Source of the DNA: Mobula hypostoma | Taxonomy: Eukaryota | NCBI RefSeq assembly: GCF_963921235.1 | Contig: NC_086097.1 | Coordinates: 55,182,001 to 55,246,000, forward strand | Direction of reading: 5' to 3' | Length of the DNA: 64,000 nucleotides | Part shown: positions 1 through 64,000 of the stretch, piece after piece | Layout: the number at the start of each line of letters is the position of its first letter | Position numbering within the stretch: position 1 is the stretch's first letter | Made by a program: the position numbers and the translations under genes | The notes under the pieces: generated by a model | What the model was told of the DNA's origin: nothing | Databases searched by the model: none | The model's input: the letters and a program-made list of their open reading frames with translations, nothing else

Positions 1-145
1 GAGTCGGACTGTGGTCGGATGCTTCCGGGATGCTGCATCAGCAATTTGGCGGCGCTGGAGGTTTACCATCTGCATGAGATGATGGGACTTTCGAGAAACT
101 TTGAGATTTTACCGTGCCATGGTCTGTTCTTATCAAATTACGGTA

Positions 146-820
146 CAGGTTTCCCCCGCCATCCGAAGGTAGAGCGTTCCTATGAAACGGTTCGTAAGCC
201 GGAATGTCGTAAAGCGAAGAAGCAATTACCATTTATTTATATGGGAAAATTTTGGGAGCGTTCGCAGACCCAAAAATAACCTAGCAAATCATGCCAAGTA
301 ACACATAAAACCTAAAATAACAGTAACATGTAGTAAAAGCAGGAATGATATGATGAATACACAGCCTATATAAAGTAGAAATACTTTTCCACAATCATTG
401 CGCACTGTTCTCCGTAGCAAAAATCTCACGCAAGCGCTCTCGGCAAAAACACGGCACAAGCGCTGTCCAGTAACCTTTAAGCTATGAAGCTGCCAAATCA
501 TACCAAATAACACGTAAAAATACACAGCCTATATAAAGTAGAAATAATGTATGTACAGTGTAGTATCACTTACAGGAATCGGGAAGACAGCGCCGAGCAC
601 ACTGATGATGATGTGTGAGGCTGAGTCGTCGGAGGTTGGGGTGGTGCAGTGGCCCCCACCCTCCGGGCAGCGACCCGATACTGATCCGCGAAGCATGCAG
701 GGGTATAGTGGTAGCCGGGATGCACACAGCACATCTTTAAGAAAAAAGCCGAAATGAACAAGCTAATTGATTAGGTGCCGCCTGGCACGTAATTGTCGAC
801 CCAGATCAGAGACGATTCGC
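146..820. mobile_element. Tigger/pogo-like DNA transposon end fragment
   Basis: Begins TA|CAGGTTTCCCCCGCCATCCGAAGG (Tigger-type terminus after TA); internal direct repeats AATACACAGCCTATATAAAGTAGAAATA at 356-383 and 519-546; second terminus not seen. Confidence 0.5.
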
Positions 821-3800
821 CGTAACCCTCTATTTTTCTTTCATCCATGTGCCTATCCAAGAGGCTCTGAAATACCCCTAACGTTTTAGCCTCCATCACC
901 ATCCCTGACAAGTCATTTCCAGGCACCCACAACCCTCTGTTTATAAAAGAAAAAACAACTTACCCCTGATGTCTCCCCTAAACTTCCCGCTTTAACTTTG
1001 TACATATGCCCTCTGGTGTTTGCTATTCATGCCCTGAGAAACAGGTACGGGCTATCCACCCTATCTATGCCTCTCATAATCTTGTAGACCTCTATCAAGT
1101 CCCCTCTCATCCTTCTACGCTCCAAAGAGAAAAGTCCCAACTCTTTAGAACTTGCCTCATAAGTCTTGTTTTCCAATCCAGGCAACATCCTGGTGAATCT
1201 CCTCTGCACCCTCTTCATAGCTTCCACATCCTTCCTATAATGAGGTGACCAGAACTGAACACAATACTCTTAAGTGTGGTCTCACCAGAGATTTGTAGAG
1301 TTCCAACATGACCTCTCTACTCATGAACTCAATCCCCCTATTCATGAAGCCGAGCATCCCATAGGCCTTCTTAACTATCCTATCAACCTGTGCAGCGACC
1401 TTGAGGGATGTATGGATTTGGACCCCAAGGTCCCTCTGTTCGTCCACACTCTTAAATAACCGACCATTAACCCTGTACTCAGCCTTCTGGTTTGTCCTTC
1501 CAAAATGCATCACCTCACACTTACCGGGATTGAACTCCATCTGCCACTTTCCTGCCCAACTCTGCATTCTGTCTATATCCTCTTGTAACCTTCAACATCC
1601 TACAGCTCCATCCACAACTCCTCCAATCTTCGTGTCATCTTCAAACTTACCCATCCTTCCACCTCTTCATCCAGGTCATTTATAAAAATCACAAAGAGCA
1701 GGAGTCCCAGGACAGATCCTTGCGGCACTCCACTCATCACCGACCTCCAGGCAGAATATTTTCCTTCCACTACTACCCTCTGCTTTCTTCCTTTAAGCCA
1801 ATTTTTTATCCAAACAGCCAAGGTTCCACTGATCCCATGCCTCATGGCTTTCTGGATGAGTCTCTCGTGGGGGACCTTGTCAAATGCCTTGCTAAAATCC
1901 ATGTAGACCACATCTACCACCCTACCCTCATCAATTTCTTTTGTTACCTCTTCAAAAAACTCAATTAGGCTCATGAGGCATGACCTTCCCTTCACAAAGC
2001 CATGTTGACTATCCTTAAGTAGACTGTACTTCTCCAAATCCTCGTAGATCCTATCCTTAAGAATCCTTTCCAATAATTTGCAGACCACCGACGTAAGACT
2101 CACCAGTCTATAGTTCCCAGGATTCTCCCTATTACTTTTTTTAAACAAGGGAACTACATTTACCATTCTCCAATCCTCTGGCACCTCTCGTGCAGCCAAA
2201 GAGGATTCAAAGATCATAGCTACTGCTCCAGCGATCTCTTCTCTCACTTCCCATAGCAACCTGGGGTATATCGCGTCCGGCCTGGGGACTTATCAATCTT
2301 GATGTTTTTAAGAAGATCCAATGCTTCTTCCTTAATCTCCACATTGTCCAGCACACAGGCCTGTTCTATTTCGATCTCACCCTGATCAAGGTCCTTTTCA
2401 CTTGTGAATACTGAAGCAAAATATTCATTTAGGACCTCCCCAAACTCCTCCGCCTCCAGGCACATGTTGCCTTCTTTATCCTTTAGTGGCCCCACCTTCA
2501 TTCTTGTCATCCTTCTGTTCTTCACATACGCATAGAACTCCTTGGGGTTCTCCTTCATCCTACATGCCAAGTCCTTTTCATGCCCCCTTCGTGCTCTCCG
2601 AAGTCCTTTCTTAAGCTTCTTTCTGGCTACCCTATATTTCTCATGAGCCCCCCGCTTCCTGCTGCTTATATCTAACATATGCTTCCTTCTTCCTCCTGAC
2701 GAGTTGCCTCACATGTTTTGTCAGCTATGGTTCCCTTTTCCTACCAGTTTTTCCTTGTCTCAGTAGGACAAACCTATCCTGAACCCAGCACAAGTGGTCC
2801 CTACACTTCCTCCTCATTACTTCTGTGCTTTCACCCTTGAACATCTACAATTTACTCCACTAGTTCCTGCCTCATCCCTTCATAGTTAGCCCTTCCACAG
2901 TTAAACACTTTCCCATTTTGTCTGTTTTTATCCTTTTCCACAGCTATACGACCAAGAGGTCTGCCACCTGACCAGATTCATTACCCTGAACTAGATCCAG
3001 TATGGCCTCTCCTCTCATCGACCGGTCCACATACTGTGTCAGGAATCCTTCTTGAACACACCTGACAAATTCAGCCCCATCTATTCCCCTTGCGGTCAGG
3101 AGCTGCCAGTCAATATGAGAGAAGTTGAAATCACTCATAACTACAACCCTGTATTTCCTGCACCATTCTAAAATCTGCATGCTTGTTTGCTCTTCGGTGT
3201 CCGGAGGGCTATTTGGGGGCCTATAAACTACTCCCAGCACAGTGATTGATCCCTTCCTATTTCTGACTTCTACCCACACCAACTCAATGGACATTCCCTC
3301 TGCAGCTCCTCCCTTTCTATAGCCGTGATACTATCCCTGACCAGTAATGCTACTTCCATTCCCCCCTTTTCTACCTCCCATCCTATTCCTTTTAAAACAC
3401 CTAAACCCCGGTAGCTGCATAAGCCAATCCTGCCCTTCCTCCAGCCAAGTTTCAGTAATGGCCACAACATTGTAGTTCCACATACTAATCCATGCTCTAA
3501 GTTCATCCCCTTTATTCCTAATACTCCTAGCGTTGAAATAGACGCATTTCAACCCCTCTAACTGGCTACATTTATGTTTCGTCCCCTGCTTGTCCTTCCT
3601 CACCGACTCAGAACACACAGCATCATGCCCTTGTCCTTCTACCCTAATCTCTGCACTCACATTCTGATTCCCACCCCCCTGCCAAACTAGTTTAAACCCT
3701 CCCCAATAGCTCTATAAACCCGCCCGCCAGGATATTGGTCCCTTTCCAGTTCAGGTGCAGCCCGTCCTTTTTGTACAGGTCAGACGTTCCCCAGAAGAGA

Positions 3801-4015
3801 TCCCAATGATCCAGAAATCTGAACTCCTGCCCCTTGCACCAACTCTTCAGCCACGCATTCATCTGCCATAACTTCCTGCTCCTACCCTCTCTGTCTCGTG
3901 GCACAGGCAGCAATCCCAAGATTACCGCCCTTGAGGTCCTGCCTTTTAACTTCTTTCCTAACTCCCTATATTCTTCCTTCAGGACCTCATCCCTACTCCT
4001 ATCTATGTCATTGGT
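821..4015 (-). mobile_element. CR1-clade LINE, long frameshifted copy (ORF1 esterase C-terminal part, APE endonuclease, RT, 3' UTR)
   Basis: Minus ORF fragments in order: VGTNDI...DGLHLN (SGNH/GDSL esterase), CVYFNARSIRNK, VVYRPPN, DFNF (APE), [22 protein letters not shown] (RT), LYKSLVRPHL, LFSLERRRMRGDLIEVYK. Confidence 0.9.
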
Positions 4016-5010
4016 CCCCACTGTGGTCTTACGGTTAGGAAGTTGAGGATCCAATTACAGAGGGAGGTACAGAGGCCCAGGTTTTGCAACTTCTCAATTA
4101 GGATTGTGGGAATGATGGTATTAAATGCTGAGCTATAGTCGATGCTCAGCATTCTGATATAGGTGCGTATGTTGTCTAGGTGGTGAAGAGCCGTGGAGAT
4201 TGCGTCTACTGTTGACCTATTGTGGCGATAGTCCTTGCTGAGGCAGGAGTGCAGTCTAGTCATAACCGACCTCTCAAAGCATTTCATCACTGCAGATGTG
4301 AGTGCTACGGGGCAATAGTCATTAAGGCAGCTCACATTATTCTTCTTAGGCACTGGTATAATCGCTGCCTTTTTGAAGCAAGTGGGAACTTCTGCCAGTA
4401 GCAGTGAGAGGTTAAAAATGTCCTTGAATACTCCTGCCAGTTGGTTGGCACAGGTTTTCAGAGCCTTACCAGGTACTCCATCGAGATTTTCCACCATGTG
4501 AGGATTCACTCTCTTTAAAGACAGTCTAACATCGGCCTCTGAGACAGATCACAGGGTCATCAGGTACAGCAGGGATCTTCACAGCTGTAGTTGTGTTCTC
4601 CCTTTCAAAGCGGGCATAGAAGGTGTTGAGTTCATCTGGTAGTGAAGCATCGCTGCCATTCATGATATTGGGTTTTGCTTTGTAGGAAGTAATGTCTTAC
4701 AGTCCCTGCCAGAGTTGCTGTGCATCTGATATTGCCTCCAACCTTGTTCGAAATTGTCCCTTCACCCTTGAAATAGCCCTCCGCAAATCATACCTGGTTT
4801 TCTGGTACAGGCCTGGGTTGCCGGACTTGAATGCCATAGATCTAGCCTTCAGCAGACGATGTACCTTCTGGTTCATCCATGGCTTTTGGTTTGGGAATGT
4901 ACAGTAAGTCTTTGTAGGCACACGCTCATCCACACAGGTTTTAATGAAGTCAGTAACAACTGCAGCATACTCATCCAGATTCAAAGATGAATCCTTGAAT
5001 ACAGTCCAGT
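4016..5010 (-). mobile_element. Rex1/Babar-type LINE internal fragment
   Basis: ORFs 4697-5032 (FPNQKPWMN) and 4003-4509 ([35 protein letters not shown]). Confidence 0.8.
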
Positions 5011-5188
5011 AATATTGGATAATTTTTCTCAATAAATAAATTAACAGGTATAATGTTTTTGTGTTATTTATTTAATTGGGTTTTCTTTATCTAGTTTTAG
5101 GACGTGTGAAGATCTGATCACAGTTTAGGTCATATTTATGCAGAAATAGAGAAATTCTACAGGGTTCACAAACTTTCTAACACCACTG
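5011..5188. mobile_element. Tc1-like transposon terminal fragment
   Basis: AT-rich segment ending GGGTTCACAAACTTTCTAACACCACTG, typical of a Tc1 terminal inverted repeat. Confidence 0.5.
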
Positions 5189-5767
5189 AAGGTACTTTTC
5201 AGATCTATCCTCTTATTCTATCTTTAGAGAAAGCAATTCCAGCGTTTCTGTCATTATAACTTTAGTTCCCTCATCCCAGGAACCATTCTCATAAATCTTT
5301 ACTGGACTCCTCTCAAATATATTCACATCTGTCCTCCAGTGAAATTATCATTATTACATGCAATATTCCAGTTCAGCTGAATGGTGCTTTATAAAGGTTC
5401 AGTTTGATTTTCCTGATTTTTATATTCTATGTTTCTGTAGAAGTCCAGAATTTTATTCTTTGTTAGCTACTTTATCAATATGATCTATTTAGTACACACA
5501 ACGCCCTAGGTCCTTCTGCTCCTGAACTCACTTTAGTACAGCATTTTATTCTTTCCACCAAAATGCATCATCTTACATTTCTGCATTAAAAGTTCTGTCT
5601 GCCCATTTCATCATATTGTTTATATCCTGCTGTAACTTCTGGCAGTTACCTTGCCAAGTATTGTACATATTTAGAAATGCTCCCCAATAATATCAATTTT
5701 TTTTTAAAACATCTGGTGGACATAACGCCAGTCAGTGGAGAATGCCAGCACTTGCCTTCCTCCAGTC

Positions 5768-5847
5768 CAGGGATTCTCACCCTGGGGTCTACAAACCCTG
5801 TGCCTAGTGGTACTGGTCCTTGGCATAAAAAAGGTTGGGACCCTCTG
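5768..5847. mobile_element. 80-bp hAT (Charlie-like) MITE
   Basis: Imperfect TIRs CAGGGATTCTCACCCT / AGGTTGGGACCCTCTG; 8-bp TSD CTCCAGTC (5760-5767) / CTCTAGTC (5848-5855). Confidence 0.65.
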
Positions 5848-6115
5848 CTCTAGTCCAAAGGAAACATCATATACCACAGCCCCCTGGCTGTTTCCTAGCC
5901 ATGGTCTCATCTATGCTATAAATTCCCCTTTTAGGCCAGATTATTCAACTTTGGTGACTCTCCTATGATGCACTATATCAAAAGCTTAGTGGTGGTTGCA
6001 TGTACCCTCCCTTATCCTTTGTCTCATTGAAACTACGTCACTTTTTATAAACATGCAACAAACCTGTGCTGGCTGTCTCGACTTATTTTCCATTTGATGA
6101 ATAATCCTGTTATAG

Positions 6116-6242
6116 GACCATAGAACACTACAGCACAAAAAAACAAGCTATTTGGCCCTTCTAGTCTGTACCAAATCATTGTTCAGCTAGTCCCATTGAC
6201 CTGCATCCAGTCCATAACCCTCCAGACCTCTCCCATCCGTGT
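6116..6242 (-). mobile_element. CR1 3' UTR, separated from its body (10060-11617) by an RTE insertion
   Basis: CR1-like tail sequence resumes after the duplicated target CCCATCC(G/A)TGT at 10060. Confidence 0.75.
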
Positions 6243-9200
6243 GGTGGTGGCATCCGTTAGTCTCGCGAGACCATGGATCTGCGCCTGGAAAGTCTTGCTT
6301 CAGTCTGTGTTAGAGCAGCATCCGTTGTGGCTGTAGAGTCCCACACGGGAGTGACAGTCTTGGCTGCATCAACCGCACTTGAAGGCGCTGTCCTCCAGTG
6401 TTGACTTGGTGCTGTTTTTCCAACGCTTGCGCTTTTCTTCAGCAGCAAGCCTCAGCTTCTCTTCTCTTTTTAGATCTCTGCGTAGTTCCAGCCTCCAGCG
6501 AGAGCGATCGCTTGCGATATCCTCCCACCTCTCAACGTTCATTTTCAGTGACATCATGTCTCTCTTGCAAACATCTTTGAACCGAAGATGGGGCCACCCT
6601 TGTGCTCTCTTGCCAGAGGCCAGTTCCCCGTACAGCAGGTCTTTCGGGATCCTCCCATCTGATATGCGGTGTACGTGGCCCAGCCAGCGGAGACGGCGTT
6701 GTTGGAGCAGGGTGAAGAGGCTGGATATCTGGGTGTGGGCCAGGACCTCATTGTTGGTGACTCGGTCAGTCCACGCGATGTCCAGGATGCGTCTCAGGCT
6801 GCGAAGGTGGAAGACGTTGAGACGCTGCTCTTGTCTGTAGTAGAGGCTGCCGAAAAGCAGTGTACTGAGGACGCAGGTCCTGTAGACTGCAACTTTGGTG
6901 TGCGTCATCAGCTTTCTGTTCTCCCAGACTCTTGGTCAGCCTGGCGAATGTAGAGACTGCTCGTCCGATCCGTCTGTTGATCTCAGGGTCTAGGGAGAGG
7001 CTGTCCGTGATGGTGGAGCCAAGGTATGTAACCTCGTGAACTACCTTCAGCTCGTAGTTGTTGATGGTAATGGCAGGGGGGTGCTCAACGCCTTGGCCCA
7101 ACATGTTGGTTTTCTTCAGGCTGATGGTCAAGCTGAAGTCCTGGCCGGCTCTTGAGAAGCTGTCCATGAGGCGTTGCAGTTGTTCTTCAGAGTGTGTTGC
7201 CAGTGCCGCATTGTCTGCAAACAACATGTCCCTGATGAGTACTTCACGAACCTTGGTTTTTGCCCTCAGCCGGGACAGACTGAACAGCCTCCCGTCTGAT
7301 CTGGTGTGGAGGTAGACACCATCAGTTGATGTTCCAAAGGCGTGCTTCAGCATGACTGCGAAGAAGATGCCAAACAGGGTGGGGGCAAGCACACAGCCCT
7401 GCTCCACACCGCTGTGGATGTTGAAGGCCTCTGACGAAGAGCCGTCAAACTGAAGGACGCCCTTCATGTCTGTGTGGAATGACTGAACTATCCTGAGGAG
7501 ACTTGGGGGACAACCAATCCTGGCGAGGATTTTGAACAGGCTGTCTCTGCTCACAAGGTCGAAGGTCTTCGTAAGGTCAATGAAAGTGACGTAGAGTGGT
7601 TGTCTTTGCTCTCTGCATTTCTCTTGTAGCTGTCGAAGGGAGAAGATCATGTCGATTGTGGAGTGTTCCGACCTGAAACCGCACTAAGACTCGGGATATA
7701 CTCTGTCAGCTATTTTCTGCGTCTGTTCAGGACCACGCGGGCGAAGACTTTCCCAATGATGCTCAGCAAGGAGATTCCCCTGTAGCTGTTACAGTTGCTT
7801 CTGTCCCCTTTGTCCTTATATAGGGTGACAATATTGCAGTCTCTCATGTCTTGCGGCACTGCTCCCTCTGTCCAGCACTGGCACAGTAGTTCGTGCAGGT
7901 GGTTTAGCAGGATGCCCTTTGCGCATTTGATGGCCTCTGGTGGAATGCCATCCAATCCTGGTGCCTTCCCAGTGGGCAGGCTGTCGATGGCTTTACTCAG
8001 CTCTTTGGCAGTCGGCAATGCATCAAGTTCCTCCATGACAGGCAGGCATTCCACGGCGTCCAGCGCGCTATCCAAGATGCTGTTTTCTCTGGAGAAGAGT
8101 TCAGAGTAATGCTCCATCCATTTCTCTATCTGCTTGCCTTTGTCATTGATGGTCTCACCTGTTATGGTTTTCAATGGTGCTGTCTTGCTCTGGGTTGGCC
8201 CGATGGCTTTCTTGATCCTCTCGTACACTCCACGGATATTGCCTGTGTCAAATGATGACTGAATGCTTTCTCATAGTTGTAGCCAGTAGTTATTTGCACA
8301 GCGTCTGGCTGTTTCCTGGGCCTTGCTTCTTGCTGTCCTGAGCGCTTACAGTGTTGCCTGGGTGGGGTGGCATTTGTGCTCTAGTAATGCAACACGCTTC
8401 ACCTCGATGACAGGTGAGCTTACTTGAGCTCGCTTCAAACCAATCCTTTGTCTTGGCCCGTTTCTTCCCGAAGGCCTTGAGGGCAGTGCTGTGGATAGTG
8501 TCCCTGAGAGAATCCCATCTCTGCTGAGCCTCTCCTTCTGGTGGGTCTGCAAGGAGGGCATCCTCCAGTGACTTGATGAACTCTGCAGCTTTGTCTGGGT
8601 GTTGTGTCTTACTGGCATCCATGCGCTGCTTGCCTGGAGGCTTGGCGCAGTGCATCTTCTTCAGCCGAAGTCTGATCTTGCAGCAAACCAGAGAGTGATC
8701 CGTGTCGCAGTCGGCACTCTGAAAGGAGTGAGTCATGACGGCGTCTTGTGATTATCAGGTCGAGCTGGTGCCAGTGTTTGGAGCGGGGATGCCGGCACGA
8801 CACTTTGTGCTGAGCTTTGGTCTGGAAGTAGGTGTGGGTGACACACAATTCGTGGAGCATGCAAAGCTCGAGCAGTCGTTGCGCGTTGTCATTCATGCTG
8901 CCAATCCCATACCGCCCCAGGCAGCTTGGCCAGGAGTCGTGGTTGGCACCCACTCTGGCGTTGAAATCGCCAAGTAGCAGCAACTGTTCCTGACTTGGGA
9001 TCTCCTGTATCATTGTTGAGAGCTGGTCGTAGAACTTGTCGTTTGTGTCTTGTGCAGAGTAGAGGGTTGGGGCATAGACGCTGACAATGTTGACAGGCCC
9101 GTTGGATGTATGGAGTCGAAGTGAGAAAACCCGCTCTGTCCCTTTCTCACTAGGCTCTACCATCTTCAGTAGCAAGTTTTTCACAGCAAAGCCAACACCA

Positions 9201-10059
9201 TGCTCTCTGGTCTCGTCTGAGCCCTTCCCCTGCCAGAAGAAGGTATAGTCTCTCTCATGTAGGGTTCCCGATTCTGCGAGAAGTGTCTCTTGGAGCATTG
9301 TGATATCTACTTGGAGTCTTGACAGTTCATTATTAATCACTGCTGTCTTGCGTGTGCCGCTGATCTCCCGAAGGTCATCTGATATACCAGTTGTCATGGT
9401 CCGTATATTCCAGCATCCTAGTCTGAGTGCTGGCTTCTTTCTTTGTCTTCTAGTTGTGCTTGGTGCAGCGTTTACAGTCCGCAGTTCGGGCTACTTGTAT
9501 CCCTAAGCCCCACGCACCCAGTGGAGCGGGCGGACTGGGGTGGGACAGCACCTAATTGGCTGGGGGCTGCCCTGCTTGAGGCGGCCGGTAGCTGTCCAGT
9601 GAGACGCACTGGTCTCTCTCTCCGTCGAGAGCAACCCCTGGCGCCTTGCTCTACGCTAGTCGAGCACAGGCTTATAACCGGTAGACTGCTGCTTTCCTTG
9701 TTGTGCCGTCGCGGTGAGGCGACGTTGGAGTGTCCTCTCCAGGGCGCAGGCCTGGGCAAGGTTGTATGGAAGACTGGCAGTTGCCTATGCTGCACGTCTC
9801 CCCTCTCCACAACACCGATGTTGTCCAAGGGAAGGGCAAGGGCCGATACTGCTTGGCACCAGTGTCGTCACAGGAGTTGCCAGAACGAGGTTGAAGGCAA
9901 CGTCGGACTGCCTTAGGGACTCCAGCTCCGGATTTGTCCTCAGGGTTTTCTCCCGAAACCTTTTCCATCAGTGGGTATGGCCGCAAGGCAGCGGAGGTTT
10001 GAAATAAGAGTTTCCCTCTCTTAGATGGACTGCCTTCCCAGGCTGACGAGCTCCATCTA
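6243..10059 (-). mobile_element. RTE-clade LINE, near full length, frameshifted (5' UTR, APE, RT, (CCA)n tail)
   Basis: Minus ORFs: LQET, GVGFAVK, SVYAPT, LLGDFNARVG (APE); YRGISLLSIIGK, FIDLTKTFD, QGCVLAPTLF, LFADNA (RT); RRLRWLGHVHR, RIPKDLLYGEL; 11-bp TSD CCCATCCGTGT (6232-6242) / CCCATCCATGT (10060-10070). Confidence 0.92.
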
Positions 10060-11617
10060 CCCATCCATGTACCTATCAAATTTATTCTTAAAACTTAAGA
10101 GTGAGCCCGCATTTACCATGTCAGATGGCAGCTCGTTCCACACTCCCACCACTCTGAGTGAAGAAGTTCCCCCTGAACCTTTCCCCTTTCACCCTAAAGC
10201 CATGTCCTCTTGTATTTATCTCTCTTAATCTAAGCGGAAAGAGCCTATTCAAATTTACTCTGTCTATACCCCTTATAATTTTGTAAACCTCTTATCAAAT
10301 CTCCCCTCATTCTTCTACGCTTCAAGGAATAAAGTCCTAACCTGTTCAATCTTTCCCTGTAGCTCAACTCCTGAAGATCCGGCAACATCCTAGTAAATCT
10401 TCTCTGCACTCTTTCAATCTTACTGATATCCTTCCTATAGTTAGGTGACCAGAACTGTACACAATATTCCAAATTTGGCCTCACCAATGTTTTGTACAAC
10501 CTCCCCATAACATCCCAACTCCTATACTCATACTTTTGATTTATGAATGCCAGGATGCCGAAAGCCTTCTTTACAACCCTGTCTACCTGTGACAGCACTT
10601 TCAGGGAATTATGTATCTGAACTCCCAGATCTCTTTGTTCCTCCGCACTCCTCAGTGCCCTACCATTTACTGTATATGTCCTACCTTGATTTGTCCTTCC
10701 AAAATGCAACACCTCATACTTGTCTGCAATAAATTCCATCTGCCATTTTCTGGCCCATTTTTCCAGTTAGTCCAGATCCCTCTGCAAGCTTTGAAAACCT
10801 TCCTCGCTGTCCACAACGCCTCCAATCTTAGTGTCATCAGCAAACTTGCTGATCCAATTTACCACATTATTATCTAGATCGTTGATATAGACAACAAACA
10901 ACAATGGTCCCAGCACAGATCCTTGAGGCACACCACTAGTCACGAGCCTCCAGTCCGATAAGCAATCATCCACTACCACTCTCTGTCTTCTCCCACACAG
11001 CCAATTTCGAATCCAGTTTACAACCTCTCCATGGATACCTAGTATCTGAACTTTCTGAACTAACTTCCCATGTGGGACCTTGTCAAAGGCCTTACTAAAG
11101 TCCATGTAGACAACATCCACAGCCTTTCCTTTGTCTACTTTCTTGGTAACCTCAAAACTCTACAAGATTCGTTAAACACGATCTACCGCGCACAAAGCCA
11201 CACTGACTATCCTTACTTAGCCCTTGGCTGTCCAAATACTTGTATATCCGATCTCTCAGAACACCTTCCAATAATTTACCTGCTATTGATGTCAGGCTCA
11301 CCGGCCTGTAATTACCTGGTTTATCTTTGGAGCCTTTTTTAAACAACGGAATAACATGAGCTACCCTCCAATCCTCCAACACCGTACCTGTGGCTAAGAA
11401 CATTTTAAATATTTCTGCCAGGACCCCTGCAATTTCTGCACTAGTCTCTCTCAAGGTCCAAGGAAGTATCATGTCAGGCCTGGGGGATTTATCTACCTTT
11501 ATTCGCTGTAAGGCAGCAAGCACCTCCTCCTCTTTAATCTCTATAAGTTCCATGATACTGCTGCTTGTTTCCTTTCCTTCCATATAGACTGTGCCAATTT
11601 CCTGGGTAAATAATGAT
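10060..11617 (-). mobile_element. CR1-clade LINE, 5'-truncated (RT and C-terminus)
   Basis: ORFs 11152-11583, 10767-11120 ([17 protein letters not shown]), 10245-10739 (LVRPNLEYCVQFWSP). Confidence 0.9.
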
Positions 11618-12111
11618 GTTATCGATCACTTTTTCTGAAGCATTCCCACCATTGAGGTTCAACCAACTTGCTCATTTGCAGGGCTATTCCTTGTTTCTTT
11701 TTGCTGAATAAATGAGTATTGTTCACCCCTGCAGTCCTTTGCACTAACACCTTACTTGGAGAGCACCGAAAAGTTATAGCCAATGCCCCTAAGATTTATT
11801 GACTTGGTAACCCTGTTGAGAGTCCCTGTATGCCATTACATATAGCTGTTTTCAGCTCTTTGGGTGCAAAGGACTTTAGCGCTGGGGTAAGAATTCTGGT
11901 CTCCAGTATTTCATTTTGGGTGGCAACAGGGCCTCTGCTGGTGCTGGCTATAAAAACAGCGAGTGTTTTGATGTCTCATGTAAATATTTATAACAATAAA
12001 TAAAATTAAGTTCTATATTATAGGTAGAAAGTTCCCTTCTTGGAGGTGAGATTCCTTCTTGCATCATCCTCAAACAGCCATCCCTTTATCCCCAGGTGTG
12101 GCTCTGGTTTA

Positions 12112-13080
12112 AGGCCATCAGACAGAAGAGCAGATTTAGGCCATTCAACCCATAGAATCAGCTTTCCCTCTCAATTCCACTCTCCTGCTTTCTCTCCGTA
12201 ATCTTTGAAACCCTGACTAATCAAGAACTTTTCAACCTCCACTTGAACTATACTCAATCTCCTGGTTTCCAAAGCTTTCTGTGGCAATAATACCCACATA
12301 ATCATCACCCTCTGGCTACAGAAATTCCTTTTCTTCTCTGTTCTAAATGGATGTCCCTCTACTCTGAGGCAGTACCCTCTGGACCTAGACTCCCCTACTA
12401 CAGGAAACATCCGCTCCACACTCACTCCAGCTTGGCCTTTCAATATTCAAGAGGGTTCAATGAGATCTCCTCCTCCCCCCCCCCCCCATTCTTTTGAACT
12501 CCAGTGAGTACAGGCCCAGAACCATCAAATGCTCCTCGTACATTAGTCATTTCGTTCCTGGAATCATTCTCATGAACCTCCTCGATCCTCTCCAAAGACA
12601 GTACATCTTTTATTAGATAAGGTGCCCAAAACTGCTCTCAATACTCCAAGTGTGGTCTGACCAACGCTTTATAAAGTCTCAGCGTTACATACTTGCTTTT
12701 ATATTCTAGTCCTCTTGAAACAAATGCTAACATTGCGTTTGCCTTTTTTTTAGCCTTCAGCTTAACCTACGTTAACCTTCAGCGAATCCTGCACATGGAC
12801 TCCCATTCCCTTTGCACCTCAGATTTCTTTGAACTTCCTCCCTGCATTTTATTCCATCTGCTATTTCTTTGTCCATTCTCCCAACCTTAGTCCACCTGCA
12901 AATTCTGTGCTTCCTCAACACTACCTGTCACTCCACTGACTGTGATATTCTGTGCAGTCTTTGCCACAAAGCCATCAATTCTGTCATCTAAGTCATTGAA
13001 GTATAACTTGAAAAGAAATAGTCCCAATACTAACCCCTACAGAACACCACTAGTCACCGGCAGCCAACCAGAAAAATACT
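12112..13080 (-). mobile_element. CR1 LINE 3' portion, degenerate
   Basis: ORF 12171-12443 resembles the CR1 C-terminus; similar to the copy at 19464-20665. Confidence 0.7.
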
Positions 13081-13199
13081 CTGCACTGGCTGCCTTTTCC
13101 CATTCCCTTTTCTGACAGTCACCCAGGTACCTGCCTCCTACAACTTGGGGGTGACCACCTCCCTGTTGTTTCTATCTATCACCTCATTCTTCCATATGA

Positions 13200-14145
13200 G
13201 CTGAAGATGGCAACCCCCGAGGCTGTGTGCTCAGCCTGCTGCTGTTCACACTGCTGACGCGTGACTGTGTCACTGGATCCAGCTCAAACCGCATCATCAA
13301 ATTTGTGGATGACTCACCAGTAGCTGGCCTCATCAAGGACAATGACAAGACGGAGTATAGATGGGAAGTGAAGTGGCTGGTTGATTGGTGTGACAAGAAC
13401 AACCTAAACCTGAATGTGGAGAAGACAAAGGAAATCAGTGTGGACTTGAGGAAGGTACTGATGAACCATCACCCTCTGCGAATACATGGCTTCTCTGTAG
13501 AGAGAGTTAAGTGTACCAAGTTCCTGGGAGTTCACATCATGGATGACCTCACCTGGTCCCTTCACATCACCTTCCTGAACAAGAAGGCACAGCAACACCT
13601 CCACTTCCTTAGAAGATTGAGGCAACCGAGCCTCTTTCTCCCCCCCCCCCATCTTAACTGCATTTTACAGGAGTACCGTTGAAAGTGTCTGACAAGTTGC
13701 ATCTCCATCTGGTATGGGAACAGTCAAGCATTGGACCAGAAGTCCCTACAAAGGGCTGTGAGAACAGCTAAGAGGATCACAGAGGTCTCCCTATCATCCA
13801 CTGTGGACGTTTATCAGGAGCGCTGCATATGCAGGACCCCCAGTGTTGTTAAGGATCCCACCCACCCATCAAGTATCCTCTTTGACTTTCTGCCATCAGG
13901 CAGGGGACTATGCTGCATAAAACCAACAACTGTGTGATTCATCTGTAGATTTTGTCCTTGACTTCCCAAGTTATTGTGTATTATGTGTGCTGCTGTGCTT
14001 TACACTCTGGTTCGGGGAAACTTTGTCTCATTTCTATATACATTATATGGTTATATATGTCATATACATTTTATATATATATGTGTGTGTGTGTATATAT
14101 GTATATGTGTGTGTATGTATACAGTTAAATGGCAATAGACTTGAC
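13200..14145 (+). mobile_element. Rex1/Babar-like LINE 3' portion
   Basis: ORF 13227-13682: LLFTLLT, KFVDDS, LNVEKTKEI, KFLGVHI, KKAQQHLHFLRRL; continues in 13731-13937. Confidence 0.75.
14035..14121. repeat. Imperfect (TA)n/(TG)n microsatellite
   Basis: Directly visible dinucleotide runs. Confidence 0.8.
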
Positions 14146-14522
14146 TGTGCTTGAAATGAACATATCAGTGGTTGTGCAAACTTTTCATGTTAGATGTTGA
14201 TTAAAGTTTGGTTGCGCTATACCTCGAGGGAAAATGTACTGAACTTCTGCACTAACTCAACTCCTCAGGAATAATTCTTGAAATTGAGTTAGGGCAATAA
14301 TATTTGATGTAAGATGCCAAGATAAATTCTGTGAAGGTTAATATTGAAACTAGTTGGAATTAAGCAATGTACTGGGGAAAAATCAGCATAGGTATGTTAG
14401 ACTCTGAATTTGTCAATGCAGTGGGCTTGTGACAGATGCTACAAAACTAAATTAATTTTTTGGATTTTATGTTATGAGAATTGGGGCACAGTATTTGAAC
14501 AAATAGATGTCCACATGACATA

Positions 14523-16128
14523 CAGTAAAAGTTTGGGCACCCCGGTCAAAATTTCTGTTACTGTGAATAGCTGAACGAATCAAAGATGACCTGATTTCCA
14601 AAAGACACAAAGTTAAAGATGACACATTAATATTTTAAGCAAGATTACTTTTTTATTTCCATCTTTTACAGTGTCAAAATAACAAAAAAGGAAAAGGGCC
14701 CAAAGCAAAAGTTTGGGCACCCTGCATGGTCAGTACTTAGTAACACCCCCTTTGCCAAGTATCACAGCTTGTAAACGCTTTCTGTAGCCAGCTAAGAGTC
14801 TTTCAATTCTTGTTTGGGGATTTTTGCCCATTCTTCCTTGCAAAAGGCTTCTAGTTCTGTGAGATTCTTGGGCTGTCATGCATGCACTGCTCTTTTGAGG
14901 TCTATCCACAGATTCTCGATGATGTTTAGGTCAGGGGACTGTGAGGGCCATGGCAAAACCTTCAGCTTGCGCCTCTTGAGGTAGTCCATTGTGGATTTTG
15001 AGGTGTGTTTAGGATCATTATCCTGTTGTAGAAGCCATCCTCTTTTCGTCTTCAGCTTTTTTACAGACGGTGTGATGTTTGCTTCCAGAATTTGCTGGTA
15101 TTTAATTGAATTCATTCTTCCCTTTACCAGTGAAACGTTCCCCTTGCCACAGGCTGCAACACAAGCCCAAAGCATGATCGATCCACCCCCGTGCTTAACA
15201 GTTGGAGAGGTGTTCTTTTCATGAAATTCTGCACCCTTTTTTCTCCAAACATACCTTTGCTGATTGCAGCCAAAAAGTTCTATTTTAACTTCATCAGTCC
15301 ACAGGACTTGTTTCCAAAATGCATCAGGCTTGTTTAGATGTTCCTTTGCAAACTTCTGACACTGAATTTTGTGGTGAGAACACAGGAAAGGTTTTCTTCT
15401 GATGACTCTTCCATGAAGGTCCTATTTGTGCAGGTGTCGCTGCATAGTAGAACAGTGCACCACCACTCCAGAGTCTGCTAATTCTTCCTGAAGGTCTCTT
15501 GCAGTCAAATGGGGGTTTTGATTTGCCTTTCTAGCAATCCTATGAGCAGTTCTCTCGGAAAGTTTTCTTGGTCTTCCAGACCTCAACTTGACCTCCACCG
15601 TTCCTGTTAACTACCATTTCTTAATTACATTACGAACTGAGGAAACGGCTACCTGAAAACGCTTTGCTATCTTCTTATAGCTTTCTCCTGCTTTTGTGGG
15701 CATCATTTATTTTAATTTTCAGAGTGCTAGGCAGCTGCTTAGAGGAGCCCATGGCTGCTGATTATTGAGACGAGGTTTGAGGAGTCAGGGTATTTATAAA
15801 GCTTTGAAATTTGCATCACCTGGCCTTTCCTAATGATGATTGTGAACAAGCCATAGCCCTAACAAGCTAATTAAGGTCTGAGACCTTGGTAAAAGTTATC
15901 TGAGAGCTCAAATCTCTTGGGGTGTCCAAACCTTTGCATGGTGCTCCTTTCCTTTTTCCCCCACTCTAAAATTGTACAAAACAAAAATAATACACTAATT
16001 TTAAAATGTTGCAAAGAATGTTTCATCTTTAACTCTGACTTTTGGAGATCAGTTCATCTTCTACTCACTTAACTATTCACAGTAACAGAAATTTTGACCA
16101 TGGGTGCCCAAACTTACGCATACCACTG
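14523..16128 (-). mobile_element. Tc1 (DD34E, IR/DR type) transposon, full length, defective; copy 1
   Basis: TA on both sides, CAGT...CACTG ends, ~200-bp TIRs with repeated AAAAGTTTGGGCACCC, transposase motifs QQDNDPKH and SPDLNIIENLW. Confidence 0.93.
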
Positions 16129-16592
16129 TACATATGGTACATTTTCATTGCCTGTCTCCAATATTCTGTGACTCTCAGCATTCTGGTCATGCCCTCTACC
16201 ATCACGGAGGAGGTGCAGGAGCCTGAAGACCCATATTCAACAAATTGTGAACAGCTTCTTTCCCTCCATCAGATTCCTGGAATGGTCCAGGAACTCTAAC
16301 TTATTATTGCTTTTGTACTATTTATTTTGTAATTTAAAGCTTTTTATCTTTACTCTTGCTACAAAACAACAAATTTTCATCAGATAAGACAGTGGTAATA
16401 AGCTTGATTCTTATTCTGATGTGAACTGGTGCTGTTTTCAGTTGTCAACTAAAATTACTTGAGGTTTTTTTTTGCACTGCTTTTTTTTCCCCCAAGTACT
16501 GTTGCAAATTTTATAGTCTAATCCCATAATTTGAACTTTAAATTTGCAAAGAATCATTTCTACAATTGTAATCCCTAAAATATTTCATTCAG

Positions 16593-16687
16593 TTTCGCCA
16601 ACTTCAAGAACAAACAGAAGCATTGAAACAAGAAAATAGGATCTTGAGGGATGCTGTGAGCAAAGCACCCGGTCAAATGGAGAGCAA
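16593..16687 (+). CDS. KTN1: Kinectin exon (1 of 33 in window): FRQLQEQTEALKQENRILRDAVSKAPGQMES
   Basis: ag/gtgagt; 95 nt, phase 0-2; resembles kinectin LKQENGILRDAVS. Confidence 0.9.
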
Positions 16688-17510
16688 GTGAGTATCCTTG
16701 AGAGCTAAAATGATAAATATGAATCATTGCTGTTTTGTTGTTTATTATTTCCGCAATAGCAAATCCACAGAACTGAAATGGAAGCAATTTGCCTCAACCT
16801 TTGGGGACTGCTGAAGATAATTACTTTTAATATTTTTCAGTCCATTAATGGTAAAGGGACACTTGGGTTGATTGAACTTCCATGTGAGTTGATTACAATT
16901 TTTTTTTGTTAAAAGTTAAGCCAACATAGTAATACATTTAAAATTTAAGTGAAAATTCAAATTGCAGTTAGGACAAATATTTTAATGGAAGTAATTGTCA
17001 ACTATACAAATTCTACTTGAAGTGAACAAATTAGTTTAATTTCATGGAAAATGACTATTAAAAATGAATATTATAACATTGTAATTGCTGGAAATCTGAA
17101 GTAAAGGAAAATGTTGAAGGCACTCTGACCTGCGTGTTTTCAGCATTTTCTGTTTATATAATTACAACTTTGTTGGAATGAATATGACTCTTTATGTGAT
17201 TAAATCCTTGGTCCCTAAAGGAAGCCTTCTATTTCAATGAACATAATTATTTAGCTGCCTTGATTATTGTTAGAGATTCCAGAGGACTGTATTTCTGAAT
17301 TTGAGCTGACCTCTCCTCCACAAACTCTGGAATAACTTCATTTGCACCATCTGATGGCTGACTTGCTATTCTAAATTCTTAGCTTTTTAAGAGGAGAAAA
17401 CTACTGTCAATAGCTAATATATCCAACTAAGTATTCAGTTTGGTTCTGAGCTGCAACACTCATTTGATCTCAAAGATGTGCCTTCTATTGAAATGAAATG
17501 GAAAGGTATA

Positions 17511-17950
17511 GCAACACACATCAAAGTTGCTGGTGAACGCAGCAGGCCGGGCAGCATCTCTAGGAAGAGGTACAGTCGACGTTTCAGGCTGAGACCCTTC
17601 GTCAGGGCTAACTGAAGGAAGAGTTAGTAAGAGATTTGAAAGTGGGATGGGGAGGGGGAAATCCAAAATGATAGGAGAAGACAGGAGGGGGAGGGATGGA
17701 GCCAAGAGTTGGACAGGTGATTGGCAAAGGGGATGATGTGAGAGGATCATGGGACAGGAGGTCTGGGGAGAAAGACAAGTGAGGGGGGGGGAACCCAGAG
17801 GATGGGCAAGGGGTATAGTCAGAGGAGAGGGACAGAGGGAGAAAAAGGAGAGAGAGAGAGAGAAAGGATTTGTGTATATAAATAAATAACGGATGGGGTA
17901 TGAGGGGGAGGTGGGGCATTAGCAGAAGTTAGAGAAGTCAATGTTCACGC
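17511..17950 (-). mobile_element. Penelope-like element terminal (pseudo-LTR) fragment
   Basis: Same family as ends at 26861, 30285, 33019, 36340, 51977, 56636; carries hammerhead motif and a long purine/pyrimidine-biased tract. Confidence 0.7.
17573..17615 (-). ncRNA. Minimal type I hammerhead ribozyme motif
   Basis: Minus strand CAGUUAGCC-CUGACGA-AGGGUCUCAGCCU-GAAACGUC-GACUG: intact CUGANGA/GAAA core, AGG/CCU stem II, GUC triplet, one mismatch in stem I. Confidence 0.65.
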
Positions 17951-18348
17951 TCATAGAGAAGTCAAAGGTATATGTTTTTCAATTTGTAACTCATTTATCC
18001 CAGAGTGTTTCACGCTGCTGCCTTCCAGGATGATCCCAGCTGTTTTGCTTCCCAGTGCCTTGTTCCCCAACTATGCTGGATTAGTATGAGTAATTGTCCA
18101 AGTATCTTGTTTTTAATGTAGGCCTGTCTCACTTCCCTCTCTCTGAAAGTTAGTACAAAACAAAACAAAGAAAGCTGTGCTATCAATATTAAATAAACAG
18201 GCAAAGTCTAATGCAAAATGGGTAAATATCACATTTTTCTGCTTTCACGTAAAATGTGCTGCCAGATAGGTAAAAATACTGTTTGATTAGTATAGAATGT
18301 TAGTAAAGCCAATTTTTTTTTTTTTTTTTTTGTGAATGTTGAATGTAG

Positions 18349-18493
18349 GCAATCGACAGAACTGAACAAACTGCGGCAAGATTATGCTAGATTAATGAAT
18401 GAATTTACAGAGAAAACAAATCGCCTTCAGCAGGAAGAGGCACAGAAAAAGAATCTGGAAGTTTCCTATGAACAAACAGTTCAACAACTCAAG
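18349..18493 (+). CDS. KTN1: Kinectin exon 2/33: QSTELNKLRQDYARLMNEFTEKTNRLQQEEAQKKNLEVSYEQTVQQLK
   Basis: ag/gt; 145 nt, phase 2-0; diagnostic ELNKLRQDYARL. Confidence 0.95.
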
Positions 18494-19241
18494 GTATAAA
18501 AAGCTAACAAATTAATAAGAAAATTGAATAACAATTCATTGGAATGATTTTGCTCATATGTTCTCAGTGGATAATTTGTGTATTCAACTTTCATTTCTTT
18601 GGAAGCATAAGCCTGTAAACTGTAGCAAGAGATTTTTTAAAAAGCTCAAATTAATCTTGTTTTAATCTCACTTGTATAGGAATTTTCTTCAGTTTCATTC
18701 TTGCAATGCTTTTTTATGTGGCTTTAGTCTTTATCATCCCATATTGAATAACACACTTAAACTCTGTTTAAATGCTTGGATAATTTCTACAGATACAATT
18801 CATTCAGGCCATGATGTTCTTTGATTACTCGTTGAAAGAGCCAACCACATTGTCCTATTTTCGTGTCCTTTTAGATTGCAAATGTTAGTGATCGTCTATT
18901 TCATTCTTGTCTGATTCATTTCTTTTTGGTATAGCCAGTTAATTAAATATCCTGAATACTGTAAAGAATAGGATTATCTTGCACTGTAACTTAAAGATGG
19001 CCTAATGCTCATTCTTGTTTTATGGAACAAGGTGAACATCGTGATAAGAGAAATATTTCAACTCATAGTTCATTTTTGAATTTGCCTATGTAGCTGAACT
19101 GGATATTTTACAATTATCTGTGCACTACAATGGTCTTTCTCTTAGGAGATAGAATATATTTGTGTCCAAGGCTTTTAGAATATTTGTGCTTTTAATGATT
19201 TGGAAGGTAAGCTAATTTAATTTTTATTTTTATTCCCAAAG

Positions 19242-19353
19242 AGTAAGTTGCAGGAGGAAGCTGAAAGGAGACAAGAGGAAGTGCAGAAATATCTCAGGAA
19301 CATAACTGCAGAGCATGACAAAAGACTAACAGAAGTTCAGAATGCGAAACAAG
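19242..19353 (+). CDS. KTN1: Kinectin exon 3/33: SKLQEEAERRQEEVQKYLRNITAEHDKRLTEVQNAKQ
   Basis: ag/gt; 112 nt, phase 0-1. Confidence 0.9.
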
Positions 19354-19463
19354 GTATTTATTTAGTGGAGCAGATACATACTTAACTCTTGGGCTCTTAC
19401 AGACTGCTGTGTCTTTAAAGTTTCATTGTTCCTTGTGCTCATAGCCTGTTACCAGCTGTTAAA

Positions 19464-20665
19464 ACCATAAAACATAAGAGCAGAATCAAGCCACTCAGCC
19501 CAGTGAGTCTCCTCCACCTTTCCATCATGGCTGATTTATTATCCATCTCAACCCCATTCTCCTGCCTTCTCCCTATAAACTTTGACACCCTGACTAATCA
19601 ACAACCTATCAACCTCCACTTTAAGTATACTCAGTGACTTTGCTTTCACAGCCGCCCATGGCAATGAATTTCACAGATTCACCACCCTCTAGCTAAAAAT
19701 ATTCCTTCTCATCTTTTTTTCTCAATGGACATCCTTCTATTCTGACCCTGTGCCCTCTGGACGTAGACTAGTCCACTCTAGGAAATGTCCTCTCCATTTC
19801 CACTCTATCTAGGCCTTTCAGTATTTGATGGGTCTCAATGAGATTTCTCCCCCACCCCCGGCAATTCTTATGAACTCCAGTGAGTACAAACTCAGCCATC
19901 AAATGCTCATGGTGCATTAACCCTTTCATCCCTGGCATCATTCTCCTGAAACACCTCTGGACCTTCTCCAATGGCAGCACATCTTTTCTTGGATAAGGGG
20001 CCCTGAACTGCTCTCAATACTCCAAGTGCAGTTTGACCAATGCCTTATAAAGCTTCAGCATTACATCTTTACTCTTGTATTTCAGTCCTTTCATAATGAA
20101 TACTAACATTGCATTTGCCTTCCTTACCACTGACCCTGTAAGTTTACCTTCAGGGAATCCTGCATGTGGGCTCCCAAGTCCATTTGCACCTCTGATTTTT
20201 GAGTTTCCTCCTTGTTCAGAAAATAGTGTATGCCTTTATACCTTCTACCAAAAGTGCATGACTGTGCACTTCCCTACACCGTATTCCATCTGCCACTTCT
20301 TTGCCCAGTCTCCCAGTCTCCCAGATTCCCTGCTTCCTCAACACTACCTGCCCCTCCACTTACCTTGGTATTGTCTGCAAACTTGGCCACAAAACCTTCA
20401 ATTCTGTCATCTAAATCATTGAAGTAGAACTTGAAAACAAGTGGTCCCAATGCTAACCCCTGTGGAACACCACCAGTCACTGGCAGCCAATCAGAAAAGA
20501 CCCCCTTTATCCTCATTCTTTGCCTCCTGCCAGTCAGCAAATCTTCTATCCATGCTAGTATCAATCCTGTAGCATCATGGGCTTTTATCGTGTTAAGCAG
20601 ACGCATATACAACCCCTTGTAAAAGGCCTTCTGAAAATCCAAATAAGTGACATCCACTGACTCTT
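19464..20665 (-). mobile_element. CR1 LINE, 5'-truncated
   Basis: ORF 20274-20657 YLDFQKAF, GVPQGLALGP, KFADNTK; C-terminal remnant 19768-19980. Confidence 0.85.
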
Positions 20666-20944
20666 TGTTATTTGACAGTACATCAAATAACTATTCATGT
20701 GAATTCTCGGTGCACAGCAATTAAAGTTGGTTTGAGTACTATTTGTCATCTGTTTTGATCTGACAATGTTTTAGAATTAGATTTAATAAGCTGCAGGGAT
20801 GTCTGCATTTTGTTTTAGACATTCCTTTTGAGAAAGATTGTCTGAAGATAACTGCCTTTGTGCTTCATAGTACATAGCTCTAGAACATCAAGAAAGAATT
20901 GCTGAAGCCAGCATTCTGAAATAAATAGAGGGCTATCACATCTG

Positions 20945-21800
20945 TTGTTAACCTGGTGTGGTGGTAAGCAAATCTGACTGGATCCAAGTCACCTTTGAGG
21001 CAGGAGTTGATTGCTGCCATAACCAATTTCCTCAGAGCTTCATAACAGTTGATGTAAGCACTACCAGGTAGTATTGATTAAGGCAGGTCACAGAACTCTT
21101 CTCGTGCACTAGTACAGTGGATGCTTTATTGAAGCAGGTGGAAGTCTCAGACTGCACAAGTGAGGGGTTGAATATGTCTCTTAAGTTGGTCCACACAGAT
21201 CTTGAGTAGCATTCGGATGAGGTGTCTTTCACCCTCTTGAAGGATGCACAGATGGCAGCCTCAGAGACTGCAATTACAAGATCATCTGGAGATGTGGAGG
21301 CTTAAGTAGGCTTTTTTACAGTTCTCCCCATCATGGTGTGTGTAAGGGGCATTGAGCTCATCCAGGAGTGATGTGTTTTTGCTACTAATGCTATCCAATC
21401 TCACCTTGTAGGAGGTAATATCATGCAAACCCTGCAACATCAGAGTTTAGTCTGAAATTGCCTGCTTGCACTCAGTGGCCTTCTAGAGGTTGTAGCTGCA
21501 CTACTCATGTGACTTTGGGTCTCTAGCCCTGTAATTCACAGATCTTAGCTTTCAGCAGATTACCAATCTCCTGATTTATTCAGGGCTTCTGACTGAGGGA
21601 CAACTCAGAATGTGTGTACCTATGTGGGTACACATGTGTCCACGCATGTCCTAATGAGTCAGTGACAAATGTGGCATATTCATTTAGGTCTACTGACAGA
21701 TCCTTGAATAACTTGAAGCAGTCCCAAATTCAGTCCTCTATTTCTGTGCACCATGACAAAGCAGGCACCATTGCCTTTTGCCTTGCCCAATGCTACTAGT
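20945..21800 (-). mobile_element. Rex1/Babar-type LINE remnant
   Basis: ORF 21032-21232 DIFNPSL...CLNQY..VVLTSTVMK; collinear with 4016-5010. Confidence 0.6.
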
Positions 21801-23834
21801 CCATGCAGTGGATTGTAAAACTCTTGGGTGGGGTTGTTTATTTTACTTTTGAGGTATAGCACAGAGTAGGCACTTCCAGCCCTTCGAGCCATGCCACCCA
21901 ACAATCCTCCAATTCAATCCTAGTCTGATCATAGGACAATTTTCAGTGACCGATTAATCTGGAGAGTTAGAAGTGAGCCATGTCTTTCTGAAATAGAATG
22001 CACACCAGTCCCTTGTGTCCCTCTGGTAAAATAACATTGCTCTGAAGTCTTCAATCTTGTTTTCTCATGGCTGCATTTTAGCCCAGAGAATGCTATGATA
22101 GGGAGAGTGGTGGTTTAGGACTCTGAAGCTGACAGTTCATTCATTTTGAAATGGGTAAAATTGTCTTGAACAGCTGAGGCTTTTGTTTTCAGAAATAATT
22201 TTGAGATTTGTGTTTATTTTCTAGACACAGGTTAGTGCAATTTCTTATCGGGGTGCTTTTAAGTAGAAAGCAATTTTCTATAACTTGCAATTGCATTTTC
22301 ACAATGGCCAATGAATGCGATGCTGCGTGTGTGAGTGTATGTTTCTTACTGTGTTGTACTGTAGTTGTGGATTGGCTCTCTGTACTGCCTGGCATTCATA
22401 AATTTTAAAAGGGTGATGAAAACACAGCAGCTCAGGTAGCAACTGTGGAAAGAGATAATGGGTCTTCTACCAGAAACATTTGTTTGCTTCTTCTCTCCAT
22501 AGACGCTCCCTAACCTGCCTTTTATTCCCCACATTTTCCATTTTTATTTTAGATTTCTTGCATCCAATTGTTTTTGTTTTAATTATTTATAATGTGTAAA
22601 TGTATTTTCTCTTCATCTTGTACCTCTACCTTTGCAGTTGCTTTTTATCACCTGTACACTCAGACTTTGTATTTTGGTTCTGAGAAATTTATGAATGAGG
22701 CCATTAGCTCATTGTGTTCCTGTGAAACTAAAATGAGTGAATTAGCACCCCCCCCCCCCGTTTTACCACTGTCTGTGCATTGCTGATTACAGCAGGTTGG
22801 GTGATCTTCCATTTACTTTGAGAGTGGTGCTCTATCTTGCATCACAACTGTCAAGCCTTTAAAATTTTGTCTTTAACATTCAGACTCTTTAAAAACTAAA
22901 AATTATTCAAAATTATAACTTTTAATCACTAACATATTAAAGCTCAGATGAAGGGTTTTTAAAAATTTCACTTGCCTTTTTACACCTAACATTCAAGATA
23001 GGATCTTCCATTATTATGATTCGATTTTAATCCCAGGTTGTGTTTGGCTGCCTGGGATCAGAATTGTACATTCTCCTGCTGCTATTATTCTGAAAAATGT
23101 TACTCAGTACATTCCAGACTTGAGTCAATCTTGAAGTTGCCTGGAATTGCTCCAGCTAGAGTGGTTGAAAACCTGGAAATTCCATTTGACTCCCATGACT
23201 GTAACTAACATAAACAAGTCCATTTACTTTGGAATCTTCCATTTTGAACACAAATATTTATTTTAAGCTTTTGGGGAAACGCATAGTTTCTTCAATCTGT
23301 CCATGCAGTTGTAAGTCTTCATCTAGTGTGCTGTACAAGTGCAGCAAAACTTCCCTTTCCTTGTGCATCTGAATATTGTATTGGATAAAAACCTGTGGAG
23401 AAATGGGGTAACTAATTCAAAAACTTCCTGATTTCTGCAGACATTGGAAGCTGCTGTGGAATTTGCTTCATAACAGCTGTGAACACAGTTTGTCTCACCA
23501 CTGCTGTCAGACCAAAATTTTGTTTTTTGTCTTCTTCATGCGAATGCTAATTTTCTTTTTTGCTTGCAGTTAATGATGGAAGCCCGTGTTTATTGTTGAC
23601 TTGATTGTCTGCTTGAGACCATTGCTGTAATGTTGCAAGATTTATGTAGAGAATCAAAAAGAATGTGACTGAAAACTTAATATATTTTGAAAAGTCTCTG
23701 CTCAGCTGCTGGGAAGTTGAGCATTTGTAAAACAGTAATGTAATTTTGTAAAGTGGGCAAATCTTTTATAATAGGAATGCTCTAGTTCAGAATGCATTTT
23801 AATTTGTTAATTGTGGCTTCTTTGTATCTTTTAG

Positions 23835-24022
23835 ATTTACAAAATAAACTTATGGTTGCTGAGAGTGAAATTAGCAACAAAAACAAAGAGGTACAGAGCC
23901 TGCACAGTAAGCTCACTGATACCATGTTATCTAAACAACAACTAGAACAAAAGATGATGCAGCTGGTAAATGCAGAACAAAAGCGAGCTACTGCAGATGA
24001 TGCTATGAAGATCCAAGTGCAG
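23835..24022 (+). CDS. KTN1: Kinectin exon 4/33: (D)LQNKLMVAESEISNKNKEVQSLHSKLTDTMLSKQQLEQKMMQLVNAEQKRATADDAMKIQVQ
   Basis: ag/gt; 188 nt, phase 1-0; diagnostic EVQSLHSKLTDT..SKQQLEQ. Confidence 0.96.
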
Positions 24023-25089
24023 GTATTAGCAAAGCTAAGTTTCCCTTTTTTTTTGAAGAAAAAATGTTTCACTACTCTTCATTTTCACCTAGAGTACTCA
24101 ACCAAAAGGTGCATAAAGAAAGTAGAAAAAAATCTTTTCACATTCTATATTTTAGCTGGTTGTTCTTAAACATTAAGTCTTACTTAAAGGTCATTTTTAA
24201 AAAATCTGACATTAATGTGGTAATGAATTTTTTTTTTTTTGCTTGTGTGAGGCCTGGGTATTGAATCATTGCATAATTTAGTCATGGTCTATGTGCTGTT
24301 CTGCTCTTCAATAAGGGAAGAATAGTCCAACTTTCCCAGGTGCCAAAAGAATTTTGTCAGTCAGGAATAGTTCACTGTGAAACCACCCATTCTCCCTGTA
24401 TTCAGTTGTATTGTGCCAACAGCATTTATCAAATAGTTTTCATCCCACATAGCCGTCTTCTGTGTTGCGCACAGCTCTAGCATTGATTCCGAACTATTGC
24501 ATTCCATGCCTCCACTAATACAAAGCTATACCTTCGCAGCAAAATGATTTTTTTTTTATTGGATAGGTACTATTGCTAATAAGAAATGAATGTTGTATTT
24601 TGTAAAGGCTTTGTGTTTGGGTTTTATATAGATTATTGGTAAGTTGGAAGAACTTCAAGCTCTGAATCTTTCATCAGTTAATTTGTAGTTAACTCAGAAG
24701 TAAGTGTGGTTTTCAGTAAAAATTTCCATTGGTATAATTCCCATACCTTCCTAAAACAGTAGTTGAAACTTTTGATTCTCCCTTAATTTATCTCTCAAAT
24801 CTATTTGGATCTTGAATTTCTGCCCAGTTTGATGAAAGAGTGCTTTGATCTAATTGAAATTAGTGCCTCTGAAGATTTTGGGTCCATCTAGGAAGTGGGA
24901 GAACCCCAACATTATTGAAAATAGAATAAAAGTGAAAACAAGATCTTATCATTGCTAGGGCAAGTACAATCAGACATTTGGGAAAGGACATCTGAATATA
25001 TTACTAAGCAGTTATTTTCATAATTGAAGTTTAATATGTTTCGTAAACTAACTTTTAGTCATTTCCTTTCTCTTCTGTATTCCTAAAAG

Positions 25090-25158
25090 GATCTGTTGGA
25101 ACAGAAACAAACAATGAGTGCTCAAATCCAAAACCTCCACGCCCAAGTGGCAACTCAG
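25090..25158 (+). CDS. KTN1: Kinectin exon 5/33 (module 1a): DLLEQKQTMSAQIQNLHAQVATQ
   Basis: ag/gt; 69 nt, phase 0-0. Confidence 0.92.
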
Positions 25159-25600
25159 GTACAGAGATGCTTGAAGATGTAAATTTCAATTTATCAATGT
25201 TTAAAATGTGAATTATCTTGTACTTTTAAATTAACTTATTGCTGGTAGGTTCCAGATACCTTTTGTTTGATGCATTACTGCAGTTACTCATTAATCTATT
25301 GAGCTACCCAATTTCTGTATTTGATTTGTATGCTGAGCTAGGACATTGAAATCTCCATACTTCCAAGTCTATCTTGTGACATCATAAAGTGCACAAAGCT
25401 GCCCTTTATTGTGTTGATACCAAATAGGTTGTCATTGTTTGCTCTAAATCTTGTGTCCTCTTGGGTATGCTAAAGGTTATTGGCAAACATGAACGTTATT
25501 GAATTTGCTTGAATATTTTCCTTGTTCTGTAGAAAATGTGAAGTTTCTCTAATGCTGAAGAATGCAGTTTACTAAATCATGTATCTATCCTTTTTTTTAG

Positions 25601-25638
25601 GCTTCAGCAGCTAGTGTGGTTGAAGAATTGCAGAAGAA
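25601..25638 (+). CDS. KTN1: Kinectin exon 6/33 (module 1b): ASAASVVEELQK
   Basis: ttttag/gtaagt; 38 nt, phase 0-2. Confidence 0.9.
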
Positions 25639-26589
25639 GTAAGTCAGGGAATTAACTCTGGAGGTTATTGTCAATTGCGAGAAAATGCTGGTTTGACAAT
25701 TATAAAGGACCCTAATAATAATCATTTATAGGCCATTAAGATCATTGGGCATCAAATGCACAGTCTAAATAAACTGTGAAATTGCATGCAAAATGCAGTT
25801 TTCTGCCTCAACGAGGCAGAGGCACAAGTAGACCCTTGTATCTTAATCAAGTAGTGATGCATGACCTTCTGTACAACTGCAGAAACATTAAAATATGGGT
25901 TCTATTCTTGGAAAGCTTGCTCATCATAGCATCCACCACTTGATCTTCACAGGCGCAGCTCTGAATCATGAAGATTAACAAATTAATAAACATGACCAGA
26001 ATGGTTGCTAACCTTTCTTTACACTAATGTAACCTTCATTTCTATATACTGCTTAATTTATGGTCATAATTGCTTACCAAATTGAATAGTCGGGAGCATT
26101 TCTGGAATTTAAGTACTGTAAAATCTATTTTCCACACTTTTGAAGAGAAAGTAATTTAAGTCCAATTTGTATTATCCAAAAGTGAAATCATTTCTTACTG
26201 GAGGCATGCCATTTTGGGTTCCTGATTGGAAGTTTAATTAAAAATAGTTGGGCAGGCTAGCTGAATTCTTGACCTCTGTTTTAAGTCTGAATTGGCCCAG
26301 TTAGATCATGCAGATTAGGGAAATCGTACTTGAAATGAATTATCTATGTTTACACCATAAATCTTAAGTTGGTTACATATTTGCAAAGGGGGGGTGTAGA
26401 TTTAATGCAGGTATTACTGCAAAAGTCATAAATTGAGTAGTCTGGAAGACTCTCTAAACAAGTAGAAATGCATGTAAGTGGAGGAACAGAAGATTTACTC
26501 TTTCCTGCTAATAATTATGGACTTCTGATAAAATACAAGATGATTGTGGGAACTCAGCTATGGGTTTGACTTGTGTCATCCTTTTAAAG

Positions 26590-26671
26590 GATTGGAGAAA
26601 AAGAGAGACAAATGAAGTTAATGGAAGAATCTTTACATCTTCGTGTAACAAGAAAAGAACAGGATATACAA
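26590..26671 (+). CDS. KTN1: Kinectin exon 7/33 (module 1c): IGEKERQMKLMEESLHLRVTRKEQDIQ
   Basis: ag/gtaaga; 82 nt, phase 2-0. Confidence 0.88.
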
Positions 26672-26860
26672 GTAAGAAAACTATTTTTAAACTAAGCAAA
26701 TTTCCTGATCGTTACTACAGCTAAGTCTTTGGATACAATTCCAACATTGGTGTTTCCTAAATAAAATTGTATATGCTTCCATGAAATTTTACACTCAAGA
26801 TATCAAATCATTTTAATCTCACGTCTTTACGTTGTTTTTAAAAAGACAGTATTGTATAGA

Positions 26861-27015
26861 TGATGTTTCAGGCTGAGACCTTTCATCAGGACTATTGAAG
26901 GGTCTCAGCCTGAAATGTCAACTGTACTCTTTGCCATAGATGCTGCCTGGACTGCTGAGTTCCTCCAGCATTTTGTGTGTGTTGCTTGGATTTCCAGCAA
27001 CTGCAAATTTTTTTC
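26861..27015. mobile_element. Penelope-like end with two head-to-head hammerhead motifs
   Basis: 25-bp inverted repeat 26861-26885 / 26896-26920; minus arm keeps CUGAUGA..GAAA, plus arm reads CUAUUGA..GAAA. Confidence 0.7.
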
Positions 27016-27569
27016 TTAATGTATATTTGTTTCTGTGGAATTGCCAGTTGGGTAGGCTATCATAACAATTCCATTTCAATTGTCTGAAAAGTTCTATGAA
27101 AACACAGATGAGAGTGAAGTGTTTTTAACTTCAACTTCATGTGTATGTGCAAAATGTTTGAGATGAGATGAAATATATTTCACATATTTAAATTTAATTT
27201 AAGCTACTGAGTTCATATCCCTCATTGTGAAATTGATGATTTAATTTCTGTAGTTTCTTTGGGTTCTTGTATTCCAGTCTGCAGTAATGACCTAAAGAAA
27301 AATCATGTTTGGAGCTTTTGATTTGGCTCCTTGTGGAATTGAGTTCATACAAATGTCATATTCTGCAGGGTAGTTTAAATCTGTGTAGCAGAGTAGATGG
27401 AGCTTTTTAACGTATGCCATTCTCAACATTGGCAGTTTAACGTTGGCTTTACCAACACTGACTTCATTTCAGACCAAAAAGAACAAATTGACCCTTTTCA
27501 CTTCATCATGAAAACATATTTTATATTAATTCATAAATAAACAATATAATAATATCCATTTTTATTTAG

Positions 27570-27638
27570 AGTTTGCACAAAGAGAAGGAAGCTTTAACAG
27601 CTGAAGTACAAAAGCTGCAAGTTCAGACATCTGAACAG
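27570..27638 (+). CDS. KTN1: Kinectin exon 8/33 (module 2a): SLHKEKEALTAEVQKLQVQTSEQ
   Basis: ag/gtaggt; 69 nt, phase 0-0. Confidence 0.92.
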
Positions 27639-27799
27639 GTAGGTTATTTTATTGTTTAACTATATTTTTGAAAGCATCCCTTCTGCCAATGTTGACAATA
27701 TGCATGTAAATCTTTTGTTCTCTTGACTTCTCCCAGACAGAGTTCTTCTTGTCCTGTATTCCACCTTACCAGTCCAAAAACTATGTTCCTACTTTCCCT

Positions 27800-28830
27800 T
27801 AACTCTGCTGTGTCAGTTCCCCATAGTTTTTGGTCCCCTGATCTTTCAAAAATGTTAAGGGTTCATTTGAAAAGGAAGGTACAGAGGCCCGGGTTTTTGA
27901 ACTTGCTGATAAGTTTGGAGGTGTTAATAGTATTGAACTCTGATGTAGATGTATCTAATCAGGACACTTTTCATGGGGTTGCCCTCTTGAAGGATACTCT
28001 GTCAGCCTTGGAGACTGAGATCACAAGACCATCAGAAGCCTTGTGGGGTGGGGAGGAGATCTGGCAGGAGTGTCGTTTATTCTCCCTTTCATAGTGTACA
28101 TAAACACCATTGAATTTGTGTGGGAGTGAGGTGTTGCTGCTATTTATGCTACCCATTTTCATGTTAGGAAGTGATAGATGCAGGCCCTGTTACAGTTGTT
28201 GAGCATCATCTAAGACTCCAATCTAGTCTACAGTTGTCTGTACATGTTTGCAATAACCTTCCTGAGGTCATACCTGAACTTGATCACTCTGGATTGTCCT
28301 AAATGCCATAGATCTAGCCTTCAGGTTGCTAATTTCCTGGTTCATTTAGGCCTTCTGCTTGGATAAGACTCCATATATTTTTGAGGGTATACACTTGTCC
28401 TTTCAGTTCTTTATGAAGTCAGTTATCATTTCAGCATGTTCACTCAGGTCTGCTGACAAATCCTTGAACATGGTCCTGTCCACCAAGTCCTTCTGTATTT
28501 GTCCCTTTGCCTTCCTTGATGAGCTTATCATCGTCCTCACACCTAGCGCCACTCTCTTCGGTCTCTGCTAGTACACAGGAAGAAGAGGCACAGCAAGGTG
28601 GTTGGATTTGCCAAAAGTGTGAGCAAGGGTTGGAGCAGTAGGCACTCCTGATGCTGGTATAGCCATGACTGATTACATGTGGTTCTCTGGGTTGAAGTGA
28701 ACATCTTGATAGTCAAGCAGCAATTTCTTCAAGCTTGTATGGTTCAAGTCCCGAGCGATTATAAAGGAGATGGCAAGGTACACCACTTAGTGTTGATCAC
28801 AGCACTCAGTTCCCAAGGATTAACTTGATT
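27800..28830 (-). mobile_element. Rex1/Babar-type LINE remnant, highly decayed
   Basis: Segments such as AATGCCATAGATCTAGCCTTCAG match 4830-4852. Confidence 0.5.
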
Positions 28831-30284
28831 TCTGTCTGAGACAGAACATCACTTTGGGTTAGAGTTTGAGTGCATCTGGGAGGAAGCTTCCTCAACAAGA
28901 GAGTGGCGAGTACTTGGAATGCACTACTAGAGAAGATGGTGGAGGCAGAGATGCTAACAACATTTTAAGAAGTGCATTGATGAGCACTTGAATTGTCTGC
29001 GCATAGACAGCTTTAAGGCAAACGATGGAAAATGGGGTTCATATCACTGGGTGGCTCGCTGGTTTATATTTGGCTGCATGCTGCTTCTAAGATGTCTGAC
29101 TCATTGTTTTATAACGAACTTGCTATTTATTTACTATTATACATTTAGCTGCCTTAACTATTTTCTGTACCTGTCTATTAACTTGTGATTCATACAAAAG
29201 GACACATAGATCGATCTGTACTTTGCATTCTTACTCCCTTAGATAATCTGCCTTTTTCTAGTACCAAAGTGCATGACTTCAAACTTTCCTATGTTTTCCA
29301 TGTTTTAGGAACAGCTTCTTACCTTCTGCCATCAGATTTCTGAACATTCAGTGAACCCATGAATACGACCTCACCATTTTGCCCTCTTTTTGCACTAATT
29401 TAATTTATATCTTGTATTATTTATGTGTTGCACTCTACTGCTGTTGCAAAACAGCAAATTTCTCTTCATATCAGTGTTAATAAACGTGCTGATTCTGACA
29501 TTAAGCTCCATTTATCTAACTTTAACTAAGTCATTCAATCTATTTGTATCCTATTACATTATCGCAATATTGCTTACAGTTGCAATGTTTGAGTTACCTC
29601 TTCTCGGCATCCAATGACCCAAATCGTCCTTACAGGTGAAGGAGTAATTTGTTTGCATTTCTTCCAATTTAATGCATTGCATTTAGTGCTCACAATGTTT
29701 ATCTTTAATGCATCGAAAAAAACAAATGCAAATTAGGTGACTACTTTGTGGTGACCCCAAGCTTCTGGTTGCCTGCCATGTTAGTTCTCTGGCCCACTCT
29801 AACCTATCTATTTATGCCTCTTGTATCGTGGTAAACACTTCAGATTGAGGAGCAGCACTGCAGCTTCCATCTGAGCAAGTTGTAGCAACTTAGATGAACA
29901 ACTTGGGTAACTTTGTGATAAAGGATCTCGGAATTGAAGAGTTAATTGATTTTCTCTTTCTGCAGATGCTGCTTGATGTAGTGAAAGTTTCTGGCTTTTT
30001 CTTTTTTAGTTTCAAGGTGTTTTTAACATTCAAGTTGTGCTAATACTTTGAAAATTCAGCTGAACAAATGCGATTCAATTGACACTAGTCTGGTAATTTT
30101 ATTTGGTAACAGCATTTTCTGCAGATTTTCTTTTGAGAATTCATGCCTTATAATGAATTATAAAAACAAAACACTGTCAAATGTCATTCATATGTTGAGG
30201 GCACCCAGTATGGATAATACATCATCTCTTTGTCGTAATAACTTTTAATACTTCTAGGGAAAAAGATCCAGTATATCTTGCTAC

Positions 30285-30449
30285 ACACACGAAAATTGCT
30301 GGTGAACGCAGCAGGCCAGGTGGCATCTATTTGGGCCGAGAGGTCGACTGTACCTCCTCCTATAGATGCTGCCTGGCCTACTGCGTTCACCAGCAATTTT
30401 TGTGTGTTGCTTGAAATTCCAGCATCTGCAGATTTCCTCATGTTTGTGT
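30285..30449. mobile_element. Palindromic Penelope-derived insertion with 15-bp TSD
   Basis: ~45-bp arms 30285-30329 / 30362-30407; TSD AGTATATCTTGCTAC at 30270-30284 and 30450-30464. Confidence 0.8.
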
Positions 30450-30702
30450 AGTATATCTTGCTACTTTAGTGCTCCATCTTGGTGTCTACTTGAAAATTGG
30501 GATTTGATTTAATCTTTTAACTTCCTATTTTTCTATGTAAGTTTTTTTCGAAGCAATTGTAGTTCAAAACTGTCCAGCAAAAGATATTGCTGAGAAGACT
30601 CTCAAATGTGGTTTAAAGGAACAAGAATACTTTGACGATATTTTTCATATTCTTTGTCAGATGGTGCTCCTTACTACTTTCACATGTTTCTTTTGTATGT
30701 AG

Positions 30703-30740
30703 GCTTCAGCTTTATGCCAGATGGAACAGATGCAAAAATG
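30703..30740 (+). CDS. KTN1: Kinectin exon 9/33 (module 2b): ASALCQMEQMQK
   Basis: ag/gtgagt; 38 nt, phase 0-2. Confidence 0.9.
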
Positions 30741-30825
30741 GTGAGTCACCTTTATCACTTGGTTTAATCTAGTGCTATTCCATTGCACTTTCATGTGTTT
30801 GATACGCTTTTTTTTAAAAAATAAG

Positions 30826-30916
30826 TCTTCAGGAACGGGATGAAAAAATAAAAACAGTTGAAGAATTATTGGAATCTGGACTTATTCAGGTGGCAGAAAA
30901 AAAGGAAGAAATTGAG
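30826..30916 (+). CDS. KTN1: Kinectin exon 10/33 (module 2c): LQERDEKIKTVEELLESGLIQVAEKKEEIE
   Basis: aag/gtatgc; 91 nt, phase 2-0; diagnostic KTVEELLE.GLIQVA. Confidence 0.93.
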
Positions 30917-31619
30917 GTATGCCAAACATCTACCACAAAAATAATTGTAAGGCATCTTTAATTTGTAATTCCTGCTTTCTTTTAGATTTTTGTCAAGAAA
31001 GGATGTGTGGGTGTGGAGAAGATTTGCCAATATATTTTCTAAATTGGAGGTTGGCAGTAGTATGAGACAGTGGATAGTTTGTTTTCTCTGTGAGGAAACT
31101 GAGCAGCAAGTTGATGTATATAAAACGATGAGGGAGATGAGGTAGAAAGAAAAAAAATCGTTCTCCCTTGGTGGGTTGTCAAAGACGAGCAACATTTGAG
31201 TGTACCTGAAGTGGAACTTTGTGTATAAACTGTTTGGAATTTGGCAAGTGCTCCCTGAAGGGATGTAGGCAGATTTGCTTATGATATTTAAGAAGCCTCT
31301 CGGCAATTATTTGAATCACCAAGGCACCAAAGGGAATGAACCTGAGGAAATGGGATTAGTGTAGGTAGAATGGGGCGTGGACACAAGGACCCATGTTTGT
31401 GCTGTATAACAGTGACTCTATGTACTGTTGAACTTGTCTCTATATTCCTAGCCCAGTAACATAACCACTAGCATAACTAAAGAAAGACACTTATGCAAAT
31501 AATTCTAATCAATAACTAGCCAGGCTAGAATTTTATTCCTTTAGTGTAGGAGACTAGGGGGTATATACAATTATGAGGGATATAATTAAGGTGGATTATT
31601 TGCATCTATTTTCTAAATC

Positions 31620-34160
31620 TCCTATGGGGGAATGAGACTGGACAGGTAGGGGAACACTACAGCTCATGATCATCATGCCATTAGTTTCAATATAATTATT
31701 GAGAAGGACGGGTCTGGTCTACTGGCTGAGATTCTAAATTTGAGAAAGGGCAATTTTCATGGTATCAGAAGGAATCTGGCAAGTCTAGGTACTTTTCAGG
31801 CAAAGGTGTATTTGGTAAGGGAAGGCCTTCAAGAGTGAAATTTTGAGAATACAGTGTTTGAAAGTTTCTGCCAGAATAAAAGACTAGGATAACAGGTTTA
31901 GGAGAACCTTGGTTTTTGAGAGATATTGAGCTCCTGGTTTAAGAAACAGAAGGCTGTGCCTAGCATGTCTAGGTAGGTAGGAGCAAATGTGGTACTTGAG
32001 GAATATAAAAGAAGCACGAGAACAGTTAAGAAGGAAATCAGGAGGGTTAAAAGAAGATGTAGGTTTGCTCTAGCAGACTTCTATCCAAGGGCTTCTACAG
32101 ATATAGTAAGAGCAAAAAGATGGGAAGGGACAAAATTGGTCCTTTGAAAGAACAGAACACTCATCCATACATGGAGCTGAAAGAGATGGGAGGGATCTTG
32201 AATAGATTTTATTTTTGCATCTGTGTTTATTTGGATGATGGACAGAATCTTTAGAAATGAGGAAAAGCAGCTGTGAGGTCATGGACTGTATACAGATGAC
32301 AGAGGAGGAGGTGTTTGCAGTCTTGAGGCAAATTAGGGTGGATAAACCCCCAGGACTTGACAAGGTGTTTAAGATGGATCCTGTGGGAGGCTAGTGCAGA
32401 ATTGTAGTGGCCCTGGCAGAGATATTTAAAATGTCCTTAGCCATGAGTGAGGTGCTAGAGGATAGTTAATGTTGTTCTGTTGTTTAAGAAAAGCTGTAAG
32501 TATAAAACAGGAAATTATCAGCCTGCCATTAGTTGTGGGAAAGTTATTGGTAAGTATTTTAAGGGATTGGATATGTAAGTATTTGGATAGAAAGTGACTG
32601 ATTAAGGATAGTCAGCATGGCGTTGGTTGTGTCTAACCAATCTAATTGTTTTTGGAGGAGGTTACCAGGAAAGCTGATGAAGGCAAGGCAGTGGATGTTG
32701 TCTACGTAGATTTTAGCTTGGCCTTGAAGGTGGTAAGTTCAATTAAATATAGGCTTTGTGAGAACAGTCAGAGTGTGGTAGTGGGTAGTTGCCTCTCATT
32801 GGAGGCCTGTGACTAATGGTGTGCTGCAGGGATCAACGCTGGGTCATTGTTTGTAATCTATATTAATGATCTGGATGATAATGTGCTAAACTGGAACAGC
32901 AAATTTGCCAGTAACACTAAGGTTGGGGTTGTAGTGGGCAGTGAGGAAGGCTATCAAAGTTTGTAGTAGGATCTGGACCAGCTGGAAAAATGGGCTGAAA
33001 AGTGGCAGATGGAATTTAAGCAACACACAAAAAAGTTGCTGGTGAACGCAGCAGGCCAGGCAGCATCTCTAGGAACAGGAAGAATTTTATGCAGACAGTG
33101 TGAGGTGTTGCACTTTGGGAGGACAAACCAGGGTAGGACTTGCATGGTGTGCAGTTAAGGCACTGAGGAGTGCAGTAGAACAGAGGGATCTGGGAATTCA
33201 GATCCATAATTCCTTGATAGTGGCATCACGGGTAGATAGTATCTTAAAGAAAACTTTTGGCTTGTTGGCCTTCATAAACCAAGGTATTGAGTGCAGAAGT
33301 TGGAATGTCATGTTGAAATTTTATAAGATGTGAGGCCTAATTTGGAGTTTGTGTGCAGTTTTGCTCATCTACCTGCAGGAGAGATGTCAATGATTGAAAG
33401 AGTACAGCAAAAATTGATAAGTATGTTTCTAGGAATTAAGAAGCTGAGTTATAGAGAAAAGGTTTGGACTTTAATCCCAAGTGCATTGAATTATGAATTT
33501 GATGGAGAGGTACAGAATTATGAGGGATATAGATAAGTAAATGCAAGCAGATTTTTTTTCCACTTAGGTTGGTTGAGACTAGAACTAGAAGTCATGGTTT
33601 AAGCTTGAAAGGTGAAATGTTTAAAGGAAACATGAGGGTGAATTACTTCCCTCAGAGTAGCGAGAGTGTGGAATCAACTGCTAGTGGAAGTGGATGTGGG
33701 TTCAATTTCAACATTTAAGAGGAATTTGGGTAGGTACATGGTTGTTGGTGGGACTGTACAGATTGTTAGTTTGGCACAGACTAGATGAGCCCATGGGCCC
33801 TGTTTCTGTGTAGTAGTTTTCTATGTTCCTTGTCTTTATGAATATACTCAGTCTATTTCCCAAGGTTGATGAATCGAAAACTAGAATGCATAGGTTTAAG
33901 GTAAGAGGCTAAAGATTCAGGAGGAACTTGAGCAAATTTTTTTACACAAAGTGGTATCTGTGTGGAATCAGCTGCCAGAGGAAGTGGTTGAGGTAGCTGC
34001 AATAACAACTTCTAAAAGACAGTTGGACTGGTACTTGGATTGGAAAGGTTCAGAAGTGTATGGGCCAAATGCAGGTGAAAAAGGACTGGCTTGGATTGGG
34101 CGTCATGGACCAGTTGGGCTGTCGGGCCTGTTTCCATGCTGTATAACTTGGTGACTCTCG
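31620..34160 (+). mobile_element. CR1 LINE(s), degenerate
   Basis: Reverse-complement similarity to 10060-11617; ORF remnant EQRDLGIQIHNSL; a second CR1 tail at ~33850-34160. Confidence 0.8.
33019..33081 (-). mobile_element. Short Penelope-like end inserted in CR1
   Basis: Near-identical to 17511-17570; flanked by GAATTTA / GAATTTTA duplication. Confidence 0.7.
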
Positions 34161-34254
34161 TCTAACAGGATACTTAGTGAACTTAGAATACGCAGTCAAA
34201 AATTTCTAAGCTTTAGCCATGAACTGACTAACCTTCTGGTATTCCATTTTAAAG

Positions 34255-34323
34255 ATTTTGAATAAAGAAAATAATAGCTTAAGACAAAGGATTGAAGAAC
34301 TTGAAGTGAAAAGTGTTGAACAG
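34255..34323 (+). CDS. KTN1: Kinectin exon 11/33 (module 3a): ILNKENNSLRQRIEELEVKSVEQ
   Basis: ag/gtaaac; 69 nt, phase 0-0. Confidence 0.9.
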
Positions 34324-35251
34324 GTAAACTAAAGCTGATTTGTTTTTTATTATTTCATACCAGATTTATTGTGGATTTGAATTTTACTTTTTGAATTTGA
34401 GCATTGACCCAATTAATCTCAATTGCTCATTTATATCCACCTATAACTTGCTGTCCATTACAGTGCTGGCATTTAGGGCAGTAGTGAAGGTCCTCCATCT
34501 CTGTCCATGGTGTTTCAGGGCTTTGTTCATTATGCCATTAGCTTCCTCTCAGTTTTCACTATTGTCAACCATGCAAATCCAGAATGGAGACCAGGAACAC
34601 CATTTTACACAGATGTAAAAGGATTCTTCATTGTTGTTTCCGTAACAGTTTTGTTTGACCAGTCAGGGTTGTTGGCCCTGGCTGAACCTGGACGTTAGTG
34701 CAATTAATAAATGAGAAGCTACCAATTATAATCTAATGAGAAATGATAATTCTGGGTTACTTGAAATTTCGAAAAAAAAAAGTGAAGTCTTTCTTGATCA
34801 TACTGTCAGCATAACACTTACCATGCACAATGGAAAGCAAGGAATTATAAATATTTAGATTTTTTGAAAATTGCTGCTTGATTTTAGTCCAATGGCAGAA
34901 AAATTATGAAGGAATTTAGGAGAAAGAAATGTTCTTTTTTCAATGTAATTGAAAATTAAATCTATTTTTAAATTTGAGAGTCATAGAAAGGATTGAAATG
35001 CAGATCTAACTAAATTAATCTGGCTTGTTCTAATTTTATAAGATAATTTTAAAATTCAACATGTTATTGATGGTATTTAATTTATAGGTATTTTAGGGTT
35101 ATGCAGATAGCCTCCCCTCTTTTAGAAGTTTTTTTTGAAGATGTTTCTACTATATGGAAAATCAGTATTGTTGGCCATGCATTTTATGTGTAGAATCCGA
35201 AATTTGTATGATTTTAATATGAAATAATATTGTTTCTTGCGTGTATTTTAG

Positions 35252-35289
35252 ATTTCTTCTGCATCCAAAGTAGAAGAACTGCAGCAAGT
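35252..35289 (+). CDS. KTN1: Kinectin exon 12/33 (module 3b): ISSASKVEELQQ
   Basis: ag/gtaagt; 38 nt, phase 0-2. Confidence 0.9.
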
Positions 35290-35369
35290 GTAAGTACTAG
35301 GTTGAAGAACATTAATAATTTCTTCAAAATTTATTATGCTTCTGCTGATGACCATTTCTTTGACTGTAG

Positions 35370-35460
35370 CATTAAAGAGAAGAGTGAAGCTGTAAAGTCC
35401 ATTGAAGGTCTTTTGGAGTCTCAGATATTTAAAATAGAAAGTAATGAAAAAACTATTCAG
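35370..35460 (+). CDS. KTN1: Kinectin exon 13/33 (module 3c): IKEKSEAVKSIEGLLESQIFKIESNEKTIQ
   Basis: ag/gt; 91 nt, phase 2-0. Confidence 0.92.
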
Positions 35461-35615
35461 GTATTCAGTCTGTAAATTTTTCTTTGAAATTTCTGTTTCT
35501 GGCAACCATAATGCATTCTCATAATCTCTGTTCCTATATTTGCACATAACAGTGAAATTTGATTAGAAAGTTTTTTGCCTGTTTTGTTTTTTAAACTACT
35601 GCTTTCCTCTTCAAG

Positions 35616-35669
35616 GCTTTGCGGAAGGAAAATGAGATGCTTAGAGCTGAAGTACAAAGTGCTCAACAG
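35616..35669 (+). CDS. KTN1: Kinectin exon 14/33 (module 4a, short): ALRKENEMLRAEVQSAQQ
   Basis: aag/gtaatg; 54 nt, phase 0-0. Confidence 0.87.
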
Positions 35670-35901
35670 GTAATGAAATGCCTTAAATATTTGAGTTTAT
35701 CACAAGATACCTGGGAAAGGATCTACAGTTTCTCTCAACTTTGTATAATTAGTATAGCTCTTTGTGTACTAATTTGATCAAAAATAAAGTTCTTATTTAT
35801 GTAGTTTTAAAAAACATGAGCAGTAGTTTAGAAAGATGTGTAAAGTTACAATTATGAATTATTAGTTGTCACTGATTTTTAATATGACTTCATTCTTATA
35901 G

Positions 35902-35939
35902 ATGTCTACAACACCAAAATTGGATGATCTTGAGAAAAT
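35902..35939 (+). CDS. KTN1: Kinectin exon 15/33 (module 4b): MSTTPKLDDLEK
   Basis: ag/gtaagt; 38 nt, phase 0-2. Confidence 0.88.
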
Positions 35940-36016
35940 GTAAGTATTTTTCTCAGGTATTGAAATGTCATTTGTTTAATAATTGCTTCTCTGACTTAAG
36001 CTTTTTCTGCTCAAAG

Positions 36017-36107
36017 AATTAAGGCACAAGAAGAAGAAGTTACTAAGTTGAAGGCTGCATTGGCAGAAAGTACAGAAGCAGCTGCCAACAAAATGGCTGG
36101 AATTCAG
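36017..36107 (+). CDS. KTN1: Kinectin exon 16/33 (module 4c): IKAQEEEVTKLKAALAESTEAAANKMAGIQ
   Basis: aag/gtaatc; 91 nt, phase 2-0. Confidence 0.88.
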
Positions 36108-36339
36108 GTAATCTCAAAATATTACGGCAGAAATAGTGATCATGTGATTTTCATTTATTTAACTCTACAGAGAAAAATTTTAAAAGAAAGAAAAGTTACT
36201 TTCTTTTTGAATTTTGTTGTCCCTTGTTTCTCTGTGTGCTGGAGATGTGAGCAGATGCTCCACCCCTACCCCCACCTGTATCTGCTTTAGCTGGTATGTG
36301 TTCATTAGACTACTGGGTGTAACCTTCTGGCTTGTCATC

Positions 36340-36515
36340 CTTTCCCTTCTTATTCTGGCATGTTTCCCCCTTTACTTCCAGTCCTGATTAGGGTCTCAGC
36401 CTGAAACATTGACTGTTTATTCATTTCCATAGATGCTACCTGACCTCCTGAGTTCCTTCAGCATTTTGTTTGTGTTGCTCTGGATTTCCAGCATCTGCAG
36501 GATCTCTTGTGTTTA
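36340..36515 (+). mobile_element. Penelope-like end with core-mutated hammerhead (36379-36415)
   Basis: CAGTC-CTGATTA-GGGTCTCAGCCT-GAAACATT-GACTG followed by the family tail. Confidence 0.7.
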
Positions 36516-36936
36516 TAATTTATCTGTAGCACCTGAATAAGATATGTTAAATTAAATTTGTAGTTTTTTTATTTTCAACTAGCTTGTGGTTTATCAAATA
36601 AATGAATCATTTTCATCTATCTTTTATCGGGATTTAAATGTTACTTTTATAATTCCTTTTCTCTAGCTAACAACACAAGTGAAGTAAAACAAATAGTTTT
36701 ATTTACAATACTTGTTCATGACTTTCTATTCTAGTTCGGGCATTAGATTTTTCAGTTGGCACCATTTGCCTGAAAACAAATTATGTCACTTCAGTATTTT
36801 TGAATTGACTTAATTCTAACTATTAATGCTATTAAAGAGATTCAGTATTTTCAGCCAAAGGTACATAGTCACAATATGCAAGTCTTCTGTTTGTTTCAAA
36901 AATTTCACCTAAAAAGTATGTTTTTGGTTTAAATAG

Positions 36937-37005
36937 AATGTTCTACAGGAAAATGATGCTTTGAACTTGGAGATTCAGCAGCTACAGTTTCAAATGATTA
37001 ACCAG
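36937..37005 (+). CDS. KTN1: Kinectin exon 17/33 (module 5a): NVLQENDALNLEIQQLQFQMINQ
   Basis: ag/gtaagt; 69 nt, phase 0-0; in-frame alternative acceptor possible at 36949. Confidence 0.87.
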
Positions 37006-38141
37006 GTAAGTATTTGATCAGTAACTTGAAATTGTACAGCACCCACTGATGAATGCAATTTTATACTTGAAATCCAGGTTTATAATGTTGCTGAACTTAG
37101 ATTTGTGAATGCCCAAGTTCTCTTCATCTGTCATCATGGAACAAAACTAAAAAGCTTGAGATGGCTGTTAGGATTTGTCTTTTCCCCTCTATTTTCTTGG
37201 CTGCATAAAAAAAATCCTCATAACCCATTCTCCTCAGATTAATTTCTGTTTCTTCACTTTCACAAATACTATGCAGGCATTTCTCTCAAATTGCAATGGC
37301 CAGGCTGCATGTTATGATCTTGTAAATTTATGTGGTGTATGTATTGTTCAATTTTAGTGACTGCCTTGATTTGTTCTCACATAAAAATAAAATTGTTGAA
37401 CGTAAACCACAGATTGAGCAGCATCTGTGGTGTGAGAAATGGATAGTTTTTGATGACACTTCATTACGACCTTTTTTGTAGAATTTTGATTTTTTTAATA
37501 GATTCCTATTGTGGCCTGATGGGAAGGTACCAGTGTAATGTGTGAGGAGTGTTAGATTGCTCTGGCCTGTATTCGCTGGAATTTAGATGAATGAATTTTT
37601 TGCTGACCGTTTCAGTGCTGTCCCTGGTGATCTCTCCATAGAAAGTTACTTGATAATAATTTAGATCCCTTGTAGTTAAATGAACTACATAATATTTCTG
37701 TAGATACTATAGCAAATAAGTTATTGCACCAAGAATTTTAAATCTTCTGTTGATGACATTTCAAGGTTCTAGTGCAGTGGTGTGAAACACTAATAGGTGA
37801 GTTTTTAAGGCTTTTGTCTTTTTCTTATCCTTAAGACGTTCTACTGCTCAGCTGACCATTCCTTATCTCAGAATCTGGCCAGTTATTCATTGTGGGATTT
37901 TCATAGAAGAGATCAATTCTATTATTCCATGATTTTTCCCCTCTCTGTATGCACATTTTGGGATGACTCATACATAACCCTTGAAAGAAAAAGTCATAAT
38001 CTAGAAATTTCAGTAGCCTTGATTTTTGTCTTGGTATTTCAGGTAATGCTGCTCTGGGTGTATGTGGAAAATATTTCATTTGATTTTGAATTATGATAGT
38101 TTGAGGTCATTACCTTCTAACTTTGTTTATTTTATCCTTAG

Positions 38142-38179
38142 CAGGATTCAGTGTCTGTGGTGGCAAAGCTCCAGGCGAA
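38142..38179 (+). CDS. KTN1: Kinectin exon 18/33 (module 5b): QDSVSVVAKLQA
   Basis: TAGCAG tandem acceptor / gtaagt; 38 nt (35 if the second AG is used), phase 0-2. Confidence 0.86.
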
Positions 38180-38254
38180 GTAAGTATTCTAATAAATTAA
38201 TTTGAGGAAACCAGTTGAAATTGTATGGTCCTTAACTTGCTTTTATTACTCCAG

Positions 38255-38345
38255 TCTAGTTGAGAAGGATGAAAAGATCAAGAATGTTGAAGACCAGTTG
38301 GAAAAGGAATTGCTCAAATTAGAAAACAATGGCCAAAGAATTAAG
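38255..38345 (+). CDS. KTN1: Kinectin exon 19/33 (module 5c): LVEKDEKIKNVEDQLEKELLKLENNGQRIK
   Basis: cag/gt; 91 nt, phase 2-0. Confidence 0.92.
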
Positions 38346-38487
38346 GTATTTAGATATTTTTGTTAATTGATCAATGCCATGTTATTTTCTTTTATTTCTG
38401 TAAAGTGCTGTACTTGAGGCATGATACTTTGCTATGCTGAGTAACATGTACTTGTGTGGTTCATATCTTATTTGCTAAAATCTTTAG

Positions 38488-38556
38488 GATTTGCAAGAAG
38501 AAAATGATTTACTCAAGAAACAGGTAGAAAACTTCGAACTTCAAAAATCTGAACAG
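38488..38556 (+). CDS. KTN1: Kinectin exon 20/33 (module 6a): DLQEENDLLKKQVENFELQKSEQ
   Basis: ag/gtaact; 69 nt, phase 0-0. Confidence 0.92.
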
Positions 38557-38619
38557 GTAACTGATGTAAGAATAAGATAACTGATAAAAGGATAAAATTC
38601 CTTTTTGATAGTTTATTTA

Positions 38620-38830
38620 GATACATAAAAAGAAAGAACCAGTATGGCCCACTTATTTCACACTTCCCTTCAAGCACCCATCCTCATTTTATTCTTGTGC
38701 ATTTGCCTTGCCTCTCAGGTTCTACCATTCATCTATACACTAGAGACAATTTACAGAGGCCAATTGACCTAATAATATGCCCACCTTTGGAACTTGGAAA
38801 GAAAATGGAACACCCAGGGGAAACCTGTGA
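38620..38830 (-). mobile_element. SINE remnant (V-SINE/HE1-like)
   Basis: GGAAAGAAAATGGAACACCCAGGGGAAACC resembles the reverse V-domain; decayed. Confidence 0.4.
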
Positions 38831-39645
38831 GACACCTGTTCCAATTATGCTTTATGAAGAAGCTAGTGAAACATAATACCTTTTTTCACCTTCTTAATAG
38901 GAACTTCCAATATTACATATCTAGATGGGGTTTCTAATGTAGAAAAATAATTGTGTGCATATCTATTCACAAATTGTTTATCTTCTGTCTTAGAATCAAA
39001 TGGTTAAAGAATTGCCGCCTTTTAAAATATGCCTTTTTAAATACAATAAATCTTTGTTCAGTATTTCTGGGCTGCTATTAATAGTGAAGTACCTATATTA
39101 AGTTAAATCGATGTGAATCAGACATTGTACCCCAAGTATGTTTAAAAATGAACTGTTATTAATGTGCAAATCAGCTAACAATTTATAATTTTGGGGCAGG
39201 GAGAGGGTAAGGGAAAGAGAGCTGCAACCAAAAGGGTAACTGAAGTACAAATTTTTTTTCGCTAGTTTGCACTATTTCAGAACTAGCTTTGCAAAAGTAG
39301 TATCTCTCCATTAACATTATTAAAGTTGCGAGTACTGCATCTGTACTTTGTTTTCTCTAAACTTAATATGTCCACTTAAATCTAGTAATTAAGAATACAA
39401 AAGTGTCAGTTGACTTGAATTTCTCAAGAGTACTAACAATTGAATATTGAGTCCCAGGTGGGACATAGAACATGGACAAGAGCATGGAAGTCATGGTACA
39501 GATTTTTTTTTTTGTTGGGCACTGGGTGGAGTACTGTGTGGAGCTTTGTTTGTGATACTATAAGAGGGAATGTGATTGCACTGGTGAAGGTGAAGAGGAG
39601 ATTTACCAGGATGTTGCCTGGGATGAATGCTGTAGAATAGATCTA

Positions 39646-40432
39646 CAGTGGATTCATTTAATTGAGACACATTGTGACCAGTATATTTTGGCCTAATTAA
39701 GCGGCTGCCCTAATTAGCTGAAGTTTCATGGAAATCGTTAAAATATAAAAGACAAATTAAGTAACAAGTAATGTATTTAAAAGAAATACAGAACAAATTA
39801 GAACACTACCAATACTATAAAACTGTGATGGTTCCTAATAGTTAACTATGGAGGAATTCATTCAGTGTGCTGCTAAGTTCTTTTGATTGAGTGTAAATGA
39901 GCAAATCAGCATAGACACCTAGTACAAATAATGGACTGCCCTCTACAATGTTTTTGATGATTGCATCCTCCTAATCTTCATTTTTATTGTAAGATTCAAG
40001 ATGAGTGTTGATGCCTTAAATTCTTTGTACTTCCTATCTTGTTGAATTAGTGGAATAGTTTCATTTTCACTCCCGGTCGCTTAGGGCATCGCCAAGCCTG
40101 GATACTTGAAACCACAGTGAACAAAATAGTTCTGAATTGTCTTGCTGCTTATTTCTTGCCAACTATCAGTGACAAAAATCACCGCTTTTGAAACGCAAAT
40201 GCATGCAACTGATGCTATTTTAAAACTGTTTGCTCTAAGCATGGTGTAGTGTTTAACGGCCACACAAGTGCACGCGACTAATGTTAGTTAGGAACTTCAG
40301 CCGTCTTCCATCCCAGTTAGCAGCATTGTGTCCCAAATAAACAAACGGAATCCTGGCTATTTTCTCAGTTAGTTTTTGTTCTTTGACAGTTGTCCCAACT
40401 AAGCGGCTGCCCGATTAACCAGAATTTCTCTG
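39646..40432 (-). mobile_element. Tigger/pogo-derived non-autonomous element, copy 1
   Basis: TA|CAGTGGATTC...GAATTTCTCTG|TA; remnant DSWQEISSKTIQNYFVHCGF resembles a pogo-type transposase C-terminus. Confidence 0.8.
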
Positions 40433-40636
40433 TACTGGATTTGTTGTCCTTGGGGTAGAAAAGACTGAGGGAAAAACCTGATGGAAGTATACAAAAGTAT
40501 GAGCGGCACGGAGACTGAGAAATTTCTCTCCATAATGAAGGCTGTTGAAAGTGAAATGCCTAGGTTTGAGGTGAGAAATAAGGGAGTTAGAGGGATCTGA
40601 GGAAGTTTTTTCCACCCAGAGGTGGTTGGAATCTAG

Positions 40637-43170
40637 AAACAGAAAACCTACAGCACAATACAGGCCCTTCGGCCCACAATGCTGAGCCGAACATGTACCT
40701 TAGAAATTACTTAGGGTTACCCATAGCCCTCTATTTTTTTCTAAGCTCCATGTACCTATCCAGGAGTCTCTTAAAAGACCCTATCATATCTGCCTCCACC
40801 ACCGCTGCCGGCAGCCCATTCCGCACACTTGCCAGTATCTGTGAAGGGAAAAGAAAACCTTATCCCTGACATCTCTTCTGTACCTACTTCAAAGCACCTT
40901 AAAACCATATCAGCCCTGGGAAGAAGCCTCTCACTATCCACATGATCATTGCCTCTCATCATCTTATACACCTCAACCACATCACCTCTCATCATCCGTT
41001 GCTCCAAGGAGAAAAGACTGAGTTCACTCAACCTTTTCTCATAAGGCATGCTCCCCAATCCAGGCAACATCCTTGTAAATCTCCCCTGCACCCTTTCTAT
41101 AGTTTCCACAACCTTCCTGTAGTGAGGTGACCAGAACTGAGCACAGTACTCCAAGTGGGGTCTGACCAGGGTCCTATATACAGTGGCATGCAAAAGTTTG
41201 GGCACCCCTGGTCAAGATTTCTGTGATTGTGAATAACTAAGCGAGTAAAAGATGCCCTGATTTCCAAAAGGCACAAAGTTAAAGATGACACATTTCTTTA
41301 ATATTTTAAGCAAGATTACATTTTTTATTTCCACCTTTTACAGTTTCAAAATAACAAAAAAGGAAAAGGGCCCAAAACAAAAGTTTGGGCACCCTGCATG
41401 GTCAGTACTTAGTAACACCCCCTTTGGCAAGTATCACAGCTTGTAAATGCTTTCTGTAACTAGCTAAGAGTCTTTCAATTCTTGTTTGGGGGATTTTCAC
41501 TTATTCTTCCTTGCAAAAGGCTTCTAGTTCTGTGAGATTCTTGGACCGCATTGCACTGCATTTTTGAGGTCTATCCACAGATTCTCGATGATGTTTAGGT
41601 TGGGGGACTGTGAGGACCATGGCAAAACCTTCAGCTTGCGCCTCTTGAGGTAGTCCATTGTGGATTTTGAGGTGTGTTTAGGATCATTATCCTGTTGTAG
41701 AAACCATCCTCTTTTCATCTTCAGCTTTTTTACAGACAGTGTGATGTTTGCTTCCAGAATTTGCTGGTATTTAATTTTACTCATTCTTCCCTCTACCAGT
41801 GAAATGTTCCCCGTGCCACAGGCTGCAACACAAGCCCAAAGCATGATCGATCCACCCCAGTGATTAACAGTTGGAGAAGTGTTCTTTTCATGAAATTCTG
41901 CACCCTTTTTTCTCCAAACATACCTTTGCTCATTGCGGCCAAAAAGTTCTATTTTAACTTCATCAGTCCACAGGACTTGTTTCCAAAATGCATCAGGCTT
42001 GTTTAGGTGTTCCTTTGCAAACTTCTGACACTGAATTTTGTGGTGAGAACACAGGAAAGGTTTTCTTCTGATGACTCTTCCATGAAGGTCATATTTGTGC
42101 AGGTGTCGCTGCACAGTAGAACAGTGCACCACCACTCCAGAGTCTGCTAAATCTTCCTGAACGTAAATGGGGGTTTTGATTTGCCTTTCTAGCAATCCTG
42201 TGAGCAGTTCTCTGGGAAAGTTTTCTTGGTCTTCCAGACCTCAACTTGACCTCCACCATTCCTATTAACTGCCATTTCTTAATTACATTACGAACTGAGG
42301 AAACAGCTAACTGAAAACACTTTGCTATCTTCTTGTAGCTTTCTCCTGCTTTGTGGGCATCATTTATTTTAATTTTCAGAGTGCTAGGCAGCTGTTTAGA
42401 GGAGCCCGTGGCTGCTGATTGTTGGGACAAGGATTGAGGAGTCAGGGTATTTATAAAGCTTTGAAATTTGCATCACCTGGCCTTTCCTAACAGTGACTGT
42501 GAACAAGCCATAGCCCTAACAAGCTAATTAAGATCTGAGACCTTGGTAAAAGTTATCTGAGAGCTCAAATCTCTTGGGGTGTCCAAACCTTTGCATGGTG
42601 CTCCTTTCCTTTTTTCCACTCTGAAATTGCACAAAACAAAAATAATACACTAATCTTGCTTAAAATGTTGAAAAGAATGTTTCATCTTTAACTTTATGAC
42701 TTTTGGAGATCAGTTCATCTTCTACTCACTTAACTATTCACAGAAATGTTGACCATAGGTGCCCAAACTTTTGCATGCCACTGTAGCTGTAACATTACCT
42801 CTTGGCTCTTGAACTCAATCCCATGATTGATGAAGGCCAATGCACCGTATGCCTTCTTAACCACAAAGACAACCTGCACTGCAGCTTTTGAGTGTCCGAT
42901 GGGTATGCACCCCAAGATCCCTCTGATCCTCCACACTGCCAAGAGTCTTACCATTAATACTATATTCTGCCATCATATTTGACCTACCAAAATGAACCAC
43001 GTCACACTTACCTGGATTGAACTCCATCTGCCACTTCTCAGCCCAGTTTTGCATCCTATCAATGTCCCGCTGTAACCTCTGACAGCCCTCCACACTTTCC
43101 ACAACACCCCCAACCTTTGTGTCATCAGCAAATGTACTAACCCATCCCTCCTCTTCCTCATCCAGCTCAT
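40637..43170 (-). mobile_element. CR1 LINE 3' portion, interrupted by Tc1 copy 2
   Basis: ORFs 42857-43102 (WAEKWQMEFNPGKC) and 40771-41205 (TLVRPHLEYCAQFWSP). Confidence 0.88.
41181..42783 (-). mobile_element. Tc1 (DD34E, IR/DR type) transposon, full length, frameshifted; copy 2
   Basis: TA|CAGTGGCATGCAAAAGTTTGGGCACC ... GGTGCCCAAACTTTTGCATGCCACTG|TA; ORFs 42089-42430 (GRPRK) and 41524-42195 (VLWTDE, QQDNDPKH, SPNLNIIENLW). Confidence 0.95.
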
Positions 43171-43587
43171 TCAGAATGTAGTTGTGAAAAGATGGTGTAG
43201 CTGAGTCAACAGTTTAAAGGGTATTTGGTAGACACTTAGATCACCATAGCATAGAAGTCTTCAGACCAAGTGCTGGTAAATGAGATTGGTTTCGTTGCAT
43301 ACTTTTTGAGGTGAGCATTGTTATGGGGAGCTAAAGGGTCTATTTTGGTGCTGTATGACTGACTGGTGTATTTGTTAGTTTGTTAAAAATGCATCTTATT
43401 CAGCTTGTTAATGTTGTTGAGATTCTTGGTTTAAAAATTTATAAAATATATTTAGATTTCATTTCAATATTACTCATTGTTAGCACCAGGATATTGTAAT
43501 TTTAACAGTATTCTAGTTTTAATTTTCTGGTCTCAAGATACTGTACTTAAATGTATATTCTACAAATTTTGTATATTACATTTTTAG

Positions 43588-43628
43588 GATTCAATAAAAG
43601 CCAATCAGAATGAAGAATCTCAAATTAT
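43588..43628 (+). CDS. KTN1: Kinectin exon 21/33 (module 6b): DSIKANQNEESQI
   Basis: ttttag/gtaagt; 41 nt, phase 0-2. Confidence 0.85.
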
Positions 43629-43706
43629 GTAAGTATACTTGATAATTGTTTAAAATTATTCTGTAAATGTAATCAGTAGGTTTTCTGACTTCCATTTTAC
43701 TTGCAG

Positions 43707-43797
43707 ACTTGAAACAAAAGAGGAAGAAATTAATAGCTTGAAGGCTACATTGACAGATAGTAGAGAAGCAGTTGCTTGCTATGTGACGCAATTGCAG
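43707..43797 (+). CDS. KTN1: Kinectin exon 22/33 (module 6c): LETKEEEINSLKATLTDSREAVACYVTQLQ
   Basis: cag/gtaatt; 91 nt, phase 2-0. Confidence 0.9.
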
Positions 43798-43891
43798 GTA
43801 ATTTTGTGACCTCTGTTCACTGCTATAACTCTAAATCTAAAGTTTGTAGTTCTAAATCTAAAAATTACTGCATTGATTGTTTTTGAAATAG

Positions 43892-43960
43892 GATCTTGAG
43901 CATCAAAATGCCTCACTGAAAATTCAGATTCAGCAGTTACATGATAAAAACAATGAACAG
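43892..43960 (+). CDS. KTN1: Kinectin exon 23/33 (module 7a): DLEHQNASLKIQIQQLHDKNNEQ
   Basis: ag/gtaaga; 69 nt, phase 0-0. Confidence 0.92.
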
Positions 43961-44329
43961 GTAAGATTACTTATAATAAGTACTACACGTGACTCTGACA
44001 TTATTTATTTCGATTGCAGAAATTCATCCTTGTAGAATTTGCAAATTACTGTCCAAAAATATAAGATGGAAAATAAAATTCACTACTATCATGGAATTTA
44101 TGTATGGAGATAAAATAAATAAATCAACACAATAATTATTTCCACATTTATGAGGGGCAGTGCACCTGTATTCAAGATTTTATTCAAGAGAAGAGCAAGA
44201 CAAATTAGGAAACCATACTAGTTCACATTACAGTTAACACTGGGAAGATGTTGGAAGAGCTTAGAAAATCATAAGATTATTAAGCAGGATTAATTTTTTT
44301 TAATTGATTTTTGCTAGAGTTCCTTTGAA

Positions 44330-45695
44330 AACCTAGGGTTCTGAAAGAGGTGGCTGGAGAGATTATTTGGAGGTATTAGTAGTGATCTTTCAAAAAACAC
44401 TAGGTTCTGGAATGGTTCTGGAGGGCTGGAAAATCATAAATGTTACTCCCCTCTTTTAGAAGGGATGGAGGAGAATAAATTATAGGTAACATGACCTCAG
44501 TGGTTGGGATGGTATTTATTATTAAGAATGAGATTTCAGGTATTTGGAGGCACTTTATTAAGAAAAGGCCTAAATCAGCATGGTTTCCTTGAGGGAGACT
44601 CTTGCCTGACAAATCTGTTTGAACTATTTAAGGAAATATCAGACAGGATAGACAAAGGTGAGTCAGTGAATGTTTTTACTTGGATTTTCCGAAGGCCTTT
44701 GATAAGGTGCCACACAATAAGCTGCTGAGTAAGATGAGGGCCCATGGCATTACAGGAAAGGTAACAGCATGGATAGAGGATTGGCTGACTGGCAGGAGGC
44801 AGAATGGGAATAAAGGGGGCCTATTCTGGTTGGCTTTTGGTGACTAGTGATGCTCCGTAAGGTCAGTGTTGGGACCCCTTCTTCTCCCGTTGTATGTCAA
44901 TGATATGGATGATGAAATTGGCTTTGTGGGCAAGCCTACTGACAATTTAAAGGTGGGTGATGGGCATTTTCTGTTGAGAAAGCAGGGAGTCTGTTGAAGG
45001 ATTTGGGTGGATTGGGAGAATGGGCAAAGAAGTGGCAAATGGAACGTAGTGTAGGGAACTGTATGGTCATTCACTTTGGTAGAAGAATTAAAGGTGTAAA
45101 ATATTTTCTAAACTGGGAGAAAATTCAAAAACCAGAAGTGCAAATGGACTTGGGAGTCCTCGTGCAAATTTTCCTAAAGGTTAATATGCAACTTGAGTCG
45201 GTGGTGAGGAAGGCAAAAACAATGTTAGCATTTATTTTGTGAGGACTAGAATATAAAAGGAAGGATGCAATGCTGAGGATTTACAAGGCATTGGTCAAAC
45301 TGTTGGAGTATTGTGAGCAATTTTGAAGCCGTCTTGTCGAAGAAAAGATGAGCTGAGTGATCTTGAGATTAATTTATGAGGAGTGTTTGATGGCTCTGGG
45401 CCTGTACTTGCTGTAGTTTAGAAGAATGGAGTGGGTTCTCATTGAAGTGGATGTGGAGGAGATGTTTCTTAGAGTGGGGGAGTCAATAAACTAGTGAGTG
45501 GAGCCTCAGAATAGAAGGACATCACTTTAGAACAGAGATGAGGAAGAACTACTTTAGCCGTAGGGCAGTGAATATGTGGAGTACAACGGACAGCTGTGGA
45601 GGCCAAGTCACTGGGTATATTTAAAGCGAAGGTCATTAAGTCTTCATTAGTAAGGGAACCAAAGGTTATAGGGAGAAGGCAGGAGTTTAAGTTAA
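44330..45695 (+). mobile_element. CR1 LINE, 5'-truncated, degenerate
   Basis: ORF remnants QHGFLEGDSCLTNL and WAKKWQME; reverse-complement similarity to 19464-20665. Confidence 0.8.
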
Positions 45696-45779
45696 TTGCC
45701 AGGAATCTTGCTACAATAATGACATGTATGCCTTGGATGTAATCTTGGATTTTTCATGTTTTTGATTCCCTTGATACAG

Positions 45780-45817
45780 GATGCTGCATTGGTGAAAAGT
45801 GAAGTACTGCTGAATGT
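45780..45817 (+). CDS. KTN1: Kinectin exon 24/33 (module 7b): DAALVKSEVLLN
   Basis: cag/gtaagt; 38 nt, phase 0-2; required to keep frame into 47116. Confidence 0.85.
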
Positions 45818-47115
45818 GTAAGTGAATAGGCAAATGATTAATTTTAGTGTTGTAGAATAGTTTATTTCCATGACAGTAACTTGGCAAGATCTCATAAAAA
45901 TCTGCCACCTCAGTAGACAATACTGCCTTTAAAACATTTATTGGCTCCTATAAAATTGTATTCTCCTAATATAACAACTTCAATGAACATTGCACATGTG
46001 GCATTGAATGATGTGATCAGATGCCAGGCACTGTTGTAAATGGATATATTTTAATATTCTCTTTGTCACTGAGGGATTTATTATTATAGCATACTTTCAT
46101 CATTCCCTTCTCTCCGAATACCCTGGTTTACAAAGCACTTTTACTTTTGGATTGAAAATCTCTTCTGATTGTTAAAGCTTCATCGGTGTTAAATTAACCC
46201 TGTAGAAGATGTGGCTGAAGCATAAAGTTGCCTTTACTGCAGTGTCAAAACACTGCTGTGAAGTGGCAAAATGCATAAGTTTCATCCATCAAAAAGGACC
46301 TACTTGCCCCTAGCAGTTGTCCTACCTGCTAAATGTTTTTACATTTTCTCTTGTAGATGAGAATAATTTTGGGTTAGTCTTGTGTTTATTCTTGAACAGT
46401 CCTGCACAGGATCTCAACCTAAAACTTCGATTGTTCCTCTGTCTTCATAGTTTTTCCAGCAGTTTGATTTTGTTCCAGATTACAGTATTTACAGTCTCTT
46501 AGTTTAAATTCATGTTCCTATAATATGCTCTTCCAAATGACATGTAAAATACTATATTAGTCTTGCCTTCTCAACATCATTAAATTATGTAACAGTGCTA
46601 CACAAATTATTTTATCTTTAAGCTGAAAAACTTGGATTTTATCTTTTCTTGACAACTGATAGTTGTGGTATAATAACCTAATCTGCTATTCAAGACATGA
46701 TTTGATTAATATAGTCATGCTGTTTTATTAGTGTTGTCTGGTAGGTGATTTTACTACCTACTCTTCAAATGTTCCCTGGTGTTAATGTCCTTCATGTTGT
46801 CCTAGGATGTAAATAAATGTAGCTTTGGGTCTTGGATTAATTACCAATGTTAATTAGATTTTTGGATATTGAAAACACATTGTGCTTCAGCAGTTGCTTT
46901 GTACTATAAAAGACACACAGAATGTAAAAAGTTCAACAGAGAAAGAAGGAAACTAAGAGTAGTTAACAATAGTTTTTTGTTGTTGTGTGGTTTTCAATCC
47001 ACCCAAGGTCCCATAAAGGAAATTGGAATTGAGATCCTCATGTAATGATTAAATATGTTGTCAAACAAATGTAAGCATTTACAAAGTTCTCTGCTTTTAT
47101 TTCTATTGTATCTAG

Positions 47116-47206
47116 CCTTTCAGAAAAAGATCAAGAAATTGATTCTTTACACCAACAGACTGAGTCACTAAAAGCAGCTGTTAATCATCAAAGGATAAAA
47201 AACAAT
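47116..47206 (+). CDS. KTN1: Kinectin exon 25/33 (module 7c): LSEKDQEIDSLHQQTESLKAAVNHQRIKNN
   Basis: ag/gtaagt; 91 nt, phase 2-0; matches kinectin SLK.AV.HQR.KNN. Confidence 0.93.
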
Positions 47207-47466
47207 GTAAGTAAAATTTAGTTAATATTTCATTGCAAGTTATTATTTCAACAGATGGCATTCCAAACTCAACTATCAAGGTTTTCAATAGGAAAAATTC
47301 AAAAGTACAAATATATTTAAACTTGAACAATTGCCTCTATAATTACGAAAGTTTTGATTAAGCTCATTATGGTTTTACCTTTTGAGAAAATAATAATGGA
47401 TTGTATTGATCTCTTGAAGGTCATAAAACAATTGAATATAGGATTCTAAGAATTGATTTTGAAATA

Positions 47467-48240
47467 CAGTGGATTCTGGTTAATTGGGCTATCAGTTAAT
47501 CAAACCAGCTGCTTATTTGGGACAACTCAAAGAACAAAAACTAATCAAGAAAATAGCCAGGATTCCCTTCATGTTGGACACTTAACTGGGATAGGAGACT
47601 ATTGCTGAATAGTTTCTAGCTAGCGTCAGTTGTGTGCAATTGTGTGGCAGTTAGACAACGCACCGTGCTTAGAGTGAACAGTTTTTAAATGGTGTTAGAT
47701 GTGTGTGTTTGTCTTCAAAAAAAGTGATTTTTGTCACTGATGGTGAGAAAAAACAGCAAGACAGTTCAGAACTGTTTTGCTCACTGTAGTTTCAAGCATT
47801 CAGGTTAGTAGATGCCAGAAATGGGCAGGAGTGAAAATGAAATTATTTCACTGCTTCAACTAGTAACTATGAAGAATTTAAAGGTTTGGGCAATCATCTT
47901 GAAAGTAACACTGAAAATAAAAGCATTGTATGAAGCAGTCCATTATCTACACTAAGTATCTGCAGTGAATTTTGTTCATTTACAGGCAATCAAAAGAACA
48001 CGACAACGTACAGGAAATAAATTCCTCTGTTATTAACTATTAGGAACCAATGTAGTTTTATAGTATTAGTAGTGTTCTAATGTGTCATGGCTTTCATTTA
48101 ATTACAGTAATTAATACTGAGTTTGCCTTTTTTGTATTTTTTTTTAACTATTTCCTTGAAACTTCGGCTATTGGGGGCAATCGATTAATTGAGCCAAAAT
48201 GTATTGTTCCAGATGTGTCCCAATTAACTGGAATCCACTT
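47467..48240 (+). mobile_element. Tigger/pogo-derived non-autonomous element, copy 2 (inverted relative to copy 1)
   Basis: TA|CAGTGGATTCTGGTTAATTGG ... CAATTAACTGGAATCCACTT|TA; reverse-complement homolog of 39646-40432. Confidence 0.8.
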
Positions 48241-48784
48241 TATTTGTGTTGTAGAAGGAAGTCTTGCAGGAGCTTGTTTTTCTTGAATAAGAAATTCTAT
48301 TATCCAAACACTTGTGATGTATGTATACAAATGTTCTAAGAAAAAGATTTCTCTAATGAAACAAATATGTAATTTCTTAAATCTTGATGTGAGAAAGTAG
48401 TTTTTTATTGGTAGTTAGTGCTTGCATGCCTTTATATTATGGAGATATGTTCTTGGCTGCCGATAGGATTTTTTTTTAAAGAGAAAGTCTCCAACAGTAG
48501 TTGCGCAAAATACAACTGCTGAACATACAGAAGGCTGCACTTCATGCTGATTTTTCAGTTTTGGCTTGAAAGATTTTTTCATGTGACTGCTCTTTGGAAC
48601 ATTACCTTTGGGTTTTAACAATTGTGCATTGAATATTATAGTTGCAATAAGGTTACCATTGTGTGTGACTTCAAAGTTTTATCTTCTGCTCTTTGCACCA
48701 AATCATCACAAAGAATATTGATTACATTGGGAATAAAGAGGATATTCAGTAGCCATGTATTGTCCTTGAGAAATTAGTAATCAT

Positions 48785-49255
48785 GATGTGATTGAACAAA
48801 AGCATCTACAAAAATTAGTGGATACAGCCCAGTCCATCATGGGTAAAACCCTTCCCACCATTAAGCACATCTACATAATGCTGTCGCAGGAGAGCAGTGT
48901 CCACCATCAAGGGCCCCCGCAATCTGGGCCATGCTCTATCCTTGCTTCTGCCATCAGGAACAGTTATTATCACTCAACCATCAGGTTCTTGAACCAGAGG
49001 GGATAACTTCACTCAACCCATCACCAAACTGTTCTGACAACCTATAGACTCAGTGTCAAGGACACATGACTTATTTCTATTATCTCTTTTTTTTCCCCTT
49101 TCTGTATTTGCACAGGCTGTTGTCTTTTGCACACTGGTTGGGAGCGGTCGTTCATTGAGTCTATTCTTTCTTGGATTTACTGTGAATGCCCACAAGAACA
49201 TTAATCTTGGGGTTGTATATGGTGACATGTATGTGCTTTGGTACATTTACTTTTT
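48785..49255 (+). mobile_element. Rex1/Babar- or L2-like LINE 3' end
   Basis: KHLQKLVDTAQSIMG..LP, RNSYYHSTIRFLN resemble the C-terminus of the element at 62195-62713. Confidence 0.6.
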
Positions 49256-49975
49256 GGTGAATTTACATCAGGAAATGAATAGTTTAAAAAGTGATTTTTT
49301 TTTTAACTATTCCCATGGTAATCACTGAAACAACTGTAATGTTTAATTTATCAGCGAAGATGTATGGAGAACTGGAAAGCAAATTAGTGAGATGGTTTTT
49401 CCCATCACTGTATTGTATCATTTAATGCATTCAGTGATTTCCCAAGTTTCATCAACTTATGGAAGTCCCAGTTTTACAATTCATCTTCCTTTAGTAAACC
49501 ATTCAGCTGGTTCCCGAAAAAGGCATTCAAGTTCCAATCTATTCTATAGTCTTTTGGTGGTACTTCCTTACTCAGTAACCATGGATGTTTCTCCTTTTCT
49601 TGAAATGCAACTGCAATGCTAGAAATGCATGGGTTAGTGAAAAAGAAAGATAGGTGAAATGTTGTTATGTAATTCTGGCATTTGCAGTTCAATGTTTTGT
49701 TTTCCTGTTCTGCACTACAGACCTATGTCATGTTGGATCTAACTAACATAATTGTGAAAACTGCTTTCTTCATTTTTTTGCTTTCTACAGTAGATGCAAA
49801 CTTTTGCTTCTCCCCAACCCCAACTTTTTCCTATTAAATGGAACAAAGTGCTTGATATGCATTTAAAGATTTGCACTTTAAATTCATAATTGTTAATCCC
49901 TTTTTTAAAATAAAAATTGAATAATTTAGAAAAAATATTGGCTGAACTGAAATAGTTCTTTCTAAAAATAATTAG

Positions 49976-50062
49976 GAACTTCGGGAGAAAAACTGGAAAG
50001 CAATGGAAGCATTGACATCCACTGAAAAAATGTTGCAGGACAAAGTGAACAAGACAGCCAAG
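49976..50062 (+). CDS. KTN1: Kinectin exon 26/33: ELREKNWKAMEALTSTEKMLQDKVNKTAK
   Basis: ag/gt; 87 nt, phase 0-0; highly conserved LREKNW.AMEAL motif. Confidence 0.96.
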
Positions 50063-50673
50063 GTTGTAATAATATGACATTTTTTTTTTACAGTAAATAA
50101 TTTCTGCTGCAGTCTGAAAATGGAAATAACTTTAAATTTAAGGCACTTAGCACCTAATCATTCTGCACTCTGCTTGTTGTGCTCCTTTCGTAGAACTTGA
50201 TTTAATACATGCATGCCTGTTTTGGTCTTTAAATTTCTGTAAAAGATCGTCTTGCGCTGTTTTTGCTTGCCATTCTTGTTTATTATCCTCAGAATTTATC
50301 TTTCCCTAATTTACTTGCTCTTCATCCTCTGTCTCTTTCAACCCCAACCCTATCCCCTGACTGCCAAATACACAGCCAACCTCCAGATTTAAACCCTGAT
50401 ATCTAACTGCTGTATGGAGGTGTATGAAGAAACTGCTGTGCTTTTTTCCCACATTTTCATTGCAAGAATGCCTTGTCAAAATCATTTCCCCAGTGCATTG
50501 TTGAGAGTAAAGGAATAATCAAAGGCCAGTCGAACCCTGTCCCTGAAGCAAAGCAAATTGGTATATCATTGTGCTGTGCCACTGCTTGCTTGCTTGTCAG
50601 CTAGCTACTTCATGGATAAAATTTAACCATCTTGTGTGTAACCCAAAATATGTTTGTTGATTTCTTGAAATAG

Positions 50674-50763
50674 GAGAGTAATCAGCAAGTGGTTGCTATT
50701 CAATCGCAAGCTCGAGATGTTCTCAAAAGACTTTTTCCCAGGGTGCTGGTGTCATCTTTCTTG
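50674..50763 (+). CDS. KTN1: Kinectin exon 27/33: ESNQQVVAIQSQARDVLKRLFPRVLVSSFL
   Basis: ag/gtaact; 90 nt, phase 0-0; VLK.LFP.V motif. Confidence 0.93.
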
Positions 50764-50874
50764 GTAACTATTCTTCATTTAACTGGTTTAAAGCTATTTA
50801 ACTGGTAAATTGACATGGGTGATTTTTATATCTGTGTTGATCTTTTAATGAAACTGTTAATTTGTAGTCATTCC

Positions 50875-51510
50875 TTCCTGTTGCCTGCTTTTGGCCCAGT
50901 ACCCTCCAAGCCCTTCCCTCTCCATGCACCTATCCAAGTGCCTCTTACAAGTTGCAGTTGTACCACCTTGATCACTTCCTCTAGCAGCCTATTTCAGGTT
51001 TTTCACTGCCCTCTGTGGAAAAAGTTATCACTCTGGTCTACCTTAAACCGCCCCTCTATCTTGTATCTGTGCCCTCTAGTTTTGGACTTCCTGGGAAAAA
51101 GACCATGACCATCCCACCGTATCCATGTCATTCATGATTTCATAAACTATTGAGGTCACTTCTCATTTTCCTGTACTCCAAGGAATAAAAATCCAGAATG
51201 TCCAACCTCTCTCCGGAACTCAGACCTGATAGTGCAGGCAGCATCTTGGTGTAGCTCTTCTGCATTTCTCCAGCTTGATGATATCTTTCCTATAACAGAG
51301 TGAACAAAACATGTACACTGTACTCCAAGTATGGTCTCACCAACAATTCCTATATCTGCAACATAATGTCCCTACTCTGAAAATGCCCTGACTGAAAGCC
51401 ATCATGTTAAACTCCTTTTTTACTACCTTGGCTACTGTGTTCTTGCAGTCCTAGGTCCCTTTGTTCCATAACACTGTCATTTAAATGCCCTGCCATTCAC
51501 TGTATAGGTT
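50875..51510 (-). mobile_element. CR1 3' remnant
   Basis: Collinear with other CR1 3' ends (TACTCCAAGTATGGTCTCACCAA). Confidence 0.65.
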
Positions 51511-51684
51511 TGAATGTTGTAAAACGTTATTATTCGCGGAGTATTAGCTTTTATTTCTGATGTTAAGAGCAGTTTAATAAAGGTGAGGAAAAATTGTTTT
51601 GAGAACAATTATAATTTTTCAGTATTTTTAAAAGTAGCAGAATTCTTGTGTGTTGTTTAAAGTAGCTGTTCTTTTTACTTGTAG

Positions 51685-51762
51685 GATTATACAGATTGGC
51701 TGCAGGAGTTTGAGCGTGCTGCACAACAGACTTCATCTTCACTGCAAGCAGAGCAATCAAAG
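51685..51762 (+). CDS. KTN1: Kinectin exon 28/33: DYTDWLQEFERAAQQTSSSLQAEQSK
   Basis: ag/gt; 78 nt, phase 0-0; Y..WL..FE motif. Confidence 0.92.
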
Positions 51763-51975
51763 GTTTGCATGCTTGAATTCTGGCTAGTTTTAAGTATATT
51801 CCTCATTAATTTGTGTGTCTTAACTCATTATATAAAATCAGTTTCTGGTTATTGATAGAAATTGTTTGGAAAAGATCACCTTTGAGAGTTTGATGCCAAA
51901 TACAAGTCTGGATTTTGGGTTGTCTGGCGATGTTAACAGGAAATAATGAATGGAAAATATTATATGAAATGACAT

Positions 51976-52152
51976 GAGCAACACACACAAAATGCTGGAG
52001 GAACTCAGCAGGTCAGGCAGCATATATGGAAAAAAGTACAGCTAGAAAGTACTTTTTTCCATAGATGCTGCCTGGCCTGCTGAGCTCCTCTAGCATTTTG
52101 TGTGTGTGTGTTGCTCGGATTTCTAGCATCTACAGAATTTCTCTTGTTTGTG
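51976..52152. mobile_element. Palindromic Penelope-derived insertion
   Basis: ~62-bp arms 51976-52039 / 52049-52116; flanking direct repeat TGAAATGAC at 51965-51973 and 52156-52164. Confidence 0.78.
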
Positions 52153-53329
52153 ACCTGAAATGACCTCATCATTTTAATGATTTAAATTAAAGTAAATTCT
52201 CCAGTGCTACTTCATCCCTCAATGCTGAAATGAAACGTGAAGGAGTACCACTTAGTGCGGTGATGACCAGAGACTACCCCTTATAGATATAGAACAGTTC
52301 TGAGGCTATTGGAGATGAGCTTCTGCTTTTCTTTCTTTGAATTGTTAGTGATTTGAAGACATTAAAAATAATCTTTTCTATATATATTACCATTTGTAGA
52401 TTGTATATTTTCAAAGAAAATAATTCTGACAATGAATAAACCTGATATTTCATTGCACTTAAACTATTATTGATTTTTTTTTAACTAATCTTGAAAGCAT
52501 AAATAGAAAAGTAGATAATTTTGCCACTTGTGGCTGCAACACAATTCAATGACATCTCGGCTTATCTTGTGCATCATTGTCACATTCCTGCACCAACCCA
52601 TAACCCTTGATTCCCTTATTATCAAAATATCTCCTGAACTCTGTTTTGAATATAGTCAGTCGCTAAGGTCCCTTTGCCCTCTGAGGAATGCAATTCTACA
52701 GATTCTCCACTTGGTAGATGAAGAAGATTCTTCTCATTTTTCCACCCAACTGCACATGTATCTTGTTGAAACATGTATGGATTTGGTGCACTTCAATGAA
52801 ACCGCCTTATTCTTTAAATTCAGCTGACGCTGGGCACAGTCAGTATAATCCTGCCCCACAGGACGAACTACTATTTCTTTAAGCAAGCTTATTCACCTTG
52901 CATGTTTTGCCCTTGACTATCGTTAGAAAATTGGTGATACATTGAACTGTAGGACTGTGATGTTTTCAATCCAAGACATTTATTGTAGATAAAATTACTT
53001 TTAATATGTTAAAGGTGTATCTATAGTCTTATCTCATAAAATGTAGAAATCAGTATTAATGCTAACATTTAATGTCCGTCTCTAATTGCCCCGAATTAAG
53101 GTAATTAAGAGCCATTCACAAAAAACTGACAATAAATGCAGCCAGTGCAGCATTTTCAAATGAACTCTTTGAAAGGGGAGAGTTGCTCTCTTGTACTTGA
53201 ATTAGTTCCCTGTCAATTTTTTTTGTTACTTTAAACCCATGATTTTTAAATCAATGTTTCTAAGCCTTTTCTGATCTAAATCTATTTTGACTATTTGTCA
53301 GCACTATGAAATTAAAGTTGTGCTTAAGG

Positions 53330-53810
53330 CCAAGTAGCATAATGCACAACTAAGTGCTTTTGCCTCACAGGCTCTGGCAACTCATGCTCAATCCTGACTT
53401 TCAGTGTTGCCTGTGTGGAAATTGCACACTCACCTTGCGACTCTGTCTCCACTTCCTTAAAAAAAATTTGTTTTGGTGGATTCATTGGCCCTCGTGTGTA
53501 GATAAGTGATAGAATTCAAGAGATGGGTAAAGATGAGAATGAGAATTTCTTGTTTCTTTGTCCTCACTCTCTGAGTTGATGAGTTGACTTCAGCATGTTT
53601 GTCTGTTTAAATGTGCAAGTTATATTATTTATTGGTCATGCTTAAAATTTAGATCATGGAACAAAAAGAAAAGGAAGCTGAAGAGATGCATGCAATGTTG
53701 CAGTTAGAACAGTCTATTAGTCTAAGATTAGTATTTTGAAGGAATAAAAGTGCTTTATGGTTGGCACTGACTTCTTTGGCTGAAGAGCTTTTTCCATGAC
53801 AATGTATCCA
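53330..53810 (+). mobile_element. Decayed V-SINE/HE1-like SINE interrupted by a duplicated KTN1 segment
   Basis: tRNA-like head (GCCTCACAG...TCAATCCTGAC), TGTGTGGAAATTGCACA central motif, CR1-like tail at ~53750-53810. Confidence 0.5.
53653..53739 (+). pseudogene. KTN1: Partial duplicate of kinectin exon 29 (pseudo-exon or alternative last exon): IMEQKEKEAEEMHAMLQLEQSISLRLVF*
   Basis: 53653-53709 matches 54201-54257 with 2 substitutions, preceded by a copied acceptor; TGA 53737-53739; AATAAA 53743-53748. Confidence 0.85.
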
Positions 53811-54200
53811 TTTATTTCTCACACTACAAGAAGTAAATTTGCATTATACTGAGCCAAGACTATTCAGTTGACAGAAGTATAGAGGCAGTGAACAAAATCA
53901 TCATGTATTTTATTAATTTCTGGGATATTTTGGTCAAGTAGAACCAGTGGAACTACAAACAGGAATGAATTGAAACCCTGGTTGGTCAGTTTGTCTTTTT
54001 GCAAAGGAGTACCTATCGTGCTTGCTTTGAATAATACGTTCAATTTTTAACATCCCCTTAAATCTATTTTCTTGGTTCTTTGCTCTCTCTCTCTGTCTCT
54101 CTCTCTGTCTCTGGGCATTTGAGTTGATAAATTGACTTCAGGATGTTTATGTGTTTAAATGTGCAAGTTGTATTATTTATTGGTCATGTTTAAAATTTAG

Positions 54201-54290
54201 GTCATGGAACAAAAAGAAAAGGAAGCTGAAGAGATGCATGCAATGTTGCAGTCAGAATGCGAGAAGTACAAAACGGTACTTGCGGAAACG
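54201..54290 (+). CDS. KTN1: Kinectin exon 29/33: VMEQKEKEAEEMHAMLQSECEKYKTVLAET
   Basis: ag/gtaagc; 90 nt, phase 0-0; ECEKYK.VLAET motif. Confidence 0.96.
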
Positions 54291-54381
54291 GTAAGCTTTA
54301 CTGTCTGTTTCCATGAGAGTTTGGTCTTCAAATTGTGCTCTTCTCTTAAAAATTAAACTACTTCAATGAAATTGCCCACAG

Positions 54382-54474
54382 GAAGGGATTTTGCAAAGGT
54401 TGCAAAGCAGTGTTGAAGAAGAGGAAGGCAAATGGAAGATGAAACTGGAAGAATCACAGAAGGCATTACTGCAG
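54382..54474 (+). CDS. KTN1: Kinectin exon 30/33: EGILQRLQSSVEEEEGKWKMKLEESQKALLQ
   Basis: cag/gtatgg; 93 nt, phase 0-0. Confidence 0.96.
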
Positions 54475-55019
54475 GTATGGCTTGTCCAATAATTTTCAAC
54501 ATTTTCTGTAATATGATTTTTTCAAAGAGCAACTCATTTTATTTGTATTTACTTTATAATTGACAGACTTTTCTATGATTAGTCAGTAATGTAATATTGA
54601 TCATAAGTCTGAATGTGTTCATCGTGGATTAATGAAAGCACCATATCCATGAACGCAAACTGCCAGTATATACTCTAATTTTCTCCTGTTTCAACAAAGA
54701 ATGGCCTTTGCAATATTTCACGTACTTTTGATATTATGTTCTGGTAATAGCAATGTTTCTGCAAGATCCTCCATGTCCATTGGCAGGATAAGCCAATCAA
54801 TAGCAGTGTAGAAGTGTCCTCTCCCAGATCAATGTCCCCCCCCAGCACTGAGGGTTGAGTTACTTGGCTCTTTCTGTAGGACATAACACAATATTTGTGT
54901 GCCCTACAGCAACCTCCCAAAGAGGTACTCTGTTCCGAGCTCCAACTTGGCTGGGAAGACACAACACAATTCAGGTGTTTTTACAGCCACCTTGGGAAAA
55001 ACTGTGACATACTCACTGA

Positions 55020-56010
55020 CTTGTAAGTGCTCAAAGTTGAAAAAGAGCATTCAGGATGGCTTGAATAATCTCTGGATCATGCAGAAGCCCAGCATTAACA
55101 ATGGAAGTAGCTATGTGCCAAGATTCTATCTGTACTCAGTGTTGTGAGGATGAGTCTGGCCTTGTTGCTGCACAACATCCCAGTCAACTGGACGTTTCCC
55201 CAGTGCCTGTCTCATGCATGGTCAACATGGGGTGTCCTGCAGACACTGCAGGAGAAGGATTCAATGGAGACTGTGGTGCAGTTCCCTGAGCAGACTGTCC
55301 AGACCATCTGGCAGAATACCTCATTGCCAGATCTCACTAACAGGCATCAAGACCTTGCCTAGCTGGTGGTGAGAGGAGCCCTCCCAGTCATATCCTTTCT
55401 GCATACTCAGACCATCAGCCCCACTGTGTCCTTGCCCACGGGATCACTGTAGTGGAGATGAGACATTAGCTCACCTCCTTGCAGCCTGTGAGTTTGTGAA
55501 GAGGTGTGGAGAAATATGCAAGGGCCTGTGTCACTCTTTGTCCCTAACAGCTGCATGACAGAGGACTCTCATCTATGGGCTGTACCCAGGGGGACACAGG
55601 CGAACATCACGTGCTGCTGGCAGATCCATCAACTCAGTGAATAGTGCCTGAAACTTGTTGGTCTTCCAGCACATTGACATGTGTGTAGAGGAATGTTGCC
55701 GACTGGCACATTTCAGGCTGCAGGAGTACATACAGAGGGATGCATGGAAACTTGCTGTAGCCACTACAAGGGCTTGATGGAGAAGGACCACAGTATAAGA
55801 TTCTTCTGCTACGAGACAGGGAGAGACCTGGTTGGGTGAGGAAACCCCTTGATTAAAGCAGTAGTATACCAACTCACGGGGCCACGTGAGGGGCAAGAGT
55901 CCTTTTCGTTTGAAGAAGTGTAATAGAAAGCTATGTAATGCATTGACTGTGAATGTTGGAATGAAGAAGATTGCACATTTTATCTTGGAGTAATTTATTT
56001 TGATATTTTT
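55020..56010 (+). mobile_element. Tx1/L1-clade LINE 3' remnant
   Basis: TIWQNTSLPDLTNRHQDLA*LVVRGALPV followed by a frameshifted CP..CSGDETLAHLLAAC (CCHC zinc knuckle). Confidence 0.6.
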
Positions 56011-56246
56011 AAACAAAAATAATGGAAGTAGCGTACCGCTCTCTTGCTACTTAACCCCTTCAAGCACCACCACTTGCAATAAATGGGTAGGTCTCTTTTT
56101 CCATAGATCTATCCAACTCACTGTCTAAATAAAACAAAAATGTGAAGTTTATTTCAGCTGTGCTGATGAGATTAAAGTTCTAAACTCTTAATAAGATGTT
56201 CTTCATCTCCTCACACAAGTTTTTAATGCTTTGCATTGCATTTCAG

Positions 56247-56318
56247 TCGCAGTCATCTGTCTACACATTGGAGCAAGAATTGGAAAAATTGAAGCTCGAA
56301 AGCACAGAAACAGAAAGT
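56247..56318 (+). CDS. KTN1: Kinectin exon 31/33: SQSSVYTLEQELEKLKLESTETES
   Basis: cag/gtaagt; 72 nt, phase 0-0. Confidence 0.92.
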
Positions 56319-56635
56319 GTAAGTGGATCTTCAAGAAATAGATGCAGGCATTTTTGTGTATTGTCTACATACAGCTGTAAATATTTTTTGAGTGAAATTC
56401 ATTTTGGGTTCAGGTTGACAAAGTTAAAAGAGGTTTGGAGGATGCAGTTGAAGGACACAGGGCCGAAGAAAAGGAAGCATTACTGAAGTAGGGCATTGTG
56501 ATTCATTTACAGACAGAAAGGATGATAAAGGGTTTGTGTTCAAAATTTTACATAGAGGAAGATGAAATGCAGAAGGATTGGAGGTGGGGGGAGTATATGA
56601 TGGGTTTCTACAGAGATTGATGATTGATATTAGGA

Positions 56636-56760
56636 GACCAGAAACTGTAGATGCTGAAATCCCCAATCCACTGGAGAAATAGTGGGCCGAATAACATATG
56701 GAAGGGAGGAATTGTCATTACTCTGGGTCGAAACCCTTCATCAGGACTAAGAGTGGAGAG
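56636..56760 (-). mobile_element. Old Penelope-like end with decayed hammerhead
   Basis: Minus AGUC-CUGAUGA-AGGGUUUCGACCC-AGAG (GAAA lost). Confidence 0.55.
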
Positions 56761-57702
56761 GGGAAATGGTCAGTGCAAAGAGGAAAGTCAGAGTGTTGAA
56801 ATGAGTGCCAGGGTGACTAGTGAACCGATGGGGGGTGGATAAAGTGTAATGGATGGATTTAAGGCTGTTGTTAGGAGTTGTCCATTGCAAAAGATAAGGA
56901 AGGAAAGGGAGTATAATACCTGTGAGTAAGTTACTTGGGGTGAGATCTAGAATTTTTTTTTATTTCTAAGACGTTAAGTTTAGAGGTGGGGAAGTAAGAT
57001 AGATGATTTAAAAGAGGTTTCCTGAAGAAGGGGAGAAGATGCAAGGTGTGATTATTTATTTTTTTTTTAGTGATAGCCACATGTTAACTGCAATAGTTTA
57101 CACCAGGCAAATTTTGGAATTGAAGCTTGGTGTAGGACTTCAGTAAGCTTCAAGATGTCACCGTCCGTGAGCCAGGCTTCTAATCTTATATAATTGTGAT
57201 CATCCCCACTTAGGTCGAGTGCTTTGTGTGCAAGTGAATGAATATTATGCTGAGAGGGTAGAAGGTGTGGGTCCATGAGGTGTAGTGAGTGGGATAGAAT
57301 CAGAATGAGGTTTATTGTCATTGACAGTAGTGATGAGATTTGTTACTTTTGTGGTACTGCAGCATTATTGTGCAGGCATGACTTTTTTTTTTAAATGCAA
57401 AAGAAAAGCAAGGTGGTGTTCGTTGACTGTTATTGAAAGAAAAAATGCCACGAGTTAATGGACAAAAATAATTTGGTTCCTTGTCTTGGGTGCAGTTTAT
57501 GTTTAAAATCATTTAGTGGTATTGCATTGAACTCTGATCCTTGAAGCAGGTCCATTTTATATGTATAATTAGATACTGTGCTTTGAATTTAACAGTTGTG
57601 AGAGTAGTGATTTGATAGTAATCTGTCCTGTTAAGTAAATGTCCTTAAAATTTGTTTGCCTTCTACATATAATTCACATTAAAACCAATATAATCCTTGC
57701 AG

Positions 57703-57786
57703 CTTACAAAAAGGAACAATCATCTTGCATCTGAGTTGGAAAGGGTGGAAATGGAGAGAGCCACTTGTGTAACTGAAGTCAGAGAA
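57703..57786 (+). CDS. KTN1: Kinectin exon 32/33: LTKRNNHLASELERVEMERATCVTEVRE
   Basis: cag/gtgagt; 84 nt, phase 0-0; EMER.T.VTEVRE motif. Confidence 0.94.
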
Positions 57787-58051
57787 GTGAGTCATATGAA
57801 GTCAGCTGACTTCATAGCCTACTATTTTCTTCTGCTTAACTGAAGTATACACTTTCTTTAGGATTGTTACAACTGCAGAAATTTAACTGAACTGATGGTG
57901 ACCTTGCAATGTCTGAACTTTTCATGTTTAAAAGTAATTTCTATCACAACAATCAAAAAGGCTTAAAACTGCAACAATGTATTAACCTACTTTAAATATT
58001 TATACAACCATCCCAGATACAGATTAAACTAGATTTTAAATATAATTTCAG

Positions 58052-58135
58052 CTCAAAGTTCTATTGACTGAGTTACAGAAAAAACTTGATGATTCTTGTG
58101 CTGAAGCAACAAAGCAGAATGAAGAACTAAATTTG
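58052..58135 (+). CDS. KTN1: Kinectin exon 33/33: LKVLLTELQKKLDDSCAEATKQNEELNL
   Basis: cag/gtaaga; 84 nt, phase 0-0; LLTELQKKLDDS..EA..QNEELNL. Confidence 0.96.
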
Positions 58136-58599
58136 GTAAGAAAATCATTGTAACTATGTTCATTTTTCCCCTTAAAAGATGTTTCATAGATTTAATGTAA
58201 GTGGATATTCGTACACCGTGTGCCCTAGAGCAACAGAAATGCTACAAAGATCTACAGTTGAGGCAACATCTTTCCCCAGATGCTGTCTGATCGGAATTCT
58301 TCTGACTTCCTTAATATTTAGGATTTGCAGCATCTGCCGATTTTGTTTATTTTCATGCCCTGTACTGATTTGCCTTCCAATTAATACATCAAGTGTAAAT
58401 GGAGTTAAATCCTTTGATTAGAATAAACAGTCACATTTGATGAGATGATTCAACACATTTGTAGTTGCATTTAAACTGTGTTGACCTGTTTTCATTGGAA
58501 GTAAAATCACACCTAGTGTTGCCCAATGTGAACATTCATAATCAGGGTGTAGTCCAATAACATTTTAAGCACAATTAAATTGGCAATGCTAATTTTGAT

Positions 58600-60070
58600 A
58601 TTAAACAGGGACTTTCAAAAGTTAATTGTGGAAGGCTGTTTACTGGAAAAGGGACATCTGGCAAATGAGACTTTTAAAAGTGAGATAGCTCATGTTCCCG
58701 GTAGAGTGAAAGACGAGGCTGACAGGAGTTAAAAGAGGTGTTTGTCAGGTATAGGCAGCTGGGATCAAAAAATCTTTTGAAGAGTATAGGGGTGTATAAA
58801 CACCTGAAGAGGGAAATCAGGAGAGCAAAAAAGGTCATAACTTTCACAGACAAGTTGAAGGAAAATCCTAACATTTTGCAAATATATTTAGGACAAAAAA
58901 GTAACTAGGGAGAGAATAGGGCTCCCTCAAGATCAATGAGGTTTTCAATGTGTACAGCCACAGGACAGGTGAGGGATCTGATACTAATATATCTTCTCTT
59001 TATTTATCATGAGAAACCCATGGTTGCTGAAGAACCTGGGGAAATTAGTAGTGATATCTTGGAGAGCCCACATTACGTAAGCAGAGATACTGGAAGTCTT
59101 AAAACCCACAGGTTAATAAATCCCCAAGACTTGATCGGGTGCACCCTGGGACATTGAGGGAAGCTAGAGAAGAAATTGCGAGGCTGCTAGTGGAGATGTT
59201 TGTATCATCAATAGGCATGGTTGAGATGCTGAAAAATTGGAGGGTGACTAATGTGCCTTTATTCAATACTAAATGTTGTGCTTTTATTTAAGAAAGGCTA
59301 CAATGTTATACCTTTATTCAAGAAAACTTATAAGAAAAAGCCTGGGAACAGCAGCCCAGAAAGCATATCATCAGTGTTTGATATGTTGTTGGATGGCATT
59401 GGAAAGGCAAGGAGAGTTTGTATGGTTTTGGTCATGGGAAATTGTATCTCACAAATTTGATTGAACTTTTTGAAAAAGTGACGGAGCAGCGCAGTAGACA
59501 TTGCTTACATAGACCTCAGCAAAGCTTTTGGTAAGGTACTGCATTATAGGCTGGTCCAGAAAATTAGATCACGTGGGACTTAGGGCAAACTAACCATTCG
59601 ATGTCATGGCTATTTTGAAGAGACACCAGATGGTGGCAGAGGGTTGTTTCTCTGTAGTGGAGGCCTGTGACCAATGTTATGCTGGATCCTTTTCTTCTTG
59701 GTCATTTCTATAAACAGTCTCCTTGAGAACATGGCTGGCATAGTCAGTACAACTTCAAATGACACTAAATTTGGTGATATAGTGGACAGTGAAGAAGACG
59801 ATGGGATCTTGAGCAACAGGGCTGAGGAATAGCACCTGGGATTTAAATTGGGATAGATACGAAGTGTCGCATTTTGGTAAGACAAACCAGGTCAGCACTT
59901 GCAGAGTAAATGGTAGGGGAATGTTGTAGAATGGAGAGACTCGGTGAAGTGGGTATAAGTTCCTTGAAAGTGGTAACATAGGCGAGGTGATGGGAGGAAA
60001 GCATTTAGCCTCCATTGGTTAGGATATTGAGTATGGGAATTGTTACAGCTTTACAAGTTGTTAGTAAGGC
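58600..60070 (+). mobile_element. CR1 LINE, highly decayed; appears to resume at ~61020-61370 and in tail pieces around 62855-63530
   Basis: Remnants NVIPLFKK..KKKPGN; collinear with 31620-33800. Confidence 0.65.
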
Positions 60071-60077
60071 CATTAAA

Positions 60078-61000
60078 GTCATAAAGTAATACAGCAAAGA
60101 AATGGGCCCTTAAGCCCAACTCATCCATGGTGCCCTCCAAGCTAGTTCCATTGGCCCAGGTTTGCCAATATCCCTCTAAACCCCTCCTTTGCATGTACTA
60201 TACAAACGTCTTTCAAATGTTGTTATTGTACCACTTTTCCTGGCAGCTCATTTTGCATATGTGCTAACCGCTGTGTGAAGAAGCTGCCCCTTCAGGTCCT
60301 TTTTAAATATTTCTTATCTTACCTTCAACTTGTCCTTTAGTTTATAATCTCCCTTCCCTGCAAAAAAGATTCTGTGCATTCATCCTATCTGTAACCTTCA
60401 TGATTTTGTACACTTCTGTAAGGTCATCCCTCAGTCTCCTCTTTTCCAAGGACTAAAGTCCTAGTCTCTCCCCATACCTCAGGCTCTTAAGTTCTGGCAG
60501 CATCCTTTCATATCTTCCCTGTGCTCTCTCTAGTGTAATGATGTCTTTCCTATAACAGGGAATCAAAGCTGTACACAATTCTCCAAGTGTGGTCTCAAGA
60601 GTCTTGTACAGATCCAATAGAATGTCTCTAATATACTCAATGCCCTGACTGATGAAATGCCTTCATCACCCTGTCTGCCTCTGACCTCTGACACTGCTTT
60701 CAGCAAACTATGCACCTGCACCGGTTCTGCTAGGTTCCTGTCCCACAACGTTCCCCAGGCAGGCACTGTATAAGTCCTACCCTGATTTGACTTACTAAAA
60801 TGCAACACTTTTCACTTATCTTAATTGTAAGCAATTTGCCAATTGTTGCCCACTTACCCATCTAATCAAGATCCCCCCCCCCCCAGCAATCTTTGACTTT
60901 CGTCACTGGCAATGATACCACCTAATTTTAGTATCATCCCCAAATTTACTAATCGTATTTTGTATGTTAAAATCCAATGCATTTAGCTAAATGACGAACA
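60078..61000 (-). mobile_element. CR1 3' portion inserted in opposite orientation
   Basis: ORF 60563-60808 LHFSKSNQGRTYTV...LLRPHLENCVQ. Confidence 0.7.
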
Positions 61001-61374
61001 CTTGCCACATAATTCGAGATTTGGAATACCTGTACTGCATTCAGTTCTGGTCATTCTGCTATACGAAGAGTATCATTAAACTGGAAAATCTGCAAAAAAA
61101 AAGAGGAAAAACAACTTATGATGTTGTCACCAGGACTAGAGGGTTTGAGGAATAAAGAAAGCTGGATAGACTAGGACATTTTCCCCCAGGAACATTGGAA
61201 GTCGAGGGGTGAGAGTTTTATGAAATCATGAGAGGCATGGGCAAATTGAACAGACAGTCAAGGGGAGTCCAGAACAAGAGGGCATGGTTTTAAAGTGGGA
61301 GGGGAAAGATTTAAAAGGATCCTGAGAGCCAACTTTCACATAGGGGGTGATGGATAAATAGAACGAGCGCTGAC

Positions 61375-62851
61375 CTGGCCCACCTGGCTTGTTATTTGAA
61401 TAACAAAGGACAGTTCTTGTCGGAACATTGCAGTCCACACAGAAGTTGATGTAATCAGTGATGCACTGTGTTAGCCCATCAGTATCCTCTCCATGTGGCT
61501 CACAGAGTGCCTGCCAGTCTGTCACCTCAAAACAACCCTGGAGCGCCTCATAAGCCTCCTCCGACCATTTCCTCACTGTCCTTGAGGTTGCAGGTTTACT
61601 CTTCACCAGAGGCACGTAGCAGGGTATTAGATGCACCAGGTTGTGATCTACCAGCCCCGACTAGGAATTGAGAATGCCATTGTCTACCTGCTGAACCGTG
61701 ACTACGCCCACCTGGACAAGCTAGCAAGCACTGTGAGGGTCATGTTTTTTGACTTCTCCAGTACGTTCAACACCATCCGCCCTGCTCTGCTGGGGGAGAA
61801 GCTGACAGCGATGCAGGTGGATGCTTTCCTGGTGTCATGGATTCTTGATTACCTGACTGGCAGACCACAGTACGTGTGCTTGCAACACTGTGTGTCTGAC
61901 AGAGTGATCAGCAGCACTGGGGCTCCACAGGGGACTGTCTTGTCTCCCTTTCTCTTCACCATTTACACCTCGGACTTCAACTACTGCACAGAGTCTTGTC
62001 ATCTTCAGAAGTTTTCTGATGACTCTGCCATAGTTGGATGCATCAGCAAGGGAGATAAGGCTGAGTACAGGGCTACGGTAGGAAACTTTGTCACATGGTG
62101 TGAGCAGAATTATCTGCAGCTTAATGTGAAAAAGACTAAGGAGCTGAGGAGAGCTAAGGAACCGGTGACCCCTGTTTCCATCTAGGGGGTCAGTGTGGAC
62201 ATGGTGGAGGATTACAAATACCTGGGGATACGAATTGACAATAAACTGGACTGGTCAATGAACACTGCGACTGTCTACAGGAAGGGTCAGAGCCGTCTCT
62301 ATTTCCTGAGGAGACTGAGGTCCTTTAACATCTGTCGGACGATGCTGAGGATGTTCTACGAGTCTGTAGTGGCCAGTGCGATCATGATTGTTGTTGTGTG
62401 CTGGGGCAGCAGGCTGAGGGTAGCAGACACCAACAGAATCAACAAACTCATTCGTAAGGCCAGTGATGTTGTGGGGATGGAACTGGACTCTCTGACGGTG
62501 GTGTCTGAAAAGAGGATGCTGTCCAAGTTGCATGCCATTTTGGACAATGTCTCCCATCCAGTACATAATGTACTGGGTGGGCACAGGAGTACATTCAGCC
62601 AGAGGCTCATTCCACCGAGATGCAACACAGAGCGTCATAGGAAGTCATTCCTGCCTGTGGCCATCAAACTTTACAACTCCTCCCTTGGAGGGTCAGACAG
62701 CCTGAGCCAATAGGCTGGTCCTGAACTTATTTCCTGGCATAATTTTCATATTACTATTTAATTATTTATGGTTTTATTACTATTTAATTATTTATGGTGC
62801 AACTGTAACGAAAACCGATTTCCCCTGGGATTAATAAAGTATGACTATGAC
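61375..62851 (+). mobile_element. Young Rex1/Babar LINE, 5'-truncated with a 5' inversion (61375-61642 on minus)
   Basis: Same-frame ORFs 61631-62185 and 62195-62713 (FFDFSSTFNTI, GAPQGTVLSP, KFSDDS, YKYLGI, SRLYFLRRL) split by one TAG; tail AATAAAGTATGACTATGAC; upstream linker region encoded on the opposite strand. Confidence 0.88.
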
Positions 62852-62944
62852 ATTGACTTTTAAAAGACAGGTACATAGATAGAAATGGCTTCGAGAGAGA
62901 TAGGCCAAACACAGGCAAATGGGATTAGCAGTTGGGTAACTTGG

Positions 62945-63469
62945 TGTATGGGGTGTCTAGGGAGGGGTAGCTCCTCTGGTGGGGGGGCCTGCCGTGCCCT
63001 TTTTCAGGGCTGCTCATCCACCTTTGGTCCCCACCTGGCGCTCAACTCTCACCTGTGGCTCCAAATAGCTGTAACACGCACAGTAGCCACACCCCAGTAA
63101 ACTGTCTCAGCAGACGGGCCAAACCAGGTGAGGGTGGCCAGCGGGTCTTCGACCTTCGGTGAGGTAGGGGGTTTGTGTGTCCCAGCGTGTGAAATCTGGC
63201 CCTGGCAGATTGAGCAGAGGAGACCGATTAATGGTCGAACGGTCAAGAAGGCAGGCCAGCAGGCGTTTGTGGAGCGCTAAGAGCATGACAAGGCACTTAA
63301 ACGTCCTGGTCATCCACGGCAAGAGGTGGTGATCTCTTTAAACTCACCTGGCAGAAGGCAAAGGCAAACCACTGCTGTAGCCTGCCAAGTACATGATTTC
63401 CCAATATGGCAAAGCGGCGTGGAGGGAAATCGTCCACCAACTGGAAATTCCAGATGCGACCTAACAATG
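62945..63469 (+). mobile_element. Non-autonomous RTE-derived (bipartite) retroelement
   Basis: GC-rich insert in a CR1 tail, TSD AACTTGG (62938-62944 / 63470-63476); GGCAGAAGGCAAAGGCAAACCAC and GATGCGACCTAAC resemble RTE/BovB-type UTR motifs; no ORF. Confidence 0.65.
62950..63134 (+). ncRNA. HDV-like (nested double pseudoknot) ribozyme fold, probably attenuated or dead in this copy
   Basis: P1 GGGGUGU/ACACCCC, P2 CUCUCACCUG/CAGGUGAGGG, P3 GGC/GCC, L3 starting UCC, P4 CUGUCU/AGACGG, J4/2 GCCAA, all in HDV order. Confidence 0.75.
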
Positions 63470-64000
63470 AACTTGGCAGACATGGACAAGTTGGGCTGTA
63501 GGGTCTGTTTCTGCACTGTATAGTTCCATGATTGTATTATTAAAGTCTGTAGCAATAGGAAGAAAAAAGTTATTTCCTAATAAGTAGAATTTGACAATCC
63601 TTTTACAGGATTTAGTTCAAGTTTATTGTCATTCAACCATACACACGTATGCAGCCAAATGAAACATCGTTCCTCTGGGGCCATGGTGCGAGTAGTCACA
63701 GTTTATATAATTATGATGTAGCACAACCCAGCACATACAATCGCAAGCGAAATACCCAGAGCTGAAAGAAGGTGTCAGATCACAGTAAATGGGTAAAAAT
63801 TGCAGGAGGGGAATTAACTAATTAATTTTTTGCTAAATGAAGTAAATACATTAATATACTGTATGTATGTTTGACTGTGCTTCTGTTAAATGCTTCCTTA
63901 ACCTAGCTAAGGTTTAGCTTGTTAAAACTTTTGTATTCTCTGTTCCTAACTTGATAGGGAAAATCTGATGAAGTTCCCAGTATTATTTGCATTTTAGAAC

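Follow-up and report, generated by a model that had tools for sequence, protein, structure and literature searches.

Does an intron of the kinectin gene of a devil ray hold a second, earlier ending for the protein? The question is raised by positions 53546-53709 of a 64,000-nucleotide stretch of Mobula hypostoma DNA (the window), where the end of an intron and the start of the exon that follows it have been copied back into that same intron, with a stop codon and a poly(A) signal close behind. The first-pass annotation saw in this a candidate alternative last exon or, failing that, a poison exon or a small in-frame cassette. The answer reached here, held with considerable confidence, is that the copy is old and real and most likely a silent fossil pseudoexon, not a new protein ending.

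That the gene is KTN1, as had been proposed, is secure. All 33 exons placed by spliced matching spell residues 423-1283 of RefSeq M. hypostoma isoform X1 (P0124) letter for letter, and a search with a window exon retrieved kinectin, with M. hypostoma and M. birostris at 100% among the best 120 of 1340 matches. The X1 protein carries PF05104. Three exons on the + strand are central: 51685-51762 (residues 1117-1142, phase 0 donor), 54201-54290 (90 nt, residues 1143-1172) and 54382-54474 (residues 1173-1203), and the copy lies in the 2.4-kb intron between the first two. For human KTN1 (1357 aa) the accessible part of PMC11580933 places the binding of CDR2 and eEF1B-beta at 1114-1153 and that of KIF5 at 1188-1288; the duplicated exon falls at about 1117-1146 by position in a 1357-aa bird orthologue, the human sequence itself being unaligned. 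Within the true exon, at 54252-54254, a Leu to Ser change common to Mobula, Hypanus and Hemitrygon sits in the near-invariant motif LQLECEKYK, which by position is in the region matching the human CDR2/eEF1B-binding site. A search for a solved structure of kinectin found none, and the two matches to Rfam were both sub-threshold and outside the copy region.

What was copied? Positions 53546-53709 duplicate 54068-54257 on the same strand, as had been noticed earlier, and self comparison of the whole window agrees, this being the sole copy of a KTN1 exon among its matches. The core, 53572-53709 against 54120-54257, aligns over 138 nt without a gap and is identical at 129 of them (93.5%, E 1e-55), with seven of the nine differences in 81 intronic nt and two in 57 exonic nt (A53653 for G54201 and T53705 for C54253). 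To its left a further 26-28 nt correspond (53546-53573 with 54068-54095), an alignment that beats all 641 intronic tiles, and at a CT microsatellite the source is longer by 26 nt. The copied intron end (53546-53652) comprises a pyrimidine tract, a branch region and an AG at 53651-53652 that is intact in Mobula; the copied exon start (53653-53709) has its first base changed from G to A, turning Val into Ile, and an ancestral Leu codon at 53704-53706. The exon was not copied in full with its two splice sites: only 57 nt of its 90 were taken, ending 33 nt short of the source exon's donor. Read from 53653, the frame runs for 28 residues to a TGA at 53737-53739, with AATAAA beginning at 53743 and an in-frame GT after 53730, all present as had been claimed. 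The G/T-rich run described with them also exists, but it immediately follows AATAAA, which puts it ahead of the usual cleavage zone and not beyond it. As judged from sequence this is an ordinary intragenic partial-exon duplication, with 358 nt of other sequence separating copy from source.

How might a fragment of exon come to sit there? It is bordered on the left by a decayed SINE-like 5′ part (53320-53545, + strand, left boundary approximate) and on the right by a repeat-derived tail (53710-53810, + strand, right boundary approximate) which contains the stop, the AATAAA (to 53748) and the weak GT. In three DNA runs and one RNA run, 53373-53435 and 53469-53515 are covered by stacks of contigs from other loci, the left repeat being one of high copy number, and a motif scan found A-box-like and B-box-like motifs at 53335-53345 and 53386-53394; a weaker pile-up of repeat contigs, in the X10 and X11 DNA runs, covers 53751-53800. 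Elements of the V-SINE or HE1 type are tRNA-derived SINEs of sharks and rays, and the flanks resemble them in a 5′ part with A/B-box-like motifs, in a 3′ part like a LINE tail and in being abundant in ray genomes, whereas the ray flanks are heavily decayed and interrupted; the flanking SINE may be of this type. No tRNA was called in the left flank, no second copy of the flanking SINE was found within the 64,000 nt, scans of metagenomes with the SINE flanks gave 0 and 3 matches, the 3 being chance ones in unrelated DNA, and the accessible part of PMC5499810 has no passage on HE1. Of three LINE-type tails in the window, one is matched by the right flank better than by any of 1000 shuffles, a weak likeness given that one intron control reached the same 39. 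The suggestion that the flanks are two halves of one SINE is borne out in part, by repeat contigs on both sides and by the box-like motifs on the left; the flanks fit one tRNA-derived SINE that the copy may have interrupted. At 53483-53490 in the left flank organisms C and E have 14 extra nt, probably reflecting a 14-nt deletion in Mobula.

The best model for the origin of the copy is DNA-templated insertion during break repair. A DNA break would have occurred within the decaying SINE-like repeat in this KTN1 intron, and its repair would have copied some 165-190 nt from 0.5 kb downstream on the same strand, presumably by microhomology-mediated template switching. The acceptor and 57 nt of exon would have been taken and the donor not, and the stop and AATAAA behind them would be repeat sequence. 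Templated insertion into a repeat, as had been suggested, accords with the repeat DNA on both sides and with an AGAA at both junctions (53542-53545 and 53706-53709, the latter also the template end), a match of 4 nt only that is weak and was found post hoc. Both intron and exon are represented in the copy, which breaks off within the exon and carries no poly(A) tail. A silent relic made by another route is unlikely, whether by reverse transcription of a pre-mRNA into a break or by a tandem duplication with later insertion or deletion: the SINE halves without alignment to a consensus, and the finding of no empty insertion site among three relatives, all of which carry the insertion, leave it some room, but the copy's end lacks a poly(A) tail, nothing in 53710-54067 matches what lies to the left of the copy, and repeat sequence on both sides together with the short junction repeat speaks for insertion. 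Simple tandem duplication of a 548-nt unit was considered and is ruled out, homology stopping at the copy. Microhomology-flanked insertions (MMB-TI/MMBIR) occur as human germline variants (PMC8421209, seen in part) and share with the ray copy a short insert from a nearby template and a short junction repeat, but the ray template is about 0.5 kb off where the yeast events described in that part are within 100 bp, and the ray event is fixed and old, so that its pathway is not nameable. Polymerase-theta templated insertions may form a comparable class of short templated inserts.

Could the copy be an artefact of assembly? The chance is negligible, with nothing to favour it beyond what holds a priori. 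The copy is present in DNA contigs of all three relatives examined, organisms C, D and E (word shares 0.21, 0.17 and 0.17; about 94-95% identity): the entire stretch is on one contig in E, with 65 differing letters, in D a single contig spans copy and source, and in C the two ends of the copy are found, on two contigs. This comparison disposes of the earlier concern about misassembly. Further against it, the copy diverges from its source by 6.5%, and four DNA runs of organism A, which may be the source sample, contain 0.88-0.94 of the words. A second contig of organism E (run X11) also lies on the exonic copy, at 53628-53709, and fits two places; it may be an allele or a further copy.

How old is it? 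The second exonic difference changes a residue, Leu in the copy but Ser in the true exon. In the set of proteins compared, Ser is found only in Mobula, Hypanus and Hemitrygon, and Leu in Pristis, Narcine, skates, sharks, chimaera and nearly all birds. Most simply read, the copy retains the ancestral base and arose before devil rays and whiptail stingrays parted, hence before the lineages of Mobula, Hypanus and Hemitrygon separated, a chance C to T reversion being possible. The event would date to a common ancestor of Mobula and the other rays examined, ahead of the Leu to Ser change. The presence of the copy in the DNA contigs of C, D and E is likewise consistent with great age. When the seven intronic differences are polarised with the relatives, the Mobula source has changed at three (54129, 54142 and 54189, of which 54142 pairs with copy position 53594) and the Mobula copy at three (53583, 53601 and 53622), with 53603 having no listed row; most of the divergence therefore postdates the lineage split, both copies having drifted alike. 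At four sites D and E have a base found in neither Mobula copy; gene conversion was entertained for these and set aside, two tracts being needed and C having no coverage there; changes on the branch to D and E would be simpler. According to the available part of PMC6485097, stingrays diversified in the late Late Cretaceous, and the pelagic ones originated close to the K-Pg boundary. These dates suggest an insertion age of 66 million years or more, and the insertion was probably Late Cretaceous.

Is the copy spliced into mRNA? The earlier expectation was a junction from 51762 to 53653. In the organism A RNA run X18 a single contig of depth 302.8 covers 54199-54289 and continues over a 91-nt intron into the next exon, and its loose ends match the last 30 nt of exon 51685-51762 on one side and the beginning of exon 56247 on the other. 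The contig joins the upstream exon to 54201 instead, which means that the main mRNA bypasses the copy. This evidence comes from one RNA run of six, in the form of assembled contigs, which drop rare forms; with that proviso no X18 contig covers 53464-54160, copy included, and none has a joint from 53730 to 54201. Of 122 words, the four best-matching RNA runs, X15-X18 (from two studies, on organisms A and B), each contain 0.12, where exons alone would be expected to give 0.11-0.13 and exons plus tail 0.15-0.19, which is a hint only. None of the seven Mobula RefSeq isoforms (three of M. hypostoma and four of M. birostris, in two clusters) uses the copy, all being full length with the true exon, and neither the new tail nor a doubled motif occurs in the 147 proteins compared. 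A search for shorter proteins with 1088-1143 of P0001 gave one match in 14 candidates, an unrelated whale-shark fragment. Annotation can pick up minor lineage-specific exons, since the M. birostris RefSeq models do carry another such KTN1 exon, of 57 nt and transposon-derived, in three models.

The splice signals point the same way. With crude matrices built from the gene's own 33 sites (leave-one-out), the copied acceptor scores -0.02 bits and the true acceptor 2.55, in a range of 0.7-13.0 for the 33 real acceptors, and the copy's own change at its first base reduces its score. Given how weak the true acceptor is, the copied one may be more competent than its score, and with the AG intact in Mobula the branch and enhancer context that came with it might still function. 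It had been argued that the copied acceptor, preceding the true one, would be met first; actually its score is equalled or beaten by 898 of 2380 intronic AGs, including 37 that precede it in this intron, and the argument loses its force. In an intron of 2.4 kb exon definition applies, and a copy without a donor is therefore not definable as an internal exon. The GT after 53730 scores 1.4 bits, below 32 of 33 real donors and reached by 29% of 2246 intronic GTs. Donors after 53832 and 53904 score 5.6 and 7.1 bits, within the range of real donors, and both are behind the stop, which would make inclusion through them a target of NMD. The AATAAA, 4 nt beyond the stop, is by contrast uncommonly placed and counts against a silent copy: among 20000 random intronic frames one was found within 10 nt of the stop in 1.2% and within 50 nt in 5.6%.

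A conserved exon would be expected to keep its AG. At 53651 both relatives that cover the site, D and E, have C for A, so that the AG reads CG, C being without cover; this counts against conserved use, and the hoped-for conservation of splice signals in relatives is not seen. D and E are also changed at 53644. Nor do the two exonic substitutions speak for constraint, as had been supposed: exonic and intronic differences between copy and source (2/57 against 7/81, p = 0.31) do not differ significantly at these small counts, nor do copy-side changes alone (1/57 against 4/81, p = 0.65, again small counts), and one of the two exonic changes occurred in the true exon. Downstream, organism C has at most two differences in 53656-53769, with 23 of the 25 differences listed for its contig elsewhere, and among the differences listed, 67 more lying outside them, none in 53652-53769 is common to two relatives; the tail, including the stop and AATAAA, may be better kept in the relatives. 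In the 69 nt from 53583 to 53651 D and E share seven differences, as against 12 in some 707 non-exonic nt elsewhere (Fisher p = 0.0007, the region being chosen post hoc and only listed differences counted). This excess could be erosion of the acceptor region, through selection against a cryptic site, or local rate variation, of which the 12 changes of C in 53986-54038 are an example.

How, then, do the functional readings fare? An alternative last exon in Mobula, through the 53653 acceptor and cleavage after AATAAA, would give a kinectin of 1170 aa that keeps its membrane anchor and loses its last 236 residues. It has the merit of an intact AG, an in-frame reading, a stop and an AATAAA in order, the last unusually near the stop (1-6% by chance), of few listed tail changes in organism C, and of tandemly duplicated terminal exons being known elsewhere (PMC9013439, seen in part). 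But the RNA contig skips the copy, the AG is lost in D and E, no such protein is among the seven Mobula models, the acceptor is weak and the exonic part shows no excess conservation, all of which makes this reading quite improbable. A poison cassette, in which the same acceptor is joined to the donor after 53832 or 53904 to give an exon of 180 or 252 nt with its stop 93 nt or more ahead of the junction, is improbable to a slightly lesser degree: its donors are in the real range, and removal by NMD would account for its absence from both contigs and protein models, yet the lost AG in D and E leaves no conserved regulation, the acceptor is weak and positive evidence is nil. Most doubtful of these is a 78-nt in-frame cassette, 53653-53730, adding 26 residues of which 19 repeat the next exon; frame is kept and a GT is present, but against it stand that GT's poor rank among donors, the missing joint to 54201 in X18 and the lack of a doubled motif in any protein compared. 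The use for which the copy was first put forward, as last exon, poison exon or cassette, is opposed by the RNA contig, by all seven isoforms and by the CG of D and E.

A variant of these ideas limits function to devil rays: the old insertion would there be a tissue-limited last exon combining a KTN1 acceptor with a SINE-derived stop and poly(A) signal, the acceptor having been silenced in other rays. There is only a slender chance that this is so. If true, it would mean an ER-anchored kinectin that ends inside the region matching the human CDR2/eEF1B site and has lost the kinesin-binding stretch, so that the gene itself could switch the docking of motors and translation factors at the ER. To return to the fossil pseudoexon, use of the copy is most likely at noise level at most; copy and source would have drifted at similar rates since the insertion, while the spliceosome, to go by the dominant transcript, runs from 51762 to 54201.

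Elsewhere in the introns of this gene transposons have left other material. A Tc1/mariner copy at about 41180-42785 (transposase families PF01498 and PF13358) contains, antisense to itself, a 57-nt in-frame exon at 41344-41400 on the + strand with AG and GT intact; it is in M. birostris RefSeq X1, X2 and X4 and is absent from M. hypostoma X1-X3 and from three stingray models checked. This is a better candidate for a lineage-specific KTN1 cassette than the copy at 53653. A pair of such elements, 14527-16130 and 41192-42785, both in KTN1 introns, are 92.8% identical, and 14672-14728 in the first has the same cryptic exon sequence as 41344-41400. At 51981-52107 lies a MITE-like element with 59-nt inverted arms (93%), with relatives near 17510, 26900, 30280, 33010 and 36390.

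Where does the ray copy stand among known systems? According to the accessible part of PMC9013439, introns often contain homologues of exons, of which only a fraction is expressed, and the unannotated intragenic exon duplications described there resemble it in being exon homologues in a neighbouring intron, on the same strand and with an acceptor. They differ in that the ray copy has 57 of 90 nt, no donor and 358 nt between it and its source, and in that split reads or conservation, taken there as evidence of use, support no such use of the ray copy. Mammalian KTN1 has regulated C-terminal cassettes, exons V1-V5 (PMC12768868, available in part), which like the ray copy concern variation in the C-terminal coiled coil of kinectin and alter partner binding; those are expressed and regulated, unlike the copy, which is restricted to a single group of rays and lacks evidence of expression. 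Among the 15 of 2055 literature matches listed, none mentions kinectin, which is weak evidence for the absence of this case from print. If the copy were used, kinectin would be cut where its partners bind. As a relic its value is small, that of a dated partial exon copy that never turned exon, though it is a possible presence/absence marker for stingray phylogeny. In sharks and rays, which evolve slowly, the high identity of an intronic exon copy shows neither youth nor function.

Follow-up and report, generated by a model that had tools for sequence, protein, structure and literature searches.

Positions 62941-63134 of the stretch of Mobula hypostoma DNA analysed here (GCF_963921235.1, NC_086097.1, 55,182,001-55,246,000 of the forward strand; 64,000 nt, hereafter the window) probably represent the decayed 5' HDV-like ribozyme of an RTE-type LINE, its sub-type being marked by a long P1.2, a P2 of 11 bp and an additional helix in L3. 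Intact copies of this ribozyme would cut 5' of the outer of two GGGGUGU strands, and the protein of a second LINE, Y, would copy the RNA. Sequence comparison further indicates that the element as a whole is a chimera, in which the ribozyme head of one LINE (X) sits on the body and tail of Y, a two-LINE origin that the initial annotation of this site had missed. The parts of the ribozyme, of the element and of its immediate surroundings are as follows.

58052..58135, + strand: KTN1 (kinectin) exon, the last inside the window
62938..62944, no strand: left target-site duplication (TSD) AACTTGG, whose final GG overlaps the clipped 5' end of the element
62941..62947, + strand: the family's P1 5' strand GGGGUGU, with predicted cleavage 5' of 62941 (from 5' ends and covariation)
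62943..63321, + strand: head, the 5' UTR of the LINE RTE-X (ribozyme plus about 190 nt), 84-89% identical to four LINE copies
62950..62956, + strand: second GGGGUGU, the P1 strand of the initial annotation and in the family the base of the J1/2 helix (P1.2)
62951..63043, + strand: long J1/2 hairpin (P1.2) with short linkers on either side, formed in 11 of 12 sequences with the outer P1 enforced
63046..63056, + strand: P2 5' strand of an 11-bp helix, 5 of 11 pairs changed on both sides
63057..63059, + strand: P3 5' strand GGC
63060..63066, + strand: canonical-looking part of L3, with U20, C21, C22, two variable bases, G25 (A63065 here; G in 69 of 72 other copies) and U
63068..63084, + strand: hairpin inserted in L3, with a 5-6 bp stem (3 of 4 pairs compensatory) and a variable loop of 7-9 nt
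63086..63088, + strand: P3 3' strand GCC
63089..63095, + strand: P1 3' strand ACACCCC
63096..63097, + strand: P1.1 3' strand, GG in the family and AG here (CpG decay)
63102..63117, + strand: P4 hairpin, strands 63102-07 and 63112-17, 4 of 6 pairs compensatory
63118..63122, + strand: J4/2 GCCAA, with the AA pair and candidate catalytic C63119 (role suggested by the HDV fold; 69 of 72 other copies also have C)
63123..63134, + strand: P2 3' strand with C63124 bulged (from covariation)
63322..63411, + strand: body, the 5' UTR end of RTE-Y, a second LINE, reaching that LINE's first ATG (63406-08), 91-96% identical
63410..63469, + strand: tail, the last RTE-Y ORF codons, stop and short trinucleotide tail, 92-96% identical to four RTE-Y 3' ends
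63470..63476, no strand: right target-site duplication AACTTGG, an exact repeat of the left

A double pseudoknot with a helix in L3

A direct sequence check recovered every strand quoted in the initial annotation, and the HDV order of P1, P2, P3, L3, P1', P1.1, P4, J4/2 and P2' is kept as a nested double pseudoknot. The proposal of an HDV-like double pseudoknot with an extra L3 stem was substantiated in that its pairings are present and both covariation and a covariance model place it far beyond chance. Across 12 aligned heads, 95.6% of cells were paired and 14 pairs had changed on both sides (two in the outer P1, five of 11 in P2, three of four in the L3 stem and four of six in P4), although these counts overstate the number of independent events because the rows are related, four being from the ray and three from one other family. 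None of 500 shuffles scored as high, and slid controls were 39-45% paired. With the misaligned outer P1 strand of L152 set aside, the only unpaired outer-P1 cells were the two T of the window copy. The expected covariation of the helices and of the L3 stem was thus observed for the outer P1, P2, the L3 stem and P4, and it also confirmed the register of P2 with the bulged C63124, since the 63055-63125 pair is G-C in eight rows and A-U in four. When RNAalifold was applied to the eight non-ray heads, it recovered P2, P3, the L3 stem and P4 unaided, and an older ray subfamily (11 matches) displayed compensatory changes in P4.

Across both strands of the window, a relaxed HDV descriptor permitting a long L3 matched this site alone, and in 768,000 Markov-resampled bases it had a single match. 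Using a covariance model built from eight non-ray homologs, we recovered 63042-63138 at 84.1 bits (E=7.8e-19), with the next best match at 13.1 bits and all E-values being rough. A pattern in which P3, the ends of L3, the P1.1 G's and J4/2 were fixed, while P1, P2, P4 and the L3 insert were left free, gave 68 matches in metagenomes, 12 of which are true homologs from about six lineages; the other 56 are chance matches to which the covariance model gave no score, and they were used as negative controls. By its construction, therefore, the search pattern makes P3, G25, the G preceding P3', the P1.1 G's and J4/2 invariant among the homologs. Rfam returned no HDV-type family for window positions 58000-64000 or for 10 loci, at thresholds up to E 10 and 5, and its drz-agam, HDV and CPEB3 models did not match the ribozyme. 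Pattern scans of viral contigs (1, 35, 1 and 0 stretches) and of prokaryote genomes (nine stretches) yielded no homolog and nothing significant with the covariance model, and neither a protein scan of viral contigs nor blastn against phage gave matches.

In HDV-type ribozymes L3 forms the active site, and it has been treated as a fixed loop of 7-8 nt. Across the homologs it instead spans 26-29 nt with a covarying stem, outside the short-L3 definition, and in the window copy it is 26 nt with a 5-bp stem (63068-72 and 63080-84); a descriptor with a 7-8 nt L3 found no match in the window or in six homologs. Closer examination of the loop revealed that its first seven bases keep the order U-C-C-N-N-G-Y and that the position directly after them holds the inserted helix, flanked by A on one side and G on the other (A63085 in the window copy). 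In the antigenomic HDV ribozyme, the base after the G25 equivalent (C29) is described as bulged out and poorly conserved (PMC3386971), and the sequence suggests that the L3 helix was grafted at this bulged position. U20 and G25 in L3, and C21-C22 facing the GG after P1', are present in the ray family and pattern-fixed in the homologs; J4/2 reads GCCAA or GCUAA, its C being kept in 69 of 72 ray copies and likewise pattern-fixed in the homologs.

RNAalifold additionally paired U63060 with the G at the 63085 position in all eight rows. This G, just before P3', could extend P3 via U20, which would disturb or compete with the U20-G25 pair, and both of the G's able to pair with U20 (at the 63065 and 63085 positions) are A in the window copy. 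Our text search of the literature on HDV-like ribozymes, including the accessible parts of PMC4035085, PMC4870747, PMC6326823, PMC13708176 and PMC6007223, turned up no report of a natural helix in L3; drawings of RTE ribozymes may already show such a stem, and an earlier description is quite possible.

A chimeric element and its decayed copy in a KTN1 intron

Sense orientation within a KTN1 intron, as originally proposed, is borne out by kinectin exons on the + strand on either side of the element. These exons run up to about 58135 within the window, the one at 23837-965 being 100% identical to two Mobula proteins, and KTN1 continues past the window end (G000:C1:55251577), so that the element is both intronic and sense. 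It was inserted in an older repeat, which we take to be a CR1-type LINE end, and the empty form with its flanks joined is present in contigs of a related run.

Several further features of the window were observed. A decayed LINE with an RT match, presumably Rex1/Babar-like, occupies 61226-62840 (+ strand); it has the orientation of the element and ends about 100 nt upstream of it, where it could furnish a read-through transcript. A 138-nt duplication (53572-53709 and 54120-54257, 93.5% identical) repeats the acceptor of a kinectin exon together with that exon's first 19 codons, lies 550 nt upstream of the real one and is a possible pseudo-exon. A 1.6-kb repeat in two copies (14527-16130 and 41192-42785, 92.8% identical) has terminal inverted repeats of about 200 nt and is probably a DNA transposon.

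That the element is a high-copy non-autonomous retroelement, as initially suggested, is supported by its copy number and its LINE-derived parts. Excluding the window copy, the best 40 of 4,096 candidates are 89-91% identical, and an exact head 16-mer has 3,041 occurrences where the reversed control has 2, indicating at least 3,041 head copies. The parent LINEs X and Y, whose class labels we take to be RTE, BovB-like and Expander/AviRTE-like, each have one ORF, with endonuclease followed by RT and no separate ORF1 (the decayed copies having been read in pieces), and their proteins are 24% identical in the endonuclease and 31-32% in the RT. At ray and homologous loci alike, the heads precede endonuclease ORFs. 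The 3' end of X itself matches a second short family, B, and not the tail of the window family, while Y's own head differs from that of the window family, and neither the covariance model nor the descriptor found a ribozyme in it. Trinucleotide 3' tails are present, and TSDs of 8-14 bp were found in 18 of 33 copies examined. By the strict SINE definition a tRNA, 7SL or 5S head is expected; here the head is a LINE 5' UTR, and Rfam gave no match to those RNAs at 58000-64000. Y derivatives that are internally deleted and retain the native head (L206-L208, L210) and a tRNA-headed SINE with the Y body and tail (L006:1040-1310; ARAGORN, relaxed threshold) also exist, and together with the ribozyme-headed version they indicate that one 3' module carries three heads.

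Related elements show further combinations. Y derivatives at L206, L207 and L210 (~358-370) have a fixed 5' end and a GC-rich head that fits neither the HDV-like model nor the descriptor. Family B (L033, L035, L040-L042, L045, L046, L051, L058) carries the same ribozyme head on X's own 3' end, with several deletion junctions, and a bipartite element of similar build is present at L147, in another organism. At the latter locus the element is closely preceded by a long perfect inverted repeat (1228-1346), and its tail runs on into an intronless deubiquitinase (UCH) ORF (1833-2978); this ORF was considered as part of the element and rejected, as a family-B-like tail follows the head match at a distance of about 100 nt. 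At L061:2067-2805, a Y fragment is fused into an X copy at a short shared sequence, and X/Y junctions thus arise in coding parts too. Between groups of homologous heads the endonucleases are 28-37% identical and the ribozyme cores 72-79%, which may reflect either deep conservation or head swapping.

In the mechanism that we favor, an intact element copy would be transcribed within a host or upstream transcript, and its RNA would fold and cleave itself 5' of the outer GGGGUGU, C63119 serving as the putative general acid. The predicted cut would fix the element's 5' end, where ends are observed to cluster, and the Y protein, judging from the identity of the tails, would recognise the 3' tail and copy the RNA back. 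The family would have originated when the ribozyme head became joined to an internally deleted Y derivative, an ancestry indicated by sequence in an order of events that we infer. Counting against this reading, the ribozyme-less tail donor Y still has a fixed 5' end.

The initial annotation described the window copy as probably weakened; the lesions it pointed to are real, but the description understates the damage, as the core has three lesions including the loss of G1-G2. The first two G of 62941-47 are replaced by target T, leaving five of seven P1 pairs and a U-C mismatch at the first P1 position, which in the family and homologs is G-C in five cases, G-U in four and A-U in one. The second and third lesions are G25A (A63065) and one broken P1.1 pair (A63096), and the predicted family G was indeed found at 63065 in 29 of 29 other copies (69 of 72 in the wider set) and at 63096 in 23 of 29. 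In the antigenomic HDV ribozyme, the U23/A28 combination, the counterpart of U63060/A63065, is reported to lower k2 528-fold (PMC3386971), and the CPEB3 ribozyme is reported to work with one P1.1 pair (PMC9901934). With G1-G2 lost, G25 mutated and a P1.1 pair broken, the window copy is probably at best a very slow cutter and, as far as its sequence can tell, a near-dead, inert fossil. G1-G2 would have been lost at insertion, with G25 and the P1.1 pair following later. The predicted outer, inner and no-P1 states of this copy lie within 4.3 kcal/mol; a full P1 needs the inner strand, and the base of P1.2 is lost in consequence. The inner GGGGUGU (62950-56) is therefore a possible fallback P1 in this copy, and any residual cut would use it at the sacrifice of the P1.2 base.

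We considered whether this triple lesion had been selected, a cutting ribozyme in a sense KTN1 intron being harmful, and regard this as unlikely. Three critical lesions set the window copy apart from most of the 73 copies, 27 of which have none, 28 one and 13 two (the others with at least three being truncated or poorly aligned), and G25A recurs in only one of the 72 others. However, its divergence equals the family median (0.077), 18 of the 72 lack G at 62941 and 23 carry A at 63096. Head copies are also strand-balanced genome-wide (1518 + and 1523 -, a count that is not gene-relative), and a single locus cannot reveal selection for KTN1.

The 5' end and the choice between two P1 strands

The initial annotation took the inner GGGGUGU (62950-56) as P1, with cleavage and the element's 5' end at G62950 and a window copy that is slowed but working. 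We find this quite unlikely, given that the family begins with two tandem GGGGUGU strands, the first at 62941-47, and that its ends cluster there, 9 nt upstream, with no spike at 62950. Among 73 ray copies with the core, 49 start at 62941, nine at 62942-43 (the window copy among these), four at 62944-46, five at 62947-49 and six further in. The sample is biased toward full-length copies; the script had given 45 at 62941, four mis-anchored rows were moved by eye and two further loci without the core were left out. Genome-wide, 440 of the at least 3,041 head copies have no G at either upstream position tested, and we inspected 100 listed copies of these by eye: the start lies 5-6 nt ahead of the inner G in 51, at -4 in five, at -3 in 11, at -2 in nine and at -1 in four, compared with only three at the inner G itself (62950), eight further in, and nine that are ambiguous or carry indels. 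In two non-ray families (L142/L171/L184 and L147/L193), unrelated flanks likewise meet the outer G.

Inspection of these junctions brought additional variants to light. Some copies have 1-3 extra bases between the TSD and G1, the clipped copies listed include a further head subfamily without one base at the 62958 position, and in two of them the inner G-rich strand is shortened.

The pairing evidence points in the same direction as the ends. As a P1 5' strand, 62950-56 has no compensatory pairs and eight broken cells, compared with two compensatory pairs for the outer strand; its partner in 11 of 12 sequences is the J1/2 3' end, and no usable inner strand exists in L137 or L152. The predicted advantage of the outer P1 over the inner is 8-16 kcal/mol for 10 of the 11 other heads and 2.7 for the eleventh. 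G62950 was accordingly rejected as the family cleavage site, with 5' ends, covariation and clipped copies all favouring 62941. The inner strand does have points in its favour: in the window copy a full 7-bp P1 is available only through it, at a cost of 2.4 kcal/mol relative to the 5-bp outer form, an identical inner strand is found in four ray/other lineages, R2 ribozymes are reported with doubled P1 strands and two possible cut sites (PMC3774820), and CPEB3 is reported active with a single P1.1 pair (PMC9901934). Its use as P1 would nonetheless remove the P1.2 base, the loss of which is described as slowing Agam-2-1 (PMC4908430), and this would be added to G25A.

We strongly doubt that the HDV-derived fold no longer cuts, its L3 helix and U-G extension of P3 locking it into a protein-binding, translation or end-protecting role with the 5' end set by an internal promoter: the U63060-G63085 pairing is predicted in eight of eight rows, L1Tc Pr77 is reported to be both promoter and ribozyme (PMC3383444) and the tail donor without a ribozyme also has clustered 5' ends, but in three families the ends coincide with G1 of a covarying P1, and C63119 is kept in 69 of 72 copies, though copies decay neutrally. 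An internal promoter also finds no echo at the 5' junction, where, among 45 full-length copies, 24 have T before G1, 16 have A, four have G and one has C, with no cap-copying signature seen.

Implications and relation to known systems

Returning to the reading of a cutting ribozyme with the outer P1, a covarying L3 helix would, if active, call for a broader definition of the fold and offer a new place for grafting sensors or labels, and genome surveys would have missed a ribozyme class in animal retrotransposons. The family is also a high-copy vertebrate case of a non-autonomous element with a swapped-in foreign ribozyme head, beside tRNA-headed and native-headed versions, and as about a third of the sampled copies lack any critical lesion, the effect of intronic self-cleavage on host genes becomes testable at scale. 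More speculatively, and with less than even confidence, we suggest that these heads may form an undescribed active HDV-like sub-class that tolerates an L3 helix and is hidden from standard descriptors. Under this tentative extension, the head would have been swapped between distant LINEs and, in rays, would have replaced the usual head of a SINE-like module at many thousands of loci, some still cutting host pre-mRNAs, with the doubled P1 acting as a folding switch or as a fallback cut site for 5'-clipped copies.

The element is known in kind, since RTE 5' ribozymes, bipartite RTEs and hybrid ribozyme/tail elements have precedents, and what differs here is the L3 helix, which lies outside the short-L3 definition. 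Ribozymes of the drz-Agam-2-1 type are, we assume, linked to RTE elements. Ribozymes at RTE 5' ends are known (PMC6765202, PMC5786205), and in the mosquito Agam-2-1 ribozyme, P1.2 with short linkers and a 12-bp P2 speed cleavage by nearly three orders of magnitude (PMC4908430). The ray family shares with drz-Agam-2-1 the double pseudoknot, a structured J1/2 (P1.2), short linkers, a P2 of about 12 bp and its place at a retroelement 5' end; unlike it, the ray family has a covarying L3 helix in a loop of 26-29 nt rather than 7-8, and its first P1-like strand has another one 8-10 nt behind it (PMC4908430).

The CPEB3 ribozyme is likewise intronic, sense and endowed with a single P1.1 pair, but it is conserved at one locus, whereas the window copy is a decayed repeat without sign of conservation (PMC9901934). 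R2 ribozymes resemble the family in having two tandem P1-compatible 5' strands; in the ray, however, the element itself encodes the second strand, which is retained across lineages and serves as the base of P1.2 (PMC3774820). As in the bipartite RTE elements Bov-A, RTESINE1/2, WALLSI3 and MAR4, a 5' UTR piece is joined to an RTE 3' end, but theirs is the 5' end of their own LINE and that of the window family is a foreign ribozyme head (PMC5786205), family B being the ordinary bipartite case in the ray genome. The R2/R1 hybrid SIDEs of Drosophila (PMC3414825) also combine one LINE's ribozyme head with another's 3' end and are mobilised via the tail donor. In contrast to these, the ray element is dispersed in thousands of vertebrate copies, both of its parents are RTE-like, its head keeps about 190 nt of UTR past the ribozyme and its body includes the 5' UTR end of the tail donor.
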